From positions 10,790,001 to 10,854,000 of the forward strand of contig CM075988.1 in NCBI GenBank assembly GCA_038087875.1: 64,000 nt of DNA. The letters are read 5' to 3'. The notes beneath the pieces are model-generated. The model did no database searches. It was not told the origin of the DNA and saw nothing but the letters and a program-made list of their open reading frames with translations. Positions within the stretch are counted from its first letter, which is position 1, and each line of letters starts with the position of its first letter. Source of the DNA: Malacoraja senta. Its lineage: Eukaryota. Of the stretch, positions 1 to 64,000 are shown piece after piece. A program made the translations under genes and the position numbers.

Positions 1-832
1 AAAATGTCTACACTACATTTGTAGTGAGCAAATTAAAGTGAGTCCTCAGTTGACACTGGAATTTCACAAAGACTCTGCGCTTTGGGAAACACAGTCCAGG
101 TCATCAGGCTAACATAAGTTTTTTTTGCAAAGTGGTTTGGTGCACAAACAAAACAATGTTTTAAATCATAGATTGGAAATTGAAAATTGGATTTCAAAAT
201 GGGAGTCCCAGAAAGACCGGATAGGCTAGGAAGGGTGAAAAGGATTACAACAAGTTCAAGCTGCAATATATATTGGAGATAAATTAGAGGACGATCCAGG
301 GTGTGCATGTGGAATGTCAAGATTTGTTCACACATGTGTTGCTTGCTGATAGCAAGCCGATTCTCCAGGATACCATAGACTAATGTCCCTAGATCTTGGC
401 TTGATCTAGGATGTCAGGGTGTTACATTTATTGGTGAGAATGAAATAGTTTGAGAAACAAGGATGGGTGGTCTTTCCAGGTTGTGGAAAGTGCACTCAAA
501 GTGAAGGATACAAATATATAGTAGGATTTATAGATATTTATCACTTGTAAGATGGCAAGGTTTTGACACAACGAGGAGAGACATAAACAGCGCAGAATCA
601 CTTGGGAAAAGAAGCATAAAAGGTGAGGGTTATAGGCAAGCATGATCTAATTCCCTAATACCTACCACAGTTGAAGAACTAAAAACATGAAGGTAGACTC
701 AAGGCCACAGAAAATCTACACTCTGAAGGCGGAGTGCATAGGAAGTTGGGACAAAGGTTGATGCATTAAAGGAACTGAGTAAATGAAGGAGGTTGAAAGC
801 AAAATAGATCGCGGCGCCCATCATTCATGTTA

Positions 833-1202
833 AGGGCCTGTCCCACTTTTACGAATTATTCACGAATTCTCCTGAGTTATTCATGAATTCGCCCGAGTTT
901 TCAAACTCGCAGAATGTTCATAACGAGTCCGTAGGAGTCCGTAGATATATTGTAGTGGCTCGTTATGCCAGTCGTAGGTACTCGGGGCATCAGGTAAGTC
1001 GGGACGTTTTTTCAGCATGATGAAAAATGTCCACGAGTAAAAAAATAGCCCCGAGTACCTACAGCTGGCATAACGAGCCGCTACGATATATCCACGGACT
1101 CCTACGGACTCGTTACGAACATTCTCCGAGTTTGAAAACTCGGGAGAATTTGTGAATAACTTAGAGAATTCGTGAATAACTCGGGAAAGTGGGACAGGCC
1201 CT
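833..1202. mobile_element. PIF/Harbinger-type MITE, almost fully palindromic
   Basis: Termini AGGGCCTGTCCCACTT...AAGTGGGACAGGCCCT, TTA on both flanks (3-bp TWA TSD), ~150-bp imperfect inverted arms, no credible ORF. Confidence 0.85.
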
Positions 1203-2344
1203 TTACTCCACACATACATCAGATCATAACTGTTTATGTAACTTCAGATTGAGAAAGTTTATGAACAAATCTTATTGTTTTGACTCAAAACCTTGGTGAA
1301 GGAAGATCAAACCCTCAGCAATTGACAATGCGGCCTTTATATGCTGTAGCCTCAAGTAGCAAGACTACAGATGGAGTGTTCAGTGGAGTTAGATGCAGAT
1401 AGATGATTCAAAAGAGCACATAATGGACGGGTCCATAGCAAATGTTTAAAAGGAGAGAAGCACTGTTGAGGAATTGCAAAAGAAGACGGAGAGACAGAAT
1501 GGAAGGCAGTGCAAAATCAATGGCAGGATAATGCAGACTTCGTTGAGTTCAGAGTAGTGAAATGCATGATATAACTGGAGCTGTTGTAAATATTAATCAG
1601 GTATTATCTCAAGATTTATGTAGACTGTTTGGGATGTACGCAAGTAATTCCAAGAAGGTAATGATCCAGATTGTATAATCGTAATTCTTCAAAGTTATGA
1701 AAGCAATTTTGTTAATGCAAAAAGGCAACAATTCTCTTGAATCATTAATGCATGAAGTCGACACTTCGGAGATGTTGAGTACAGCTTGCATTAATAGTTC
1801 AGTGCACAAGGAGACGAAGGGATTGAGTGCATTCATGCTTGTTTGAAATTATAACTCTATTTTAAAAAAATATTTAACTAATTACAATATTTCATAAACA
1901 TGTGTAGTTTGTGCAGGATACTGTTAAAAATTGTTTGCTATCATGTGGTGTGACTCTGATACATTGTGCGAGATACTGCCATTTAGTTAAGAGTTACTGT
2001 CTTCAATAACGGTTGGTCAGTTTGTAGTGTCATTGCCGTATATTTGTTTATATAATCAGAAATACAAAGGGAACAATATAAATACAGGTGGAGATTGAGT
2101 ATGTGGAAATGGGACAAAGACGCAAGAAGTTAGTTGACATGTATAAGATGAACTCAGACCAGGCTTAAGAGGAGATGGAAGCGAGAAAAATATGTTACTT
2201 ACACCAAGGGCAGAAATGCCTAGAGTTGATGTCCAAACATGTGGCTTATCTGTAGACCCAATGAACTGCAGTAGCTGGTTTACAACAAAAACAGACGTTG
2301 GCAGCTCCAAAACAACATATGGATTATCTATATCTGTGCTATCT

Positions 2345-2665
2345 GTGTTTCCACCAGTGGGAGAGTCTAGGACCAGAGGCCAGAGCCTCAGAATGAAAGA
2401 ACGTAGCTTTACAAAGGAGATGAGGAGGAAGTTATTTGGTCAGAGGATGGTAAATCTGTTGAATTAATTGCCACAGTGGGCTGTGGAGGCCTGGTCAATG
2501 GATATTTTAAGGCAGAGATTGACAGATTCTTGATTAGTAAGAGTGCCTGCGATTATGGGGAGAAGGCCAGAGAATGGGGTTGAATGGGAAAGATAGATCA
2601 GCCAAGATTGAATAATGGAGTAGATGGGCCGAATGGCCTAATTCTTCTCCTATAACTTACGAACT
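2345..2665 (+). mobile_element. CR1/HER1 LINE 3' fragment
   Basis: GESRTRGQSLRMK...FGQRMVNLLN resembles the CR1 ORF2 C-terminus, followed by the GATGGGCCGAATGGCC 3' UTR seen repeatedly in the window. Confidence 0.8.
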
Positions 2666-2997
2666 ACTTGGTCTTAGACGACCAAATATGGAGGCTTTGC
2701 CACGAAATTGACAAAGATTTGCTGAATCTTATTATACTCATCCAGAGTTAAACATGCAAAGCAGGTTAAACCTAAGCCTAGAATTAGAAACAAGAAACTG
2801 CAGATCTTGGTTTACAAAGAAGGACACAAAGTGCTCAAGTAACTTGGCAGATCATACAACATCCCTGGAGAACATGGGTAGATGATGATGGGTCGGGACC
2901 CTTTTTCATACTGAGTTTAACCTAAGGAATGCTTGAGAAATGGCAGTCAACACAATCCATTACTATCTTCTGCTGAACAGAGACATAGGTGAAATGT

Positions 2998-3230
2998 TTT
3001 GGAAAGAACTGCAGATGCTAGTTTACAGTGAAGATAGGCACAGAATGCTGGAGTAACTGGGTCAGGCCGCATCTCTGGAGAAAAGGAATAGGTGAAGTTT
3101 CATATCGAGACCCTTCTTCAGACTGAGAGTCAGGGCAGAGGGAAACTCGAGGTATGAAAAGGTACAAAGAACAAATGAATGAAAGGTATGAAATGAACAA
3201 ATAAATGACAGCAACAATGATCAAAGAAAG
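2998..3230 (-). repeat. Penelope-like element terminal (pLTR) fragment
   Basis: Same GCTGGAGTAACT...GCATCTCTGGAG...GACCCTTCTTCAGACTGA block that terminates the Penelope element at 54771-55850. Confidence 0.6.
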
Positions 3231-3317
3231 CTGAAGAGTTAGAGACAGGATTGAGGTTGTTTTAATCTCAGCTCAGTCCAAACTAGAGATCTTTTGGGGG
3301 TTCTGAACACTTGAACC

Positions 3318-5560
3318 GGGTGGCGCCGTCAGTGATGGCAGCCTCGTCAATGGTCTGTCTGTCTTTTCGTCCTTTTTGTTATTTTTAGTGTGTTTTAAAA
3401 GTTTGTGTTAATGTTCTCTGGTTTCTTTTATGTGTGGGAGGGGGAAGGAGGAAACTTTTTTTTCAATCTCTTATCTTGCCGGAGATGCGATTATATTCCA
3501 GATCGTATCTCTGGTCGCTCTGCAGCCTAACATCATGGAGCTGGTGGTCTTGCTCGGGACTGAGTTTGAGCCCCATCGCGGGGCCGTGGTCTTACCATCG
3601 GAGCCGATCCCTTGCCTGGGATCGACGCTCCAACCACGGCCTGCGGACTTCACCATCAAGGAGTTCATAGTCTCGGGAAGAGACCGATGTCGGGAAGCTC
3701 CAAAGTCGCAGAAGGTTTGACCAGCCCCGACCCGGGATCCAATCGCCTGGCGCGGGGAGCTGACAACCCCTCCATGCAGGAGCTTGATCGCCCTGACACG
3801 GAGGGCCCGACCGCTGGATACGGGAGCCAAGATCGTCCTGTCAATGGAAGGCTCGACTGCGGGAGAAAAAGAAGGGAAGATATTGAACATATTTTTCGTC
3901 TTCCATCATAGAAACAAAGAAACATAGAAAATAGGTGCAGGAGGAGGCCATTCGGCCCTTCGAGCCAGCACTGCCATTCATTGTGATCATGGCTGATCGT
4001 CCCCAATCAATAACCCGTGCCTGCCTTCTCCCCATATCCCTTGATTCCACTATCCCCTAGAGCTCTATCTAACTCTCTCTTAAATCCTTCCAGTGACTTG
4101 GCCTCCACTGCCCTCTGTGGCAGTGAATTCCACAAATTCACAACTCTCTGGGTGAAAACGTTTTTTCTCACCTCAGTCTTAAATGGCTTCCCATTTATTC
4201 TAAGACTGTGGCCCCTGGTTCTGGACTCGCCCAACATTGGGAACATTTTTCCTGCATCTAGCTTGTCCAGTCCTTTTGTAATTTTATATGTTTCTATATG
4301 ATCCCCCTCATCCTTCTAAACTCCAGTGAATACAAGCCTAGTCTTTTCAATCTTTCCTCATATGACAGTCCCGCCAACCGATGTGAACCTACGCTGCACT
4401 GCCTCAATCACAAGGATGTCCTTCCTCAAATTAGGAGACCAAAACTGGACACAATACTCCAGATGTGGTCTCACCAGAGCCCTATACAGCTGCAGAAGAA
4501 GCTCTTTACTCCTATACTGAAATCCTCTTGTTATGAAGGCCAACATTCCATTAGATTTCTTCACTGCCTGCTGTAACTGCACGCCAGCCTTCAGTGACTG
4601 GTGTACAAGGACGCCCAGGTCTCGCTGCACCTCCCCCTTGCCTTACCTAACCCCATTGAGATAATAATCTGCCCCCTTGTTTTGGCCGCCAAAGTGGATA
4701 ACCTCACATTTATCTATATTAAACTGCATCTGCCACACATCTGCCCACTCACTCAACCTGTCCAGGTCACCCTGCAACCTCCTAACATCCTCTTCACAGT
4801 TCACACTGCCACCCAGCTTTGTGTCATCCACAAACTTGCTAGTGTTGCTCCTAATTCCCTCTTCCAAATCATTAATATATATGGTAAACAGTTGTGACCC
4901 CAACACCGAGCCTTGCGGCACTCCACTCGCCACTGCCTGCCATTCTGAAAAGGACCCATTCACTCCTACTCTTTCCTTCCTGTCTGCCAACCAATTTTTT
5001 ATCCATGTCAACATCCTACCCCCAATGCCATGTGCTCTAATTTTAGTCACCAGTCTCCCATGCGGGACCTTATCAAAGGCTTTCTGAAAGTCTTGATACA
5101 CTACATCCACTGGCACCCCTTTATCCATTTTACTTGCCACATCCTCAAAATATTCCAGAAGATTAGTCAAACATGATTTCCCTTTCATAAATCCATGTTG
5201 ACTTGGACTAATCCTTTTACTGCTATCCAAATGCCCCATTATTACCTCTTTAATAATTGACTCCAGCATCTTTCCCACCACCGGTCAGGCTAACTGGTCT
5301 GTAATTTCCCGTTTTACTCTCTCGCTCCTTTCTTAAAAAGTGGGATAACGTTAGATATCCTCCAATCCACAGGAACTGATCCTGATTCGACCGAACATTC
5401 ACAGCCAGGAATGTGGAGGAGTCACTGTGGTGGATGTTTATGTTAAAATGTATTTTGTGTGTCTTGTTGCTTTTTATTGGTATGACTGCATGGCAAATCA
5501 AATTCCTCGTATGTTGCAAAATATACTTGGCTAATAAAGTATGAATATGATTGTGATTCA
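3318..5560 (+). mobile_element. Non-LTR-type repeat (3318-3905 and 5400-5560) split by a CR1 insertion
   Basis: GC-rich body resumes after the CR1 (...TTCCATC | ACAGCCAGGAATG...) and ends AATAAAGTATGAATATGATTGTGATT, a LINE-like tail. Family unassigned. Confidence 0.5.
3906..5399 (-). mobile_element. CR1/HER1 LINE, 5'-truncated, decayed ORF2
   Basis: ORFs 4643-5281 ([40 protein letters not shown]), 4358-4630 (RPHLEYCVQFWSP) and 4007-4246; (ATAGAAAC)n tail at ~3908-3930. Confidence 0.92.
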
Positions 5561-7484
5561 AGTTCAGAAGTGAAGGTTTGGTTGAGTAGATTGCTGACAG
5601 AAATAATGGTTCATCTGTCTGATTTGAAGCACCTTGTAAATAAGTACCTCGGGAACATAAATTCCCAGCATAAAGACCAAAGTAAGTGAGGTTAGAGAAG
5701 ATTTTAGGAAGGAATGATAAAACGCAGTAACTTTCTCAAGCATTCTATAGAGATGGGCTCCTACTGTACCAGTGCTCGCAGCCAATCAAATTCATACAAT
5801 TTGTACTGATTTCCTATCTGCTTAATGGTACCCGATTGAAATGACAGCTGTTTATTTGAGACTTAGATGTTTGCTTCATGAAAGTAGTAATTGACAGTAA
5901 AATGGCCATAAAACTAGGCCACTGCTCCCCTAGGATTGAGCACAGTTTTAGCAAGGGTTTTAGTACTCTCAAGTGATCTTGTTTAAAGATATGTCTTAGC
6001 TTTATTTGAACAATTCACTGAAATCTGGCACAATTCTCAGTTTGTCTAGATGGCATTGAAATGAGTGCTTAATTCACCCATTTGGACTTGGGCCCACAGA
6101 AGATCGTTAATTGGCTTTGGCCATTAGATTTTACAGTATATTTTTAGTTAGCTTTCCGTGTATCCCTGAAACTTTCCCTACTCATTTACATATCCTAATG
6201 TGTTTTTTTTCATGTGAATCTGTAGCCAGTTAAATATTGTCATAATTTGGCAAATAGATTAGTGAAATTGGGGTGTTATGAGCATTTACTGAAAGTAAAA
6301 AGGCTCACAAAAGCAGTGCTAATGGGGGGAAAAAACACCTAACAATAAGACCACAGGAGGATATGAGCATCTTTAAACAGTAAATCTCCCTGGTTAGTTA
6401 CTCAGTTAGTGATGCATTTGACATTTGGTCTAAATCCAGGACAAGTCAAAAGATATGTTATGGGAATCAACATTAGATTGTGCATTTCTCTCCACTCCAC
6501 TATCTGAAACTGTCACTGAAATGCTTTCAAGAGAGAGCTAGACATATGGGATATGGGATATGGGGAGAAGGCAGGAACACGGTACTGATTGTAGATGATC
6601 AGCCATGATCATGTTGAATGGTGGTGCTGGCTCAAGGGGCCGAATGTCCTACTCCTGTACCTATTGTCTATTGTCTATTGAAAATGGCAAACAATTTTAT
6701 TGAAATTTTCTCCTCGCCTGACAAGGAGGCCATTTGGTCCATCAAGTCTATGTTGACTTTCAGAGAAATCCTATCCCCTCTCCTGTCAGGATCTCCCAGT
6801 AATCTATTCACTCACATATACCCATTAACACGCTCAACCCTCCCATCTGCCATCTACACAGCAGCCAATTAACCTAACAACTAGCATGTCTTTGGGATTT
6901 GTGAGAAAACCCAGACAATTACAGAAGGAACATAGAATTTCCACACGGATAAAATTGGGAAGTCAGTATCACACTTGTATTATTGGAATGGAGAGGTAGC
7001 AGCACTACCTGCAGCATCATTCAGCTGATCATATCTACACCAATGTAGAGCCATTCATTTTTATACGTATCAACATGCACAACTTAAGTGACACTGCCAA
7101 TGACAGTTAGGATATTTTATAAACCTTGAATATTTATGGAAGGCATCAGATCACTCATTAACCTTTCATTTAGGCTCTTCATCAAGAAGCGGTGTGGGTT
7201 TACCATTCAATTTAAGTGTAAATAATGTCAAGTTATGGATCAGCAAGCTGACCCACATCCCGAGGATAGGATTATATTAGCATTTATATTACCAATTTGC
7301 TATTAGGATCCATTGAAGCAACTGAGCATATGAATAACCTTCTGTTTATTCAGTGAAGAATTACATTTTTTTTTACTAACTTCAGACCGAAAAGTATTTT
7401 TACATAGGTGAATACATGGGTTTGAGGACAGGTGGGTGCTGACATCCAGTAAACAAGTGAGCATGTCCAGTTAACTAGCTTTAA

Positions 7485-7705
7485 TTTAGTTCAGTTTAGA
7501 GATACAATATGGACACAGACCCTTCGGATTGCCGAGTCAACACCGCCCATCGATCTGTTCACACTAGTTCACACTAGTTCTACGTTATCCCACTTTCCCC
7601 TCCACACCCTAAACTGGGGGCAATTTACTGACGCCAATTAACCTACAAACCCGTACATCTTTGGGATATGCGAGGAAACTCGAGCATCTAGAAGAAACCC
7701 CATGG
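7485..7705 (-). mobile_element. HE1-type V-SINE, 3' part
   Basis: Reverse complement of the SINE body at 25488-25797, with (TTTAG)n tail. Confidence 0.7.
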
Positions 7706-9384
7706 TCATTTGGTCTTTTGGTTTTCCTTTATTTCCCAGCACTTCAGGCTGCATATACTGGGAGATGTGGATTGCCATAGTTAATACATTGGTGGCCAAT
7801 TTGTGCGGTGTTGCATGAGCATTGCCTTTTAACAATGTTTCTATGTGTTTTCTGGGCTGTCTGGAACTTGCTGGTGAAAGCATATGAGGAGGCAGCAGGA
7901 ACTGAAAGGCCTGAAGCCAAGAGAGGGCAATTTGCCAACAACTCAAAGCTCATCACTGCCTTCTAATGTACTTGTCTGAAAGGGTTTGCTCATGGTACTT
8001 CTGCAGAAAGGTTGCTTTACACATTTTGGAATCTTATCTACACTTTGCAGATGTGACGGTCTGATCCAAAAAGCCTGGCTTAAGCCGTATAATGTTGGAA
8101 CTGTTGAATAACAGCAGAGTGTAACAAGACATCATCTGGCCCAGCATCGTTGAGGTTCATCTGCTGTCTGACGAACAGTGTTTTGTTTGCATCAGCCTTT
8201 ATGATTTATTTCCATAATCCCTTTCCTTTTTCAATATTTGTTATTGCCATTATTATAGTGATGCTTACGGCATTCCTCCCGCGTGTTTTTTTTGGTTGAC
8301 TTTCACCACTTGTCTTGATGGCTCTGGAGAGGTTCCAAGAGCCAAGCACATCTATCAAATGTAGCACCAGTCATCATTAGGATGTTTGGATTGTGTGCCA
8401 TTTCATCGTGAGTGATTTGCAATTTCGAAAACATGAAGAATCAAAATCAAATTGATAAATGATTGGCACGTTAAAATGTGACTGAGATAAAAGTACGTAT
8501 GTTAAGGCAGTTCAGTTTCAGTTTAGTTTATTGTCACATGTACCAAAGTACAGTGAAAAGCTTTTGTTGCATGTTATCCAATCAGCAGAAATGATTACAC
8601 TCGAGCCATTTACAGTGTATAAATATATGATAAGGGAATAACGTTTAGAGCAAGGTAAAGTCCGATCAAGGATAGTCCAAGGGTCACCGAAGAGGTCATA
8701 TAGTATTTCAACACTGCTTTCTGGTTATGGTAGGATGATTCAGTTGCAAAAGAGAGGAAAGAAAGATTTGGTCATTCGTTGAATCGGAAAGTCTCATTGA
8801 AGGATTTTTTAAAATTGCAAACCAGCAAAAATTTTCATGCAGCAATAAGGAAACACTGCACTGTTTTAGCATTTTCTTATAGCAGAGAAGATAAACTAAG
8901 TGTTCATCAGCATTTTATGTTGCCTTGGGCAACATTAATTCCACCGTATATTTATTTCTATATGTAAGATTTTGCTAAGCAAAGATTTATCCTCTGTCAT
9001 TAGAAGACTATCCTCTTTATTAATGTATTTCATCGGCCAAGAGGCACTTTGAATTACTCTACAGTTGTAAAGGTCCCTATGCAAATTGAAATTACTTTAG
9101 TCTTTCAGAATTTTGGAAATGTTAAAATATATAGAAACATTTACAACCCTTTTAAAAGGTGAAAGGTTTTTGCCATTATTTGTTATTGCTCAGGTTTAGG
9201 TACCCGCTTCATCCTTTTTACATTAAAACTCTATCATAAAAGCTAACCACTTGAGCATTCCTGCCAGTTTTCCAGCATTGATTGTGTGTTGTGGTTGTCT
9301 CCTACTCTACACGGGGATTGTGCTTGGATGCCTGAATTAAAATGAGCACTGGCTCAGGATAACCCTGGGTACTAAATATATAGA

Positions 9385-9740
9385 GTGGATGTGGAGAGGA
9401 GGTTCCACTCTATATATTTGGGAGAGTCTCAGGCTGGAGGTCATAGCCTCAGAATTAAAGGACGTCTCTTTAGGAAGGAGATGAGGAGGAATTTCTTTAG
9501 TCAGAGGGTGGTGAATCTGTGGAATTATTTGCCACCGAAGGCTGTGGAGGCCAAGTCAATGGATATTTTTAAGGCAGAGTTTGATAGATACTTGATTAGT
9601 ACGGGTGTCAGGCATCATGGGGAGAAGGCAGGAGAATGGGGTTAGGAGGGAGAGATAGATCAGCCATGATTGAATGGTGGAGAAGACTTGATGGGCCGAA
9701 TGGTCTAATTCTTCTCCTATCACTTATGACCTTGTGAACT
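9385..9740 (+). mobile_element. CR1/HER1 LINE 3' fragment
   Basis: GHSLRIKGR...FFSQRVVNLWN motif plus conserved 3' UTR. Confidence 0.85.
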
Positions 9741-10157
9741 AAATGAAGTCGAGAGCAGCCAGATCAAGCAGATTTGCTTTTTAGTGTTGTTTGTGAATCA
9801 GAAAAACCAACAGTATATCTCCCAGACTCTTAATCAAAACATACGCTGTTTGATTACATTAGTTAGTCATTTACATGCATGAGTAATATGTATTGTCTAT
9901 GGAACTGATGCACTACAATGCTGAGAACTATGTTCTGTACTCTGTACCTTCTCCTTTGCCCTACCTGTTGTACTTGAGTTTGAACACGAGACAATTATAA
10001 GCTTAGATCTAAATGTACGTATCTATAATTACATATGTTAGTCCAGGCTTTCCTTTCATCATTCCCATCTCTGTTTGCCCATCTATCTCATGTAGCACCA
10101 GCCATCCAGTGCTTGGAACAATAAAGACCTGCAGAAAATAATTGCGGAGTTTCTACA

Positions 10158-10355
10158 TTCACGTGGGCTTTCTTTGGGTGCTCTGGATTCCACCCACATT
10201 CCAACCACGTGCGGGTTTGTAGGTTAATTGGCTTCTGTAAATTCCCCCAGTGTGCAGGATGTGAAAGTGGGATAACATAGAACTAGTATATGGGTGGTGA
10301 TTCGGTGGGCCAAAGGGCCTGTTTCCGGGCTGTACCTCTAAACTAAAACCAAACA
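10158..10355 (-). mobile_element. HE1-type V-SINE 3' fragment (SINE sense is on the + strand; ORF call on - is spurious)
   Basis: GTAGGTTAATTGGCTTCTGTAAATT...GGGCCAAAGGGCCTGTTTCC...CTAAACTAAA matches the other SINE copies. Confidence 0.6.
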
Positions 10356-10477
10356 TACATTTGGTTCACTGATCAAAAGAAAAATCTACCATAAACGTTG
10401 GCTTAAGTTTTGTGAATTTTTAAAAATTCTATTCATTTCCAATTGAATTGAATACAAACTTGTTCATATATTTTGTG

Positions 10478-10667
10478 TGGGAAGGAACTGCATATGCGTG
10501 TTTAACCTGAAGATAGACACATAATGCTGAAGTAACTTAGCGGGACAGGCAGCATCTCTGGAGAGAAGGAATGGAACACTCTGGTCTCAACCCGAAACAT
10601 CACCCATCCCTTGTCTCCAGAGATGCTGCCTGTCCTACTGAGTTACTCCAGCATTTTATGTCTATAT
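10478..10667. repeat. Fold-back Penelope pLTR-derived repeat
   Basis: GACACATAATGCTGAAGTAACTTAGCGGGACAGGCAGCATCTCTGGAG followed by its reverse complement. Confidence 0.65.
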
Positions 10668-12084
10668 TCATAACTTCTCCCTTTTATGATGGCACGCACT
10701 TAACTTGAGTAGAAGAGTCAGGATGTCATGATGCAGCTTTTATAGGACTTTGGCCAGGCCACGTATGGAGTATTTTTTTAAATCTCTGGAGCATGTCTTC
10801 ATCCAGTTCAAACCACAGAATATAATGACGTTTCTCCATTTATGTTGAAAGGCCCTATACGGAAATCTCTCAAGCAACTCTAATCGCCAGTGACTATAAA
10901 CTGTAAAACGTTGAAAGTGCCAATAATTTGCATGAGAAAAATATGTTAACTCATGTAGAAAGTATTTAACAACAAAATGCCATTTGCCTATGATTTGCAG
11001 GGAATAAATATTTTGTTTTCGGTGATGTTGCTTGAGGTAGGAATATCGATCAAACAGGAGCGGCCCAGTGGCGCAGGGTTAGTTGCTGCCTTAAAGCCCT
11101 GTCTCACGGTGCGAGTTGACCCACGAGTGACCCCGAGTGAAAGACTCGTGGTTGCGTACAAGACCCCAAGTTTATGATCAAGAGTTTAACCGAGTTCCCA
11201 CGGGTATGTCTAAGTTTGCCGTTTACTTCTCATTTCTGCGATGTTCCAAGTTCCTCTCCCGAGTTACCAAGTTCCTCTCGCGAGTTACTCTTGAGCCAAC
11301 CGTGAATGAAGGCCTGTTTTAAGTATCAAATAGAGGAGCTGGACAGCATCTCATACAGTAAGTATATTCTGATTCAGTATTGAAAGTTATTCAATTTCAG
11401 AACTTAAAAAAACTAGGCAGGATCTCCGCCCCGCACTCGCTGCTGTTGTGCAGCAAGGAGGCGGTGGTGGTGAAGCAAGTGTTAAAGAAGACAGCTCCAT
11501 CCTGCGGCTTTTTAAAGGTAGAATTCAGCGCGGCCGCATTTATTGATATGACCTACAAAGGGAAAATGCGCACCGTCCAGTGCCAGAGCTAGGCTGGGAT
11601 CATTCTCTGCTCTCATCTCTCTCTTTCTGTGTGTGCATTTGCAGGGGCACAAGACCTCTGCCGCCTGCCCCTTGCAGCCATCAACTTGTTTGTTCCTTTG
11701 GTGTGCCTCATCTGTCCTGCTCCCATCCCAGCCCTGCCCCAGCTCTCTGCCCCATTCTCTTGGAAATGTCGCTTCCGCAGCTGTAACAAGGAGGGGTCCG
11801 GCTGGCTGGCTTGGTGGGTGGGTGGGTGGGTGGGCAGGGAGGGGGAGTGGGTACAAACCACCGAATCCATTCTCAAAAGTCGGGCAGAGCCATGTAGAAC
11901 TCACGTTTCTCTCTGCGTCATATACGTGGGAATTCCCTCAGTATGGTCACTCAGCGGGCAGGCAGCATCTCTGGAGAGAAGGAATGGGTGACGGGATGAC
12001 GTTTAATATTTAAATCATGGGCAAACCATCTTGCCCCAGGCTGCTTTATATTAATTATTGTGTTGAGTTGTTTGTGAGGCTGGG

Positions 12085-12330
12085 ACATCTCTGAGGGTCG
12101 CCACCTTGTAGTGGAGACATATGCGTGTGCCTTGATCCTGTAAGCTGGCCTCATGGCAGGAAGGTCGAGGGGGAGGTCCCTGACAAAGGGCGTTCCAAGA
12201 AGATGACCTCAGTGGAACAGGCCGAGGATGGTGTTTGACCGGCGGCTGAGAAGGTGGAAGAAGGCTGCAGCAGGGAGAGACTCCCAACCATGGTGGAGCC
12301 CATATCATTGGACCCGGGACTGTCAGTGAA
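12085..12330 (+). mobile_element. RTE-type LINE 5' UTR-like fragment inside the cargo
   Basis: CGCCACCTTGTAGTGG...GGAGGTCCCTGACAAAG resembles the 5' end of RTE-clade elements (recognition only). Confidence 0.4.
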
Positions 12331-12746
12331 TGTTGTCAGGTTAAAGAGGGCGGACTTGTCTGTTCTGAGCAGTCCCTGGGCTTCAGTCAAGGGTCAGTGT
12401 GTGGGGCAGTGCCCTGGAGTATACATCCTGCTGATCCCTGTAGACATCCACCAAGGTTCCCCGCTCCCCGTCCCTCTCTCAATGTGTGACGGAGAATGGC
12501 CGAGACTCTAGTGTACTGAGTTTGAAGCCATTTTACCCTGTCAATGAGGGTGATGAGAAACAGGAAGGACAGTGAGTTGTCCCTTACCCCGACGTAAACA
12601 GACCTTTATTCTGGAATCGACACCACTACTTCTGCTGATCTGGTTTAGAGAGGAAAGATCACAAAGCAAGGTCATATTCAACAAGTGCAGTTTGAGGACA
12701 TTGGATTTTCCTCTCCACATTTTATTGGTTTTTGTAGCCAGAAAAG

Positions 12747-13363
12747 TCAAAACATGCAATCATTATTTTCTTTAATTCTTACGTACCCTCGTGATGTAAA
12801 CATTGTTAATCTCCAGTCAATTATATTCCCTCCTTTACTGAAACAACCCTGACTGATCATCTCTATGTCATTGGGTTGGAGAACATGATCCCACAGGTGA
12901 ACATCAGTTATCTCTCCGAAAAACGACTGACTGGCGTCAAAACCTCCACCGACTGAGTCTTGTTCCTGACCTAGAATAAACTGACCAGACCCTTTCACAA
13001 CCTGACCCTTATCACCAACCTTCCGTACACTGCGTCTCCCATTGACCCAGACTGTTATCTCACCCCCTTGAGACTCCCAGGTCACACAGATGTGTCTCAG
13101 TAAAGAATTCATGTCTGGGATTTAAAACTCTGTTACAAAATTTCCTAAATACAGCCAGAGTTGTGTTTTAGATTCTTCCCAAATCAGCAGTTCGTTGTCG
13201 GAAAAGCTCGTTGCGTAGGAGAGCAAACTGTAAGAGTTAGTCGCTTCAGAGGCTGCCCTGAAACAGACAGTAAAGGCGGTCAAACTGGTGAAGTCAGGCG
13301 CATGCAACCTGACGAAGCTGTTGGGTGTTTTGCTTGAAAATATCACTGATTTCGCATCCAATC
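12747..13363 (-). pseudogene. Short pentraxin (C-reactive protein / serum amyloid P-like) main exon with one nonsense codon
   Basis: ORFs 13122-13391 and 12747-13112 are in the same frame, separated only by TAA at 13122-13124; FTVCF, SDNELL, pentraxin signature HICVTWES, Ca-binding loop GQEQDSVGGGFDASQSF, GNIIDW; splice acceptor TTTTACAG|GA at 13364/13363; AATAAA at 12721-12726 (- strand). No signal-peptide exon seen. Confidence 0.93.
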
Positions 13364-15069
13364 CTGTAAAATGAGAAGTTAAGATTGTCATATGTCAGTT
13401 TAAAGTTGCATGCAGATGGAGCACAAAGACGCAGCAGAAATTTGGAAAAAGTCATCCCGTCACCCATTCCTTCTCTCCAGAGATGCTGCCTGCCCGCTGA
13501 GTTAAAGAGTGCCCACGGTAGACTCACGAGACACTAAGGTAAACTCATGGGCCACTGCGTTCTTACAACGAGTTTAAATGTTTCAATTTTTAACTTCAGC
13601 AGTACATTTTATTCGTGGAAAAGTTTAAACATGTTTGAATTTTTCCAAGAGTTAACAAGTGTCACGGGTACCTGCCGTTAGCGCCAAGAGTCGCTAAGTT
13701 GCGTCCACGAGTTCCGACGTTCCCGCTACGTTAATCGTACGTGATTACCACGAGTTAAATTTGTTTTAAGCTCGGGATACCTCGTGGGTCAGCTCGCACC
13801 GTGAGACAGGGGTTTAACAGTGCCAGAGACCCAGGTTCGATCCTGACCACGGGTGCTGCCTGTACGGAATTTTTACGTTCTCCCTGTGACTGCGTGGGTT
13901 TTCCCTGTGTGCTCCGGTTTCCTCCCACACTCCAAACATCTACAGGTTTGTTGGTTAATTGGCTTCTGTAAAATGTAAATTGTCCCTAGCATGTAGGATA
14001 GTGCCAGTATACGGGGTGATCACTGGTAGGCACGGATTTGCTGGGCCTGTTTCCAGGCTGTATCTCTAAAGTCTAAAGTCTGAAGGTTCGATTGATATTG
14101 TGGGGATCCCTTAAATCTGATTCCCTGCTCCTTCCAAAATGCATAGGTATGTTCAGATTTTGTTGTGCTCAGTTCCTAGAAGATGGCTTGATCCGACTGG
14201 CACACGGAAAGGTACTAACTGAACCACTTGGTGCAAAATGGGAAACAAATTGACTATCGCGACTATTGAGAGACCAAAAGGCTCACCAGTACACTCATTG
14301 GATAATCAGCTAATGGTGTATTCTATGTGATCTCTTGTCCAGATATTGGCACATTAGGGAGTTTTATTTCCACTGTAACTGAAACCAGCCAACTTGACAT
14401 AAATAATCAATCGACTAAAAGGTGGTCCCACATCGAGTGCCTTTACACCACAGCATGCCTTGTATCATATCTATCTCCCAAGTTGTCAGACAGGCTGACA
14501 GATTTTCTTCTCTCTAAGGAGCATTATCTTTTCCTTTACCAACATAGAACAGTACAGCACAGGGCCCTTTGGCCCACAATGTCACTGCTGAACTAATTGT
14601 ATCTACAATTGTGTATTTGTTTATTGAGTTTCTCTTTTTCACACATTAAAGCAACTTTCAGCACTGGAATTACTTTAAATTTAACAGTTAATTGATTTTA
14701 GTGGTGATTCGCAAATCTTTACGACAAATGGCATTTATGCCCATGCTTTACATAATAGCTGCATATGGCTTGCAATAAGATTTGAAACCCTGTCTCCACA
14801 GATGATGCTTTAAGTCATAAGGTCACAAGGAATAGAAGTAGAATTAGGCCATTTGACCCATCCAGTCTACTCCACCATTTGATCATGGCTGATCTATCTC
14901 TCCCTCCGAACCCCATTCTCCTGCTTACTCTCCATAACCTCTGACCCTGGTACCTCAAGTCCCAAGATTTGGTAACCTGCATTATTATGACTGGCTGAGG
15001 AGTCCAATACTTAGGCAATGATCATTTGGACATAAACAACAGCATAAAAGGATCAGATATATCTAAATT

Positions 15070-15270
15070 CAGATGCTGGTTTACAAAAAATGACACAAAG
15101 TGCTGGAATATCGCAGTAGGTCGGGCAGCAGCTCTGGAGGACATTTTAGACAAGGACCCTTGTAAGTGAGAGGAGTCAAAAGAGAAGTTGTTGATGGTCG
15201 GGTCCGACCAGAAACACCATCTACCTATGTCCTCCAGACACTGTGTGTTACTTCAACACTTTGTGTTCTT
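15070..15270. repeat. Degenerate fold-back Penelope pLTR-derived repeat
   Basis: GACACAAAGTGCTGG...CTCTGGAGGACAT and inverse ATGTCCTCCAGA...CACTTTGTGT. Confidence 0.55.
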
Positions 15271-15487
15271 TTATTTAAACTATAAGATTTTACTTCGGAG
15301 TCACGTGAGTGACTACGTGAAGAACCCGTCCAGCACGCATGCGCGACATGAGCGTTCACGCAGTGCAACAGCGACGAACGGGAGTACAAGCTTAAAAAGG
15401 CGGACCGTCAGGTAAGTACTTACTCTAAGGTCGTAATTGGAAAACTTTGCTCTGCTTTGTGTACTCCAGATCGGGAAAAGCTGGAAA

Positions 15488-16716
15488 ATGAGCAAAGCAC
15501 GACAAGGAAAAAGACCGCCCCCCCCGTTCGACTCCAACAGAACAGGAGCGTTCCATCAGTGGGGGGGCGAGAGGCGGCACCTGGACCGCACATGCTGCGG
15601 TCCACAATCATTGATACCGAGCCAAGCCCAGTACCGCTAGCGCAGGCTGACCAACAGCAGCGGACTGGAGGCAAATCAAAACGGAAAACTAACCGGCCAG
15701 TAATCTCTGATGACTCCGACGAGGAAGACTCTCCGCCTGAGAGCGGCAGAGGTAGCCGCCTGAGCCGCATGGAAAGGCTCATGGAGCAAATGCTCCAGCG
15801 AGACTTGCTTCGGGAGCTGGAGCAGTCTCGCCAAGGGAGTTCAGGCACTCCCGCACCAGTGCCTTACAATGCACTGCCCATCGCTTACCCCTCAGCCGAG
15901 GGCAGCGTTGGCGACCCGAGCTGGGCTGGTCAGGAACAGGGGTCACTGGCTGAAGATGTCGGGAGTACGCACGGGGTACAGGACCAGGAAGAGCTGCTGG
16001 GTGTGGTGAATCGCTACGTGGCTACACCACGAGCAGGGCTGCCGTTGCAGCCAAAACTGGTGGCCAACATTGATTACCTGTCCATCAAACCCCTACAAGA
16101 ACAGGTAGTCAATGAGGCACTAGAACTCTACTCGCCTCCGGAGAAATGCATTTCGCTCAACGTACCGGCCGTCAACAGCCAAATCTGGGGGTACGTTGGG
16201 CAGAGTATCCGGAACCAGGAACTAAAATTGCAGCGTATCCTCAAGCTCCTGACGTCAGCCATAACATCCTATGCTCGTTCCGTGGATGGGGTGGACATGA
16301 CCACCAACCAGCAAGACACTCTGGCTCTGCTGAGTAACACCCAATACGAAATAAACAACCTCCGCATGGAGATAATAAGACCTGCCCTCAATCACAAATT
16401 TGCAGGACAGTGCAAAACACCGGCCTCAGAGCCACAGATCCTGTTATTTGGTAAGGACTTGTCAAAACAAGTAAAAGACCTAGAGGAAGAGTCCAAAGCA
16501 TTCGGCCTCATCAGGGCAGGCCCCGGAACGAGCAGACCCACACAACCCAGACGGCAGTACCCCACCGCGTCTACCAGTCGACGTCAAACTCATGGGACTG
16601 GTGAAAGCTCGGGGTCCGCATACCATCCCCGAAAGCCTTTTTTATGCCAGGGCCCAGAGCGGACCCCATGGAAAATGCGCCACCCCCAACCAGCAGTACA
16701 TCCAGCAGCACAATGA
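15488..16716 (+). CDS. DIRS gag-like ORF1 (probable 1-nt frameshift near the start)
   Basis: 419-codon open frame 15457-16716 with P-x(n)-VN-x-x-IW and LLFGKDL motifs typical of DIRS ORF1; ATG at 15488 (MSKARQG) joins the long frame if one A is added in GGAAAAAG (inference). Confidence 0.75.
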
Positions 16717-18674
16717 CGGGTGAAGAAACCGAAGAAAGGAACACTCCCATAACTACGGAGGTAGGTTGGTCTGGTTCCTACCAGCATATAAAAAGTGGGG
16801 GAACTGTACTTACAGGGGGGAGATTACACCTGTTCATGGAAGCATGGAGGTCTATCACGAATGATAGTTATATACTTAACAGTATTCGTGGATACAAAAT
16901 AGAATTTATTCAAGAAAATATGCCACCAGTTCAGCATGCACCCCAAAGGGTCTTTACCCTCTCAGTCAAAGAAAAACTAGAGGGTCAAGCAGAACTGGTG
17001 AGGTTACTTACAAAGGGTATCATTGAGAAATCCAAACATGAACCTTTGGAATTTGTCTCAAATATATTTACCAAAAACAAAAAAGATGGTGAATGTCGCA
17101 TCATCATTGACTTAACCTCACTAAATACCTTTGTTAAGTATATACATTTCAAAATGGAAACATTTGTAACTGCCAAACAACTGATTTCCAAAGGATACTT
17201 TATGGCAAGCATCGATTTAAAAGATGCCTACTATTCAGTACCCATTCAAAAGGATCATCGCAGATACCTGAAATTTACCTGGATGGGGCAACTATGGCAG
17301 TTTAAAGCGTTGCCTAATGGGTTAACATCAGCCCCAAGACTATTTACCAAGATATTAAAACCAGCCTTGGCAACATTAAGAAAACAGAGACATATAGTCA
17401 TGGCATATCTTGATGATATTCTAATAGTAGGCAAAACCATGGAATTGGCTAAATCAGCTGTATTAGCTACCAAACAATTGTTTGAAACCCTGGGATTTGT
17501 CTTACATCCAGATAAATCTAAGTTGAAGCCATCCACAACTATGGACTATCTGGGATTCACAATTAACTCAGTCCACATGTCTGTAACGTTGCCAAAAGAT
17601 AAAGCAGCAGAATTGGCACAGACGTGTATCAATTTAATAGTTAGCAATCGACCAACCATCCGACAAGTGGCAAGAGTAATTGGCAAAATGGTAGCAGCAT
17701 TTCCAGCTACACAATTTGGACCCCTGCACTATCAAAACCTACAAAGGGCAAAAGTACAGGCGTTAAAACGACATGCAGGTCACTTTGACCGAACCATGAA
17801 ATTACCCATTGAAGCAATATCAGAGTTACAGTGGTGGATAGAGCACATTTGGCATAGTTCCAGCCCTATCATCATCAATAACCCAACATTAATTATACAA
17901 ACAGATGCCAGTGCTCAAGGCTGGGGAGCAACTAATACCATATCCAGCACAGGTGGTAGATGGACTAACCTAGAATCATCTTCACTACAAACACTGGGCA
18001 TAAATTACTTGGAAATGTTGGGTGCGTTTTATGGTTTAAAAGCATATTCTACGAATATGCATCATTTGCATGTTCGTTTACAAATTGATAATACCACGGT
18101 GGTGGCCAATATTAACCATATGGGCGGAATAAAATCGATATCATGTGACAATTTGGTCAACAAAATCTGGCAATGGTGTGTCGATAGACATATTTGGCTA
18201 TCAGCAACTTACCTACCAGTGGCAGACACCAGGTCACGCAAATTCAGTGATAACACCGAATGGATGTTAATTCCTATAGCTTTTGCTAAAATTACAAAGC
18301 AATATGGCACACCAGATATCGATCTCTTTGCATCCAGACTAAATCACCAGGTACCAATGTATGTCGCTTGGGAACCAGACCCTGAGGCAGCAGCGATAGA
18401 TGCATTCGCGCTGAACTGGGGAAACTATTTATTTTATGTTTTTCCCCCCTTCTGCCTCATCAGTAGGGTACTACGCAAAATACAGATGGACTCTGCTTCA
18501 GGTATTTTGATAGTACCCGACTGGCCTACACAGCCATGGTTCCCAGTGGTCCTCGACATGGTCATCGAAACTCCTATGACCTTTCCCAGTAGCCCAGACC
18601 TATTGACTCACCCGGTATCAGGCATAAGTCATCCATGCCATGACAAAATTAACCTACTGGGTTGCAGATTATGA
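16644..18674 (+). CDS. DIRS pol: reverse transcriptase, RNase H and N6-adenine methyltransferase-like domain
   Basis: IDLKDAY, LPNGLTSAPRLFTK, YLDD; RNase H TDAS, INYLEM, DNTT, ADTRSR; C-terminal DLFASRLN...YVFPPF...PDWPTQPW. Start codon uncertain. Confidence 0.93.
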   Translation: MPGPRADPMENAPPPTSSTSSSTMTGEETEERNTPITTEVGWSGSYQHIKSGGTVLTGGRLHLFMEAWRSITNDSYILNSIRGYKIEFIQENMPPVQHAPQRVFTLSVKEKLEGQAELVRLLTKGIIEKSKHEPLEFVSNIFTKNKKDGECRIIIDLTSLNTFVKYIHFKMETFVTAKQLISKGYFMASIDLKDAYYSVPIQKDHRRYLKFTWMGQLWQFKALPNGLTSAPRLFTKILKPALATLRKQRHIVMAYLDDILIVGKTMELAKSAVLATKQLFETLGFVLHPDKSKLKPSTTMDYLGFTINSVHMSVTLPKDKAAELAQTCINLIVSNRPTIRQVARVIGKMVAAFPATQFGPLHYQNLQRAKVQALKRHAGHFDRTMKLPIEAISELQWWIEHIWHSSSPIIINNPTLIIQTDASAQGWGATNTISSTGGRWTNLESSSLQTLGINYLEMLGAFYGLKAYSTNMHHLHVRLQIDNTTVVANINHMGGIKSISCDNLVNKIWQWCVDRHIWLSATYLPVADTRSRKFSDNTEWMLIPIAFAKITKQYGTPDIDLFASRLNHQVPMYVAWEPDPEAAAIDAFALNWGNYLFYVFPPFCLISRVLRKIQMDSASGILIVPDWPTQPWFPVVLDMVIETPMTFPSSPDLLTHPVSGISHPCHDKINLLGCRL

Positions 18675-19648
18675 AAAGACCACTGCTGGGCCTGGCATTT
18701 TCTGACAGGACCATCAACACGATGACAGCGTCCCACCGTATGTCCCCCAGGAAACAATACCTATCGAGCATCAGGAAGTGGGAAAGATACTGCTCGAATA
18801 CTGGGACAACATACTCATCTACAAACATAACCAATGTACTGGAGTTCCTGGCCGGCCTTCACCATAATGAAGGACTGAGCTACAGCGCCATCAATACTGC
18901 CAGAAGTGCTCTGTCAGCCTACTTAAAACAGGCACCAGGACAACAGGCCATAGGGTCTCACCCGCTGGTGATCAAACTCATGAGGGTTATATTCAACTCC
19001 AACCCCCCTAGACCTAGGTATACCCAAATCTGGGATGTCAGTGTGGTCCTGACATACCTAAGGGGATGGTCACCAGCCAGGTCTCTCACCCTGGAACAGC
19101 TAACCCTGAAAACGGTCATGCTGATGGCACTAGTCTCAGCACAAAGAGTCCAGTCCCTCCACTTACTGCAACTGGACAACATGATTATATCACCAGACGG
19201 TGTCTCATTCACCATTCAGGAGCTGGTAAAGCAGAGCAGGCCAGGAACTTCAGGCCTAGTTATGGATTTCCGGGCATACCCACCTAATCCACGGTTGTGT
19301 GTCATGACTCACCTACTCACTTACATCAACACAACAAGAGATTCCCGAGGGAGAGAAAAAGCCTTATGGGTCAGTCACAAGAAACCTCATGGTCGGGTGT
19401 CGAGCCAAACCATCTCAAGATGGCTCAAGCAGGTACTGGGAGCTGCTGGAGTAGATACTGACGTATATACATCTCACTCCACTAGGGCAGCATCCACATC
19501 GGCGGCTAAAAGAATGGATGTACCACTAGACCACATCCTGGCTACAGCGGGGTGGTCCATGGAGAAAACGTTCCAAACGTTCTACAACAAGCCGCTAGCA
19601 GAACCTGTGTTATTTGCAGAAAGAGTTTTAGAATCTGCAAATATATAA
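18662..19648 (+). CDS. DIRS tyrosine recombinase
   Basis: SAQRVQ (R), HSTRAASTS (HxxR), AGWS and FQTFYNK (Y); SAM-like N-terminal region GLSYSAINTARSALS. Confidence 0.93.
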   Translation: MQIMKRPLLGLAFSDRTINTMTASHRMSPRKQYLSSIRKWERYCSNTGTTYSSTNITNVLEFLAGLHHNEGLSYSAINTARSALSAYLKQAPGQQAIGSHPLVIKLMRVIFNSNPPRPRYTQIWDVSVVLTYLRGWSPARSLTLEQLTLKTVMLMALVSAQRVQSLHLLQLDNMIISPDGVSFTIQELVKQSRPGTSGLVMDFRAYPPNPRLCVMTHLLTYINTTRDSRGREKALWVSHKKPHGRVSSQTISRWLKQVLGAAGVDTDVYTSHSTRAASTSAAKRMDVPLDHILATAGWSMEKTFQTFYNKPLAEPVLFAERVLESANI

Positions 19649-19814
19649 TTTAAGCCCGGGGGAGCATTTTTCTTTTGTTATTGTTTAATAAATACCATTA
19701 TTGTTTACAAACAGATTCATGGTTGATTACGATAACATACTTCCTCCCTTGAATGACTTCGGCAGCGAGTGAAGTATGAACTGTTACACGGTTTCAAATC
19801 ACAGAGCTTTAAAA

Positions 19815-19924
19815 TCTTCACGTAGTCACTCACGTGACTCTGAAGTAAAATAGTAAGATTAAACGAGAACTTACCAGTTTGAAGTTTGATCTGTATTTTA
19901 TGAGGAGTTACGATGAGGGATTAC
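19815..19924 (+). repeat. DIRS internal complementary region (ICR)
   Basis: 19815-19851 is the reverse complement of the element's first 37 nt (1 mismatch); the rest is the reverse complement of the 3' terminus once the L1 is removed. Confidence 0.92.
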
Positions 19925-20126
19925 ATGCCCTCCGCTCCCACCCTCAATTATAGAGATCAACTGGTATCTTAGTTCTCCTTTTCTTTACTATGTTTATTTC
20001 AATTATTGTGCTTCCTGTGATTCCACACCGCTGCTTTGAAGTATGTCGCGCATGCGTGCTGGACGGGTTCTTCGCGTAATCCCTCATCCTAACGCCTCAT
20101 AAAATACAGATTAAACTTCAAACTGG

Positions 20127-23100
20127 AGGGGATGAGAAACGAGCTCCTGGCTTATGTCCAGGAGCACGTCTCGTTAACCCCTTCAACCAACAGTTGATTC
20201 TTATTGAAATCAAAAATATTGGTTTAATAATTAAACTCCGATATATATATATATGTTATAAGGAAATATCAGGGTAAAATTGTATTATATATCTGAATGT
20301 GAGGCCTCGTTTTAATATTTTAATATGTTATGATTAACTAAGAGAGCGGAGCTATTTGAGTAACAACGCAATGGAAGTCAAAACAAGGTTTTTTCCCACC
20401 TACAGGTGGGACACTCGCTACAGTGCCGACTATATCAGACACTGTAGCCTCACTTTTTTAGTTTTTTTTTTACCACATAAAATCACTTGTTTGTGTTTTG
20501 TGTTTAGTGATAAGAGTAAAATGGACATACCAGCAAAAGTTAATAATTCAAAAACTCCCCCAATACCTAAAGACCTGGGACATGGACGCACCACAAGATT
20601 CAAAGGTACTATAATTATTCAAAATGCATGACACCACACAAAAGAACCTAGGAGGAATCTCATTTTGTAGTTGGAATATAAGAGGTATTAACGAACCTAT
20701 CAAAAGGGGTAAGATATTAGCTCAGCTAAAAATGTACAATTCTGACATTACCTTCCTACAAGAAACACACCTAAAACCTCAGGATCAAGTTAGGCTGAGG
20801 GCGAAATGGATAGGTCAAACATACCATTCTTCATTTACTTCAAAATCTAGAGACACGTCAATTATCATAAGAAAAGGTATACCATTTAAAGCAAAGAATA
20901 TTATAACAGATATAGAAGGGAGATACCTAATAGTTAATGGAGAAATCCATGACACTCCACTTACTTTGGTAAATATATATGCCCCTAACTTTGATAACCC
21001 CCACTTTTTCAATAAAATCTTCAATATAATTGCAGAGTCAAACTATCAAAATGTTATAATAGGCGGAGACTTTAACAGTGTTTTAGATCCGTACTTAGAT
21101 AAATCAAGTCAAAAACAGAGAGGGAATATGAAATCGAAAACTGGGGAACTCCTCAATACCTATATAAATAACACTAATATAGCAGATGTTTGGAGAATTG
21201 TGAATCCAACTGGCAGGGAATATTCGTTTTACTCAATGGTACATAAGACATACTCACGTATAGACTACTTTCTGCTGGATACAAAATTAATCCCCCAAAC
21301 ATCTAATGCAATATACCATACAAATTCAATTTCAGACCATTCTCCACTAACTTTCTTTTTAAAACTGGAAGGATTGTCTAAGAATAAATCATTCTGGAGA
21401 TTTAACTCTCAAATTTTAAAAGATCCACAAGCGAGTATATATTTAAAAGAACAAATGGAGGTCTTTTTTCAAACAAATGATACTTCAGATATATCGCCTA
21501 CTTTATTTTGGGAATCTTTTAAAGCATACATTAGGGGTATTATAATTTCATATCAAGCTTTTCAAAATAAAAAGAATAAGAATGAACAAAGACAGTTAGA
21601 AGAACTTATTAGACAAATGGATATAGATAATGCTAAAGATCCATCAATAGATAAACATAATAAAATAATAATTTTAAAATTTAAATTAAATAAATTATTA
21701 TCTGCCAAACTTATAAGACTTTTTCAAATTACAAAACAAGAGCACTTTGAATTTGGGGATAAACCGCATAAACTTTTGGCTCGTCAGCTAAAAAAACGAG
21801 AAAAGGAACATACTATACCAAAGATCAAATCAGATAAAGGGGAATTATTAACAACACCGAAGGATATTAATAAAAGATTTGCGCAATTTTACGAGAATTT
21901 GTATACATCTAAAACGATAATTGATTCCAATAATATCACAAAGTTCTTGGATACCTGTAATCTTCCAAAGTTAGAGCTGAAGGAACAAGAGGAACTGGGT
22001 GCACAAATCTCAATTAAGGAATTAGAAGATACAATAAACTCATTAAAGAATGGAAAAACACCAGGCCCTGATGGATTTACTAATGAATTTTATAAAAGCT
22101 TTTATGATAAAATAATACCAAGATTACAAAAAATGTACCAATACGCTTTTAAAAAACGAATACTACCTGATACATTAGCGGAATCAACGATTACATTAAT
22201 ACCTAAGAAAAATAAAGATTTAGAAGAACCTGGCTCATATAGAGCTATAGCATTGTTAAACACAGATCAAAAAATATTAGCGAAAACATTAGCTAGAAGA
22301 TTAAGTAAATACATTAGTAAATTAATAAACCCAGATCAGACAGGGTTTATCCCTAAGAGATACTCTTCTAATAATATGAGACGTCTACTCAACATAATGC
22401 ACTCACACAAATCTGAAGATCAAGAATTATCAATTATTTCGCTGGATGCTGAAAAAGCATTTGATCAAGTAGAATGGAATTATATGGATAAAGTATTACA
22501 AAAATTTCAACTGGGAGAGAATTTTATTTTATGGATTAAGTTACTATATAACAAACCTACAGCTAGAATACTTACTAATAACATATTATCCTCGAAATTT
22601 CAACTATCAAGGGGAAATAGACAAGGATGCTCATTATCACCACAGCTGTTTGCTCTCATTATTGAACCGCTAGCAGAAAAAATTAGAATACACCCTGATA
22701 TTCATGGATATAATACTAAAGACTCATATAATAAAATATCTTTATACGCGGATGATATATTATTGTATATTACAAAACCTCAAATCACTATACCAAATAT
22801 ATTAAATTTAATTGAAGACTTCGGATCTTTTTCAGGATATAGAATAAATTGGAATAAAAGTGAAATTATGTCAATAAAACTGAAAGATTCAACACATCTT
22901 TTAAAATTCCCTTTTAAAATAGCTACAGAAAAATTTAAATATTTGGGAATCGAAATTACCAGAACATATCAAGGTATGTTCAGGGCAAATTTTGACCCCC
23001 TACTTAATAAACTAAATACATTAATTAAATTCTGGAAAACGCTCCCGATGTCTTTAATAGGCCGAATATACGCAATAAAAATGATCTTTTTACCACAAAT

Positions 23101-24832
23101 TTTATACCTATTTCAATCAATTCCTATATACTTACCTAAGAAGTTTAAAAAAAAACTCGACTCAGATATCACTAATTTTATATGGGACTATAAATCACAT
23201 AGAATACAAAAAACCCATCTGAATAAACCTAAAGTATTGGGGGGTCTAGCACTACCTAATTTTATGTATTATTATTGGTCAGTAAATATTAAAAACATGA
23301 TTCAACTGATGGATAACTCCGCCCAGCAAGTAGACTGGATTGTAATGGAGAAAGAGGATTGCTCCTCTAGAAACATTGGAGCGATCCTCCTCTCTCCAAT
23401 GAAACTGAATAACATAAATTATAATAAGAACCCAATTATTCATAGTACAATCCGTATTTGGAAACAAATAAAACAAAATTTAAAATTAAGAAACTTATCA
23501 CTTTTATTACCTATAGTCAATAACCCTTCGTTTAGTCCTTCTATTATAGATAAAGCTTATACACAATGGGATAGACTAGGAATTAAAACGCTTGGTGACT
23601 TGTATGAAACTGGAAAATTACTTTCATTTCAACAATTACAAATAAAATATAAACTCGGAAATAATCAATATTTTAAATATTTTCAAATATGCGACTATTT
23701 GAAAAAATATACAAAAGATCATTATAATAATCCAGTAGATGTATTGGACGAGGCAATGCAGATAAAAGCAGAATCAGCAAACTTAATATCATATTTGTAT
23801 AATATTATTTTAAATGTACAAATACCATCTACGGAGGGTATCAGAAGAGACTGGGAACAAGAGTTAGCTATTAAAATTTCAAAGGAAAGTTGGAATGAAT
23901 ACTTATTAAACGTGCATAAATGCTCGATTAATGTAAGACACACTTTAATACAATTTAAAATTTTACATAGATTATATTATTCGAAAACTAAAATTCATAA
24001 AATTTTCCCAAACGTATCATCTATTTGTGATAAATGTCAATCCCAAGAAGCAACTATAGCGCACTCATTTGTCTTCTGTACAAAAATTCAAAAATTTTGG
24101 AATGACATTTTTGAAATCTTTACAAAGTTATTTAAAACAAGACTGATACCCAAAGCAGAATGGATTATCTTCGGAATAACGGAAGATGATCCAGAACTAA
24201 ATGTGTTTCAAAAGAAATTAATGGATTATGGGTTAATAACTGGGAAAAAGCTAATTCTAAAATTTTGGAAGAAGGCTCCAATACCAACTATAAATATGTG
24301 GATTTCAAATATGTTTGAAACATTACACCTAGAAAAGATAAGACTCCTCCTAGCAGGTAAACCAGATCACTTCCACCTGACGTGGTCTGCATTTATAGAA
24401 TTATTACAAACATAGGGTGCAAAAGTACTTTAAAAAAATAAAAAATTGAGGTCAGGTAAGGGGGGATGATAGTTGAAGAGTTGGTATGTCCTATTTACGT
24501 GATGCTCAAAAAAAAAACATTTGTTTCTCTTTTTTTCTCTTTCTCTTTTCTTTTCTTAGGGCCTATTTCTTAACTCTTTTTCTTTTTGTTTTTAATTTCG
24601 CTCTTATAGGGTCTTCGACCTTTTTTGTTGTTACATTTTCTACACTTTTCTACACTTGCACTTTTTCCTTCACTTTCTTCTTTCTTTCAATCTTTTCCTT
24701 TTCTAGTGTAAAAAATAAAAAATAAAGGGAGTACATTAATTGTAAGAAGATATAAATGACGAGTATTAATGTATGTGGTTGTAATGTAATGTACTTCTAA
24801 TAAATAAAAATTAAAAAAAAAAAAAAAAAAAA
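20127..24832 (+). mobile_element. LINE-1 clade element, 5'-truncated near the end of ORF1, recent insertion
   Basis: 14-bp TSD AAACTTCAAACTGG (20113-20126, 24833-24846), AATAAA then poly(A), TT|AAAC target, T-rich 3' UTR. Confidence 0.95.
20624..24415 (+). CDS. L1 ORF2: APE endonuclease, reverse transcriptase, Cys-rich domain (1263 aa, uninterrupted)
   Basis: SWNIRG, QETH, GGDFN, SRIDYF, SDH; GPDG, LDAEKAFD, RQGCSLSP, YADD, KYLG; CDKC...H...C. Confidence 0.97.
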   Translation: MHDTTQKNLGGISFCSWNIRGINEPIKRGKILAQLKMYNSDITFLQETHLKPQDQVRLRAKWIGQTYHSSFTSKSRDTSIIIRKGIPFKAKNIITDIEGRYLIVNGEIHDTPLTLVNIYAPNFDNPHFFNKIFNIIAESNYQNVIIGGDFNSVLDPYLDKSSQKQRGNMKSKTGELLNTYINNTNIADVWRIVNPTGREYSFYSMVHKTYSRIDYFLLDTKLIPQTSNAIYHTNSISDHSPLTFFLKLEGLSKNKSFWRFNSQILKDPQASIYLKEQMEVFFQTNDTSDISPTLFWESFKAYIRGIIISYQAFQNKKNKNEQRQLEELIRQMDIDNAKDPSIDKHNKIIILKFKLNKLLSAKLIRLFQITKQEHFEFGDKPHKLLARQLKKREKEHTIPKIKSDKGELLTTPKDINKRFAQFYENLYTSKTIIDSNNITKFLDTCNLPKLELKEQEELGAQISIKELEDTINSLKNGKTPGPDGFTNEFYKSFYDKIIPRLQKMYQYAFKKRILPDTLAESTITLIPKKNKDLEEPGSYRAIALLNTDQKILAKTLARRLSKYISKLINPDQTGFIPKRYSSNNMRRLLNIMHSHKSEDQELSIISLDAEKAFDQVEWNYMDKVLQKFQLGENFILWIKLLYNKPTARILTNNILSSKFQLSRGNRQGCSLSPQLFALIIEPLAEKIRIHPDIHGYNTKDSYNKISLYADDILLYITKPQITIPNILNLIEDFGSFSGYRINWNKSEIMSIKLKDSTHLLKFPFKIATEKFKYLGIEITRTYQGMFRANFDPLLNKLNTLIKFWKTLPMSLIGRIYAIKMIFLPQILYLFQSIPIYLPKKFKKKLDSDITNFIWDYKSHRIQKTHLNKPKVLGGLALPNFMYYYWSVNIKNMIQLMDNSAQQVDWIVMEKEDCSSRNIGAILLSPMKLNNINYNKNPIIHSTIRIWKQIKQNLKLRNLSLLLPIVNNPSFSPSIIDKAYTQWDRLGIKTLGDLYETGKLLSFQQLQIKYKLGNNQYFKYFQICDYLKKYTKDHYNNPVDVLDEAMQIKAESANLISYLYNIILNVQIPSTEGIRRDWEQELAIKISKESWNEYLLNVHKCSINVRHTLIQFKILHRLYYSKTKIHKIFPNVSSICDKCQSQEATIAHSFVFCTKIQKFWNDIFEIFTKLFKTRLIPKAEWIIFGITEDDPELNVFQKKLMDYGLITGKKLILKFWKKAPIPTINMWISNMFETLHLEKIRLLLAGKPDHFHLTWSAFIELLQT

Positions 24833-25487
24833 AAACTTCAAACTGGTAAGTTCTCGTTTAATCTTACTATTATCCTGTACTGTGTTATTTCCTTGTCTGA
24901 TCTACACCCTCTTCACTGTCGCTTTCCTTAATTCCCCCAACCCTCCACCTCTCGGCAGCCTCTGCAGCTGCATGTACCACAACACTCCAGTGCACCCTTT
25001 TGATTGCTTCATGTTGCCAGCTTGTGGTATCAATGCTGACATTTTCAAATCCCTCGCTCAAATGTTATTAGAACATATTCTTGATCAAGCCCTAAACCTA
25101 GATGCATCTTTGTAAAAGCTCACTCATATTATGCCAAGCTGTCATCAGGTATAAATGATCAATTCACAAGAGACATTAATGTTCGAGTGAAGTTATTGCC
25201 CATGGCATCTTCCTTACTGTCACTGACTTTGCTTTACTGTGTGATATTTAGAGTATGATGATCGTGGAAACTAGTCTTTTCCCATGTCTGTCCCCAGTGG
25301 CCTTTGGTAATAATGACGAACATAATTAGCTCACAAGTTTGCAAAATCAAGGCACACACCACGAGTGTGGCCTCCCACAGGAAGTGATACTTGTAGTTCA
25401 TCAGCCCAACAAATTACCAATAGACTCAGGAACGAATAATAATAAAGCAACATCAGAATATTAGTGGAGATGCAGATTCAAACAAAA

Positions 25488-25797
25488 GGGTGGCATGGTG
25501 GCGCAGCGGTAGCGTTGCTGACTTACAGTGCCAGAGACCTAGGTTTGATCCTCACTATGGGTGCTTGTCTGCACAGAATTTAAATGCTCTACCCATGACT
25601 TGCATGGGTTTCTCTGGCATCTCCGGTTTCCTCTCACACTCCAAAGACGTACACGTTTGTGGGCTAATTGGCTTGATTAAATTGAAAACTGTCCCTAGGG
25701 TGTGTAGGATAACATTAGTGTATGGAGATTGCTGGTCGGTGTGGACTCAGTGGGCTGAAGTGCCTGTTTCTCTAAACTAAACTAAATTAAACTAAAC
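25488..25797 (+). mobile_element. HE1-type V-SINE, near full length
   Basis: A-box GGTGGCGCAGCGG, B-box-like GGTTTGATCC, central CTCCGGTTTCCTC-CACACTCCAAAGAC, CR1-like 3' end and (ACTAA)n tail. Confidence 0.85.
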
Positions 25798-26329
25798 AAC
25801 AAGATTTTGAGGATTTCTGCCTCTGAATTAAATGCTAGACCATTAGCAGTAAATACGGTGGCCCAGTAATTACATTATGGATGATGTATTGAGCCTTGCT
25901 TGCAGTAGAACATCGCACATGAGGGACTCATAAAACTGACATGAGCTTCCCACACAACACAGTTCTGATGCCCCTTTTCAGACAGATTGCAATTTCTAAC
26001 CCAGTTTATGTATTAAATTGATGAATACTAACTAATGAAAGGCAAATTCTTCATGTCCTTTCACCTATTACAAGTCATCCTTCGGTCCTAAACCCAAGGT
26101 GTGAAGTTCAGTTTGAACCCATTCAATATTTGATTGGAGACTGAATCCCAGTGCATTTACCAAAGAGATACCCAAAAATCACAATGTTTAATGTACAAAG
26201 TGGGTCTGCTTTTGAAAGCTTGTGTAAGTAATGAAGACTTTGCCTTCACACTATTTTTATTTTCTAGCACCTGGAGCCTGGTGTTTTCAATGTCCCTGAG
26301 ATGCCTTGGGGAAAAGTGGGTACGATAGG

Positions 26330-26563
26330 CCAGAGCTGTCTGTAAGGAGTGTGTACATTCTCCCCGTCAGCTGTGTTGATTTTCTTTGGATTCTTCGGTT
26401 TCCTCCCACTCTCCAAAGACGTACAGGTTTGTTGGCTAATTGGCTTGGTAAAATTGTAAATTGTCCCTTCGTGTGTGTAGGGTAGTGTTAGTCTGTGCGG
26501 ATCGCTGGTGGGTGCAGACTCGGTGGGCCGAAGGGCCTGTTTCTGCACTGTATCTCTAAACTA
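26330..26563 (+). mobile_element. HE1-type V-SINE lacking its head
   Basis: Body and tail match 25488-25797. Confidence 0.8.
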
Positions 26564-26678
26564 ATAAAAAATGAAGTGTTTTTAATCGACTGTCAGGAGT
26601 ATCCAGGAGTGGATGTGCTGTTTCCACCTGGTATAAGTTTTTTTTGTTCATAATTTGCTGAAATCTCCCAGTCTCCAA

Positions 26679-26927
26679 GGGTGGCTCAGTGGTGCAGCGG
26701 TAGAGTTGATGCCTTACAGCAGCAGACACCCAGGAGTTTATACGTTCTCCCTGTGACCACATATGTTTTCTCCGGGTGCTCAGGTTGCCTCCCACATTCC
26801 AAAGACATGCAGGTGTGCAGGTTAATTGGCTTCTGTAAATTGTCCAGCGTCTAGGATAGAACTAGTGTATGGGTGATTGCTGGTGGGCGTGGACTCATAG
26901 GGCCTGTATCCATGCTGTATCTCTAAA
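26679..26927 (+). mobile_element. HE1-type V-SINE with internal deletion
   Basis: GGGTGGCTCAGTGGTGCAGCGGTAGAG head through GCTGTATCTCTAAA tail. Confidence 0.8.
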
Positions 26928-29900
26928 TTATACAAGGTTCGATATCCTCTATGGTATGTCATCCTTCACGCCACACCTGCTAACCTCCCCATCTACTTTC
27001 CCAGGCATCCGTCCATTTGATGCTAGCAAATCTCAGTCATGTTGTCTCCTTATAATGAAGATGAGCAAAGCATTTCTTTCCTTAGAATGTCATGAATTAT
27101 TGGAGACAATCTCAGAGTTTTTGATTTTGGAACTGTTCAAGGTTATGGCAGTTTTGGAGAATGGGGGAATCAAAGAAAAGTAAATACCTTAGCTGCTTAG
27201 AAGAAGCTCCTGGCCTACTTGCTGACTGGCTGCATTCCGATGGTTGGCTTCCAAGTGGAAAATGTATAGTAAATTTCCAAGCATCCTCTGATTTATTTCT
27301 ATAAAATATATGGGCAATTTTTAAGTCTTGTTGTCCCTTTTGAAAATCTTTCACCACAAAACACCCACGCCAACTGTCCCCAGCCTGGACTAAATGTTGT
27401 TCATCCGATTGTACTATATGGATAGTGAATAGACGCATTGCCCCAGAGCTCCAGCAACCCAGGTTCAATCCTGACTTCCAGCTATGTCCGCGTCGGACTT
27501 GCACATTAACCCTGTAACTTGCGTTGCTATTCACCAGGTGGTCTTCTTGATTAGTAAGGGTGTCAGGGGTTATGGGGTGAATGGGGTTGAGAGGGAAAGA
27601 TAGATCGACCATGATTGAATGGCAGAGTAGACTTAATGGGCCAAATGGCCTAATTCTGCTCCTAGAACTTATGAACTCATGGTCTCATATGCCTCAAAGA
27701 CATTCAGGTTAATAGGATAATTGGCCACTGTATATTGCCCCTCATGTGTAGGCGAGTGATAGGACCTGGGGCAAGGTGATGAGAATATGGGCAGAATCAG
27801 TGGAGATGAGTGATTTCTGGTCAACACACTCCCAGTGGCTACTTCCATGCTGTATGACTCTCCCTGAAGTTATTTTTCTCTATAACTACAGTGGTAGATT
27901 GTTTAATATCTCTGCCTGAGAGTAGGTGATTGTACAGATAACCACCTGAGAGTTACCAGATCACCTCCCAGCCTTAACACTTGGAAGATCAGAGGTACCT
28001 TCTCTGTGTAACTGACGTCCCCCTTTCCTAGAGAGTAACTCAATGGGTCAGGTAGCATCTCTGGAGAACATGGATAGGGGTTGGATCGGAACGCTTCTTC
28101 AGGCTCAGACACATTTCTTAGATCCATTTGAGCAAAGCTTCTTCTCTCCAATTAACATAAAATGTAGTTAACAAGACATTGAACTAGGCACTAAGGAGGT
28201 ACTTATTAACCTAAGCTGCTGAACTGTGGGACTCAGTATCCCAAGGAGTACCTGAGGTAGTTGGCAAACTACTACAAATACATGTTCTGTCTAAGGTGTT
28301 CCTTTAATACTACTGCCATTTTAAGAATGCATCATATGTGTGTAAGTGATCATTTGTTACAAAACCATAGTGCAGAAGCTTCCAAGAAGAAAGACTCAGT
28401 AATGCTGGCTGTTACTCTAACCTCTTGCATTAATGGAGTGCCTTGGATAAAAATAGTGTTTGTTTCCACTATCATAGAGAAGTGAATGGGGATGAGACTG
28501 AAACAACAATTGATTAATGAAAATGATGGATGCCGTAAAACATAAATAACAGGACAAGGCTAATCTGGTGGGATTAGTGTAAGAGGTTTTGGAGGGGACT
28601 CATGTGAAGTGTAAATATCAGGCAAAAGAGATAGCCGAACCATTGTTTAAAACACAAAGTGTTGGAGGAACTCAGTGGGCCAGGCAGCATCTGTGCAGAG
28701 AATGGGTAGGCACGTATTAATTCTCACCACAGATGCTGCTTGACCCACTGTTACTCCAGCATTTTGAGTTTATACAAGTTTCCAGCATCTGTAGCTCCTT
28801 ATGTCTCTGAATTATCATTTAAAGTGATGTGAGGAACAAAAGAGATCCCCCACCATCGCGTTCCTTCTGACACCTGTCGTTAAATTTAAATATATGGGAA
28901 GAGCAAGCAAAACGTTTACTGAACAGGGGCATCATTCCTCCCTCCCTGATGTTGCTGTAATTACTATCCAATGTCAGCAATTCTCTGTGCAATTAGCTCA
29001 GTGATTTTTAGGATTTGGTCAACTGGCCAGATCATTACCCTTAGTGAGAGAACGATGGCTCGAGTCGGATTCCACGTGGATGCACATTTAACATGATAGT
29101 TCTCTGGGGTGGCTGCACTGGTGAATCGGGTGCCAGGCATTGACGGTGTTTCAGTTGGAAATTGAGAACTCGTTACTCCCTTCAAAATAATACAATTGAC
29201 GTTATTATTTTACATTACCATGCCCAAATAAATAACTAACACCAGCAAAAGCAAATCCTTTGCTCATTTATCTTACTGCTGTTGGAGGGTGCCATATCAC
29301 TGTTTTATTTCCCACGTATCAGTCATTACACTGTCACTGAAGCACAGTATCGAACATAGTGATGATGCTGCTTTAGCAGCTTTCTTTATATGCAGAATTG
29401 CAAAGTCTCTTCTCTCCAGTCAGCAGGTTTTAAGTTGCAGCACATCACCACCAAATGCTCCCCCTCACCCATTCTGTGATTCATAGGGTAATTTCTCCCT
29501 ATGTGGACTATTTATATCTTCATTTGCTGGTGCATATCGCAGGAGCCAGCCTCTTCCATTTCCTCTGGAGCTTAAACAGGTTTTTGTGGGAGGTGTGTTA
29601 AAACAGAGGTACAACGAGCTGCTTGCTAGACAAGTCTCTTAAAATTACTTGCATATGAATGACGCAGAGCTTGAACAAAGATCAGTGCGAGGTAAACAAC
29701 TAGGGGAGGAGAAATTAAACGGCCAGGACTTGGTCATATCTAAATACATTTAATGAGAAAATTTGATGAAGATTTATTTGCAGGGCAGCCTTTATTGCAC
29801 TAGGAATGATGGGTGGCTGGTACACGCTGCCAGGGGTGGTGGTGGAAACAAATATTCTTGTGGTGTTTAAGAGGCTTAACGATTATGCTGCAAATGGAGG

Positions 29901-30482
29901 GATATGGATTATGTGGAGGAGATTGGCCTATGCTCCCTGGAGGAGCAAAGGGTTTAAGAAGAAGAAGAAGAAGTGGAAGAGGAAATTGGCATCATGTTTG
30001 GCACAGATATAGTGGGCAGAAGGGCCTGTTCCTGTGCTGCATTGTCCACTGAGTCTCAGTGTCATTTTACATGAAGCATGACACTAGTGAGATTATTTAT
30101 GATCTTTTGTGAAGTTCGAAGGTATTAATATTTTCGTATTGTTGTTGCTTGATCCTTTTATTCTTTTAACATTAATTGACCTATTGGATCTAAGGGGGCG
30201 CCACATTCTGCGATGTATCCCTAAACTAAACTAAACTAAATTAAACTAAAAAATGAGATCTCCAGAAAGATTTAGCGATGGATGTCAGGCACACATTGCC
30301 AGGGGTGGTGGAGTGGGCAGATATGATGATAGTGGTTGAGGCTTTTAAATAGGCACATGGATATGCAGGGCATGAAGGGATAAGCAGCCTGAGGACACTA
30401 AGTAAATCATGTTTGCACAGACATTGTGGCTGAAGGGCTTGTTTCTGTGCTGTACTGTTCTAGGTTCTGTTTTGATAGAATG

Positions 30483-30566
30483 TAGGTTTGCCAACTGTCC
30501 CGTATTAGCCGGGACATCCCGTATATTGGGCTAAAGTGGTTTATCCCATTAGGGACCGCCCCTGTC
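30483..30566 (+). mobile_element. hAT-like terminal fragment
   Basis: TAGGTTTGCCAACTGTCCCGTATTAGCCGGGACA resembles TAGGGTTGCCA hAT termini with TGTCCCG/CGGGACA subterminal repeats; only one end seen. Confidence 0.45.
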
Positions 30567-31160
30567 TAGAAGTATACAAGTTGGGAGGTCTTGTTGCATT
30601 TGTATATGACATTGGTGAGACTGCATTTAGAATATTGTGTTCAGTTCTGGGCACCATGTTATAGGAAAGATATTGTCAAGCTTGAAAGGGTTCAGAAAAT
30701 ATTAACATGGATGTTGCCAGGACAAGAGGGTGTGAGCTATAGGGAGAGGTTGAGTAGGCTGGGTCTCTATTCCATGGAGCGCAGGAGGATGAGGGGAGAT
30801 CTTATAGAGGTATACAAAATCATGAGAGGAATAGATCGGATGGATGCACAGAATCTTTTGCCCAGAGTAGAGGAATTGAGGACCAGATGTGAAGGGGAAA
30901 AGATTTAATAGAAATCCGAGGGGTAACTTTTTCACACAAAGGGTGGTGGGTGTGTGGAACAAACTGCCAGAGAGGTAGTTGAGACTGGGACTATCCCATT
31001 GTTTAACAAACAGTTAGACAGGTGCGTGGATAGGACAGGTTTTAGAGGGATATGGACCAAGCACAGGCAAATGGGACTAATGTAGCTGGGACATTGTTGG
31101 CGGTGTGGGCTAGATGGGCTGAAGGGCATGTTTCCACACTGTGTCACTCTATGATTCTAA
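30567..31160 (+). mobile_element. CR1/HER1 LINE 3' fragment
   Basis: LVRLHLEYCVQFWAP...RMRGDLIEVYKIM and 3' UTR ending GACTCTATGA-like tail. Confidence 0.88.
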
Positions 31161-32276
31161 CTTTGTACATTTTATTAGCACATTCTGCTGACACTGCATA
31201 TATATATGTTTTTCCTTAAATGAATGGAGAACAGTGTGAACTGTCAGGCTGCAGCATAGGCACAGAAATATAAAGTGACCTCAGATTCAAGGACATAAGA
31301 CTGGAGGCATCGTGAAGCAACATTGTCAAAGTATTAACATCTGAACCTCCAAAGAGATTCCACTTGGCATGTTAAGATTGATCAAAGATCTGTTATTTCC
31401 CGTTGTGACCTTTTACTCAAAACAAATTGTTCCATCGGATTGTTCTTGTAAAAAGGGCAACATAGCTCGGAAATGGCTCAATTTGTGGGTTTTGGTGCCC
31501 AATTCAGGCTGGTCCTTGGTGCCCAAATCAAGCATGTCCCTGATGCCCACGTCAGCCTCCTACACGGTGCCTGACTGAGGCACATCCCTGGTTGTCAGGT
31601 GGTTCCACTATACTGGTCTGGTTAGACTAATACAACATCCTTTCCATACAAATCACAGAAGGTAGAATGAGACTGCACAATGACACGGTATAGCAAAGAG
31701 CTCAGGTTGTCAAAGGAATAAAGCAGATTCTGAATTTCAATTTAGTTCATTGTCATATGTGCCGAGGTACAGTGAAAAGCTTTTGCTGCATTCTAACCAG
31801 TTTGCGGAAAGACTGCCGAGCCATCCACAATGCACAGATACTTGATAAAAGGAATAACATTTAGTACATTTAGATAGTCTGAAGGTTTCCAGTGATGTAG
31901 GTAGTAGCTCAGGACTGCTCTCCTGTTGTTGATAGGATGGTTCAGTTGCCTGATAACAGCTGGGAGGAAGCTGTCCCTGAATCTGGATGTATGCATTTTC
32001 ACACTTCTGTATCTCTTGGCTGATGGGAGAGCGGGTGACCGGGGTCAGACTCGTCCTTGATTATGCTGGTGGCCTTGCCGAGGCAGCGTGAAGTGTAAAT
32101 GGAGTAGGTTGGTTTGTGTGATGATCTGGGCCGTGTCCACAATTCTCTGCAATTTCTTGCTGTCTTGGATGGAGCCGTCCAAAACCATGATGTGATGCAT
32201 CACGATAAAATGTTTTATACTGCGCCTCTGTAGAAGTTTACATGGATAGGACAGGTTTTGAGGGATACGGGCCTAA

Positions 32277-34462
32277 AACCCCTGTTACACTGTGCGAGCT
32301 GACCCACGAGGTACCCCGAGTTTAAAACAAATTTAACTCGTGGTAATCACGTACAATTAACGTAGCGGGAACGTCGGAACTCGTGGACGCAACTTAGCGA
32401 CTCGTGGCGCTAACGGCAGGTACCCGTGAAACTTGTTAACTCTTGAAAAAGTTCATGTTTGAACTTTTCCATGAGTAAAATGTACTCTTGAGGTTAAAAT
32501 TTGAAACATTTCAACTCGTTGTAAGAACGTAGTGGCCCATGCGTTTACCTTTGTGACTCGTGATTCTACCGTGGGAACTCTTTTTAGAAACAATAATCAG
32601 GGACAGAAATATCAGTTACTTAGACATTTTAAAGACAAATTCTGCTTAACAAAGTAAAAGTTGTTGATAAGGTGACAGAGTGGGTTGAAAAGAAAAAATT
32701 GCTTGAAGTTTATATATAGATTTTGTGTATTTGGGACTGAGACTTTTCGTTGTCTCTGTACTGTACACTGCACAATGACAATAAAGTTGAATCTGAATCT
32801 GAATCTGAGATAACAACCTTAAGACAAACCAGTATTGAGGAACAGCGTGAGAACATTTTATGACACTTCATGGCAGCCTAATCTGAGGTTTGCCAGTCAC
32901 GTCCAGAAGCCATCTCTACCAGTGCTGTTGAAGAAGACAGGGTTGTGTTCACCTCTCCTGCACCCCTGTTCCGTAGGACAACACCAACTCTTTCATTATG
33001 CGGATGTTAAAGGCTGGGTTTTATTCTCAAGCCATGATGCCAGATTCCCGATCTCTTTACTGAACTTTACTGAATCAAAGGGTTCTATATGAGGTGCTGC
33101 CTCAAAAAGGCAGCCAGCATTGTCATGGACCCACACTACCCTGGCCATGCTCTCATTTCATTCCTGCTGAGCAGAAGGTATAAGAATCTGAAAACCATGA
33201 CCACCAGGTTCAAGAACAGCTTCTTCCCAACAACCATCGGGCTCTTGAACGCTACAAATGCTAACTAAACTATGAACTACAAACTGCCTTGGTTGCACTA
33301 AGGACTTTGGGATTTTTGCAATAATACTGAATTTTTTAATATATATTTTCTTTGTTTAGTATATTATCTATGAGTATTGTGTTTACTGGCCTGTTATGCT
33401 ACTGCAAGTGGGAACTCTTTAACTCAGAGGGCAGGCAGCATCTCTGGAGAGAAGGAATGGGTGATGGGATGACATTTCCAAATTGGGGGAGGGGGGGTGA
33501 GGTGGGTGGGGTGGAGGAGAGGGGGTGGAGAGTGGAAGGAGAGGAGGGGGAGACAGATGGGGGTGTCTTCATTCACTGGCTGCGGGTGCCTGTCACTGAA
33601 ACAGGTAGGTGAGATTTCACATCCACCTTGTGTGTGTGTCTCTCTCTCCCTCCCTCCCTCTCACACAGGCTGAGAGACTCTGCCTCTGTGAGTGTACGTC
33701 CCTTTCTCCCCCTCTCCCTGGGCTCTATACGCTAATTGTTTCCTATGAGAGACTTTGAAAAATAAGAATCACATTTCACACATTGATTTTATGACTTTTA
33801 ATTCTTAACATGACCATAATCACAATCTTTTGTCATGTTTCATCAGTAGAGGTCCCAAGTTATTCTTCAGCTCATTAAAGAGCTCAGGTGAAATTCTGAT
33901 GAAATTTTTAAATGCAGATTTATCCTCTTCGCACAGCACATTAAGCAGCTTTTCATACTGTCCAAAGAGAGATCTCCTTTGAAACAGGGGCTTCACCCAC
34001 TGAGACCTCTTCTTAATTTTCCTCTTTACTCTCTCTCTTCTGCCATCATTACACAAGCGTCCTTGCATCACATAAAGGGCTGCTGCATACAGCACTTGAA
34101 CAAAAAACATCACCATCCTGGACTCCAATAGCCTTCTTGCAGACATTTTCTCCAAATGAGCCAATTTAAACAAGGCAGGCTTTTTATAGCATGTAAAAAA
34201 AAGCATGACATCATTTTTTTAACATGTGATGTTTTTTCAACACGTCGATATACATTGTTGCCTCAAGATTAACGGGAGAGGAACTTGGTACACTCGGGAG
34301 ACGAACTTGGAACATCGCAGAAATGAGAAGTAAACGGCAAACGTAGACATACCCGTGGGAACTCGATTAAACTCTGGATCATAAACTTGTAGTCTCGTAC
34401 GCAACCACGAGTCTTTCACTCGGGGTCACTCGTGGGTCAACTCGCACAGTGAAACAGGGCTT
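32277..34462 (-). mobile_element. Non-autonomous PIF/Harbinger element, copy 2
   Basis: TIRs AACCCCTGTTACACTGTGCGAGCTGACCCACGAG / CTCGTGGGTCAACTCGCACAGTGAAACAGGGCTT; exact TAA TSD (32274-32276, 34463-34465); ends are the reverse complement of copy 1. Confidence 0.88.
33820..34146 (-). pseudogene. Harbinger transposase N-terminal fragment
   Basis: RSQWVKPLFQRRSLFGQYEKLL...EDKSAFKNFIRISPELFNELKNNLGPLLMKHD fits the W-V-x-P...F-x-N-F-x-R-x-S...F-x-x-L N-terminus of HARBI1-type transposases; DDE domain absent. Confidence 0.8.
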
Positions 34463-35534
34463 TAACACAGGCAGGTGGGACTAGTGTAAATGGGATATGT
34501 TGGTTGGTGTGGGCAACTTGGTCGAAGGGCTTGTTTCCACACTGAATGACTCAATGACTCTAAGTTGGTGAGAGTTGTTGGGAAGATGCCAAACGTGCTA
34601 AACCTTCTAAGGAAGTAGAGGTGTTGGTGTGCTTTCTTGGCCATTGCTTCGATATGGATAGTTCAGGACAGTTGATGGTGATATTTATTCCTCGAAACTT
34701 GGATCCAGGATCTCTACTTTGGTGTCGTCAATTATACTGGGGTATAATTGACGACACCATTTTACTTTAAATGAGAAAACGGTTCAATGAAGTTATTATA
34801 AATGCTTAGCAAATAAACTGTTACATTTTTCTTCCCAACTTTCAAGCTTCTGCTGAAAAGACTAAATTTCCAGCCCCAAACATCTCACACGCGAGGATGG
34901 GTAGGAATTGATGGGTGAACAGAAAAAAAGTGGAACATTTAAAACACTGCCCCCAGCTGACTCTAATATACCTGTTTCTGGTTTAACTGAGGGCAAGCAA
35001 GGAGTTGAATAACAACCCTGCTTGAATGAGCAGTTCATTCAGGTCATCATGGTGAAGTTATCCAGAATCAATCCCACTTTCCAGCATTTTCACCATTGAC
35101 TTTATTGAGATACATTTCAAAACTTTAATTGCATGTTATCCATTCAATTCATATTATGCATGAGTAAAATCAAGCCATGCATAAGTACAATAGGTAGTGC
35201 AAAGAGAAAATTACCAGTGTGCAGTGTACAGCGTTCCAGCATTATTGTGTTACAGTGTTAGAGAAAGGGCAGAGAGAAAATAGTGAAGGTCCACAATGAG
35301 GTAGTTTGGAAGATCAGGACTACACTCTCACTTAAGGGAGGACCATTCAGCTGTCTGATAACAATATGTATGACATGGCTTAGTGAGTGCTGTGGCAGCG
35401 TAACTGGGAACAGTAAAGTATTTGAACACAGCAATATGAGAAGATGGGCAGTGGGTTAAAATAATGGCAGCCTTGGGATTTATGACCAGTTATAGACTGG
35501 AGTTTATGAGGATGTTTCCAGGAATTCTCGGACT

Positions 35535-36215
35535 GGAGGCCTGTGACTATTCGTGTGCCTCAGGGTTCAGTGCTGGGCCTGTTACTGTTTGTCATCTACA
35601 TCACTGATTTGGATGAGAACATACAGGGCAAGATTAGCAAGTTTGCTGATGATACAAAAGTGAATGGTTTTGCAGATAGTGAAGATGGTTGTGAAAGATT
35701 GCAGCAGGATCTGGATCGATTGGCCAGGTGGGCAAAGGAATGGTTGATGGAATTTAATACAGAGAAGTGTGAGGTGTTGCATTTTGGGATGTCAAACAAG
35801 GGCAGGACCTACACAGTAAATGGTAGGTCTCTGGGTAGTGTTGTAGAGCAGAGGGATCTAGGAGTACAGGTGCATGGTTCCTTGAAGGTTGAGTTGCAGG
35901 TAGATAAGGTGGTCAAAAAGGCTTTTGGTATTTAGGCCTTCATCAGTCAGTGTATTGAGTTTAGATGTTGGGAGCTCATGTTGCAGTTGGATAAGACGTT
36001 GGTGAGACCACATTTAGAATATTGTGTTCAGTTTTAGGCACCATGTTAGAGGAAAGATATTGTCAAGCTTGAAAGGGTTCAGAGGATGTTGCCAGGACTA
36101 GAGGGTGTGAGCTATAGGCAGATGTTGAGTAGGCTGGGTCTCTATTCCATGGAATGCAAGAGGATGAGGAGGAATCTTACGGAGGTGTACAAAATCATGA
36201 GAGGAACAGATCATG
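35535..36215 (+). mobile_element. CR1/HER1 LINE ORF2 fragment
   Basis: [31 protein letters not shown]. Confidence 0.88.
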
Positions 36216-37625
36216 TTTACCGTACCTACACTGTTTTCAATTTTTATAACTCAATGACGTCACCTTTCAGTCTTAACTGTTTCGAAGAAAATGACACCAG
36301 CCCATTCAATTATTCCTCATACAGGTTTCCATTGCTAGCAATATTCTTATCAATCTCAACTGCATCCCCTCCAATATAGTCACACATTTTTTAATTCTGT
36401 AAAATAGTGACCAGCACACAAACTGTGGTCAGTCTGCAGAGAGGTACCAAACTGAAATGTCACCTATCCATCTTCTCTAGAAGTGCTGCCTGGCCTGCTG
36501 ATTTACTCCAGCATTTTGTGCCTAACAGATGTTGTGTACAATTCTAGCAGAACCTCTCCACTTACATTCTATATCACAGCTGATAAAGGAACATTTTAAA
36601 CAACCCTATCTATCTGCCTTGCGATGATAAAGGGTCGGTGGACATGCACTCCTTCACATATTTTTTCCCATTTATTATATTTCTCTTTGTATTTTTGCAC
36701 ATCCACAAATGTATCTCCTCAAACATCTCTGGATTAAATTCCATTTGGTGTTTATCTGCCCAACTGACCTGACCATTTGTACAATGAGCTAGAAAAATGT
36801 ACTCCTAAATTTGTGATTTGTTTTTATCATCTGTTTTCTTATCATGCCTCTGTATTTATAAACTCCTTCAAACAAGGAACCAAGTTCTGAGCTTTGTGGA
36901 ACCCATTAGCAGCAGTCTTCCAATCACCTGTCAATTATTACCCTTTGCATCCAAACACTGAACCATTGGTGGATCTAATTTGTTAGCTGACAAAGAAGAG
37001 ATTTAAGAAGGACATTCAGGGCAATTTTTTCATTCAGAGGTAGTCCATATCTGGAATGACCAACCAGATTATGTCATAGAAGTGGATCCAATTATGATTT
37101 AAATATGTATTTGAACAGAAATGTGGACAGGAAGGGTATGGAAGGTTATGAGCCTCATGCAGGCAAATGGAACTTGCCCAATATGCCAATGTGTTCCAAC
37201 AAAAACCTGCCGAGTGTTTCCTAACCAGAAGCCTTAGATGAACCATGAGATCTGCATTCTTCTGAAGACCAGATCCCGGGCATTCAGGTCTGGTGATGCA
37301 GAGGTCCTTAAGAAGTCCAGACATGACCTTGACAAGGCCATCGAAAAGGCCAAAAGGGACCTGCTCTAAGCTGGAGGATGAGGCAGATGTTTGCCAACTG
37401 TGGCAGGGCTTGAATGCCATCCTTCAGCCATCAGGCTATTAAACAAATAAGCTCTGAACTACAATAGATTATTATTATTATTGCACTATAATTGTTTGTT
37501 TATTGAGTATGTGTGTATGTGTATATGTACACACTGAACTTTTTTTCTCCCGTTATGTACTATCTTTACGTATTCTGTTGTGCTGCAGCAAGTAAGAATT
37601 TAATTGTTCTATCTGGGACAGCATA

Positions 37626-38447
37626 TCATATAATTATTAACGGTAATATTTTTACATTTTCTGATTCACATTTTTCCCCTCTAGGCAAAGATTACCTTCA
37701 CTGAACATTTTATGCTTTACTTATCGACTTATTACTGATTAAAGTTTTAAAAAATCAAAAGACTTTGAATTTAAAACGACCAGCTTCAACTGATGATGTC
37801 ACAATGACTCGGCTAGCAGTGATCAGCTTCACTGAAGATTTCATCTTATATTTCACATTATTCATGATTAAACTTTAAAAATGCCAACTTTCACAAGATT
37901 TTTACATTTTGATTCACATTTTTTCCCGTTAGGCAGAGAGCACCTTCATTGAACATTTTATGCTTTATTTCTCAACTTATTACTAATTAAAGTTTTTTTA
38001 AAGATCAAAAGACTTTGAATTTAAAATGATCAGGTTCAAATGATGATGTCACAGTGGCTCGGCTAGCAGTAATCAGCTTTACTGAAGATTTCATCCTATA
38101 TTTCACAAGTTATTTGCGATTAAAACTTTTAAAAATGCAAACTTTCACAGGATTTTTACTGTTAAAATCATTCCTGCTAGCTTCCAACACACTGCGATAC
38201 AATGTTGTGACACAGGAACACTGAACTTTTCACCTCAAAGGAGGAGGAGGGCGAATTTCTATTGCAACACGCAGGGCAAGTGAAATTGGGATTTTTTTTT
38301 AAGCCCACTGCTGAGGGAGGCAAGGGTGTGCTGGAATCTTATGTTCAGGAACGGCTTGAGTTGGAGGACCACGCCTCCCGTGAGGCCTACGGGTGGGGAA
38401 CGGGTGCGTTGGGGGAGCAGACCCCAACGGGTCTGCACTTGGTCTAG
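37626..38447 (+). mobile_element. Non-autonomous Helitron with an internal ~250-bp tandem duplication
   Basis: A|TC start at 37626; 3' hairpin GCAGACCC-CAAC-GGGTCTGC (38417-38436) followed by CTAG|T (38444-38447); no TSD; sits in a LINE 3' tail; repeat units start at ~37648 and ~37898. Confidence 0.8.
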
Positions 38448-41400
38448 TATTACAATAAAACTCTTGACTCTTGACTTGACTTTGTTGGCATGGACAAGAT
38501 GGGCCATGTTCATGCCAACTAAGTTGGCATGAACATGTTTTCATCCTGTGTAGCTCTATGACTCAAGCTATCTCTTTGTTCTTCATGCAGTTTTGATAAT
38601 TATTGATTTTAGCTGCTGATATTTTATTTCATGCCCTTACTTTGCTTTCCAAATTTTCATCCCCAATTTTTTAATAATCATCAAGGATTCCAGGAGTATT
38701 CAATTCGCAATATCTTTTTTTGTTATATTTTTGCCTCAGAGGACCTTGTAGGCCAAGGTTACTAGATTAAGTAGTCTATCTGTTTAATCTGTGGGAATAC
38801 ATTAAATCTCCTTCTTCAGACTGGCTTATCAAAATGTAGCTGGCTCTAGATACACTAATTCCAGTCCAATTTTGCTAAATCACTCCTTAGTCAAAAAATC
38901 TGGCTTCACTCCAGTTTAGAAATTTTACTCCCATTTTATCTTTGTCCTTTTTGACAACTAGCTTTAATTGAATTATTATACTAAAATTGACATTCTAACC
39001 AATTCCAAATGCTTGTATATACAATGATCCCCTTATAATTCAGTTAAGTGGTAAATGCAAGCTGAGTTTATATTTGGAATAGGAATTTGGACTTCAAATC
39101 TCCTGGGCATGCTCTTCCATTTCTTATGTGGTCAGCTTTCTTTCCAAGTTACGTAAATAAAAATCGCTTTTAGGAATACATTAGGCAGGTTTCTTCCGGA
39201 TGATCTTTAGGTGTTAGGGACAGACATTTTAATAAGTCTTTTTTTTCAAGATGTCATTGGTTGACAATGATTGTTGCAAAAATTAGGAACAGCGTGTGAA
39301 GAATTACAATTGTAAAACATTCTCACACAATTCTATAGGAGAATTTAAACCTGCAACCTGATGACTCAGGCGTGCGATTCTTCATAGGTGACATGTTCAT
39401 ATATAAAAATAAATTTGAGGCGTGTGTTTATCCAATAGTGGCCTTAATACCCAAACTTAAAGCACCAGATTTTAAATTTAATGATCACGTCAGGTGGTGT
39501 GTTGGCTTTGGCTCATAGCCAGCACTTCTGTCTGACAGTCATAAGATTGTGCAAAGGCAAGTTCCAGTCTGATGTGTACGTCAAGGCTATTTCTTCAATG
39601 CAGGTGCGTGGGAGTGTGCTCCATTACTGGAAATGAGTGGGGAAACGTTTGGCCAGCTGACAGCTCATCCACAAGACCTAAAATGACATCTGTTGAAAGA
39701 CCATACACCCTTACCAGGTAAATCATACCAGATACCACACTCGAGATGGTATGAGTGTAAATGGTAGAAGTGCCTGCCAGTGATGAGCAGAGGAGGCAAA
39801 TGAAGAGATCAGTCATGGAGTGAATTTAGACGCCCTACAGATAGCACCTGTAGTCAGGATCGAACCTGGGTTTCTGGCGCTGGAAGGCAGTAGCTCTACC
39901 ACTTCACCACTGTGCCGCCCACACTGGTAGCACCAAATTACTCGCAATCTATGATACACTTTCCAGAGCCAGATTTAAACTTTTAGAGAAAGGGTCTCGA
40001 CCCAAAACATTGCCCGTTCATCCCTTCCCCAGATATTGCCTGACCTGCTGGAATTCCTCCAACACTTTGTGTTTTGCTCAAAATGTCAGCATCTGCAGTT
40101 TCTTGTACCTCCTTTAGAATCTTCGCCCCTGCTCTCTTTCACATGAGGGACGAAGGTCTGTCTGCTCTCTTTAATGATGGATTTCTGCAGGGATGTACTT
40201 CCAATATTCTACTATCGGTCCTTCAACCAAGATTACTGAAACAGAGCAGCCAGTCATTCATTTCAGCTGTTTGTGGATTTTTGCATTATTCAGATTAACG
40301 ACCCCATCCAGCAATGACTGCACTTTAGAGTTAATAATCTGGCTTTGAGTTGTTCTGAGATAGGCTCTTTTCACATAGCTAATAATATATTTTAACAGCA
40401 TCTCTGTGGCTGCTATAATTATCTTTGATTGTAAACGATACAAATTTCAATTGCCAGGCAGGTACAAGGCAATGTGAATGATTCTCTTATAATTGTGCAC
40501 CAATGGTTATTATGGGAATTATTGGTTACGTTTCCAAAGAGACAGTTTTGCTACAAATTCATGGGAGGTTTTAATGTGAGGAACAACGTGGGAGTATCAG
40601 CATGAGATAAAAGATCATAACAAAATGGAATTAATGTTGCAGTCTGGACCATTTGTAATTAATCAGACATCATCTATAATCAGTGAATGGTTTGTGTAGG
40701 CAATGGTGCATTACCTTCACATGCTGCAGGATTTTTAATGGGAAAACTCACAAGTGCCAACCAGGAGATAGAAGGGATCATCAGTAAATGCCAGCACTAA
40801 TTATTTCAGGAAGACGACCTTCGAATGTTATTATAAAGTGGAAAAAGAGCAGGTCAACAGAATCCAACAGCTTACAATTTGAGCTGGAAGGACATATGTT
40901 GAATGGCAAGCCCACTGGTTTTATACGGATGATGGATCTGATTTATCAATTGCTGGAGTGATGGAGGAATGCTAACCTCAGCTCAAGGGAACCTAATGGT
41001 TATAGAATAAAGATTTCAAATGTCAACAATTACCAGAGAGACTTGGATTAAATGTGGTAACTCACCACTAAATTGGTGCACTATATCTTCTCTAAACACA
41101 AGATCCAATATTAAATACTGCAATAAATATCCTCTGTACAAAAACATATATACTCCAGTCAATGAAGCATATTGAGCGTTGTTAGTGAGAGAACAATGTT
41201 AATATTCATTGAGCTAGTGAATGAATCCAAGGATCATCCTACAGGAGAGTAAATGAGGAATGAGTCGAGTGTTATCAGATGGCGAAGGCTAAGTGAAAGG
41301 ATTATGTGTTAACTTCCCTTTTTGAAATATATGGGCTGAATGTCAATGTTGATCTCCGTACCCTTAGCAGGATAAGCTGCGAAGAGTGCAGCACTCATTC

Positions 41401-42528
41401 ATTCAACAGGCACTGTACAACACATCTCCTTTACACAGTGGAGAAAAGGTTTGGGAAGTGGAGGTGTGAAATGATAGTACACACAGGACACTTCGAAAGT
41501 ATCTCACAGTTCCAACATTTGTCTTTTCCTTTCACCTCCATTCCGATTCATTTCCTTCCACTGACACTTCCTCCACACAGATCGGCTGTTATTAACAAGC
41601 CTTCACTACCCTCTCTCAGCTGGTTCCATACCACTTGTGTCATTCAATCTCACTTGGTCTCAACCCCATCACAGTAATTCCACTTGTCCTCCCCTCTCCC
41701 CACCCACCCCTCTTCCCACTCTTATCTGCAACCTAACATATTTTTTTCCCCTAATTCGGATGAAAATGTAACTCTGTTAACAGGTCAAAAGCATCTGTGG
41801 GGAGTTAAGTTTTCCAGCATTTTCTGTTTTTATTTTAGATCCTTCAGACCCCATTTCATACAAGAGAGTTGCCAAGCTTCTAATATTTCGCATGTCTTCT
41901 CAACGTACTGTGCAGGAATGAAGTGCTCCACTTACGAACCAAGAACTAAGGATCGCCAGACTGGGCTGTAAGTAATTAATCAGCTCCCTGATCAAAGTGG
42001 AAGATCATCAAACTGTCCCCCTGAATCTGTCGAGGAAACCAATGAGATTTTGCAACTTAATGATTAAAACAAACTTCCATTCACAAGTAAGTGGGAGATG
42101 TAGGGATTGAAATTTTCACGGGTCACCAAATATTGGATTTCACATCGGATTGACGTTGGATTGATGAACTGTGTTCAACAGTGAGCAAAATTGCATTTGT
42201 AGGTCAGGCCACTACAACAGCAATAGTACTGCTCAGGTAAGTGTGAAGTGTAAGTAGAAAGGGTAGGAAATGGGGGTCTGTAGGTGATGGTGGTGCGGGG
42301 ACAGATACCATCAGAAAGGGAGAACAGGAAAAAAGTGGCCGCAAAACGGTGAGGAGTGATGACTGATGAGGCTAGTTTTGGTGATTATGGAGGGCAGAGA
42401 AGGGGATTGGTTGATGGTGACTTGGTGGGCAATGATAGTAAAGGTAGGCTCAACTAGGACGCTCTTTATTCTTTCTGGTGAACAGAAAAGATTCCATTGG
42501 AATCCTTGGAACACTTCATCCTGCCTAA

Positions 42529-42740
42529 AGGGCCTGTCCCACTTGGGCGTCATTTGCACGTCATTTACGCGACAACATTTATGCGTCACGACGCGTGCGT
42601 CGTGACGCACACGTGATGCGCGCATGGTGACGTAGGCAGTGTCGCGTGGATGCGCGCGCCGCCCCAGGATTTTGGGATGTACAAAATCTTTGCGCGCCAT
42701 CAGCGTGACGTGCAAATGACGCCCAAGTGGGACAGGCCCT
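42529..42740. mobile_element. PIF/Harbinger-type MITE (212 bp)
   Basis: 35-bp TIR AGGGCCTGTCCCACTTGGGCGTCATTTGCACGTCA, exact TAA TSD, CpG-rich interior. Confidence 0.9.
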
Positions 42741-44189
42741 TAACACTTCACGGAAGCAGATGATCTGGTTATTTCTCTTCTTGCTCATTGTGGGATCTTG
42801 CTATGATCGCTCTGTTGTAGTGTTCTCGCACACTTTCATTCCTTACTTTTCAAAAACTGTAAAATACAAAGTCTTTTGGATTGCCTGAAAATATGACCAG
42901 CAATCCATAAAAACAAGTTTTCCTTTCTATTGAAGATAAACAGAAAATGCTGGAGTAACTCAACGGGTCAGGCAGCATCTCTGGAGGAAAAGGAATAGGT
43001 AACGTTGCGGCTCCGAACCCTTCTTCACACCCATTCCATTTCATATTTTCCTCTTTCTTTCCATTATTTTGTTTGAATTTATATACAGTATCATAAAATT
43101 TACTGTTAGAAAAATATATCTCTGCTTGTTCCTTGTCCGTTGCAGCCTAATTATTTAAGAACACGAGAATAGATGGAGCTATAATACGTCACAAGGTTCC
43201 TCAAGCCTGTTCCATAATTCAACAGGACTGCAGATAATCTGTGACCTCAATTTCATATTCACAATGAATCCCAATATCCCTTCTTTCATTTACACACCAA
43301 AAATCGATTGATTTCCCCCTTAAACATAAATAGTAAGCATCCACAACATTTTGATTTGGTAATTCCAAGAGACACAACCCTCAAGTGACGACATTTCTAT
43401 CATCTGTATTACATTGGCTGCCCCTTAAATTGAGATCTTGGCATTCATCTATCATACTCTCTCAGAATCTTAGATATTTCCATGAGATCAGCTCTCATTC
43501 TTTAAACTCTACCCAACTTGCTGTGTATCTGTATGGAATCTATTTGAGTTCTAACATATAATATTTTCTCATGGTAAGGCATGCTGGCCGAAACATTCTT
43601 CAACACAAAATGCATCAATATTTCTTGAGAAATCTGTTTGTTTCTTTTCATTTATTCTTCAGAATGTGGGTGCTATTGACAAGGTCAGTGTTTTTAGCTC
43701 ATCCCAAATTGATCTTGAGGTGGAGGCGGTGGTGGAATTTTTTCTTCTGATGAAGGTACTGCCACAATATAGTTGTGTAGGAAATTCCAGGATCTCGTCC
43801 CAAAATGTAGCAGGAACATTCATATCTCTCTGAGTTCGGATGGTAGATATGCCTTAGAAGGTGGTCTTGGGATGGTTGTTTATCTATGTACCAAAACCCC
43901 TTGTCCCACTTGGTGGTAGAGGTCACAGGTTTCTATAGGTCTGCCATATTAGCCACAAACAGTAGCTACAATGGATTTGTAGATAGCACACACTGTGCTC
44001 CCATGGAGATGAGAATGAATGTTCAGGGTGCTCGATAGAATGACAATCAAAGCAAATACTTTGTCCTGTTTTGCTGTTGAATATGTTGAGTGTTGTTTGA
44101 GTTGCACCCACCCATGGAAGAGGAGAGTATTCCACAAGAGAGAACTCCTCTCTTCCAGCTCTTCCCCCACCCACCCCCAACTATCCCCA

Positions 44190-44432
44190 ACAAGGATCCA
44201 ATTTGTGATTCCAGCTACCAAGACAGATGTGTACAGCAATTCATTCTTCCCCCGCACAATTACAGCATGGAATAATCTCCACCCTACTTTAGTTACCCAA
44301 CCAGATGCAACTAAATTTAAGGTAGCTCTTTCTTCCCAAAACCCTTTCTGGCTTAAGTCCTCCCTCCAACACCTCCAGTTTAAATTCCATTTGGAATATT
44401 TTGGAGGACCAAGAAACAAGAACCAAGAACTA
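44190..44432 (+). mobile_element. LINE (L2/CR1 group) 3' end
   Basis: KTDVYSNSFFPRTITAWNNL ORF2 C-terminal motif and (ACCAAGA)n-like tail. Confidence 0.65.
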
Positions 44433-45704
44433 CAATCAGTCTGTAGAAGGGTTCTGACTCGAAATGTCGCCTATCCATGTTCTGCAGAGATGCTGTTTGA
44501 CCCGCTGAGTTACACCAGCACTTTGTGTTTTCATTGGAAAACCAGCATCTGCAGTTCATGGTTTCTACCACTCTCCTCTTAACACTCTTAACATGCATTG
44601 CAGATGGGGGGGGGGGAGAAGTTTTTTGTATCAGATGAGTCACTCGCCATAGGATGCCCAGGATGTTCAGCTGAGGTCTTAGTCAATCGATGATTAATCT
44701 CTCACCACCACAACCATCTTTTTTTAATTGGAGATTGAACCATTGGATACCACACGCCTGGTGCCCATTGACTTCAGTGTTACGAGGGCTCCTTGATAAC
44801 ACAATTGCTGTATGTTAACAAACTTGTTGAATTGTTATCAAGAACAGTTATGCTCACCTCACCTCGGTAATTTAGTTCTGTAGTCCATGTTTGGAATAAG
44901 TCTGTGATGAGTTCTGGAGTTGAGTGGTCCTGGTGTAACCCAAGGTTGGCATCAACAGTTAATGATTGAAGATAGTACTGTTTTATAGCACTGTTAGGGA
45001 CAGTTTCCTTCATTATGCTGACAATTAGTCACAGTCGTACAGCATAGAAATAGGCCATTTGAACCAATTTGTCTATGTTGATCATTATGCCTATCAGTAT
45101 TAGTGTAATTTGCCTGCATTAATTATATGTACCTCTGTGCATCCCTCATGCAAATGCCCATTCAGATGCCTGTTGTTTTGTTACTGTTTGTCGCCACCAC
45201 TTTCTCTGGTAGCTCATTCCAAATACCAATTACTCTTTGTGTGTCTTGTTTCCCTTTATACCTGGTCCCTCTCCATCATGTCCTCAAGTTTGTGACACTC
45301 TGACCATGGGAAACAGACTGTGGCTTTCAACCATCTATTCCCTCTCCTAATTTTATATACCTTGTCCATGTCACTTCTCAGTCTCCTTTGCTCCAAGAAA
45401 ATCAGACGCACCCTATTCAATCTCTCCTTATAACTCAAGCCCTTCAATCATGGTGAATCTTTCGTGCATCCTCTCCACCGTCATAACATCTTACCTGTAG
45501 TGTGATAATCGGAACTGCTCACAGTACCACAGAAGACGCTGGTCCAGAAGCTGCTCAGAATAAAGCTGAAGCAGCGGTGTGTGGGCTGTGTTCGCGGGCG
45601 AGGGCTATGAGCACGACAGGTGCTGGGGATGGAGCAGCTGAGTGAGTCCGGAGCCGGGTCCTGGAGCCAGGAGGCCGGCCGGGGCCGGGAACCTGTGAGC
45701 CCAC

Positions 45705-46042
45705 ACACCCCCCTCCCCTACACCCCACCCCTCCCCTACAACACCCCCTCCCCTACACCCCCTTACACCCTCTCACTCCCTACACCGCCCTCCCCTACTC
45801 CCCCTCCCCTATACCCCCCTCCCCCACACCCCCTCCCCAACACTCCCCTCCCCTACACCCCCTCCCGTATACCCCCCTCCCCTATATCCCCTCTCCTACA
45901 CCCCCCCTCCCCTACACCCCCTCCCCAACACCCCCCTCCCCTACAGCCCCCCCCTCCCCCACAGCCCCCCTCCCCCACAATCCCCTCCCCACAACCCTCC
46001 CCCCACCACCCACTTCTCACACAACCCCACACCCCCCTCCCT
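45705..46042 (+). repeat. C-rich minisatellite, (CCCCTCCCCTACAC)-like
   Basis: Directly visible degenerate tandem array. Confidence 0.9.
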
Positions 46043-46063
46043 AACGGGTCCCACTTAGTCTAG
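46043..46063 (+). mobile_element. Helitron 3' terminus (half hairpin plus CTAG)
   Basis: AACGGGTCCCACTTAGTCTAG|T parallels AACGGGTCTGCACTTGGTCTAG|T at 38426-38447. Confidence 0.6.
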
Positions 46064-46538
46064 TTGTCATATATATCCGTAGAAATGATTTATAAACTAC
46101 TAGGTGAGAGTAAATGTTCGGCACGGATTAGAAGGGCCAAGATGGACTATTTCCGTGCTGTAATTGTTATATGGTTATATGATTTCCAGTTTAGATAATC
46201 ATTTCGTAAGAGAATTCAAGATCATTACATAATATTTCAAAATCTATTCTGTTATGTAATGGGAAATCTGCTATTGTTTACATAGAAGTCTATTCCCATA
46301 TTACCACACCACACAAGATCTTTGCATATCTATCATTATTTTGTCAGCATGTGCTTATTTGCTCTTTGGATCTCTTTCCCTAACCCCTATATATCTTCTT
46401 GGCCTGAAACTCATGGCTTTAAGATAGTCTGCATTATAGAATCATATAATCATAGAGTCATGGAGAAGCCCCTTTGGCCCATTGTCAACCTCAACCATCA
46501 AGCTCCTTCCTATACCCAAATCACCTTCCCTTATCATG

Positions 46539-47268
46539 TAGGTATGTTACAAAACTTACCTTCAGCAGCGCTGCAGTTCTGCCACTGGCCGTGTGCGCGA
46601 CTTTGGCGCCTTTGAGGGGGGGGGGGGGTGGGGGGCGGGGTTAAAATGCGGTTTTTCTCCTGCCTGTCCTGGATATATTTTCTCGGGCTGCCAGCTAATG
46701 CTGAAGAATTGTTCCGACTGCCGTTCTGTGAATTAAACACTAAATTCCTTCCATTTAGCCTATAAATTCATGACAATGAGATTTAAAAATCATGTTATAT
46801 TGTGAATTCTTGTGTGAATGTTATTTGGACACTTAGGCTATTTAAAAATGTTAATCTTTTCTTAAGAAATGTATAGATGTTTAGATCTAGTAATTGAATT
46901 TTGTAATTAGCTACAATTAGGTAACTAACTAATTATATGCTTTAATTTCAGGTCATCCAAGTAAGATTGTTTCATATTTGTTTCAGAATGCTTCAATCTA
47001 TAATAACTGAAAATTTCTTTCAGTTCTCTTAATTTTTAAGAAAGTTATGGGCTTTTGACTGTCCTCGATCACAGCTTTTGTGTTAAGTCAATGGAAAAGC
47101 AATAGGGAACAAGATGCTAATTTCCGAGTATAAAAATGGCCATATCCTTTTTAATACTGAAGATATGAAAGTGAATTAGGTGTCAAATTAAACTTATTTG
47201 TATGCTTTATCTGATGGGATAAATTGCAGAATTGATTTTTAAAATCTCAAAATGTTGTAACATTGCTA
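46539..47268. mobile_element. Non-autonomous TIR DNA transposon with 7-bp TSD (hAT/hATw-like)
   Basis: Ends TAGGTATGTTACAA / TTGTAACATTGCTA; TATCATG duplicated at 46532-46538 and 47269-47275; interrupts a LINE 3' tail. Confidence 0.7.
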
Positions 47269-47419
47269 TATCATGCATCTATACACAGTAAATAGCTCAA
47301 TTGTGTACCGCCTTCTCGAAGATTGGATAGCACACAACATAAGGTTTTCACAATAAACTAAACTGAAACTAAACACCACACCACTGGCAACCATCAACAA
47401 ATTCACCAATCTAGGATAT

Positions 47420-47641
47420 ATGGTGGGAAGGAACTGCAAATGCTGGTTTATACCGAAGATAGACACAAAATGCTGGAGTAATTCAGCGGGACAGGCAGCA
47501 TCTCTGCAGAAAGGGAATGGGTAACATATTGGGTCGAGACTGTTCTTCTGAAGAAGGGTCTCGACCAGAAACGTCACCCATTCCTTCTCCCCAGAGATGC
47601 TGCATGTCCCACTGAGTTTCTCCAGCATTTTGTGTCTATCT
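47420..47641. repeat. Fold-back Penelope pLTR-derived repeat with hammerhead-like core
   Basis: ~90-bp inverted arms; CTGAAGAAGGGTCTCGACCAGAAACGTC at 47548-47575. Confidence 0.7.
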
Positions 47642-47659
47642 GGGATATATGATGACAGA

Positions 47660-47880
47660 TAGACTCTCTCCGGATGATTTCATGTATGGAAAAGGTAGCA
47701 ATCACCTTCAGGAGGCTAACCAAGTGGGCATGGAAGAACAGGAAACTCACTATCAAGACCTAAATAGCTGTCCACAAAGTGTGCGTTTTGAACACATTAC
47801 TGTACAGCAGTGAAGCTTGGTTGACTTATCTACATCATGACCGGAAATTGAATAATTTTCATTTCCACTGTCTTCGTCAC
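47660..47880 (+). mobile_element. RTE-type LINE fragment
   Basis: VLNTLLYSSEAW...KLNNFH..CLR matches the RTE ORF post-RT motif. Confidence 0.6.
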
Positions 47881-48722
47881 GTCAAAGTCACCAATGAACC
47901 TAATCTCCAAACAGCACAACGTCAAAGTTACCCCAAAGTTACATCAATGCCAACACGCAAAAATTTGGAAAATCTGCTCACTAAAGTGAATCATATTGTA
48001 TTTGATGGTGGAATTCCCCCAATTTTCAGGATTGAGATCTAAAAGTAATATAACAAGAACAATATTAATGGATCAGACGATGAGAATGTATGATAGGGGC
48101 CATGGGAAATTGCACCAGAATATTGCAACTTACAACAAATCACAGTGATTCAGCATCACATAATTTCAGGATAACAAAGGTTAGAAATAAGTTATTTCAG
48201 TACATCCATGAGTTATAGAAATCATTTCGAAAAAATATGAACTTGGCATTTATTTACATCCTGTTTAATGTCAGGAATATTTGGGTGAAAATCATTTGCA
48301 CCATATGTTCCAATTGCATATTTCTATTTTTTAATTCTACCAAATACTGAAAATAAAGCTGTTGTTGGGTTTATATTCGAACAATACAAGGGAGGTGAAA
48401 GGATGATAAATAAATTATTTTTTGATGAAGAATTCTAGAAGGCTAACAATAGCTGGTATTTTATGTGGAATGTTTATGGGATTTTAATGTATCCAAACGT
48501 GTCTCCAAATGTGTGACGTTGCATTTGAAGCAGTTTGTATTTGGAAGCATTTCAAAAAGACACTATTCTGAGGTTTCTTGATGAAGAGGGGAAATGTTTC
48601 AAGGATGCCCTAAAAAGACACTGGGACAGGTACATGGATAAGAAAGGTTTAGAGGGATGTGGGAATAATATAGGTGGACCAAAGGTCCTGTTTCCGTGCT
48701 GTATGACTATGACTCATTTACA

Positions 48723-49030
48723 TTTAGTTTAGTTTTGAGATACAGCATGGAATCAGGCCCTTCGGCCCAACGAGTCCATGACGCCCAGCGATTTCCGTAC
48801 ACTAGTGCTATCGTACACGCTAGGGACAGCTTACAATTTTTACCGAAGCCAATTAACGTACAAACCTGTATGTCTTTGGATTGTGGGACGGAACCGGAGC
48901 ACCCAGGGAAAACTCACGCGGTCACGGGGAGAACATGCAAACTCCATACAGACAGCGCCTATAGTCAGGAATGAAGCCGGGTCTCTGGCACTGTAAGGCA
49001 GCACTCTACCACTGCATCACCGTGCCACCC
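48723..49030 (-). mobile_element. HE1-type V-SINE, near full length
   Basis: Reverse complement of 25488-25797 from tail to head. Confidence 0.85.
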
Positions 49031-49229
49031 CGGGCCACCTGTTTGAAGAATTACAATATCACCCGACTCCTGGGAATACCTGGCCAGTCAAAGTGGAGTA
49101 GCGGATTTGGGGGTGGCCCTGGGAAATCGAGCCCATGTGTTTGGTGAATGCAGAAACACAGAGTGAATGACTGTGGCAGGTACTCCCTGCCTCTTAGTGA
49201 TGGAATCTGCTGTCCAGCTATAATGTCAT

Positions 49230-49682
49230 CAGTCATCTCAGGGCCTGGAGAGCCAGACCAGAAATAAGCTAACCATTTTAACTCCCCTCCCCATTCCCAC
49301 ATGGACCTTTCTGTCCCGAGCCTGCTCCATTGCTAGAGTGAGGCCACATGCACACTGGAGGAATAGCACCTCACATTCCTTTTGGGTGGGTTACAACCTA
49401 ACAGCGTGAACAATTAATTTCTCTCCTTCCCCTCTCCCCATCTCATTTCACCTGTATTCTTTCTTCTGGTTTAATAATTCTCACCTCTTCTGTCCTTTTC
49501 TCACACTTTTTTGTCCTTTAATTCCTGGACTTTCTCCAACAATTTGCCAATAAAAAAAACATTGTCCTGCCTTGGCTTCTCTCCCATGTTCCTTCCCTCC
49601 CACCAGCACACCAAAGTCAATCAATGAAGGGTCCAGACCTGAGACGCCACCTTTTCATGATCTCCAGAGATGCTGCCTGACT
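49230..49682 (+). mobile_element. Penelope-like element 3' fragment, degenerate
   Basis: Reverse-complement similarity to 54800-55130 (CATTTTAACTCCCCTCCCCATTCCCA...GAGGAATAGCACCTCACATT). Confidence 0.65.
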
Positions 49683-51302
49683 TTGTATCTTTTTTATTTG
49701 AGATACACCATCCTTAACTCCAATGAACTCTCAAATTAGAAAAAAAGTAGATTTGCAAAGGCACGGAGGAAGCACTAGAGACTAGGCAGAATAACTAGTC
49801 AGTCAACGAAACCAAATTATGAAATTACTAATGTGGCCACAAAGTGAAAAATGTTTGAATGAAACAATACAGAATTAAGAGAGCCAAAAGGAATTGCAGA
49901 TGCAAGAATCGTTAATAAAACTCAGAGTGCTGGAGTAACTCAATGGGTCAGGCAGCACCTGCAGAGGAAATGGACAGGCAGTTTATTTGGGTTGGGTCAC
50001 TTTTTATCAGGAAGATTGGAATTAAAGATAGAGAATGTCATATTTGGATTTTGAAAATTAATAATTAAATTCCTTTTGAATTAAGAGAAAAAATTTGAAA
50101 CTAAAAGGACTGGAATGGACTGGGTAAAAGAAACAAAACACTTTGTAAGAATATCTATGTTATGGGTAATGCTTAAAGGAAATTTGGAACAAGCATGCAG
50201 GTACTGGAGTCTTGATATTTGGTACTCAATTTCCTTCTGTATAAAGTGTGATGATATTCTTGTCCATATTACAAAGAGCACTACTAACTAAATGAAAAAC
50301 AGACAATTGCATGAGCTGTACATCATGTGGTGAATGAGCAAATAGAATAATGCAACTTTGAAATAGTAATATGATTAATACATTAGATAAATCCAAAAGG
50401 GTCATAAGATGATGTTGACAACTGAAGCTGGAAAAGGTCAACATTTCTTTGGATTACTGCAGATGAAGTACCCTAACATTAGGAGACTGGTGTGCATTAT
50501 AAAATTGATCATCTGGTCTTGGAAATCATAAAATGTGAAAGAAAAGATAAATAGATTACATTGGAATAGACTCCACTATGTGCGCTGATATAAGCAAGTA
50601 TTTGGAAAAGTAAACAAAAGAGTGGTGATTCTGTGTGAAATCTTAAAAAGATTTTGTTGTATATCTTGAGGAATAAAAAGTTAATGATCAAAATTTATTG
50701 TATTGTGGAGAATGATTCATAGCATTTTAAAAAGGAGTTTGAAGTGTCACAAGATGAAAGCATAACTTGTCTCATTTTGAGCTTCATATATTACAAATGC
50801 TTGTGCTTGGAAATAAGTGACAGCAACAATATCAACTTTTGCATAAATTTGGCAACCGGTGAAATGAACTTAGCCAATGAGATTTATTAACTATAGTATA
50901 AAAATAAATATTAATAATGCTTACACTTCAAACAAAGCAGGAACAGTTAAGTCAATAATACCTGTTTGTGAAAAATATCTTTGAAGCTAACAACTACAAC
51001 TGTTTATATGAAAATAATGTTTTCAAAGGATTCCAGATTAGAAAGCTCATTAGGACTTCTCTGTAACATCTACCTTTGATGTAGGCAAAATATTGTATAT
51101 AAAGGACCATAGTTTTCAATTGCACTTTGTTTGGTTCAGAAGATGGAACTACAACCAAAGCGAGTCTCTTAATGTGGATCTCTACTAATCATCAATGCTA
51201 CCTGTGATCTTTAAACTCATTCATCAAAAATTGTCATTAAACTAGAGAAGGAACAAGGTGGATTACCAGTTGGATATTAAAACTGGTGCACACCTAAGCT
51301 TA

Positions 51303-51572
51303 AGATGAAGGGGGAAAGATTTAATAGCAATCTGAGGGGTAGCTTTTTCACACAAGGAGTTGTGGGTGTATGGAACAAGTGGCCAGAGGAGGTCATTGAG
51401 GCAGGGACTATCCCAACATTTAAGAATCAGTTAGACAGGTACATGGATAGGACAGGTTTGGAGGGATTTGGACCAAATACAGGCAAGTGGAACTAGTGTA
51501 GTTGGGACATGTTGGCCAATGTGGGCAAGTTCGGCCGAAGGGCCCGTTTCCACGCTGTTTCACTCTATGACC
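51303..51572 (+). mobile_element. CR1/HER1 LINE 3' fragment
   Basis: FFTQGVVGVWNKWP...FKNQLDRYM and 3' UTR. Confidence 0.8.
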
Positions 51573-52329
51573 TGGAATCTGTTAGCATTGAGACGGGAAG
51601 GATATTGGCCAAACAGCAAAAAAGTGTTGTCCCAATACTTCTACTCGATAAGTGAAATAGCTAGTGCCCAAAGTAATGCTTCAAGTAAGGCCAAATATCA
51701 TGTCTGTAACATGATTAATTTGACAGATTGAAAATGTGATTTTCACAATGATATTGAATTAAAAATGGGACAAACACCCTTCCACTACATATTGATAGGT
51801 TTTTAAAATTTCACCAACCAGGGAATTCAGTCCGTCCTGACTCCAAATAGAAGGATAAACTAAACTATACTAAACAAATAGCTTGCTGGTGTTTGCAGAA
51901 GGGTAAAATCAATTGTCCTGCAAGTTCCCTCACGTTATGAGGGACTGACAGCCATGGCATAAGTCCCATAGATATCTGTTACAAAGCGGTACAATTAAGG
52001 AGACTCTGGAAAACAACTCCTGATTTTTCTCCTTATTCACCGTGTCAAAGTTGCACAGGACATTTCTCTTGTGGATGAAAATGACAAAGAGAATTAGCAT
52101 CCAAGCCATTATTTGGGGCGTATTTACTAAAGTTATTTGTTCATCCTCCCTCACCTTTCCCATCAATCTATCACCAACCAGCCTCACCTCTCTGTCTCTC
52201 TTTTACATACTGACTATCTTCCCTCTACACTTTTTGGTCCTGATGCAGGGTCTCAGCTCGAAATAACAACCATTTATTTTGCCTCCACAGTTTGCTTTTC
52301 CATTGTATTTATGCAATTATGAATTATTT

Positions 52330-52530
52330 TTCACAGTCCTTTTGTAAAAGCTATGTATAATTTATGTACAATTAATGTGTTAATTTACACATTAATTATG
52401 TATAAATTAATGTATATAATTATACATTAGAGATTCATACATGATTGTACTTGATATAGTAATATATGTATAATTATGCATATTAATATATAATAATTCA
52501 TTATATATTCATGTAAAATTTATTTTATTT
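52330..52530. repeat. AT-rich low-complexity tract
   Basis: Degenerate ATAATTATGT-like units. Confidence 0.7.
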
Positions 52531-53152
52531 GTGTGTTGTATGAGACTGTGTGACAGTGATGTTGCTGCTGCAGTGATTTTCATTGTACCCGTACCTCAGT
52601 GTACTTGTGCATATATCAATACACTTGACTCGACAATTATTTACCATTCTATCTTTCACATAAATCATTCTTAACCCATTCTCCCTGAAAGCCTCCAGCC
52701 AATCTTGCCAACAATTACTCATACCTCCTCGTCTCTTCCAATTTCATGACCATGCAGGTTCAGCCTACCTCATCTTTGTTCAACATCGATCTCAATAACA
52801 AACAGACCTGCAGCATCTGTACATTACAAAGCCAAAGATCTTTATCACTGCTGTGATTCTTACCACGGGTATTAGAGGCAAATATGATTAACATAATAGC
52901 TACACAAAATTTCACCCAGAATTTACGCTGTTTAGCTCTCCAACATGTCTTAAGGTTACAAAATTACAACTAATCCAAATAAAATCCTCGCAAGGGACTT
53001 ATCGATACACGATGCCAGGCAGGAAGGTCATCCCCATGGTAAGCCATTGGCCTGACTGATATGGATGAAATTTGGCACATTATCTTGACCCAATGGGTAG
53101 ATAGTCAGAACCTTTATCCCACAGTGGAATGTCCAGGATTAATGGGTATAGC

Positions 53153-54299
53153 TGTAGATTGGTTATTGCATGTGTACCAATTATAATAGAGTAGCATCAC
53201 TAACCCCACCTTACTGTATGCTTTATATTAACACCCACTTCCTACATTAGATAGTCTTGGAAGCAGTGATGATGAATTAGCAACTAACAACCTGCTGTAC
53301 CGCTATATACTATGTGTTACAATTAAATATGACTTTAAACTCCAAGCTGTGTAATGTAATCATTTACATGGTGTTAGAATTAGGATCTCTAGAGACGGGG
53401 TCCTAGGCTCACCAGCCCAACGCCTGATGTCTAGGACAACATGACCTCCGATACCAATTGCCCAGCAGAAGCTGGTGCCACAGGTGTTTAAGCCAGCCGC
53501 GGTCCAGAAGCGCATCCAGGAGAAACACATTATCCAGAAACGATCATATGACAAGTCCAGCAATCTGCTGAAACTGCTACTGCAGGGCCAAGTCGTCCGT
53601 TTGCAGACTACTATGGGACATTCCCGTCTAGGTTTCGTTGTTGCCCCATCTAAGGAACCCCGCCCCTACCTTGTTGATGTCGATGGTGCCCTGTACAGAC
53701 GGAGCCGCCAACACTTGCTGCTTGTAAAATAACCTCGTCCGCCACCAGCCGATCCCTTTGCTCCACCTCGGATGTTCCAACCGTCTGCTGCTGCTGCCAT
53801 CCCCAGTCCCAGCATGTCCCGTTCTCCGAATCGACCGGCGGCCCTGTTTAACAACAACACTACCTCTCCCGCATGCTCACCCTATCGGTCGCCTAGAGTG
53901 CCCCCAGCTGCTTTCTCCCCTCTTGTTTCTCTGCCTCCCTCACTAACTTTTCTGGTGCGGAGGGAGAGGGGTTGGTCCGTACGCGTTCGGGTCGTATTAG
54001 TAGACCGCCTGACAGATACGGCGAGTATGTTTAAATTTGCGCGTCTTATATGTGCTTAACTATGTTCGCTCTTTATGGGCAAGGATGTAGATTGGTTATT
54101 GCATGTGAACCAATCATAGTAGAGTAGCATCACTAACCCCACCTTACTGTATGCTTTATATTAACACCCACTTCCTACATTAGGTAGTCTTGGAAGCGGT
54201 GATGATGAATTAACAACTGACAACCTGCTGTACCGCTATACTATGTGTTACAATTAAAGATGACTTTAAACTCCAGGCTGTGTAACGTAATCATTTACA
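53153..54299 (+). mobile_element. Miniature Gypsy-type LTR retrotransposon (internally deleted, TRIM-like)
   Basis: LTRs 53153-53368 and 54086-54299 (TG...CA), 5-bp TSD ATAGC, PBS TGGTGTTAGAATTAGGAT (tRNA-Leu-like), PPT GGGCAAGGA; interior encodes integrase C-terminus (SPAQRLMSR...QKRSYDK...PRPYLV...RRSRQHL). Confidence 0.9.
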
Positions 54300-54770
54300 A
54301 TAGCCTTAAGGTGAAAGGGGCAAATTTTAAAGGGGATGTGCCAGGGAAGCTTGTTTTGCGCAGTGACTGGTGGTAGCCTGGAACATGCTGCCAAGGTGGT
54401 GATGGAAGCAGCTATGACAGTGACATTTAAGAGGCACATGGAAGACTATGGATCACATACAGGTAGAGGAGGTTAGTTTATCTAGGAATCATGTTCGGCA
54501 CGACATTGTGGACCGAAGGTTTCTCTGTGGTACTGTTCTACATTCTAAGTGTGAGACGTTGCACTTTGGGAGGTTGAATGTAAGAGACTATACAGTTAGT
54601 AGCAAGACCCTTAACTGCATTGAAGTGCAAAGGGATCTTGGAGCCCAAGTTCATGGCTCACTGAATGTGTCAGCACGTGGATAGGATGGTAAAGGTGTAG
54701 ATGCTTGCCTTCAATGCTATGGGCATTGATATAAGAGTCAGGAAGTCATGATGCAGCTCTATAGGACTTT

Positions 54771-55850
54771 GACACAAAATGCTGGCGTAACTCACCGGGA
54801 CAGGCAGCATCTCTGTAGAGAAGGAATGGGTGATGTTTTGGGTCGAGACCCCTCGAAAGACTGATGTTAGGGGAGTGGGCGGAACAGAGGTAGAACGTAG
54901 TCAGAGACAGTAAGACTGGTGGGAGAACTGGGAAGGGGGAGGGGATAGAGAGGGAAAGCAAGGGCTATTTGAAGTTAGAGAAGTCAATGTTCATACCGCT
55001 GGGGTGTAAACTACCCAAGCGAAATATGAGGTGCTGTTCCTCCAATTTGCGCTGGGCCTCTCTCTGACAATGGAGTGAGATTGGGAATGGGAGGGGGAGT
55101 TGAAGTGCTGAGCAACCAGGAGATCAGGTAATTTAAAACGGACTGAGCATAGGTGTTCAGCAAAACGATCGCCAAGCCTGCGCTTCTTCTCGCTGATGTA
55201 GCGAAGTTGAAACCTGGAACAGCAGATGCAGTAGATGAGGTTGGAGGAGGTGCAAGTGAACCTCTGGTTCACCTGGAAAGACTGTTTGCGTCCTTGGATG
55301 GAGTCAAGGGGGAGGTAAAGGGACAGGTGTTGCATCGCCTGTGGTTGCAGGGGAAAGTACCTGGAGAGGGGGTGGTTTGGGTGGGTGGGGACGAGTTGAC
55401 CAGGGAGTTTCAGATGGAACAGCCTCTGCGGAAAGCAGGAAGGGGTGGAGATGGGAAAATATGGCCAGTAGTGGGATCACGTTGGAGGTGGCGAAAATGT
55501 TGGAGGATTATATGCTGTATGCGATGGCTGATGGGGTGGAAGATATGGACAAGGGGGACTCTGTCCTTGTTACAAATGGGGGAGGGGGAGCAAGAGCGGA
55601 GCTGCGGGATATCGAGGAGACCCTAGTGAGAACCTCATCTACAATGGAAGAGGGGAACCACCGTTTCCTAAAGAATGAGGACATCTCCGATGCACTGGTA
55701 TGGATCACATCATCCTGGGCGCAGCTGCGGCATAGATGGAGGAATTGGGAGTAGGGGATAGAGTCTTTACAGGAAGCAGGGTGGGAAGAAGTGTAGTTTA
55801 GATAGCTACGGGAATCAGTAGGTTTGTAGTAGATGTCGGTCAATAATCTG
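54771..55850 (-). mobile_element. Penelope-like element, 5'-truncated (RT thumb plus GIY-YIG endonuclease)
   Basis: TDIYYKPTD...YTSSHP...SIPYSQF; FTCTSSNLIYCICC...RYISE...RLGDRFAEH; TAGGACT duplicated at 54762-54768 and 55851-55857 in the host CR1. Confidence 0.9.
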
Positions 55851-56385
55851 TAGGACTGGTTAGGCCACATTTGGAGTATTGTGTGCAATTATGGTCACCA
55901 CATTACAGGAAAGACGTGGAGGCTTTGGAGAGGGTGCGGACAAGATTTACTAGAACGCCGCCTGGATTTGAGGGTTTCAGCTACAGGGAGAAGTTGAATT
56001 GATGGACAGTTTTCTCTGGAACATCACAGGTTGGGAGACTTGATGGATATATATAACATTATGAGAGGCACAGATAGGGTAGTCATTCAGAACTTTTTAC
56101 CCAGAGTGCAATTATCCAACACCAGAGGGCATAGCTATAAGGTGAGAGGGGAAAAGTTTAATGGAGATGTGTGGGGCAAGATTTTTACACAGAGAGTGGT
56201 GGGGGTTAGGTATGCAGTTCCAGTGCTGGTGATGGAGGCATTTAGAGGCTATTAGATAGGCACATGGAATTGCAGAGAATAGAGGGATATGGATCATGTA
56301 CCTGAAGGCAGATGAGATCAGTTTAACTTGGCACGATGTTCAGCATAAAGGGCCCATTCCGGTACTGTGCTGGTCTATGTTCTAA
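55851..56385 (+). mobile_element. CR1/HER1 LINE 3' fragment (continues 54540-54770)
   Basis: RPHLEYCVQ...TRGHSYKV...FTQRVVG motifs. Confidence 0.8.
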
Positions 56386-58019
56386 CTCCATTAAATGTTG
56401 CTCATAAGCAGCTGGGTTAATCCAAATTGAGTAAGGCAATGAAACAACACATGAATTTAAAGACTAAACTGAAAAACATAATAACCCCTCATAGAATGCA
56501 TGTTTATTATTGTATGCAGTGAAACATTAAAATGACATTTCATTGTGAGAGGACATTAAACTGTGAGCCCACCTCTATGTGTATGTGTGTACATGCTTGC
56601 ATGTACATTTGTATGTGTGGAGGCATACTGCCTGGAGGTAAGGAGATCATATTGGAAATACACAATGGTGTGGTTGACAATTTATATTCCGTGTAGTGTG
56701 CTGATTTGTACCTTACAGTGTCCATGAATTATATTTTAATTTTGTCTAAAAATTGAATATGCTGGGATTAATTGTGTTACTACATGAACATGTTGGGAAA
56801 ATAAGGAAGCTTTCACTTGTCTTTCAATCATTACAGGCTGTAGTTGAGTCTTTTCCTCCTCACCAGCAAAAAAGGAGCTGGTGCTCTGTGCTCTGCGCTC
56901 TTTATCTGATGAGTTTATGGATTTCAGTTATTTTCAGAGTGCCGAACATAGATTGTACATCTCACCGTGTTTACCCAACATATTATGTTTTATTCAAACC
57001 CTGACTCACCAGGTTTGGACTACAGCGCAGTTTCTAGTGTATGTTTTGAAGTGTGTTTAAAATAAATAAATAGTCCTGATCTCGCTGAAGTGGTAGAGAG
57101 CTGAAGAATCTTGCATCATGTGCGGTCATTCAGTTTATTCTACAGCCTTCAGCACAAATATAATGCCTGGAAATGCATCCCCAGTCAATGTCACTAAAAC
57201 CACAATATATACAGCAATGACAGCAAATGTTATCTATGAACTTTAATTTCATGGGCTTCACTGGAATTACCAAAGCAGAGTGGCAATGCTCTAATGCTAC
57301 TCTAATGTGCATTCAGCTGTGCCAATTAGGAGTACACTTCTACACATTTAAATCTTACAATGTATTGAATGAAGAATTAAAAATAACTTGGCAAGATCGT
57401 TGGAGAAGCCAGCTGGCATTTAACCACAAGACCAACAGTCTAACAGTGAAGGTTAACAACTATATAGCAAAAGAAAACATGTTAAGAAGGTGCATTGTCA
57501 TGGAGTATCACCTCGAGAATGAGAAAGGAAAGCAGGATCAGCTTGAGCAAAAATAGGCAATGGAAAAGTTGCAGTAAAACTAAAATAATATTTTTTAAAT
57601 CTCCAACTTTAATTTACTTTGTTTATGTGGTATACATTACTCCATTTCTGAACCAGAGTGGAATTTCATTAACAAATACTGCAATATTAATTAAATGAGT
57701 ATTTATGCTATTATTTATGAGACCTAACTTTCTGTGGCTGATTTAATGGGAAATTAATGAGCAAATCCTGCAAGCTCTTAAAAATGATGTGCTGGTTCAG
57801 GGCAAGGTGCCATTTATACAAAGCAGCACAGAGCAGCATAAATCAATCTGCTAATTCCAGTGAACCACAATACTCAATGATAGTCTTATTCAGAATTATT
57901 TTCCAGGAAGGCTAAATTTCTCTGTAACCCGATAGTTTTATACAGTTTTTTTTTTTTTGCGTAACTGAAGTTAAAACATGCAATAGGTCAGCCAATGAGG
58001 CACAACAGGGAAGGGTCAA

Positions 58020-59650
58020 GTCAGGCACAGCTGTAGTGATAGGAGACTTAATAGTTAGGGGACAGACAGGAGATTCTGTGGCAGCAAACGAGACTCCAGG
58101 ATGGTGTGTTGCCTCCCTTGTGACAGGGTCCAGAATATAGAATATCTCTGAGCCGCTGCAGAACATTCTCAAGGGGGAGTGGAGCAGCCGGACATTGTTG
58201 TGCATGTTGGCACAAAGGACAGAGGTAGGAAAAGATCCTGCGGAGGGAATACAGGGAGTCAGGTAAAAGGAGAACAGGAGAACCTCAAGGGTAGTAATCT
58301 CCAAATTGCTCGCAATGCCACGTGCTGATGACAATATGAGCAGGAAGACAGAACAGGTTAATATCTGGATGAGCAGTTGGTGCAGGGGGCAGGGACTCAT
58401 GTTTTTGGGCCATTGGGATTTCTTATGGGGCAGAGGTAACCTGTACAAGAGGAACAGGTTGCACCTGAACTGGAGGGAAACTAGTATTGTGGCAGGCAGG
58501 TTTGCGAGTGCTACTTGGGACGGAATCCAAAGCAGGAGTGAGATTGGTGAAAGGCTGGAAATCGATGAAAGTATTTATGTGGAGAGAATAGGCAGTCCAG
58601 CATGGCAGGGAGCAAGGAAGGACCTTTGGATTAACTTCCATTTATTTCAATGCGAGAGGCCTGATGGGTAAGGCAGATGAACTCAGCGTATGGGTAGGTA
58701 TGCACGACTGGGACATTGTGGAAACCTGACTAAGGGAGGGCCAGGACTGGGAGCTTAATGTTCCAGAGTTACAATCAAATCACAAATTTGATTGATATTC
58801 TTGAAACAGTAAGCAAGAAAGTTGATGAGGGCAATTCAGCAAGTTTTTTGATAAGGTTCCGCAAGATAGGCTGTTCTGGAAGATTAGATTGAATGCCATC
58901 CAGGGAGAGCTAACAGCCTGGATACTGAATTGGCTTCATGGAAGAAAACAGAGGCTGATGGTGGCAGGTTGTTTTTTGAACTGGAAGCCTGTGACCAATG
59001 CCTCACATATCAGTGCAGAGTCCATAGCAGTTTGTGTTTTTCATCAACGATTAAAATTAGAATATACAAGGCTTGATTAATAAACTTACAGATTAAAGTA
59101 GATGGTAGAGTTGATAACATTGGCCTTCATCAGTCAAGGTATTGAATATAGAAACAAAGAAGTGCAGATTCTGGTTTACAAAAAAAGAGACAAAGTGCTA
59201 GAGTAACTCAGCAGGTCTGGCAGCATATTTATAGAACATAGATATTTAATATTTTGGGTGAGGACCCTTGTTCAGTCTGAAAAACGGTCCCGACCCAAAA
59301 CATCATATATCAATGTTCTCCAGAGATGCTGCCTGACCCACTGAGTTACTCCAGCACTTTGTGTATTATTGATGCTGATGCTGGGATATTATGTTAAAGT
59401 TGTACAAGATGATAGTTATGCCATATTTGGAGTATTGGGTTCAGTTTTGGTCACCATGTTATAGGAATGTCATTAGATAGAAAGAAGATGGTACAATAAC
59501 AGCATTTAAAAGACTATTGGATGGGTACATGGATAGGAAATGTTTAGGGGGATATAGGCCAAATGTGGGAAAATGGGACTAGCTTAGATGGGGCATCTTG
59601 GTCGGCATGGACAAGTTAGTCTGAAGGACCTGTTTTTGTGATGTATGACT
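58020..59650 (+). mobile_element. Decayed CR1 LINE including the ORF1 SGNH esterase region
   Basis: VIGDLIVRGTDRRFCG...MVCCLP, HVGTKD, LHLNW (esterase blocks), then scattered ORF2 remnants (WILNWLHGRKQR); interrupted by a fold-back repeat at ~59150-59365. Confidence 0.75.
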
Positions 59651-59763
59651 ATAACTCGATGGAAAGCATATCAAATGTACAAATCATCAGATCATGTGAT
59701 AGGAGTAGAATTAGGCCATTCGGCCCATCAAGTCTACTCTGCCATTCAATCACGGCTGATCCA

Positions 59764-61374
59764 CAGTGCATTCAGAAAGTATTCAGACCCCTTCACTTTT
59801 TCCACATTTTGTTATGTTACAGCCTTATTCTAAGATGGCTAAAATTCATTTTTTTTTATCATCAATCTACACACAATACCCCCAAAATGAAGAAGCGAAA
59901 ACAGGTGTTTGGAAATTTTTGCAAGGTAATTAAAAAGATATAACTGAAATATCACATTTACATAAGTATTCAGACCCTTTGCTATGACACTCACAATTGA
60001 GCTTGGGTTCATCCTGTTTCCATTGATTATCCTTGAGATGTTTCTACAACTTGATTGGAGTCCACCAGTGGTAAATTAAATTGATTGGACATGATTTGGA
60101 AAGGCACACACCTGTCTATATAAGGTCCCACAGTTGACAGTGCATGTCAGTGCAAACTCCATGCCATGACAAGAAAGGAATTGTCCACAGACCTCCGAGA
60201 CAAGATTGTGTCGAGACACAGATCTGGGGAAGGGTATAAAACAATTTCTGCAGCATTGCAGATCCCAAAGAGTACAGTGGCCTCCATCATTCTTAAATGG
60301 AAGAACTTTGGAACCACCGGGACTCTTCATAGAGCTGGCTGCCTGGCCAAACCGAGAAATCGGGGGAGAATTGCTTTGGTCAGGGAGGTGGTCACTCTGA
60401 CAGAGCTCCAGAGATCCTCTGTGGAGATGGGAGAACCTTCCAGAAGGACAACAATATATGCACCAATCAGGCCTTTATGCTAGAGTGACCAGACGGAAGC
60501 CACTCCTCAGCAAAAGGCACATGACAGCACGCTTGGAGTTTGCCAAAAGGCACATAAAGGACTTTCCGACCATGAGAAACAAGATTCTCTGGTCTGATGA
60601 AACCAAGATTGAACTCTTTGGCTTGAATGCCAAGCGTCACGATTGGAGGAAACGAGGCACTGTTCATCACCTGGCCAATACCATACCTACAGTGAAGCAT
60701 GGTGGTGGCAGCATCATGCTGTGGGGATGTTTTTCAGTGGCAGGAACTGGGAGACTAGTCAGGATCGAGGGAAACATGATCTGAGTAAAGTACAGAGAGA
60801 TCCTTGATGAAAACCTGCTCCAGAGCATTCTGGACCTCAGACTGGGGCGGAGGTTCACCTTCCAACAGGACAACGACCCGAAGCACACATCAAGACAACA
60901 CAGGGGTGACCGTAACAATTCTGTGAATGTCCTTGAGTGGGCCAGCCAGAGCCCGGAATTGAAGCCGATCGAACATATCTGTGGGGACCTGAATATATCT
61001 GTTCATTGGCGCTCCCCATCCAACCTGACAGAGCTTGAGAGGATCTGCAGAGAAGAATGGGAGAAATTACCCAAATACACGTGTGTCAAGCTTGTGGCAT
61101 CATACCCAAGAAGTCTTGAGGCTGTAATCGCTGCCAAAAGTGCCTCAACAAAGTACAGAGTAAAGGGTCTGAATACTTATGAAAATATGATATTTCAGTT
61201 ATTTACTTTTAATTACTTTGCAAAAATTTCTAAACACCTGTTTTCGCTTTTTTTATTATGGGGTATTGTGTGTAGATTGATGATAAAAAATAATGTAATC
61301 CATTTTAGAATAAGGCTGTAATGTAACAAAATGTGGAAAAAGTGAAGGGGGCTGAATACTTTCTGAATGCACTG
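59764..61374 (+). mobile_element. Tc1-family DNA transposon (IR/DR type), full length, decayed
   Basis: ~215-bp TIRs starting CAGTGCATTCAGAAAGTATTCAG with an inner AAGTATTCAGACCC direct repeat; TA TSDs not preserved; sits in a CR1 3' UTR. Confidence 0.93.
60166..61171 (+). pseudogene. Tc1 DD34E-type transposase, frameshifted
   Basis: ELSTDLRDKIV...GYKTIS (paired-like), [43 protein letters not shown] spread over several frames. Confidence 0.92.
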
Positions 61375-61972
61375 ACCCCTCCTAACCCCATTCTCCTGCC
61401 TTCACCCCATAACCTCTGATACTTGCTCCACAGCCATCTGCGGCAAAGAATTCCACAGATTCACCAACCTCTGACTGAAGAAATTCCTTCTCATCTCCTT
61501 CCTAAAGAACGCCCTTTATTTCTGAGGTTATGACCTCTAGTCCTGGACTCTCCCACTAGTGGAAACATCCTCTCCACATCCACTCTATCCAAGCCTTTCA
61601 CTATTCTGTATGTTTCAATGAGGTCCACCCTCATTCTTCTAAACTAGCGAATATAGGCCCAGTGCCGTCAAACACACATCATATGTTAACCTACTCATTC
61701 TTGGGATCATTCTTGTAAACCTCCTCTCCAGAGCCAACACATCCTACCTCAGATATGGTGCCCAAAATTGCACACAATATTCCAAATGTGGCCTTACCAG
61801 CGCCTTATAGAGCCTCAGCATTACATCCCTGTTTTTGTATACAAGCCCTCTTGAAATAAATGCTAGCATTGCATTTGCTTTCTTTACTACTGATTCAACT
61901 TGCAGATTAACTTTATAGGATTCCTGCAACAGCACTCCCAAGTCCCTTTGCATCTCCGATTTCTGGATTCTC
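61375..61972 (-). mobile_element. CR1/HER1 LINE 3' fragment (tail continues at 59690-59763)
   Basis: QRDLGV...RPHLEYCVQFWAPYLR on the - strand. Confidence 0.85.
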
Positions 61973-62444
61973 TAATGCGAGCATTATTTGAGAACCTTAA
62001 ATACCACATTAAACAAAACAGATAAAACAACACTGTGACTATTGCAACAGCACCTACTGTATGTACAGTAGTTTGCACTTCAGGATTATATATTTAAAAT
62101 CAGTTCCAGCAACCAATTCACTAAATATTCTCAAACCAGCTTAGGGTGGAACAGGTCAACCAGTGCACTACTGTTGAGGAAACATACTGTATGCTCTTTC
62201 ACCAGAATGTTTAGAGAAATAAAATGTACTTCAATTCAAATCATATCCTAATTGTGCTTTCCGTGGACCTTGTGATTCAACGATTGTTAAGTTGCAAAAT
62301 AAAAGTGTGAAGTTTTGTTCTTGGCTGCTGTGATACTCACATCATTACATCAAACCTTTCCAGAATAGATATAGCCCTCTCACAAGCCCATGAATAATAA
62401 CCATATTTACTGTGACAGAACCACAGACCATCCTTACTGATTCT

Positions 62445-62672
62445 GTGTAGGAAGGAACTGCAGATGCTGGTTTACACTGAAGATAGACACAAAATGCTGG
62501 AGTAACTCAGCGGGGCAGGCAGCATCTCTATAGAAGCAATGGGTGATGTTTTGCGTCGAGACCCTTCTTCAGTCTCGGCCTGAAGAAGGGCCTCGACCCG
62601 AAACGTCACACATTTCTTCTATCCAGAGATGCTGCCTGTCCAGCTGAGATGCTCCAGCATTTTGTGTCTATC
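62445..62672. repeat. Fold-back Penelope pLTR-derived repeat with the best hammerhead-like core
   Basis: ~90-bp inverted arms; CTGAAGAAGGGCCTCGACCCGAAACGTC at 62580-62607. Confidence 0.7.
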
Positions 62673-62909
62673 TTTCTGATTCAGTATCCTTTGTCAGGAG
62701 TTACCCGCCTGCTCTCTCCCCACGCCCACATGCTTGTATGTAGAGAGCCCGAGAGATCTTGGATGGGCGTAAAACAACACAACGAGGATGTTCTGCCCCC
62801 AACAATCTGTCTAAAATATCAACATCCAGATTAGCCCACTGTCCAATTTTGTCAGCTGATGATCCACTCCTGCTAATCTATTCTCTACATTCTCTGGGAC
62901 GCACAGAGT

Positions 62910-64000
62910 CAAAGAGAGTCAGAGAGTGATACCGCGTGGAAACAGGCCATTCGGCCCAACTTGCCCACACCGGCCGACATGCTACACTAGTTCTCCTTGT
63001 GATTGGCCCAAACCTCCAAACCTGTCCTATCCATATATCTGTCTAACTGTTGATTAAATGTTGGGATAGTCCCTGCCTCAACTACGTCCTCTGGCATCTT
63101 GTTCCATACACCCTTACCCTTTGCACTCCTAGATCCCTCGCTCTACAACACTCCCCAGAGCTCTACCATTCACTGTGTAACTCCTGCCCAAATTTACCCC
63201 TCGGGTTCCTATTAAATATTTTCTCCTTCACCTTAAACCTATGTCCTCTGGTTCTCAATTCACCTCCACTAGGCAAGAGACTCTGTGCATCTACCCTATT
63301 TACTCCTCTCATGATTTTATACACCTCTATAAGATTACGCCTCATCCTCCTGTGCTCCAAGGAATAGAAACCCAGCCTACTCCATCTCTCCGTATTGCTC
63401 AGACCCTCTAGTCCTGGCAACATCCTCGTAAATCTTCTCTGTACCTTTTCCAGCTTGACAACATCTTTCCTATAACATGGTGACCAGAACTGAACACAAT
63501 ACTCTAAACGTAGCCTCACCACCTCTCAATTAACTGCAACATGACCCCTCAACTACTATACGCAATACTCTGAGTGATGATGGCCAATGTGTCAAAAGCT
63601 TTTTTGACCACCTTATCTACCTGTGACTCTACCTTCTTAGATCCCTCTGCTCTACAACACTCCCCAGAGCCCTACCATTCACTGTGTAGGTCCTGCCCAT
63701 GTTAGACTTCCCAAAATGCAACACCTGAGATTTCTCAGTATTAAATTCCATCAACCATTCCTTAGCCCACCTGGCCAAGATCCTGCTGTAATTTTTACAA
63801 TCATCTTCACTGTCTGCAAAATCAATCACTTTTGTATCATCTGCTAACCTTGCCACCAAGATTGTTCTCATCCAAATCATTGATGCAGATGACAAACAGT
63901 AACGGGCCCAGCACCGAACCCTGAGGCACACCACTAGTCACAGGCCTCCAGTCTGAGAAGCAACCTTCCACCATTACCCTCTTCTTCCTTCCATGAAGCC
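62910..64000 (-). mobile_element. CR1/HER1 LINE 3' portion, running off the window
   Basis: LADDTKV, FNTEKSQVLHFG, LEYCVQFWSP, RTRGHRFKV. Confidence 0.88.

Follow-up and report, generated by a model that had tools for sequence, protein, structure and literature searches.

Described Pack-TIRs and the Skate Element

Capture of host DNA by elements with terminal inverted repeats (TIRs) has been described in both animals and plants, the plant examples being the better known. In a survey of animal genomes, only 4 of the 370 Pack-TIRs existed in more than one copy, at 3-5 copies each, and the median cargo was 224 bp; the multicopy elements include Pack-hAT-N8_XT of frog and Ssk-FB4 of Drosophila, and capture was discussed under the FoSTeST model (PMC8277862). 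Twenty-one rows of that survey are Pack-PIF/Harbinger elements from frogs and alligator (Supplementary Data 1, PMC8277862), and elephant shark, the only cartilaginous fish row found, has 0 Pack-TIRs and 0 Harbingers (PMC8277862). In plants, according to the portions of the sources available, Pack-PIFs of maize and Pack-MULEs of rice carry gene fragments between TTA/TAA target-site duplications (TSDs), have internal modules that were added serially and shuffled, and occur in clusters that range from tens of copies to more than a hundred (PMC8903248, PMC8277862). The same portions define the PIF/Harbinger superfamily by a 3-bp TWA TSD (PMC9179366, PMC8903248).

The element considered here lies within a 64,000-nucleotide stretch of the genome of the skate Malacoraja senta (the window). 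The preliminary description of this DNA was not aware of any account of such an element, but the kind had been described, both in animals, including the 21 PIF/Harbinger rows (PMC8277862), and as maize Pack-PIFs (PMC8903248); no publication on the skate TIR family itself was found in the literature covered, which excluded most subscription journals and the repeat databases. The skate family shares with the multicopy animal Pack-TIRs host DNA carried in a non-autonomous TIR element, distinct TSDs, a TIR-free parent elsewhere, microhomology at a breakpoint, and a probable course of template switching followed by transposition, but it differs in having 41 or more copies of one cargo and about 102 of another, with cargos of 0.6-1.9 kb that contain whole coding exons. 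The frog and alligator elements are of the same superfamily and likewise hold captured host DNA in a vertebrate, but the cargos listed for them measure about 100-800 bp and are for the most part found close to the parent on the same scaffold, and their rows give no sign of amplification to large subfamilies. The plant features listed above all recur in skate, the differences being the animal host, the origin of the cargo in innate immune receptors, and evidence on capture that favors internal gap filling over fusion of neighboring insertions. On these comparisons the skate family is a new, high-copy, and unusually plant-like form of Pack-TIR, a vertebrate case at plant scale, in which coding cargo reaches tens of copies or a hundred, against the 3-5 published for animals.

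The features of the element and of a second family member in the window are as follows.

11062..11093, + strand, 5' portion of the SINE split by the insertion (approximate boundary)
11091..11093, + strand, left target-site 3-mer TTA, read at the left TIR edge
11094..11137, + strand, left TIR, from TIR pairing, with a 19-nt core matched genome-wide
11138..11589, + strand, left subterminal and internal modules, common to other family members
11590..11948, + strand, internal segment, also in pentraxin-free L116-L119, L125, L136, and L139
11949..12004, + strand, left internal arm, left over from the acceptor element's 380-bp internal inverted repeat
12005..12746, - strand, captured 3' UTR and flanking DNA downstream, shorter than in the parent by two internal deletions
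12747..13363, - strand, captured last exon, mature pentraxin domain, 96.6% identical to the parent (G000:C263)
13122..13124, - strand, nonsense codon, TAC to TAA, codon 80
13364..13425, - strand, captured intron end with splice acceptor, from comparison with the parent
13422..13502, + strand, right internal arm, a standard component of many members of the family
13503..13770, + strand, right subterminal region, from comparison with family members
13771..13814, + strand, right TIR, from TIR pairing
13815..13817, + strand, right target-site 3-mer TAA, read at the right TIR edge
13818..14080, + strand, 3' portion of the SINE split by the insertion (approximate boundary)
32277..34462, - strand, second member of the same family, TAA/TAA flanks, with ~104 N-terminal Harbinger transposase codons at 33823-34143

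The intact TIRs, TWA flanks, and clean insertion into a SINE first reported for 11094-13814 are upheld. The TIRs are 44 nt each, which fits the range of about 25-50 bp for PIF/Harbinger TIRs, and with the adjoining 3-mers they are 89% complementary across 47 nt, the flanks TTA and TAA differing by one mismatch. Excision of the element in silico restores the SINE, and 30 of 89 SINE-like matches in the window and the retrieved loci cross the empty-site join, 19 of them without a gap near it. Within the element, the initial 229 nt of 11138..11589 are found in nearly all family members, 11299-11467 is common also to the long TLR7-bearing element L192, and a common palindromic repeat contributes the start of the left internal arm. 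Two readings of the 56-nt inner inverted repeat, as a scar of pentraxin capture and as a nested mobile unit, were considered and rejected, since both arms are present at 380 bp in the pentraxin-free members L188 and L190, the right arm occurs in many members, and the repeat has no TSD of its own. A scan of 62 of the 65 long open reading frames (ORFs) of the window and one exon half found only transposon domains and pentraxin and no host gene around the insertion, in a procedure that small host exons would escape.

Assignment to Harbinger is borne out by the TWA flanks, the terminal motif, and the transposase N terminus in one member. Exact matches to the 19-nt TIR core number 1580 across the genome, against 0 for a reversed control, and the family has at least about 790 members; 13 of 14 other complete copies, carrying neither pentraxin nor TLR7, have TWA on both sides. 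The transposase N terminus in 32277-34462 matches the L197 transposase at 48% (E 5e-20), and the fragment is 43-52% identical to transposases bearing DDE_Tnp_4, although it has no Pfam match itself and a protein search with it gave no match among 175 candidates. L196 and L197, autonomous Harbingers of the same genome, resemble the family in the TWA TSD, in a homologous transposase N terminus, and in the terminal motif, a 10-nt core that varies at one base and sits at the same offset. Sequence comparison establishes that the family descends from an element coding for a Harbinger DDE transposase. L196 and L197 encode DDE_Tnp_4, and L197 also has a weak MADF/Myb match (E 0.0036), whereas no transposase or Myb/SANT ORF was found in 11094-13814 or in 19 retrieved family members, and the element is therefore non-autonomous; tblastn with two local transposases and a Myb piece against this element and the 19 members gave no match. 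The TIRs of L196 and L197 differ outside the core, so that they are relatives whose role as partners is unproven, and no autonomous element with the exact TIR was present among 30 of 150 listed DDE_Tnp_4 loci (534 candidates).

Cargo, Parent Gene, and Capture Junctions

The host sequence between the TIRs, by which a Pack-TIR or Pack-TYPE element is recognized, is the pentraxin exon. It consists of 617 nt (204 codons plus stop), both of its halves match Pfam Pentaxin (E 4.9e-38 and 6.1e-13), the splice acceptor AG is at 13365-13364, and AATAAA occurs at 12721-12726 and 12605-12610. The whole mature-domain exon with its acceptor, the polyadenylation signal, and the single nonsense codon of the preliminary description are accordingly all present, and the TAA at 13122-13124, for which a check of other copies had been proposed, is confined to this one among 37 copies. 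Two of its measurements are modified. The ~75 bp of upstream intron is indeed parental intron but amounts to only ~62 bp, the rest, up to 13502, being internal arm, and an 11-bp deletion in this segment marks the short subfamily. The ~700 bp of downstream flank (~740 bp) is parental in origin but not contiguous, ~570 bp and ~1.9 kb having been lost through internal deletions.

The parent, sought as a two-exon gene, was located on contig C263 with an intact 226-aa ORF and no TIRs but has three exons. Its closest named relatives are skate SAP-, CRP-, and mucosal pentraxin-like proteins (68-96%), and it is a short pentraxin (CRP/SAP-like), with a signal peptide exon and a single pentraxin-domain exon, of which only the latter is in the cargo. 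The cargo keeps 62-73 bp of intron and genomic 3' flank beyond both AATAAA signals, and identification of a parent with matching intron and flank supports the earlier view that capture occurred at the DNA level and not by retrocopying. Both capture junctions are identical in all copies examined. The right junction has an exact 4-nt microhomology (13422-13425) common to parent and acceptor; on the left, a 5-nt microhomology requires a 2-nt loss and is ambiguous. Cargo-less relatives reveal the type of the acceptor: L190 aligns to element positions 3-911 (90%) and 2329-2720 (92%), leaving the cargo unmatched, and both L188 and L190 carry the 380-bp internal inverted repeat.

Dispersal and a Second Cargo

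The pentraxin cargo is present at no fewer than 41 distinct, dispersed loci, a structure repeated too often to be a chance observation. Both ends lie within the retrieved DNA for 27 of the 41 copies, giving 27 different flank pairs, with TWA on both sides in 24 of 27 and identical 3-mers in 20 of 27. Mobility, which a single cargo-bearing copy would have contradicted, is thus borne out, as is the expectation of copies with both TIRs at distinct TWA sites, and the flank pairs document the repeated transposition after capture that characterizes a multicopy Pack-TIR. The long subfamily (10 copies) retains the 11 bp of intron and ~570 bp of flank as in the parent and diverges from it by 2.0%, versus 2.9% for the short subfamily. 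It should be noted that a tree of 37 copies, the parent, and a paralog leaves the order of the subfamilies unsettled (0 of 36 branches starred); five retrieved loci were left out of this analysis, four split by insertions and one a duplicate of L030.

A sister subfamily of about 102 loci carries fragments of TLR7, falling within residues 481-1001 and 91% alike to TLR7 of thorny skate, and 7 of 8 complete TLR7 copies have family ends and TWA flanks. This second cargo bears out the suggestion that the family picks up innate-immunity exons. Among 59 of the 98 ORFs in 6 representative members, the TLR7 ORF was the only one that matched Pfam. Searches of the assembly did not locate the native TLR7 parent among the 150 of 304 candidates that were scored, 12 TIR-domain matches, 9 further matches, or 44 matches in a stricter search; the two TLR7-type TIR domains sit inside elements, and a 981-aa TLR on C3204 was rejected as the native gene, its TIR domain being only 44% alike. 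Extra pseudogenized TLR7 copies have been reported in Rajiformes and are very probably the same sequences; in the main text of that report "transpos" does not occur, and the passages available give neither mechanism nor copy number (bioRxiv 10.64898/2026.03.23.713620). The TLR7-loaded subfamily would explain the origin of these pseudogenes.

Fate of the Captured Exon

The earlier proposal of a route to changes in pentraxin copy number is not supported, and neither is the formation of new pentraxin genes. The dN/dS-type comparison then proposed gives a neutral result: 37 copies contain 57 synonymous, 156 nonsynonymous, and 15 nonsense substitutions, with pN/pS of 0.79-1.08 at kappa 1-4 (p 0.14-0.65 against neutrality). 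The ORF is intact in 7 of 37 copies and interrupted by a stop in 15 of 37, a figure that holds irrespective of some 1-2-nt indels that may be assembly errors and raise the number of broken copies. Promoter and signal-peptide exon gave two matches, both native genes, neither with a cargo copy, and annotated full-length skate pentraxin paralogs are grouped on one chromosome-size sequence per species. The RNA check was answered in part: in one polyA run of a related species, reads cover the exon (170-343 sense-strand reads per diagnostic site), but at all 6 listed sites distinguishing parent from copies every read has the parent allele, depth is 0 at 13411, and antisense RNA over the exon is about 1% of sense. 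No RNA data set was listed as containing the cargo stretch, which speaks neither for nor against its transcription. The cargo is a passenger, having neither promoter nor signal peptide and decaying neutrally. In Ssk-FB4 nearly the whole gene was captured and is translated, whereas the skate cargo is without promoter and first exons and its copies are decaying; the copies and the one RNA run of a relative give no sign of the transcription, translation, and selection expected of a functional Pack-derived gene of that type.

Origin of the Loaded Elements

It is highly probable, taken as a whole, that this is a skate Pack-like PIF/Harbinger family that acquired passenger cargo by template switching and was amplified in trans. 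The non-autonomous family would have arisen from an autonomous element through internal deletion, and a member of the L188/L190 type, with its 380-bp internal inverted repeat, would have lost its interior. Repair or replication may then have switched template at short microhomologies into the pentraxin gene, copying a stretch of no less than 1.9 kb (probably 3.7 kb) that starts late in intron 2, takes in the last exon, and extends into the 3' flank, after which transposase supplied in trans by a partner yet unfound would have spread the loaded element to at least 41 TWA sites, with the 3.3-kb form probably preceding the 2.7-kb deletion form represented by 11094-13814. The 3' half of TLR7 would have been captured separately and amplified to about 100 sites.

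A model proposed for plant Pack-TYPEs, in the portions of PMC8903248 available, could apply instead: two family elements flanking the parent exon would have transposed together as a single unit after loss of the TIRs on their inner sides. A Harbinger-like MITE does lie in the parent intron, ~210 bp from the capture endpoint and 75% alike to the right end of the element, but it is outside the captured piece, neither parent breakpoint at the C263 locus has an element remnant, and the cargo joins internal arms known elsewhere without cargo rather than TIR ends, which makes this course unlikely. Assembly artefact or segmental duplication is hardly credible. Several copies are on small unplaced contigs and could be haplotigs, but TWA duplications stand at the TIR edges, the flanks differ in 27 copies, an independent-looking DNA run has a depth of about 100 over the cargo versus 5.4 over the unique flank, and the left junction is bridged by a contig of another organism. 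Template switching within a cargo-free acceptor thus remains the preferred account, and because the parent, that acceptor, and ancestral long and derived short forms are present in one genome, the mechanism can be read directly, with gap filling or FoSTeST set against neighboring insertions.

Concerning the consequences of the cargo, it might benefit the transposon or regulate the parents, through small RNAs against pentraxin and TLR7 or through immune sequence that tempers silencing. Both coding cargos are from innate pattern-recognition genes and together account for roughly 18% of about 790 elements, and epigenetic conflict has been described for maize in the part of the source available (10.1101/777037); however, pentraxin was the starting point, so that immune enrichment depends on one observation, detection favors large single exons, most sampled members have no recognizable coding cargo, and antisense RNA is scarce. 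Such a benefit is doubtful, and equally so a plant-style Pack-Harbinger with a preference for immune genes, whose ~140 copies affect immunity via small RNAs or spliced exons; in the small-RNA variant, if true, a transposon would be damping a nucleic-acid sensor. Somewhat less likely still is that loaded elements supply new immune genes or exons, by way of the captured acceptor or added pentraxin and TLR7 copies. The consensus of the cargo copies is without a stop, indicating capture of an intact exon, and open copies, acceptor, and polyadenylation signals persist, but the intact copies alone have a pN/pS of 0.92 (18 synonymous, 42 nonsynonymous), and the promoter, signal exon, and RNA evidence points to native genes. 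A passenger cargo, as preferred here, accounts for stray immune pseudogenes and not for new working genes, and the family makes cross-silencing of parents by captured gene pieces testable in a vertebrate. Immune-gene counts and annotations in skates are probably inflated by such cargo: the 154-aa "mucosal pentraxin-like" gene annotated in little skate (P0019, XP_055504310.1), which could be taken for a new gene, is a likely cargo copy.

Structure and Classification of the Element

The loaded element, a non-autonomous PIF/Harbinger transposon at window positions 11094-13814, and a second member of its TIR family have the following features.

11094-11137: left TIR, flanked by TTA
13771-13814: right TIR, flanked by TAA
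13363-12747, minus strand: pentraxin exon (617 nt) with an AG acceptor, both halves matching Pfam Pentaxin
13122-13124, minus strand: sole TAA stop in the exon
32277-34462, minus strand: second TIR-family member, with TAA/TAA flanks and an ~820-bp insertion near the right arm

Re-examination of the sequence bore out the TIRs, TWA flanks, SINE insertion, and pentraxin exon with its acceptor and single nonsense codon that the preliminary description had reported. Removal of the element restores the SINE, the empty-site join being spanned by 30 of 89 SINE-like matches in the window and retrieved loci, 19 of them with no gap nearby. The nearest named proteins to the cargo exon are skate CRP/SAP-like pentraxins.

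The Harbinger identity is upheld by the TWA flanks and by two further observations. Two transposase-coding Harbingers of the genome (DDE_Tnp_4; L196 and L197) have TWA duplications and share with the element, at equal offset, a 10-nt TIR core with one variable base, and the 32277-34462 member retains ~104 codons from the start of a transposase, directly behind its left end; over 64 residues this fragment shares 48% identity with the L197 transposase (E 5e-20), and its identity to 28 other retrieved loci is 43-52%. The transposase start retained by this member marks the TIR family as a Harbinger derivative that arose by deletion. None of the 30 DDE loci retrieved, out of 150 listed, proved to be an autonomous partner bearing the same TIR. 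Exact matches to the 19-nt TIR core number 1580 in the genome, against 0 for a control, which corresponds to ~790 elements or more. Sampled members carrying neither pentraxin nor TLR7 are mosaics of non-coding modules, and an ORF scan of representative family members gave a Pfam match for 1 of 59 ORFs. Other subfamilies, of 3.7 kb (L178, L186), 2.5 kb (L180, L181, L187), 2.2 kb (L176, L182), and 2.0 kb (L171, L174, L177, L185), have differing and apparently non-coding interiors.

Parent Gene and Capture

The native pentraxin parent lies on contig G000:C263 of the assembly and comprises the following.

G000:C263: TATA-like box and non-coding first exon (from reading of the sequence)
G000:C263, ATG 112944, donor 112880: signal-peptide exon
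G000:C263, starting at 111676: last exon

The parent encodes an intact 226-aa protein and has no TIRs at positions matching the cargo ends. The gene has three exons, counting the non-coding first one. Promoter and signal exon searches matched only the parent and a paralog 21 kb away (2 of 2), which has the 3' flank in common with it. The 3' flank and promoter of these paralogs (G000:C263 110612-111154 and 131334-131896; L062, L064) are 88-96% alike and the proteins only 57%, a pattern that points to gene conversion or to segments exchanged recently. Approximately 180 bp of 3' flank is kept by the paralog and the cargo and lost from the parent.

In two pentraxin-free relatives, L188 and L190, the left 911 nt and the right 390 nt match those of the loaded element, and a 380-bp inverted repeat encloses an interior that differs; parent DNA stands in the loaded element where these acceptor-type members have their own interior. 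At the right junction, 4 nt are exactly common to parent and acceptor, within a longer imperfect match, and the left junction, a 5-nt match needing a 2-nt loss, is ambiguous. The same two junctions are present in all copies examined, indicating a single capture event. The intron of the parent holds a Harbinger-like MITE related to the element (G000:C263 111954-112258, L062), 210 bp outside the captured piece, which leaves mobilization by neighboring insertions as an alternative; we consider this route unlikely and favor internal replacement. The parent intron and flank DNA found in the element agrees with the DNA-level capture originally proposed. The 3.3-kb long subfamily (n = 10) retains 11 bp of intron and ~570 bp of flank known from the parent or paralog, both of which are missing from 27 copies of the 2.7-kb short subfamily, including the window copy. 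A further ~1.9 kb of parent flank is missing from all copies, and, because the left break of this gap sits in a SINE, its loss points to a deletion within the element.

Mobility and Fate of the Cargo

A cargo search found 40 places at 92-100% identity (the best 40 of 582 candidates, many of them repeats), and the C-terminal part of the exon gave 59 matches (68 of 68 candidates scored); combined, these represent at least 41 distinct element loci and one parent. Both ends are present in the retrieved DNA for 27 of the 41, the remaining 14 being truncated, interrupted, or running beyond the retrieved stretch. The flanks differ in all 27, with TWA on both sides in 24 and identical 3-mers in 20, so that the proposed mobility, with cargo-bearing copies bounded by both TIRs at distinct TWA sites, is confirmed. 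In contigs of a public DNA run (X1, possibly from the source sample), cargo depth is ~100, while the unique left flank is at 5.4. In another organism, one contig (X18) spans the junction at the left of the cargo, its shorter side extending over 55 letters. A little-skate protein model without a signal peptide, on a sequence other than that of the species' pentraxin cluster, is closer to the long-subfamily consensus (4 of 141 residues different) than to the species' native protein (12 of 141); we infer that it is probably a cargo copy. Pentraxin elements at L070, L023, and L025 are nested in or adjoin other members of the TIR family, an arrangement that could allow modules to be shuffled.

The consensus of the pentraxin copies is an open frame, and the exon was therefore intact at capture. 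The TAA at 13122-13124, which was to be sought in other copies, is private to the window copy (1 of 37). The proposed dN/dS test was conducted as pN/pS, with a neutral-like outcome: relative to their subfamily consensus, changes in the 37 copies are synonymous in 57 cases, nonsynonymous in 156, and nonsense in 15 (~9-10 stops expected), and pN/pS is 0.79, 0.93, and 1.08 at kappa 1, 2, and 4, none distinguishable from neutral. Seven of the 37 are intact (pN/pS 0.92 within them). Mean divergence from consensus is 1.4-1.6%, and the tree is star-like.

In one stranded polyA RNA run from a related organism (X22), of which ~6% was read, sense-strand depth is 87-325 over the exon and 3' UTR, and coverage stops just beyond the second AATAAA. 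All reads have the parent base at 6 of 6 listed sites distinguishing parent from copy consensus (193 further difference rows lie outside this list), depth is 0 at 13411, and antisense reads are ~1%. The transcripts in this single sample of another species appear to come from the native gene, although five reads that reach the intron near 13376 speak against this reading. Full-length skate pentraxin paralogs in the protein database occur on one chromosome-size sequence per species, a clustering that fits tandem duplication, not transposon dispersal. With neutral decay and native alleles in RNA, this goes against the suggestion that the element is a route to pentraxin copy-number change. The element is real, mobile, and correctly classed, and its cargo is most likely a neutrally decaying passenger; a regulatory or exon-shuffling role of loaded elements is improbable.

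A Second Cargo

On contig C1, 3 of the first 30 matches to the left TIR are pentraxin elements and 4 hold a different ORF, whose top solved-structure match is TLR7 (E 1.4e-69) and which is 91% identical to thorny skate TLR7. The suggestion that the family picks up innate-immunity exons thus extends to a second gene. At least 102 TLR7 cargo loci were merged by eye from the best 150 of 304 candidates; in all 14 retrieved, at least one family end adjoins the TLR7 piece, and 8 of 10 loci subjected to a target-site test are complete, TWA flanking 7 of these 8 at both ends. The sub-forms (residues 481-845/856, 654-845/863, and 654-1001) form a nested deletion series. Several searches of the assembly, one with the best 150 of 304 candidates, found no intact native TLR7, which may reflect an assembly or search gap or gene loss. 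The sole two TLR7-type TIR domains found there are truncated, inside elements L192 and L193. Two small contigs hold three near-identical loci (L191 947-3889, L194, L195) for a TLR of 981 aa, GC-rich and from a different subfamily, as either a real duplication or haplotigs.

Relation to Known Systems

The Pack-TIR kind is already known; the skate variant is new. A survey of animal Pack-TIRs lists 370 cases with a median cargo of 224 bp, of which 4 are multicopy; 21 rows are PIF-Harbinger, from frogs and alligator, and elephant shark has no Pack-TIRs (PMC8277862). The multicopy cases have 3-5 copies, whereas the skate family has two innate-receptor cargos at plant-like copy numbers. Maize Pack-PIFs have TTA/TAA sites and occur in large clusters (PMC8903248), and an account of general Harbinger features reports that Harbingers are absent from elephant shark (PMC9179366). 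No description of the skate TIR/cargo family was found in the literature, repeat libraries being outside the scope. The novelty is a vertebrate Pack-Harbinger that amplifies coding pieces of two innate receptors, with parent, acceptor, and intermediates preserved. The immune origin of both cargos is suggestive, on the strength of one unselected observation.

Other Elements in the Window

Three long overlapping frames (454, 689, and 331 aa) at 15352-19648 (plus strand), with RVT_1 and a weak tyrosine-recombinase match, have a layout that we take to be that of a young DIRS-type retrotransposon. The AT-rich segment at 20615-24415 (plus strand), an unbroken frame of 1266 aa that matches endonuclease, RT, and zf-RVT domains, is apparently an intact L1/Tx1-type LINE ORF2. 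A Tc1/Sleeping Beauty-like transposase is present in fragments at 60124-61321 (plus strand; HTH_SB, HTH_Tnp_Tc3_2). A short palindromic repeat at 10508-10670, with 67-nt arms at 87%, presumably resembles Penelope-like element ends; it is very abundant in the sequencing runs examined, and pieces of it form the start of the inner arms of the loaded element.
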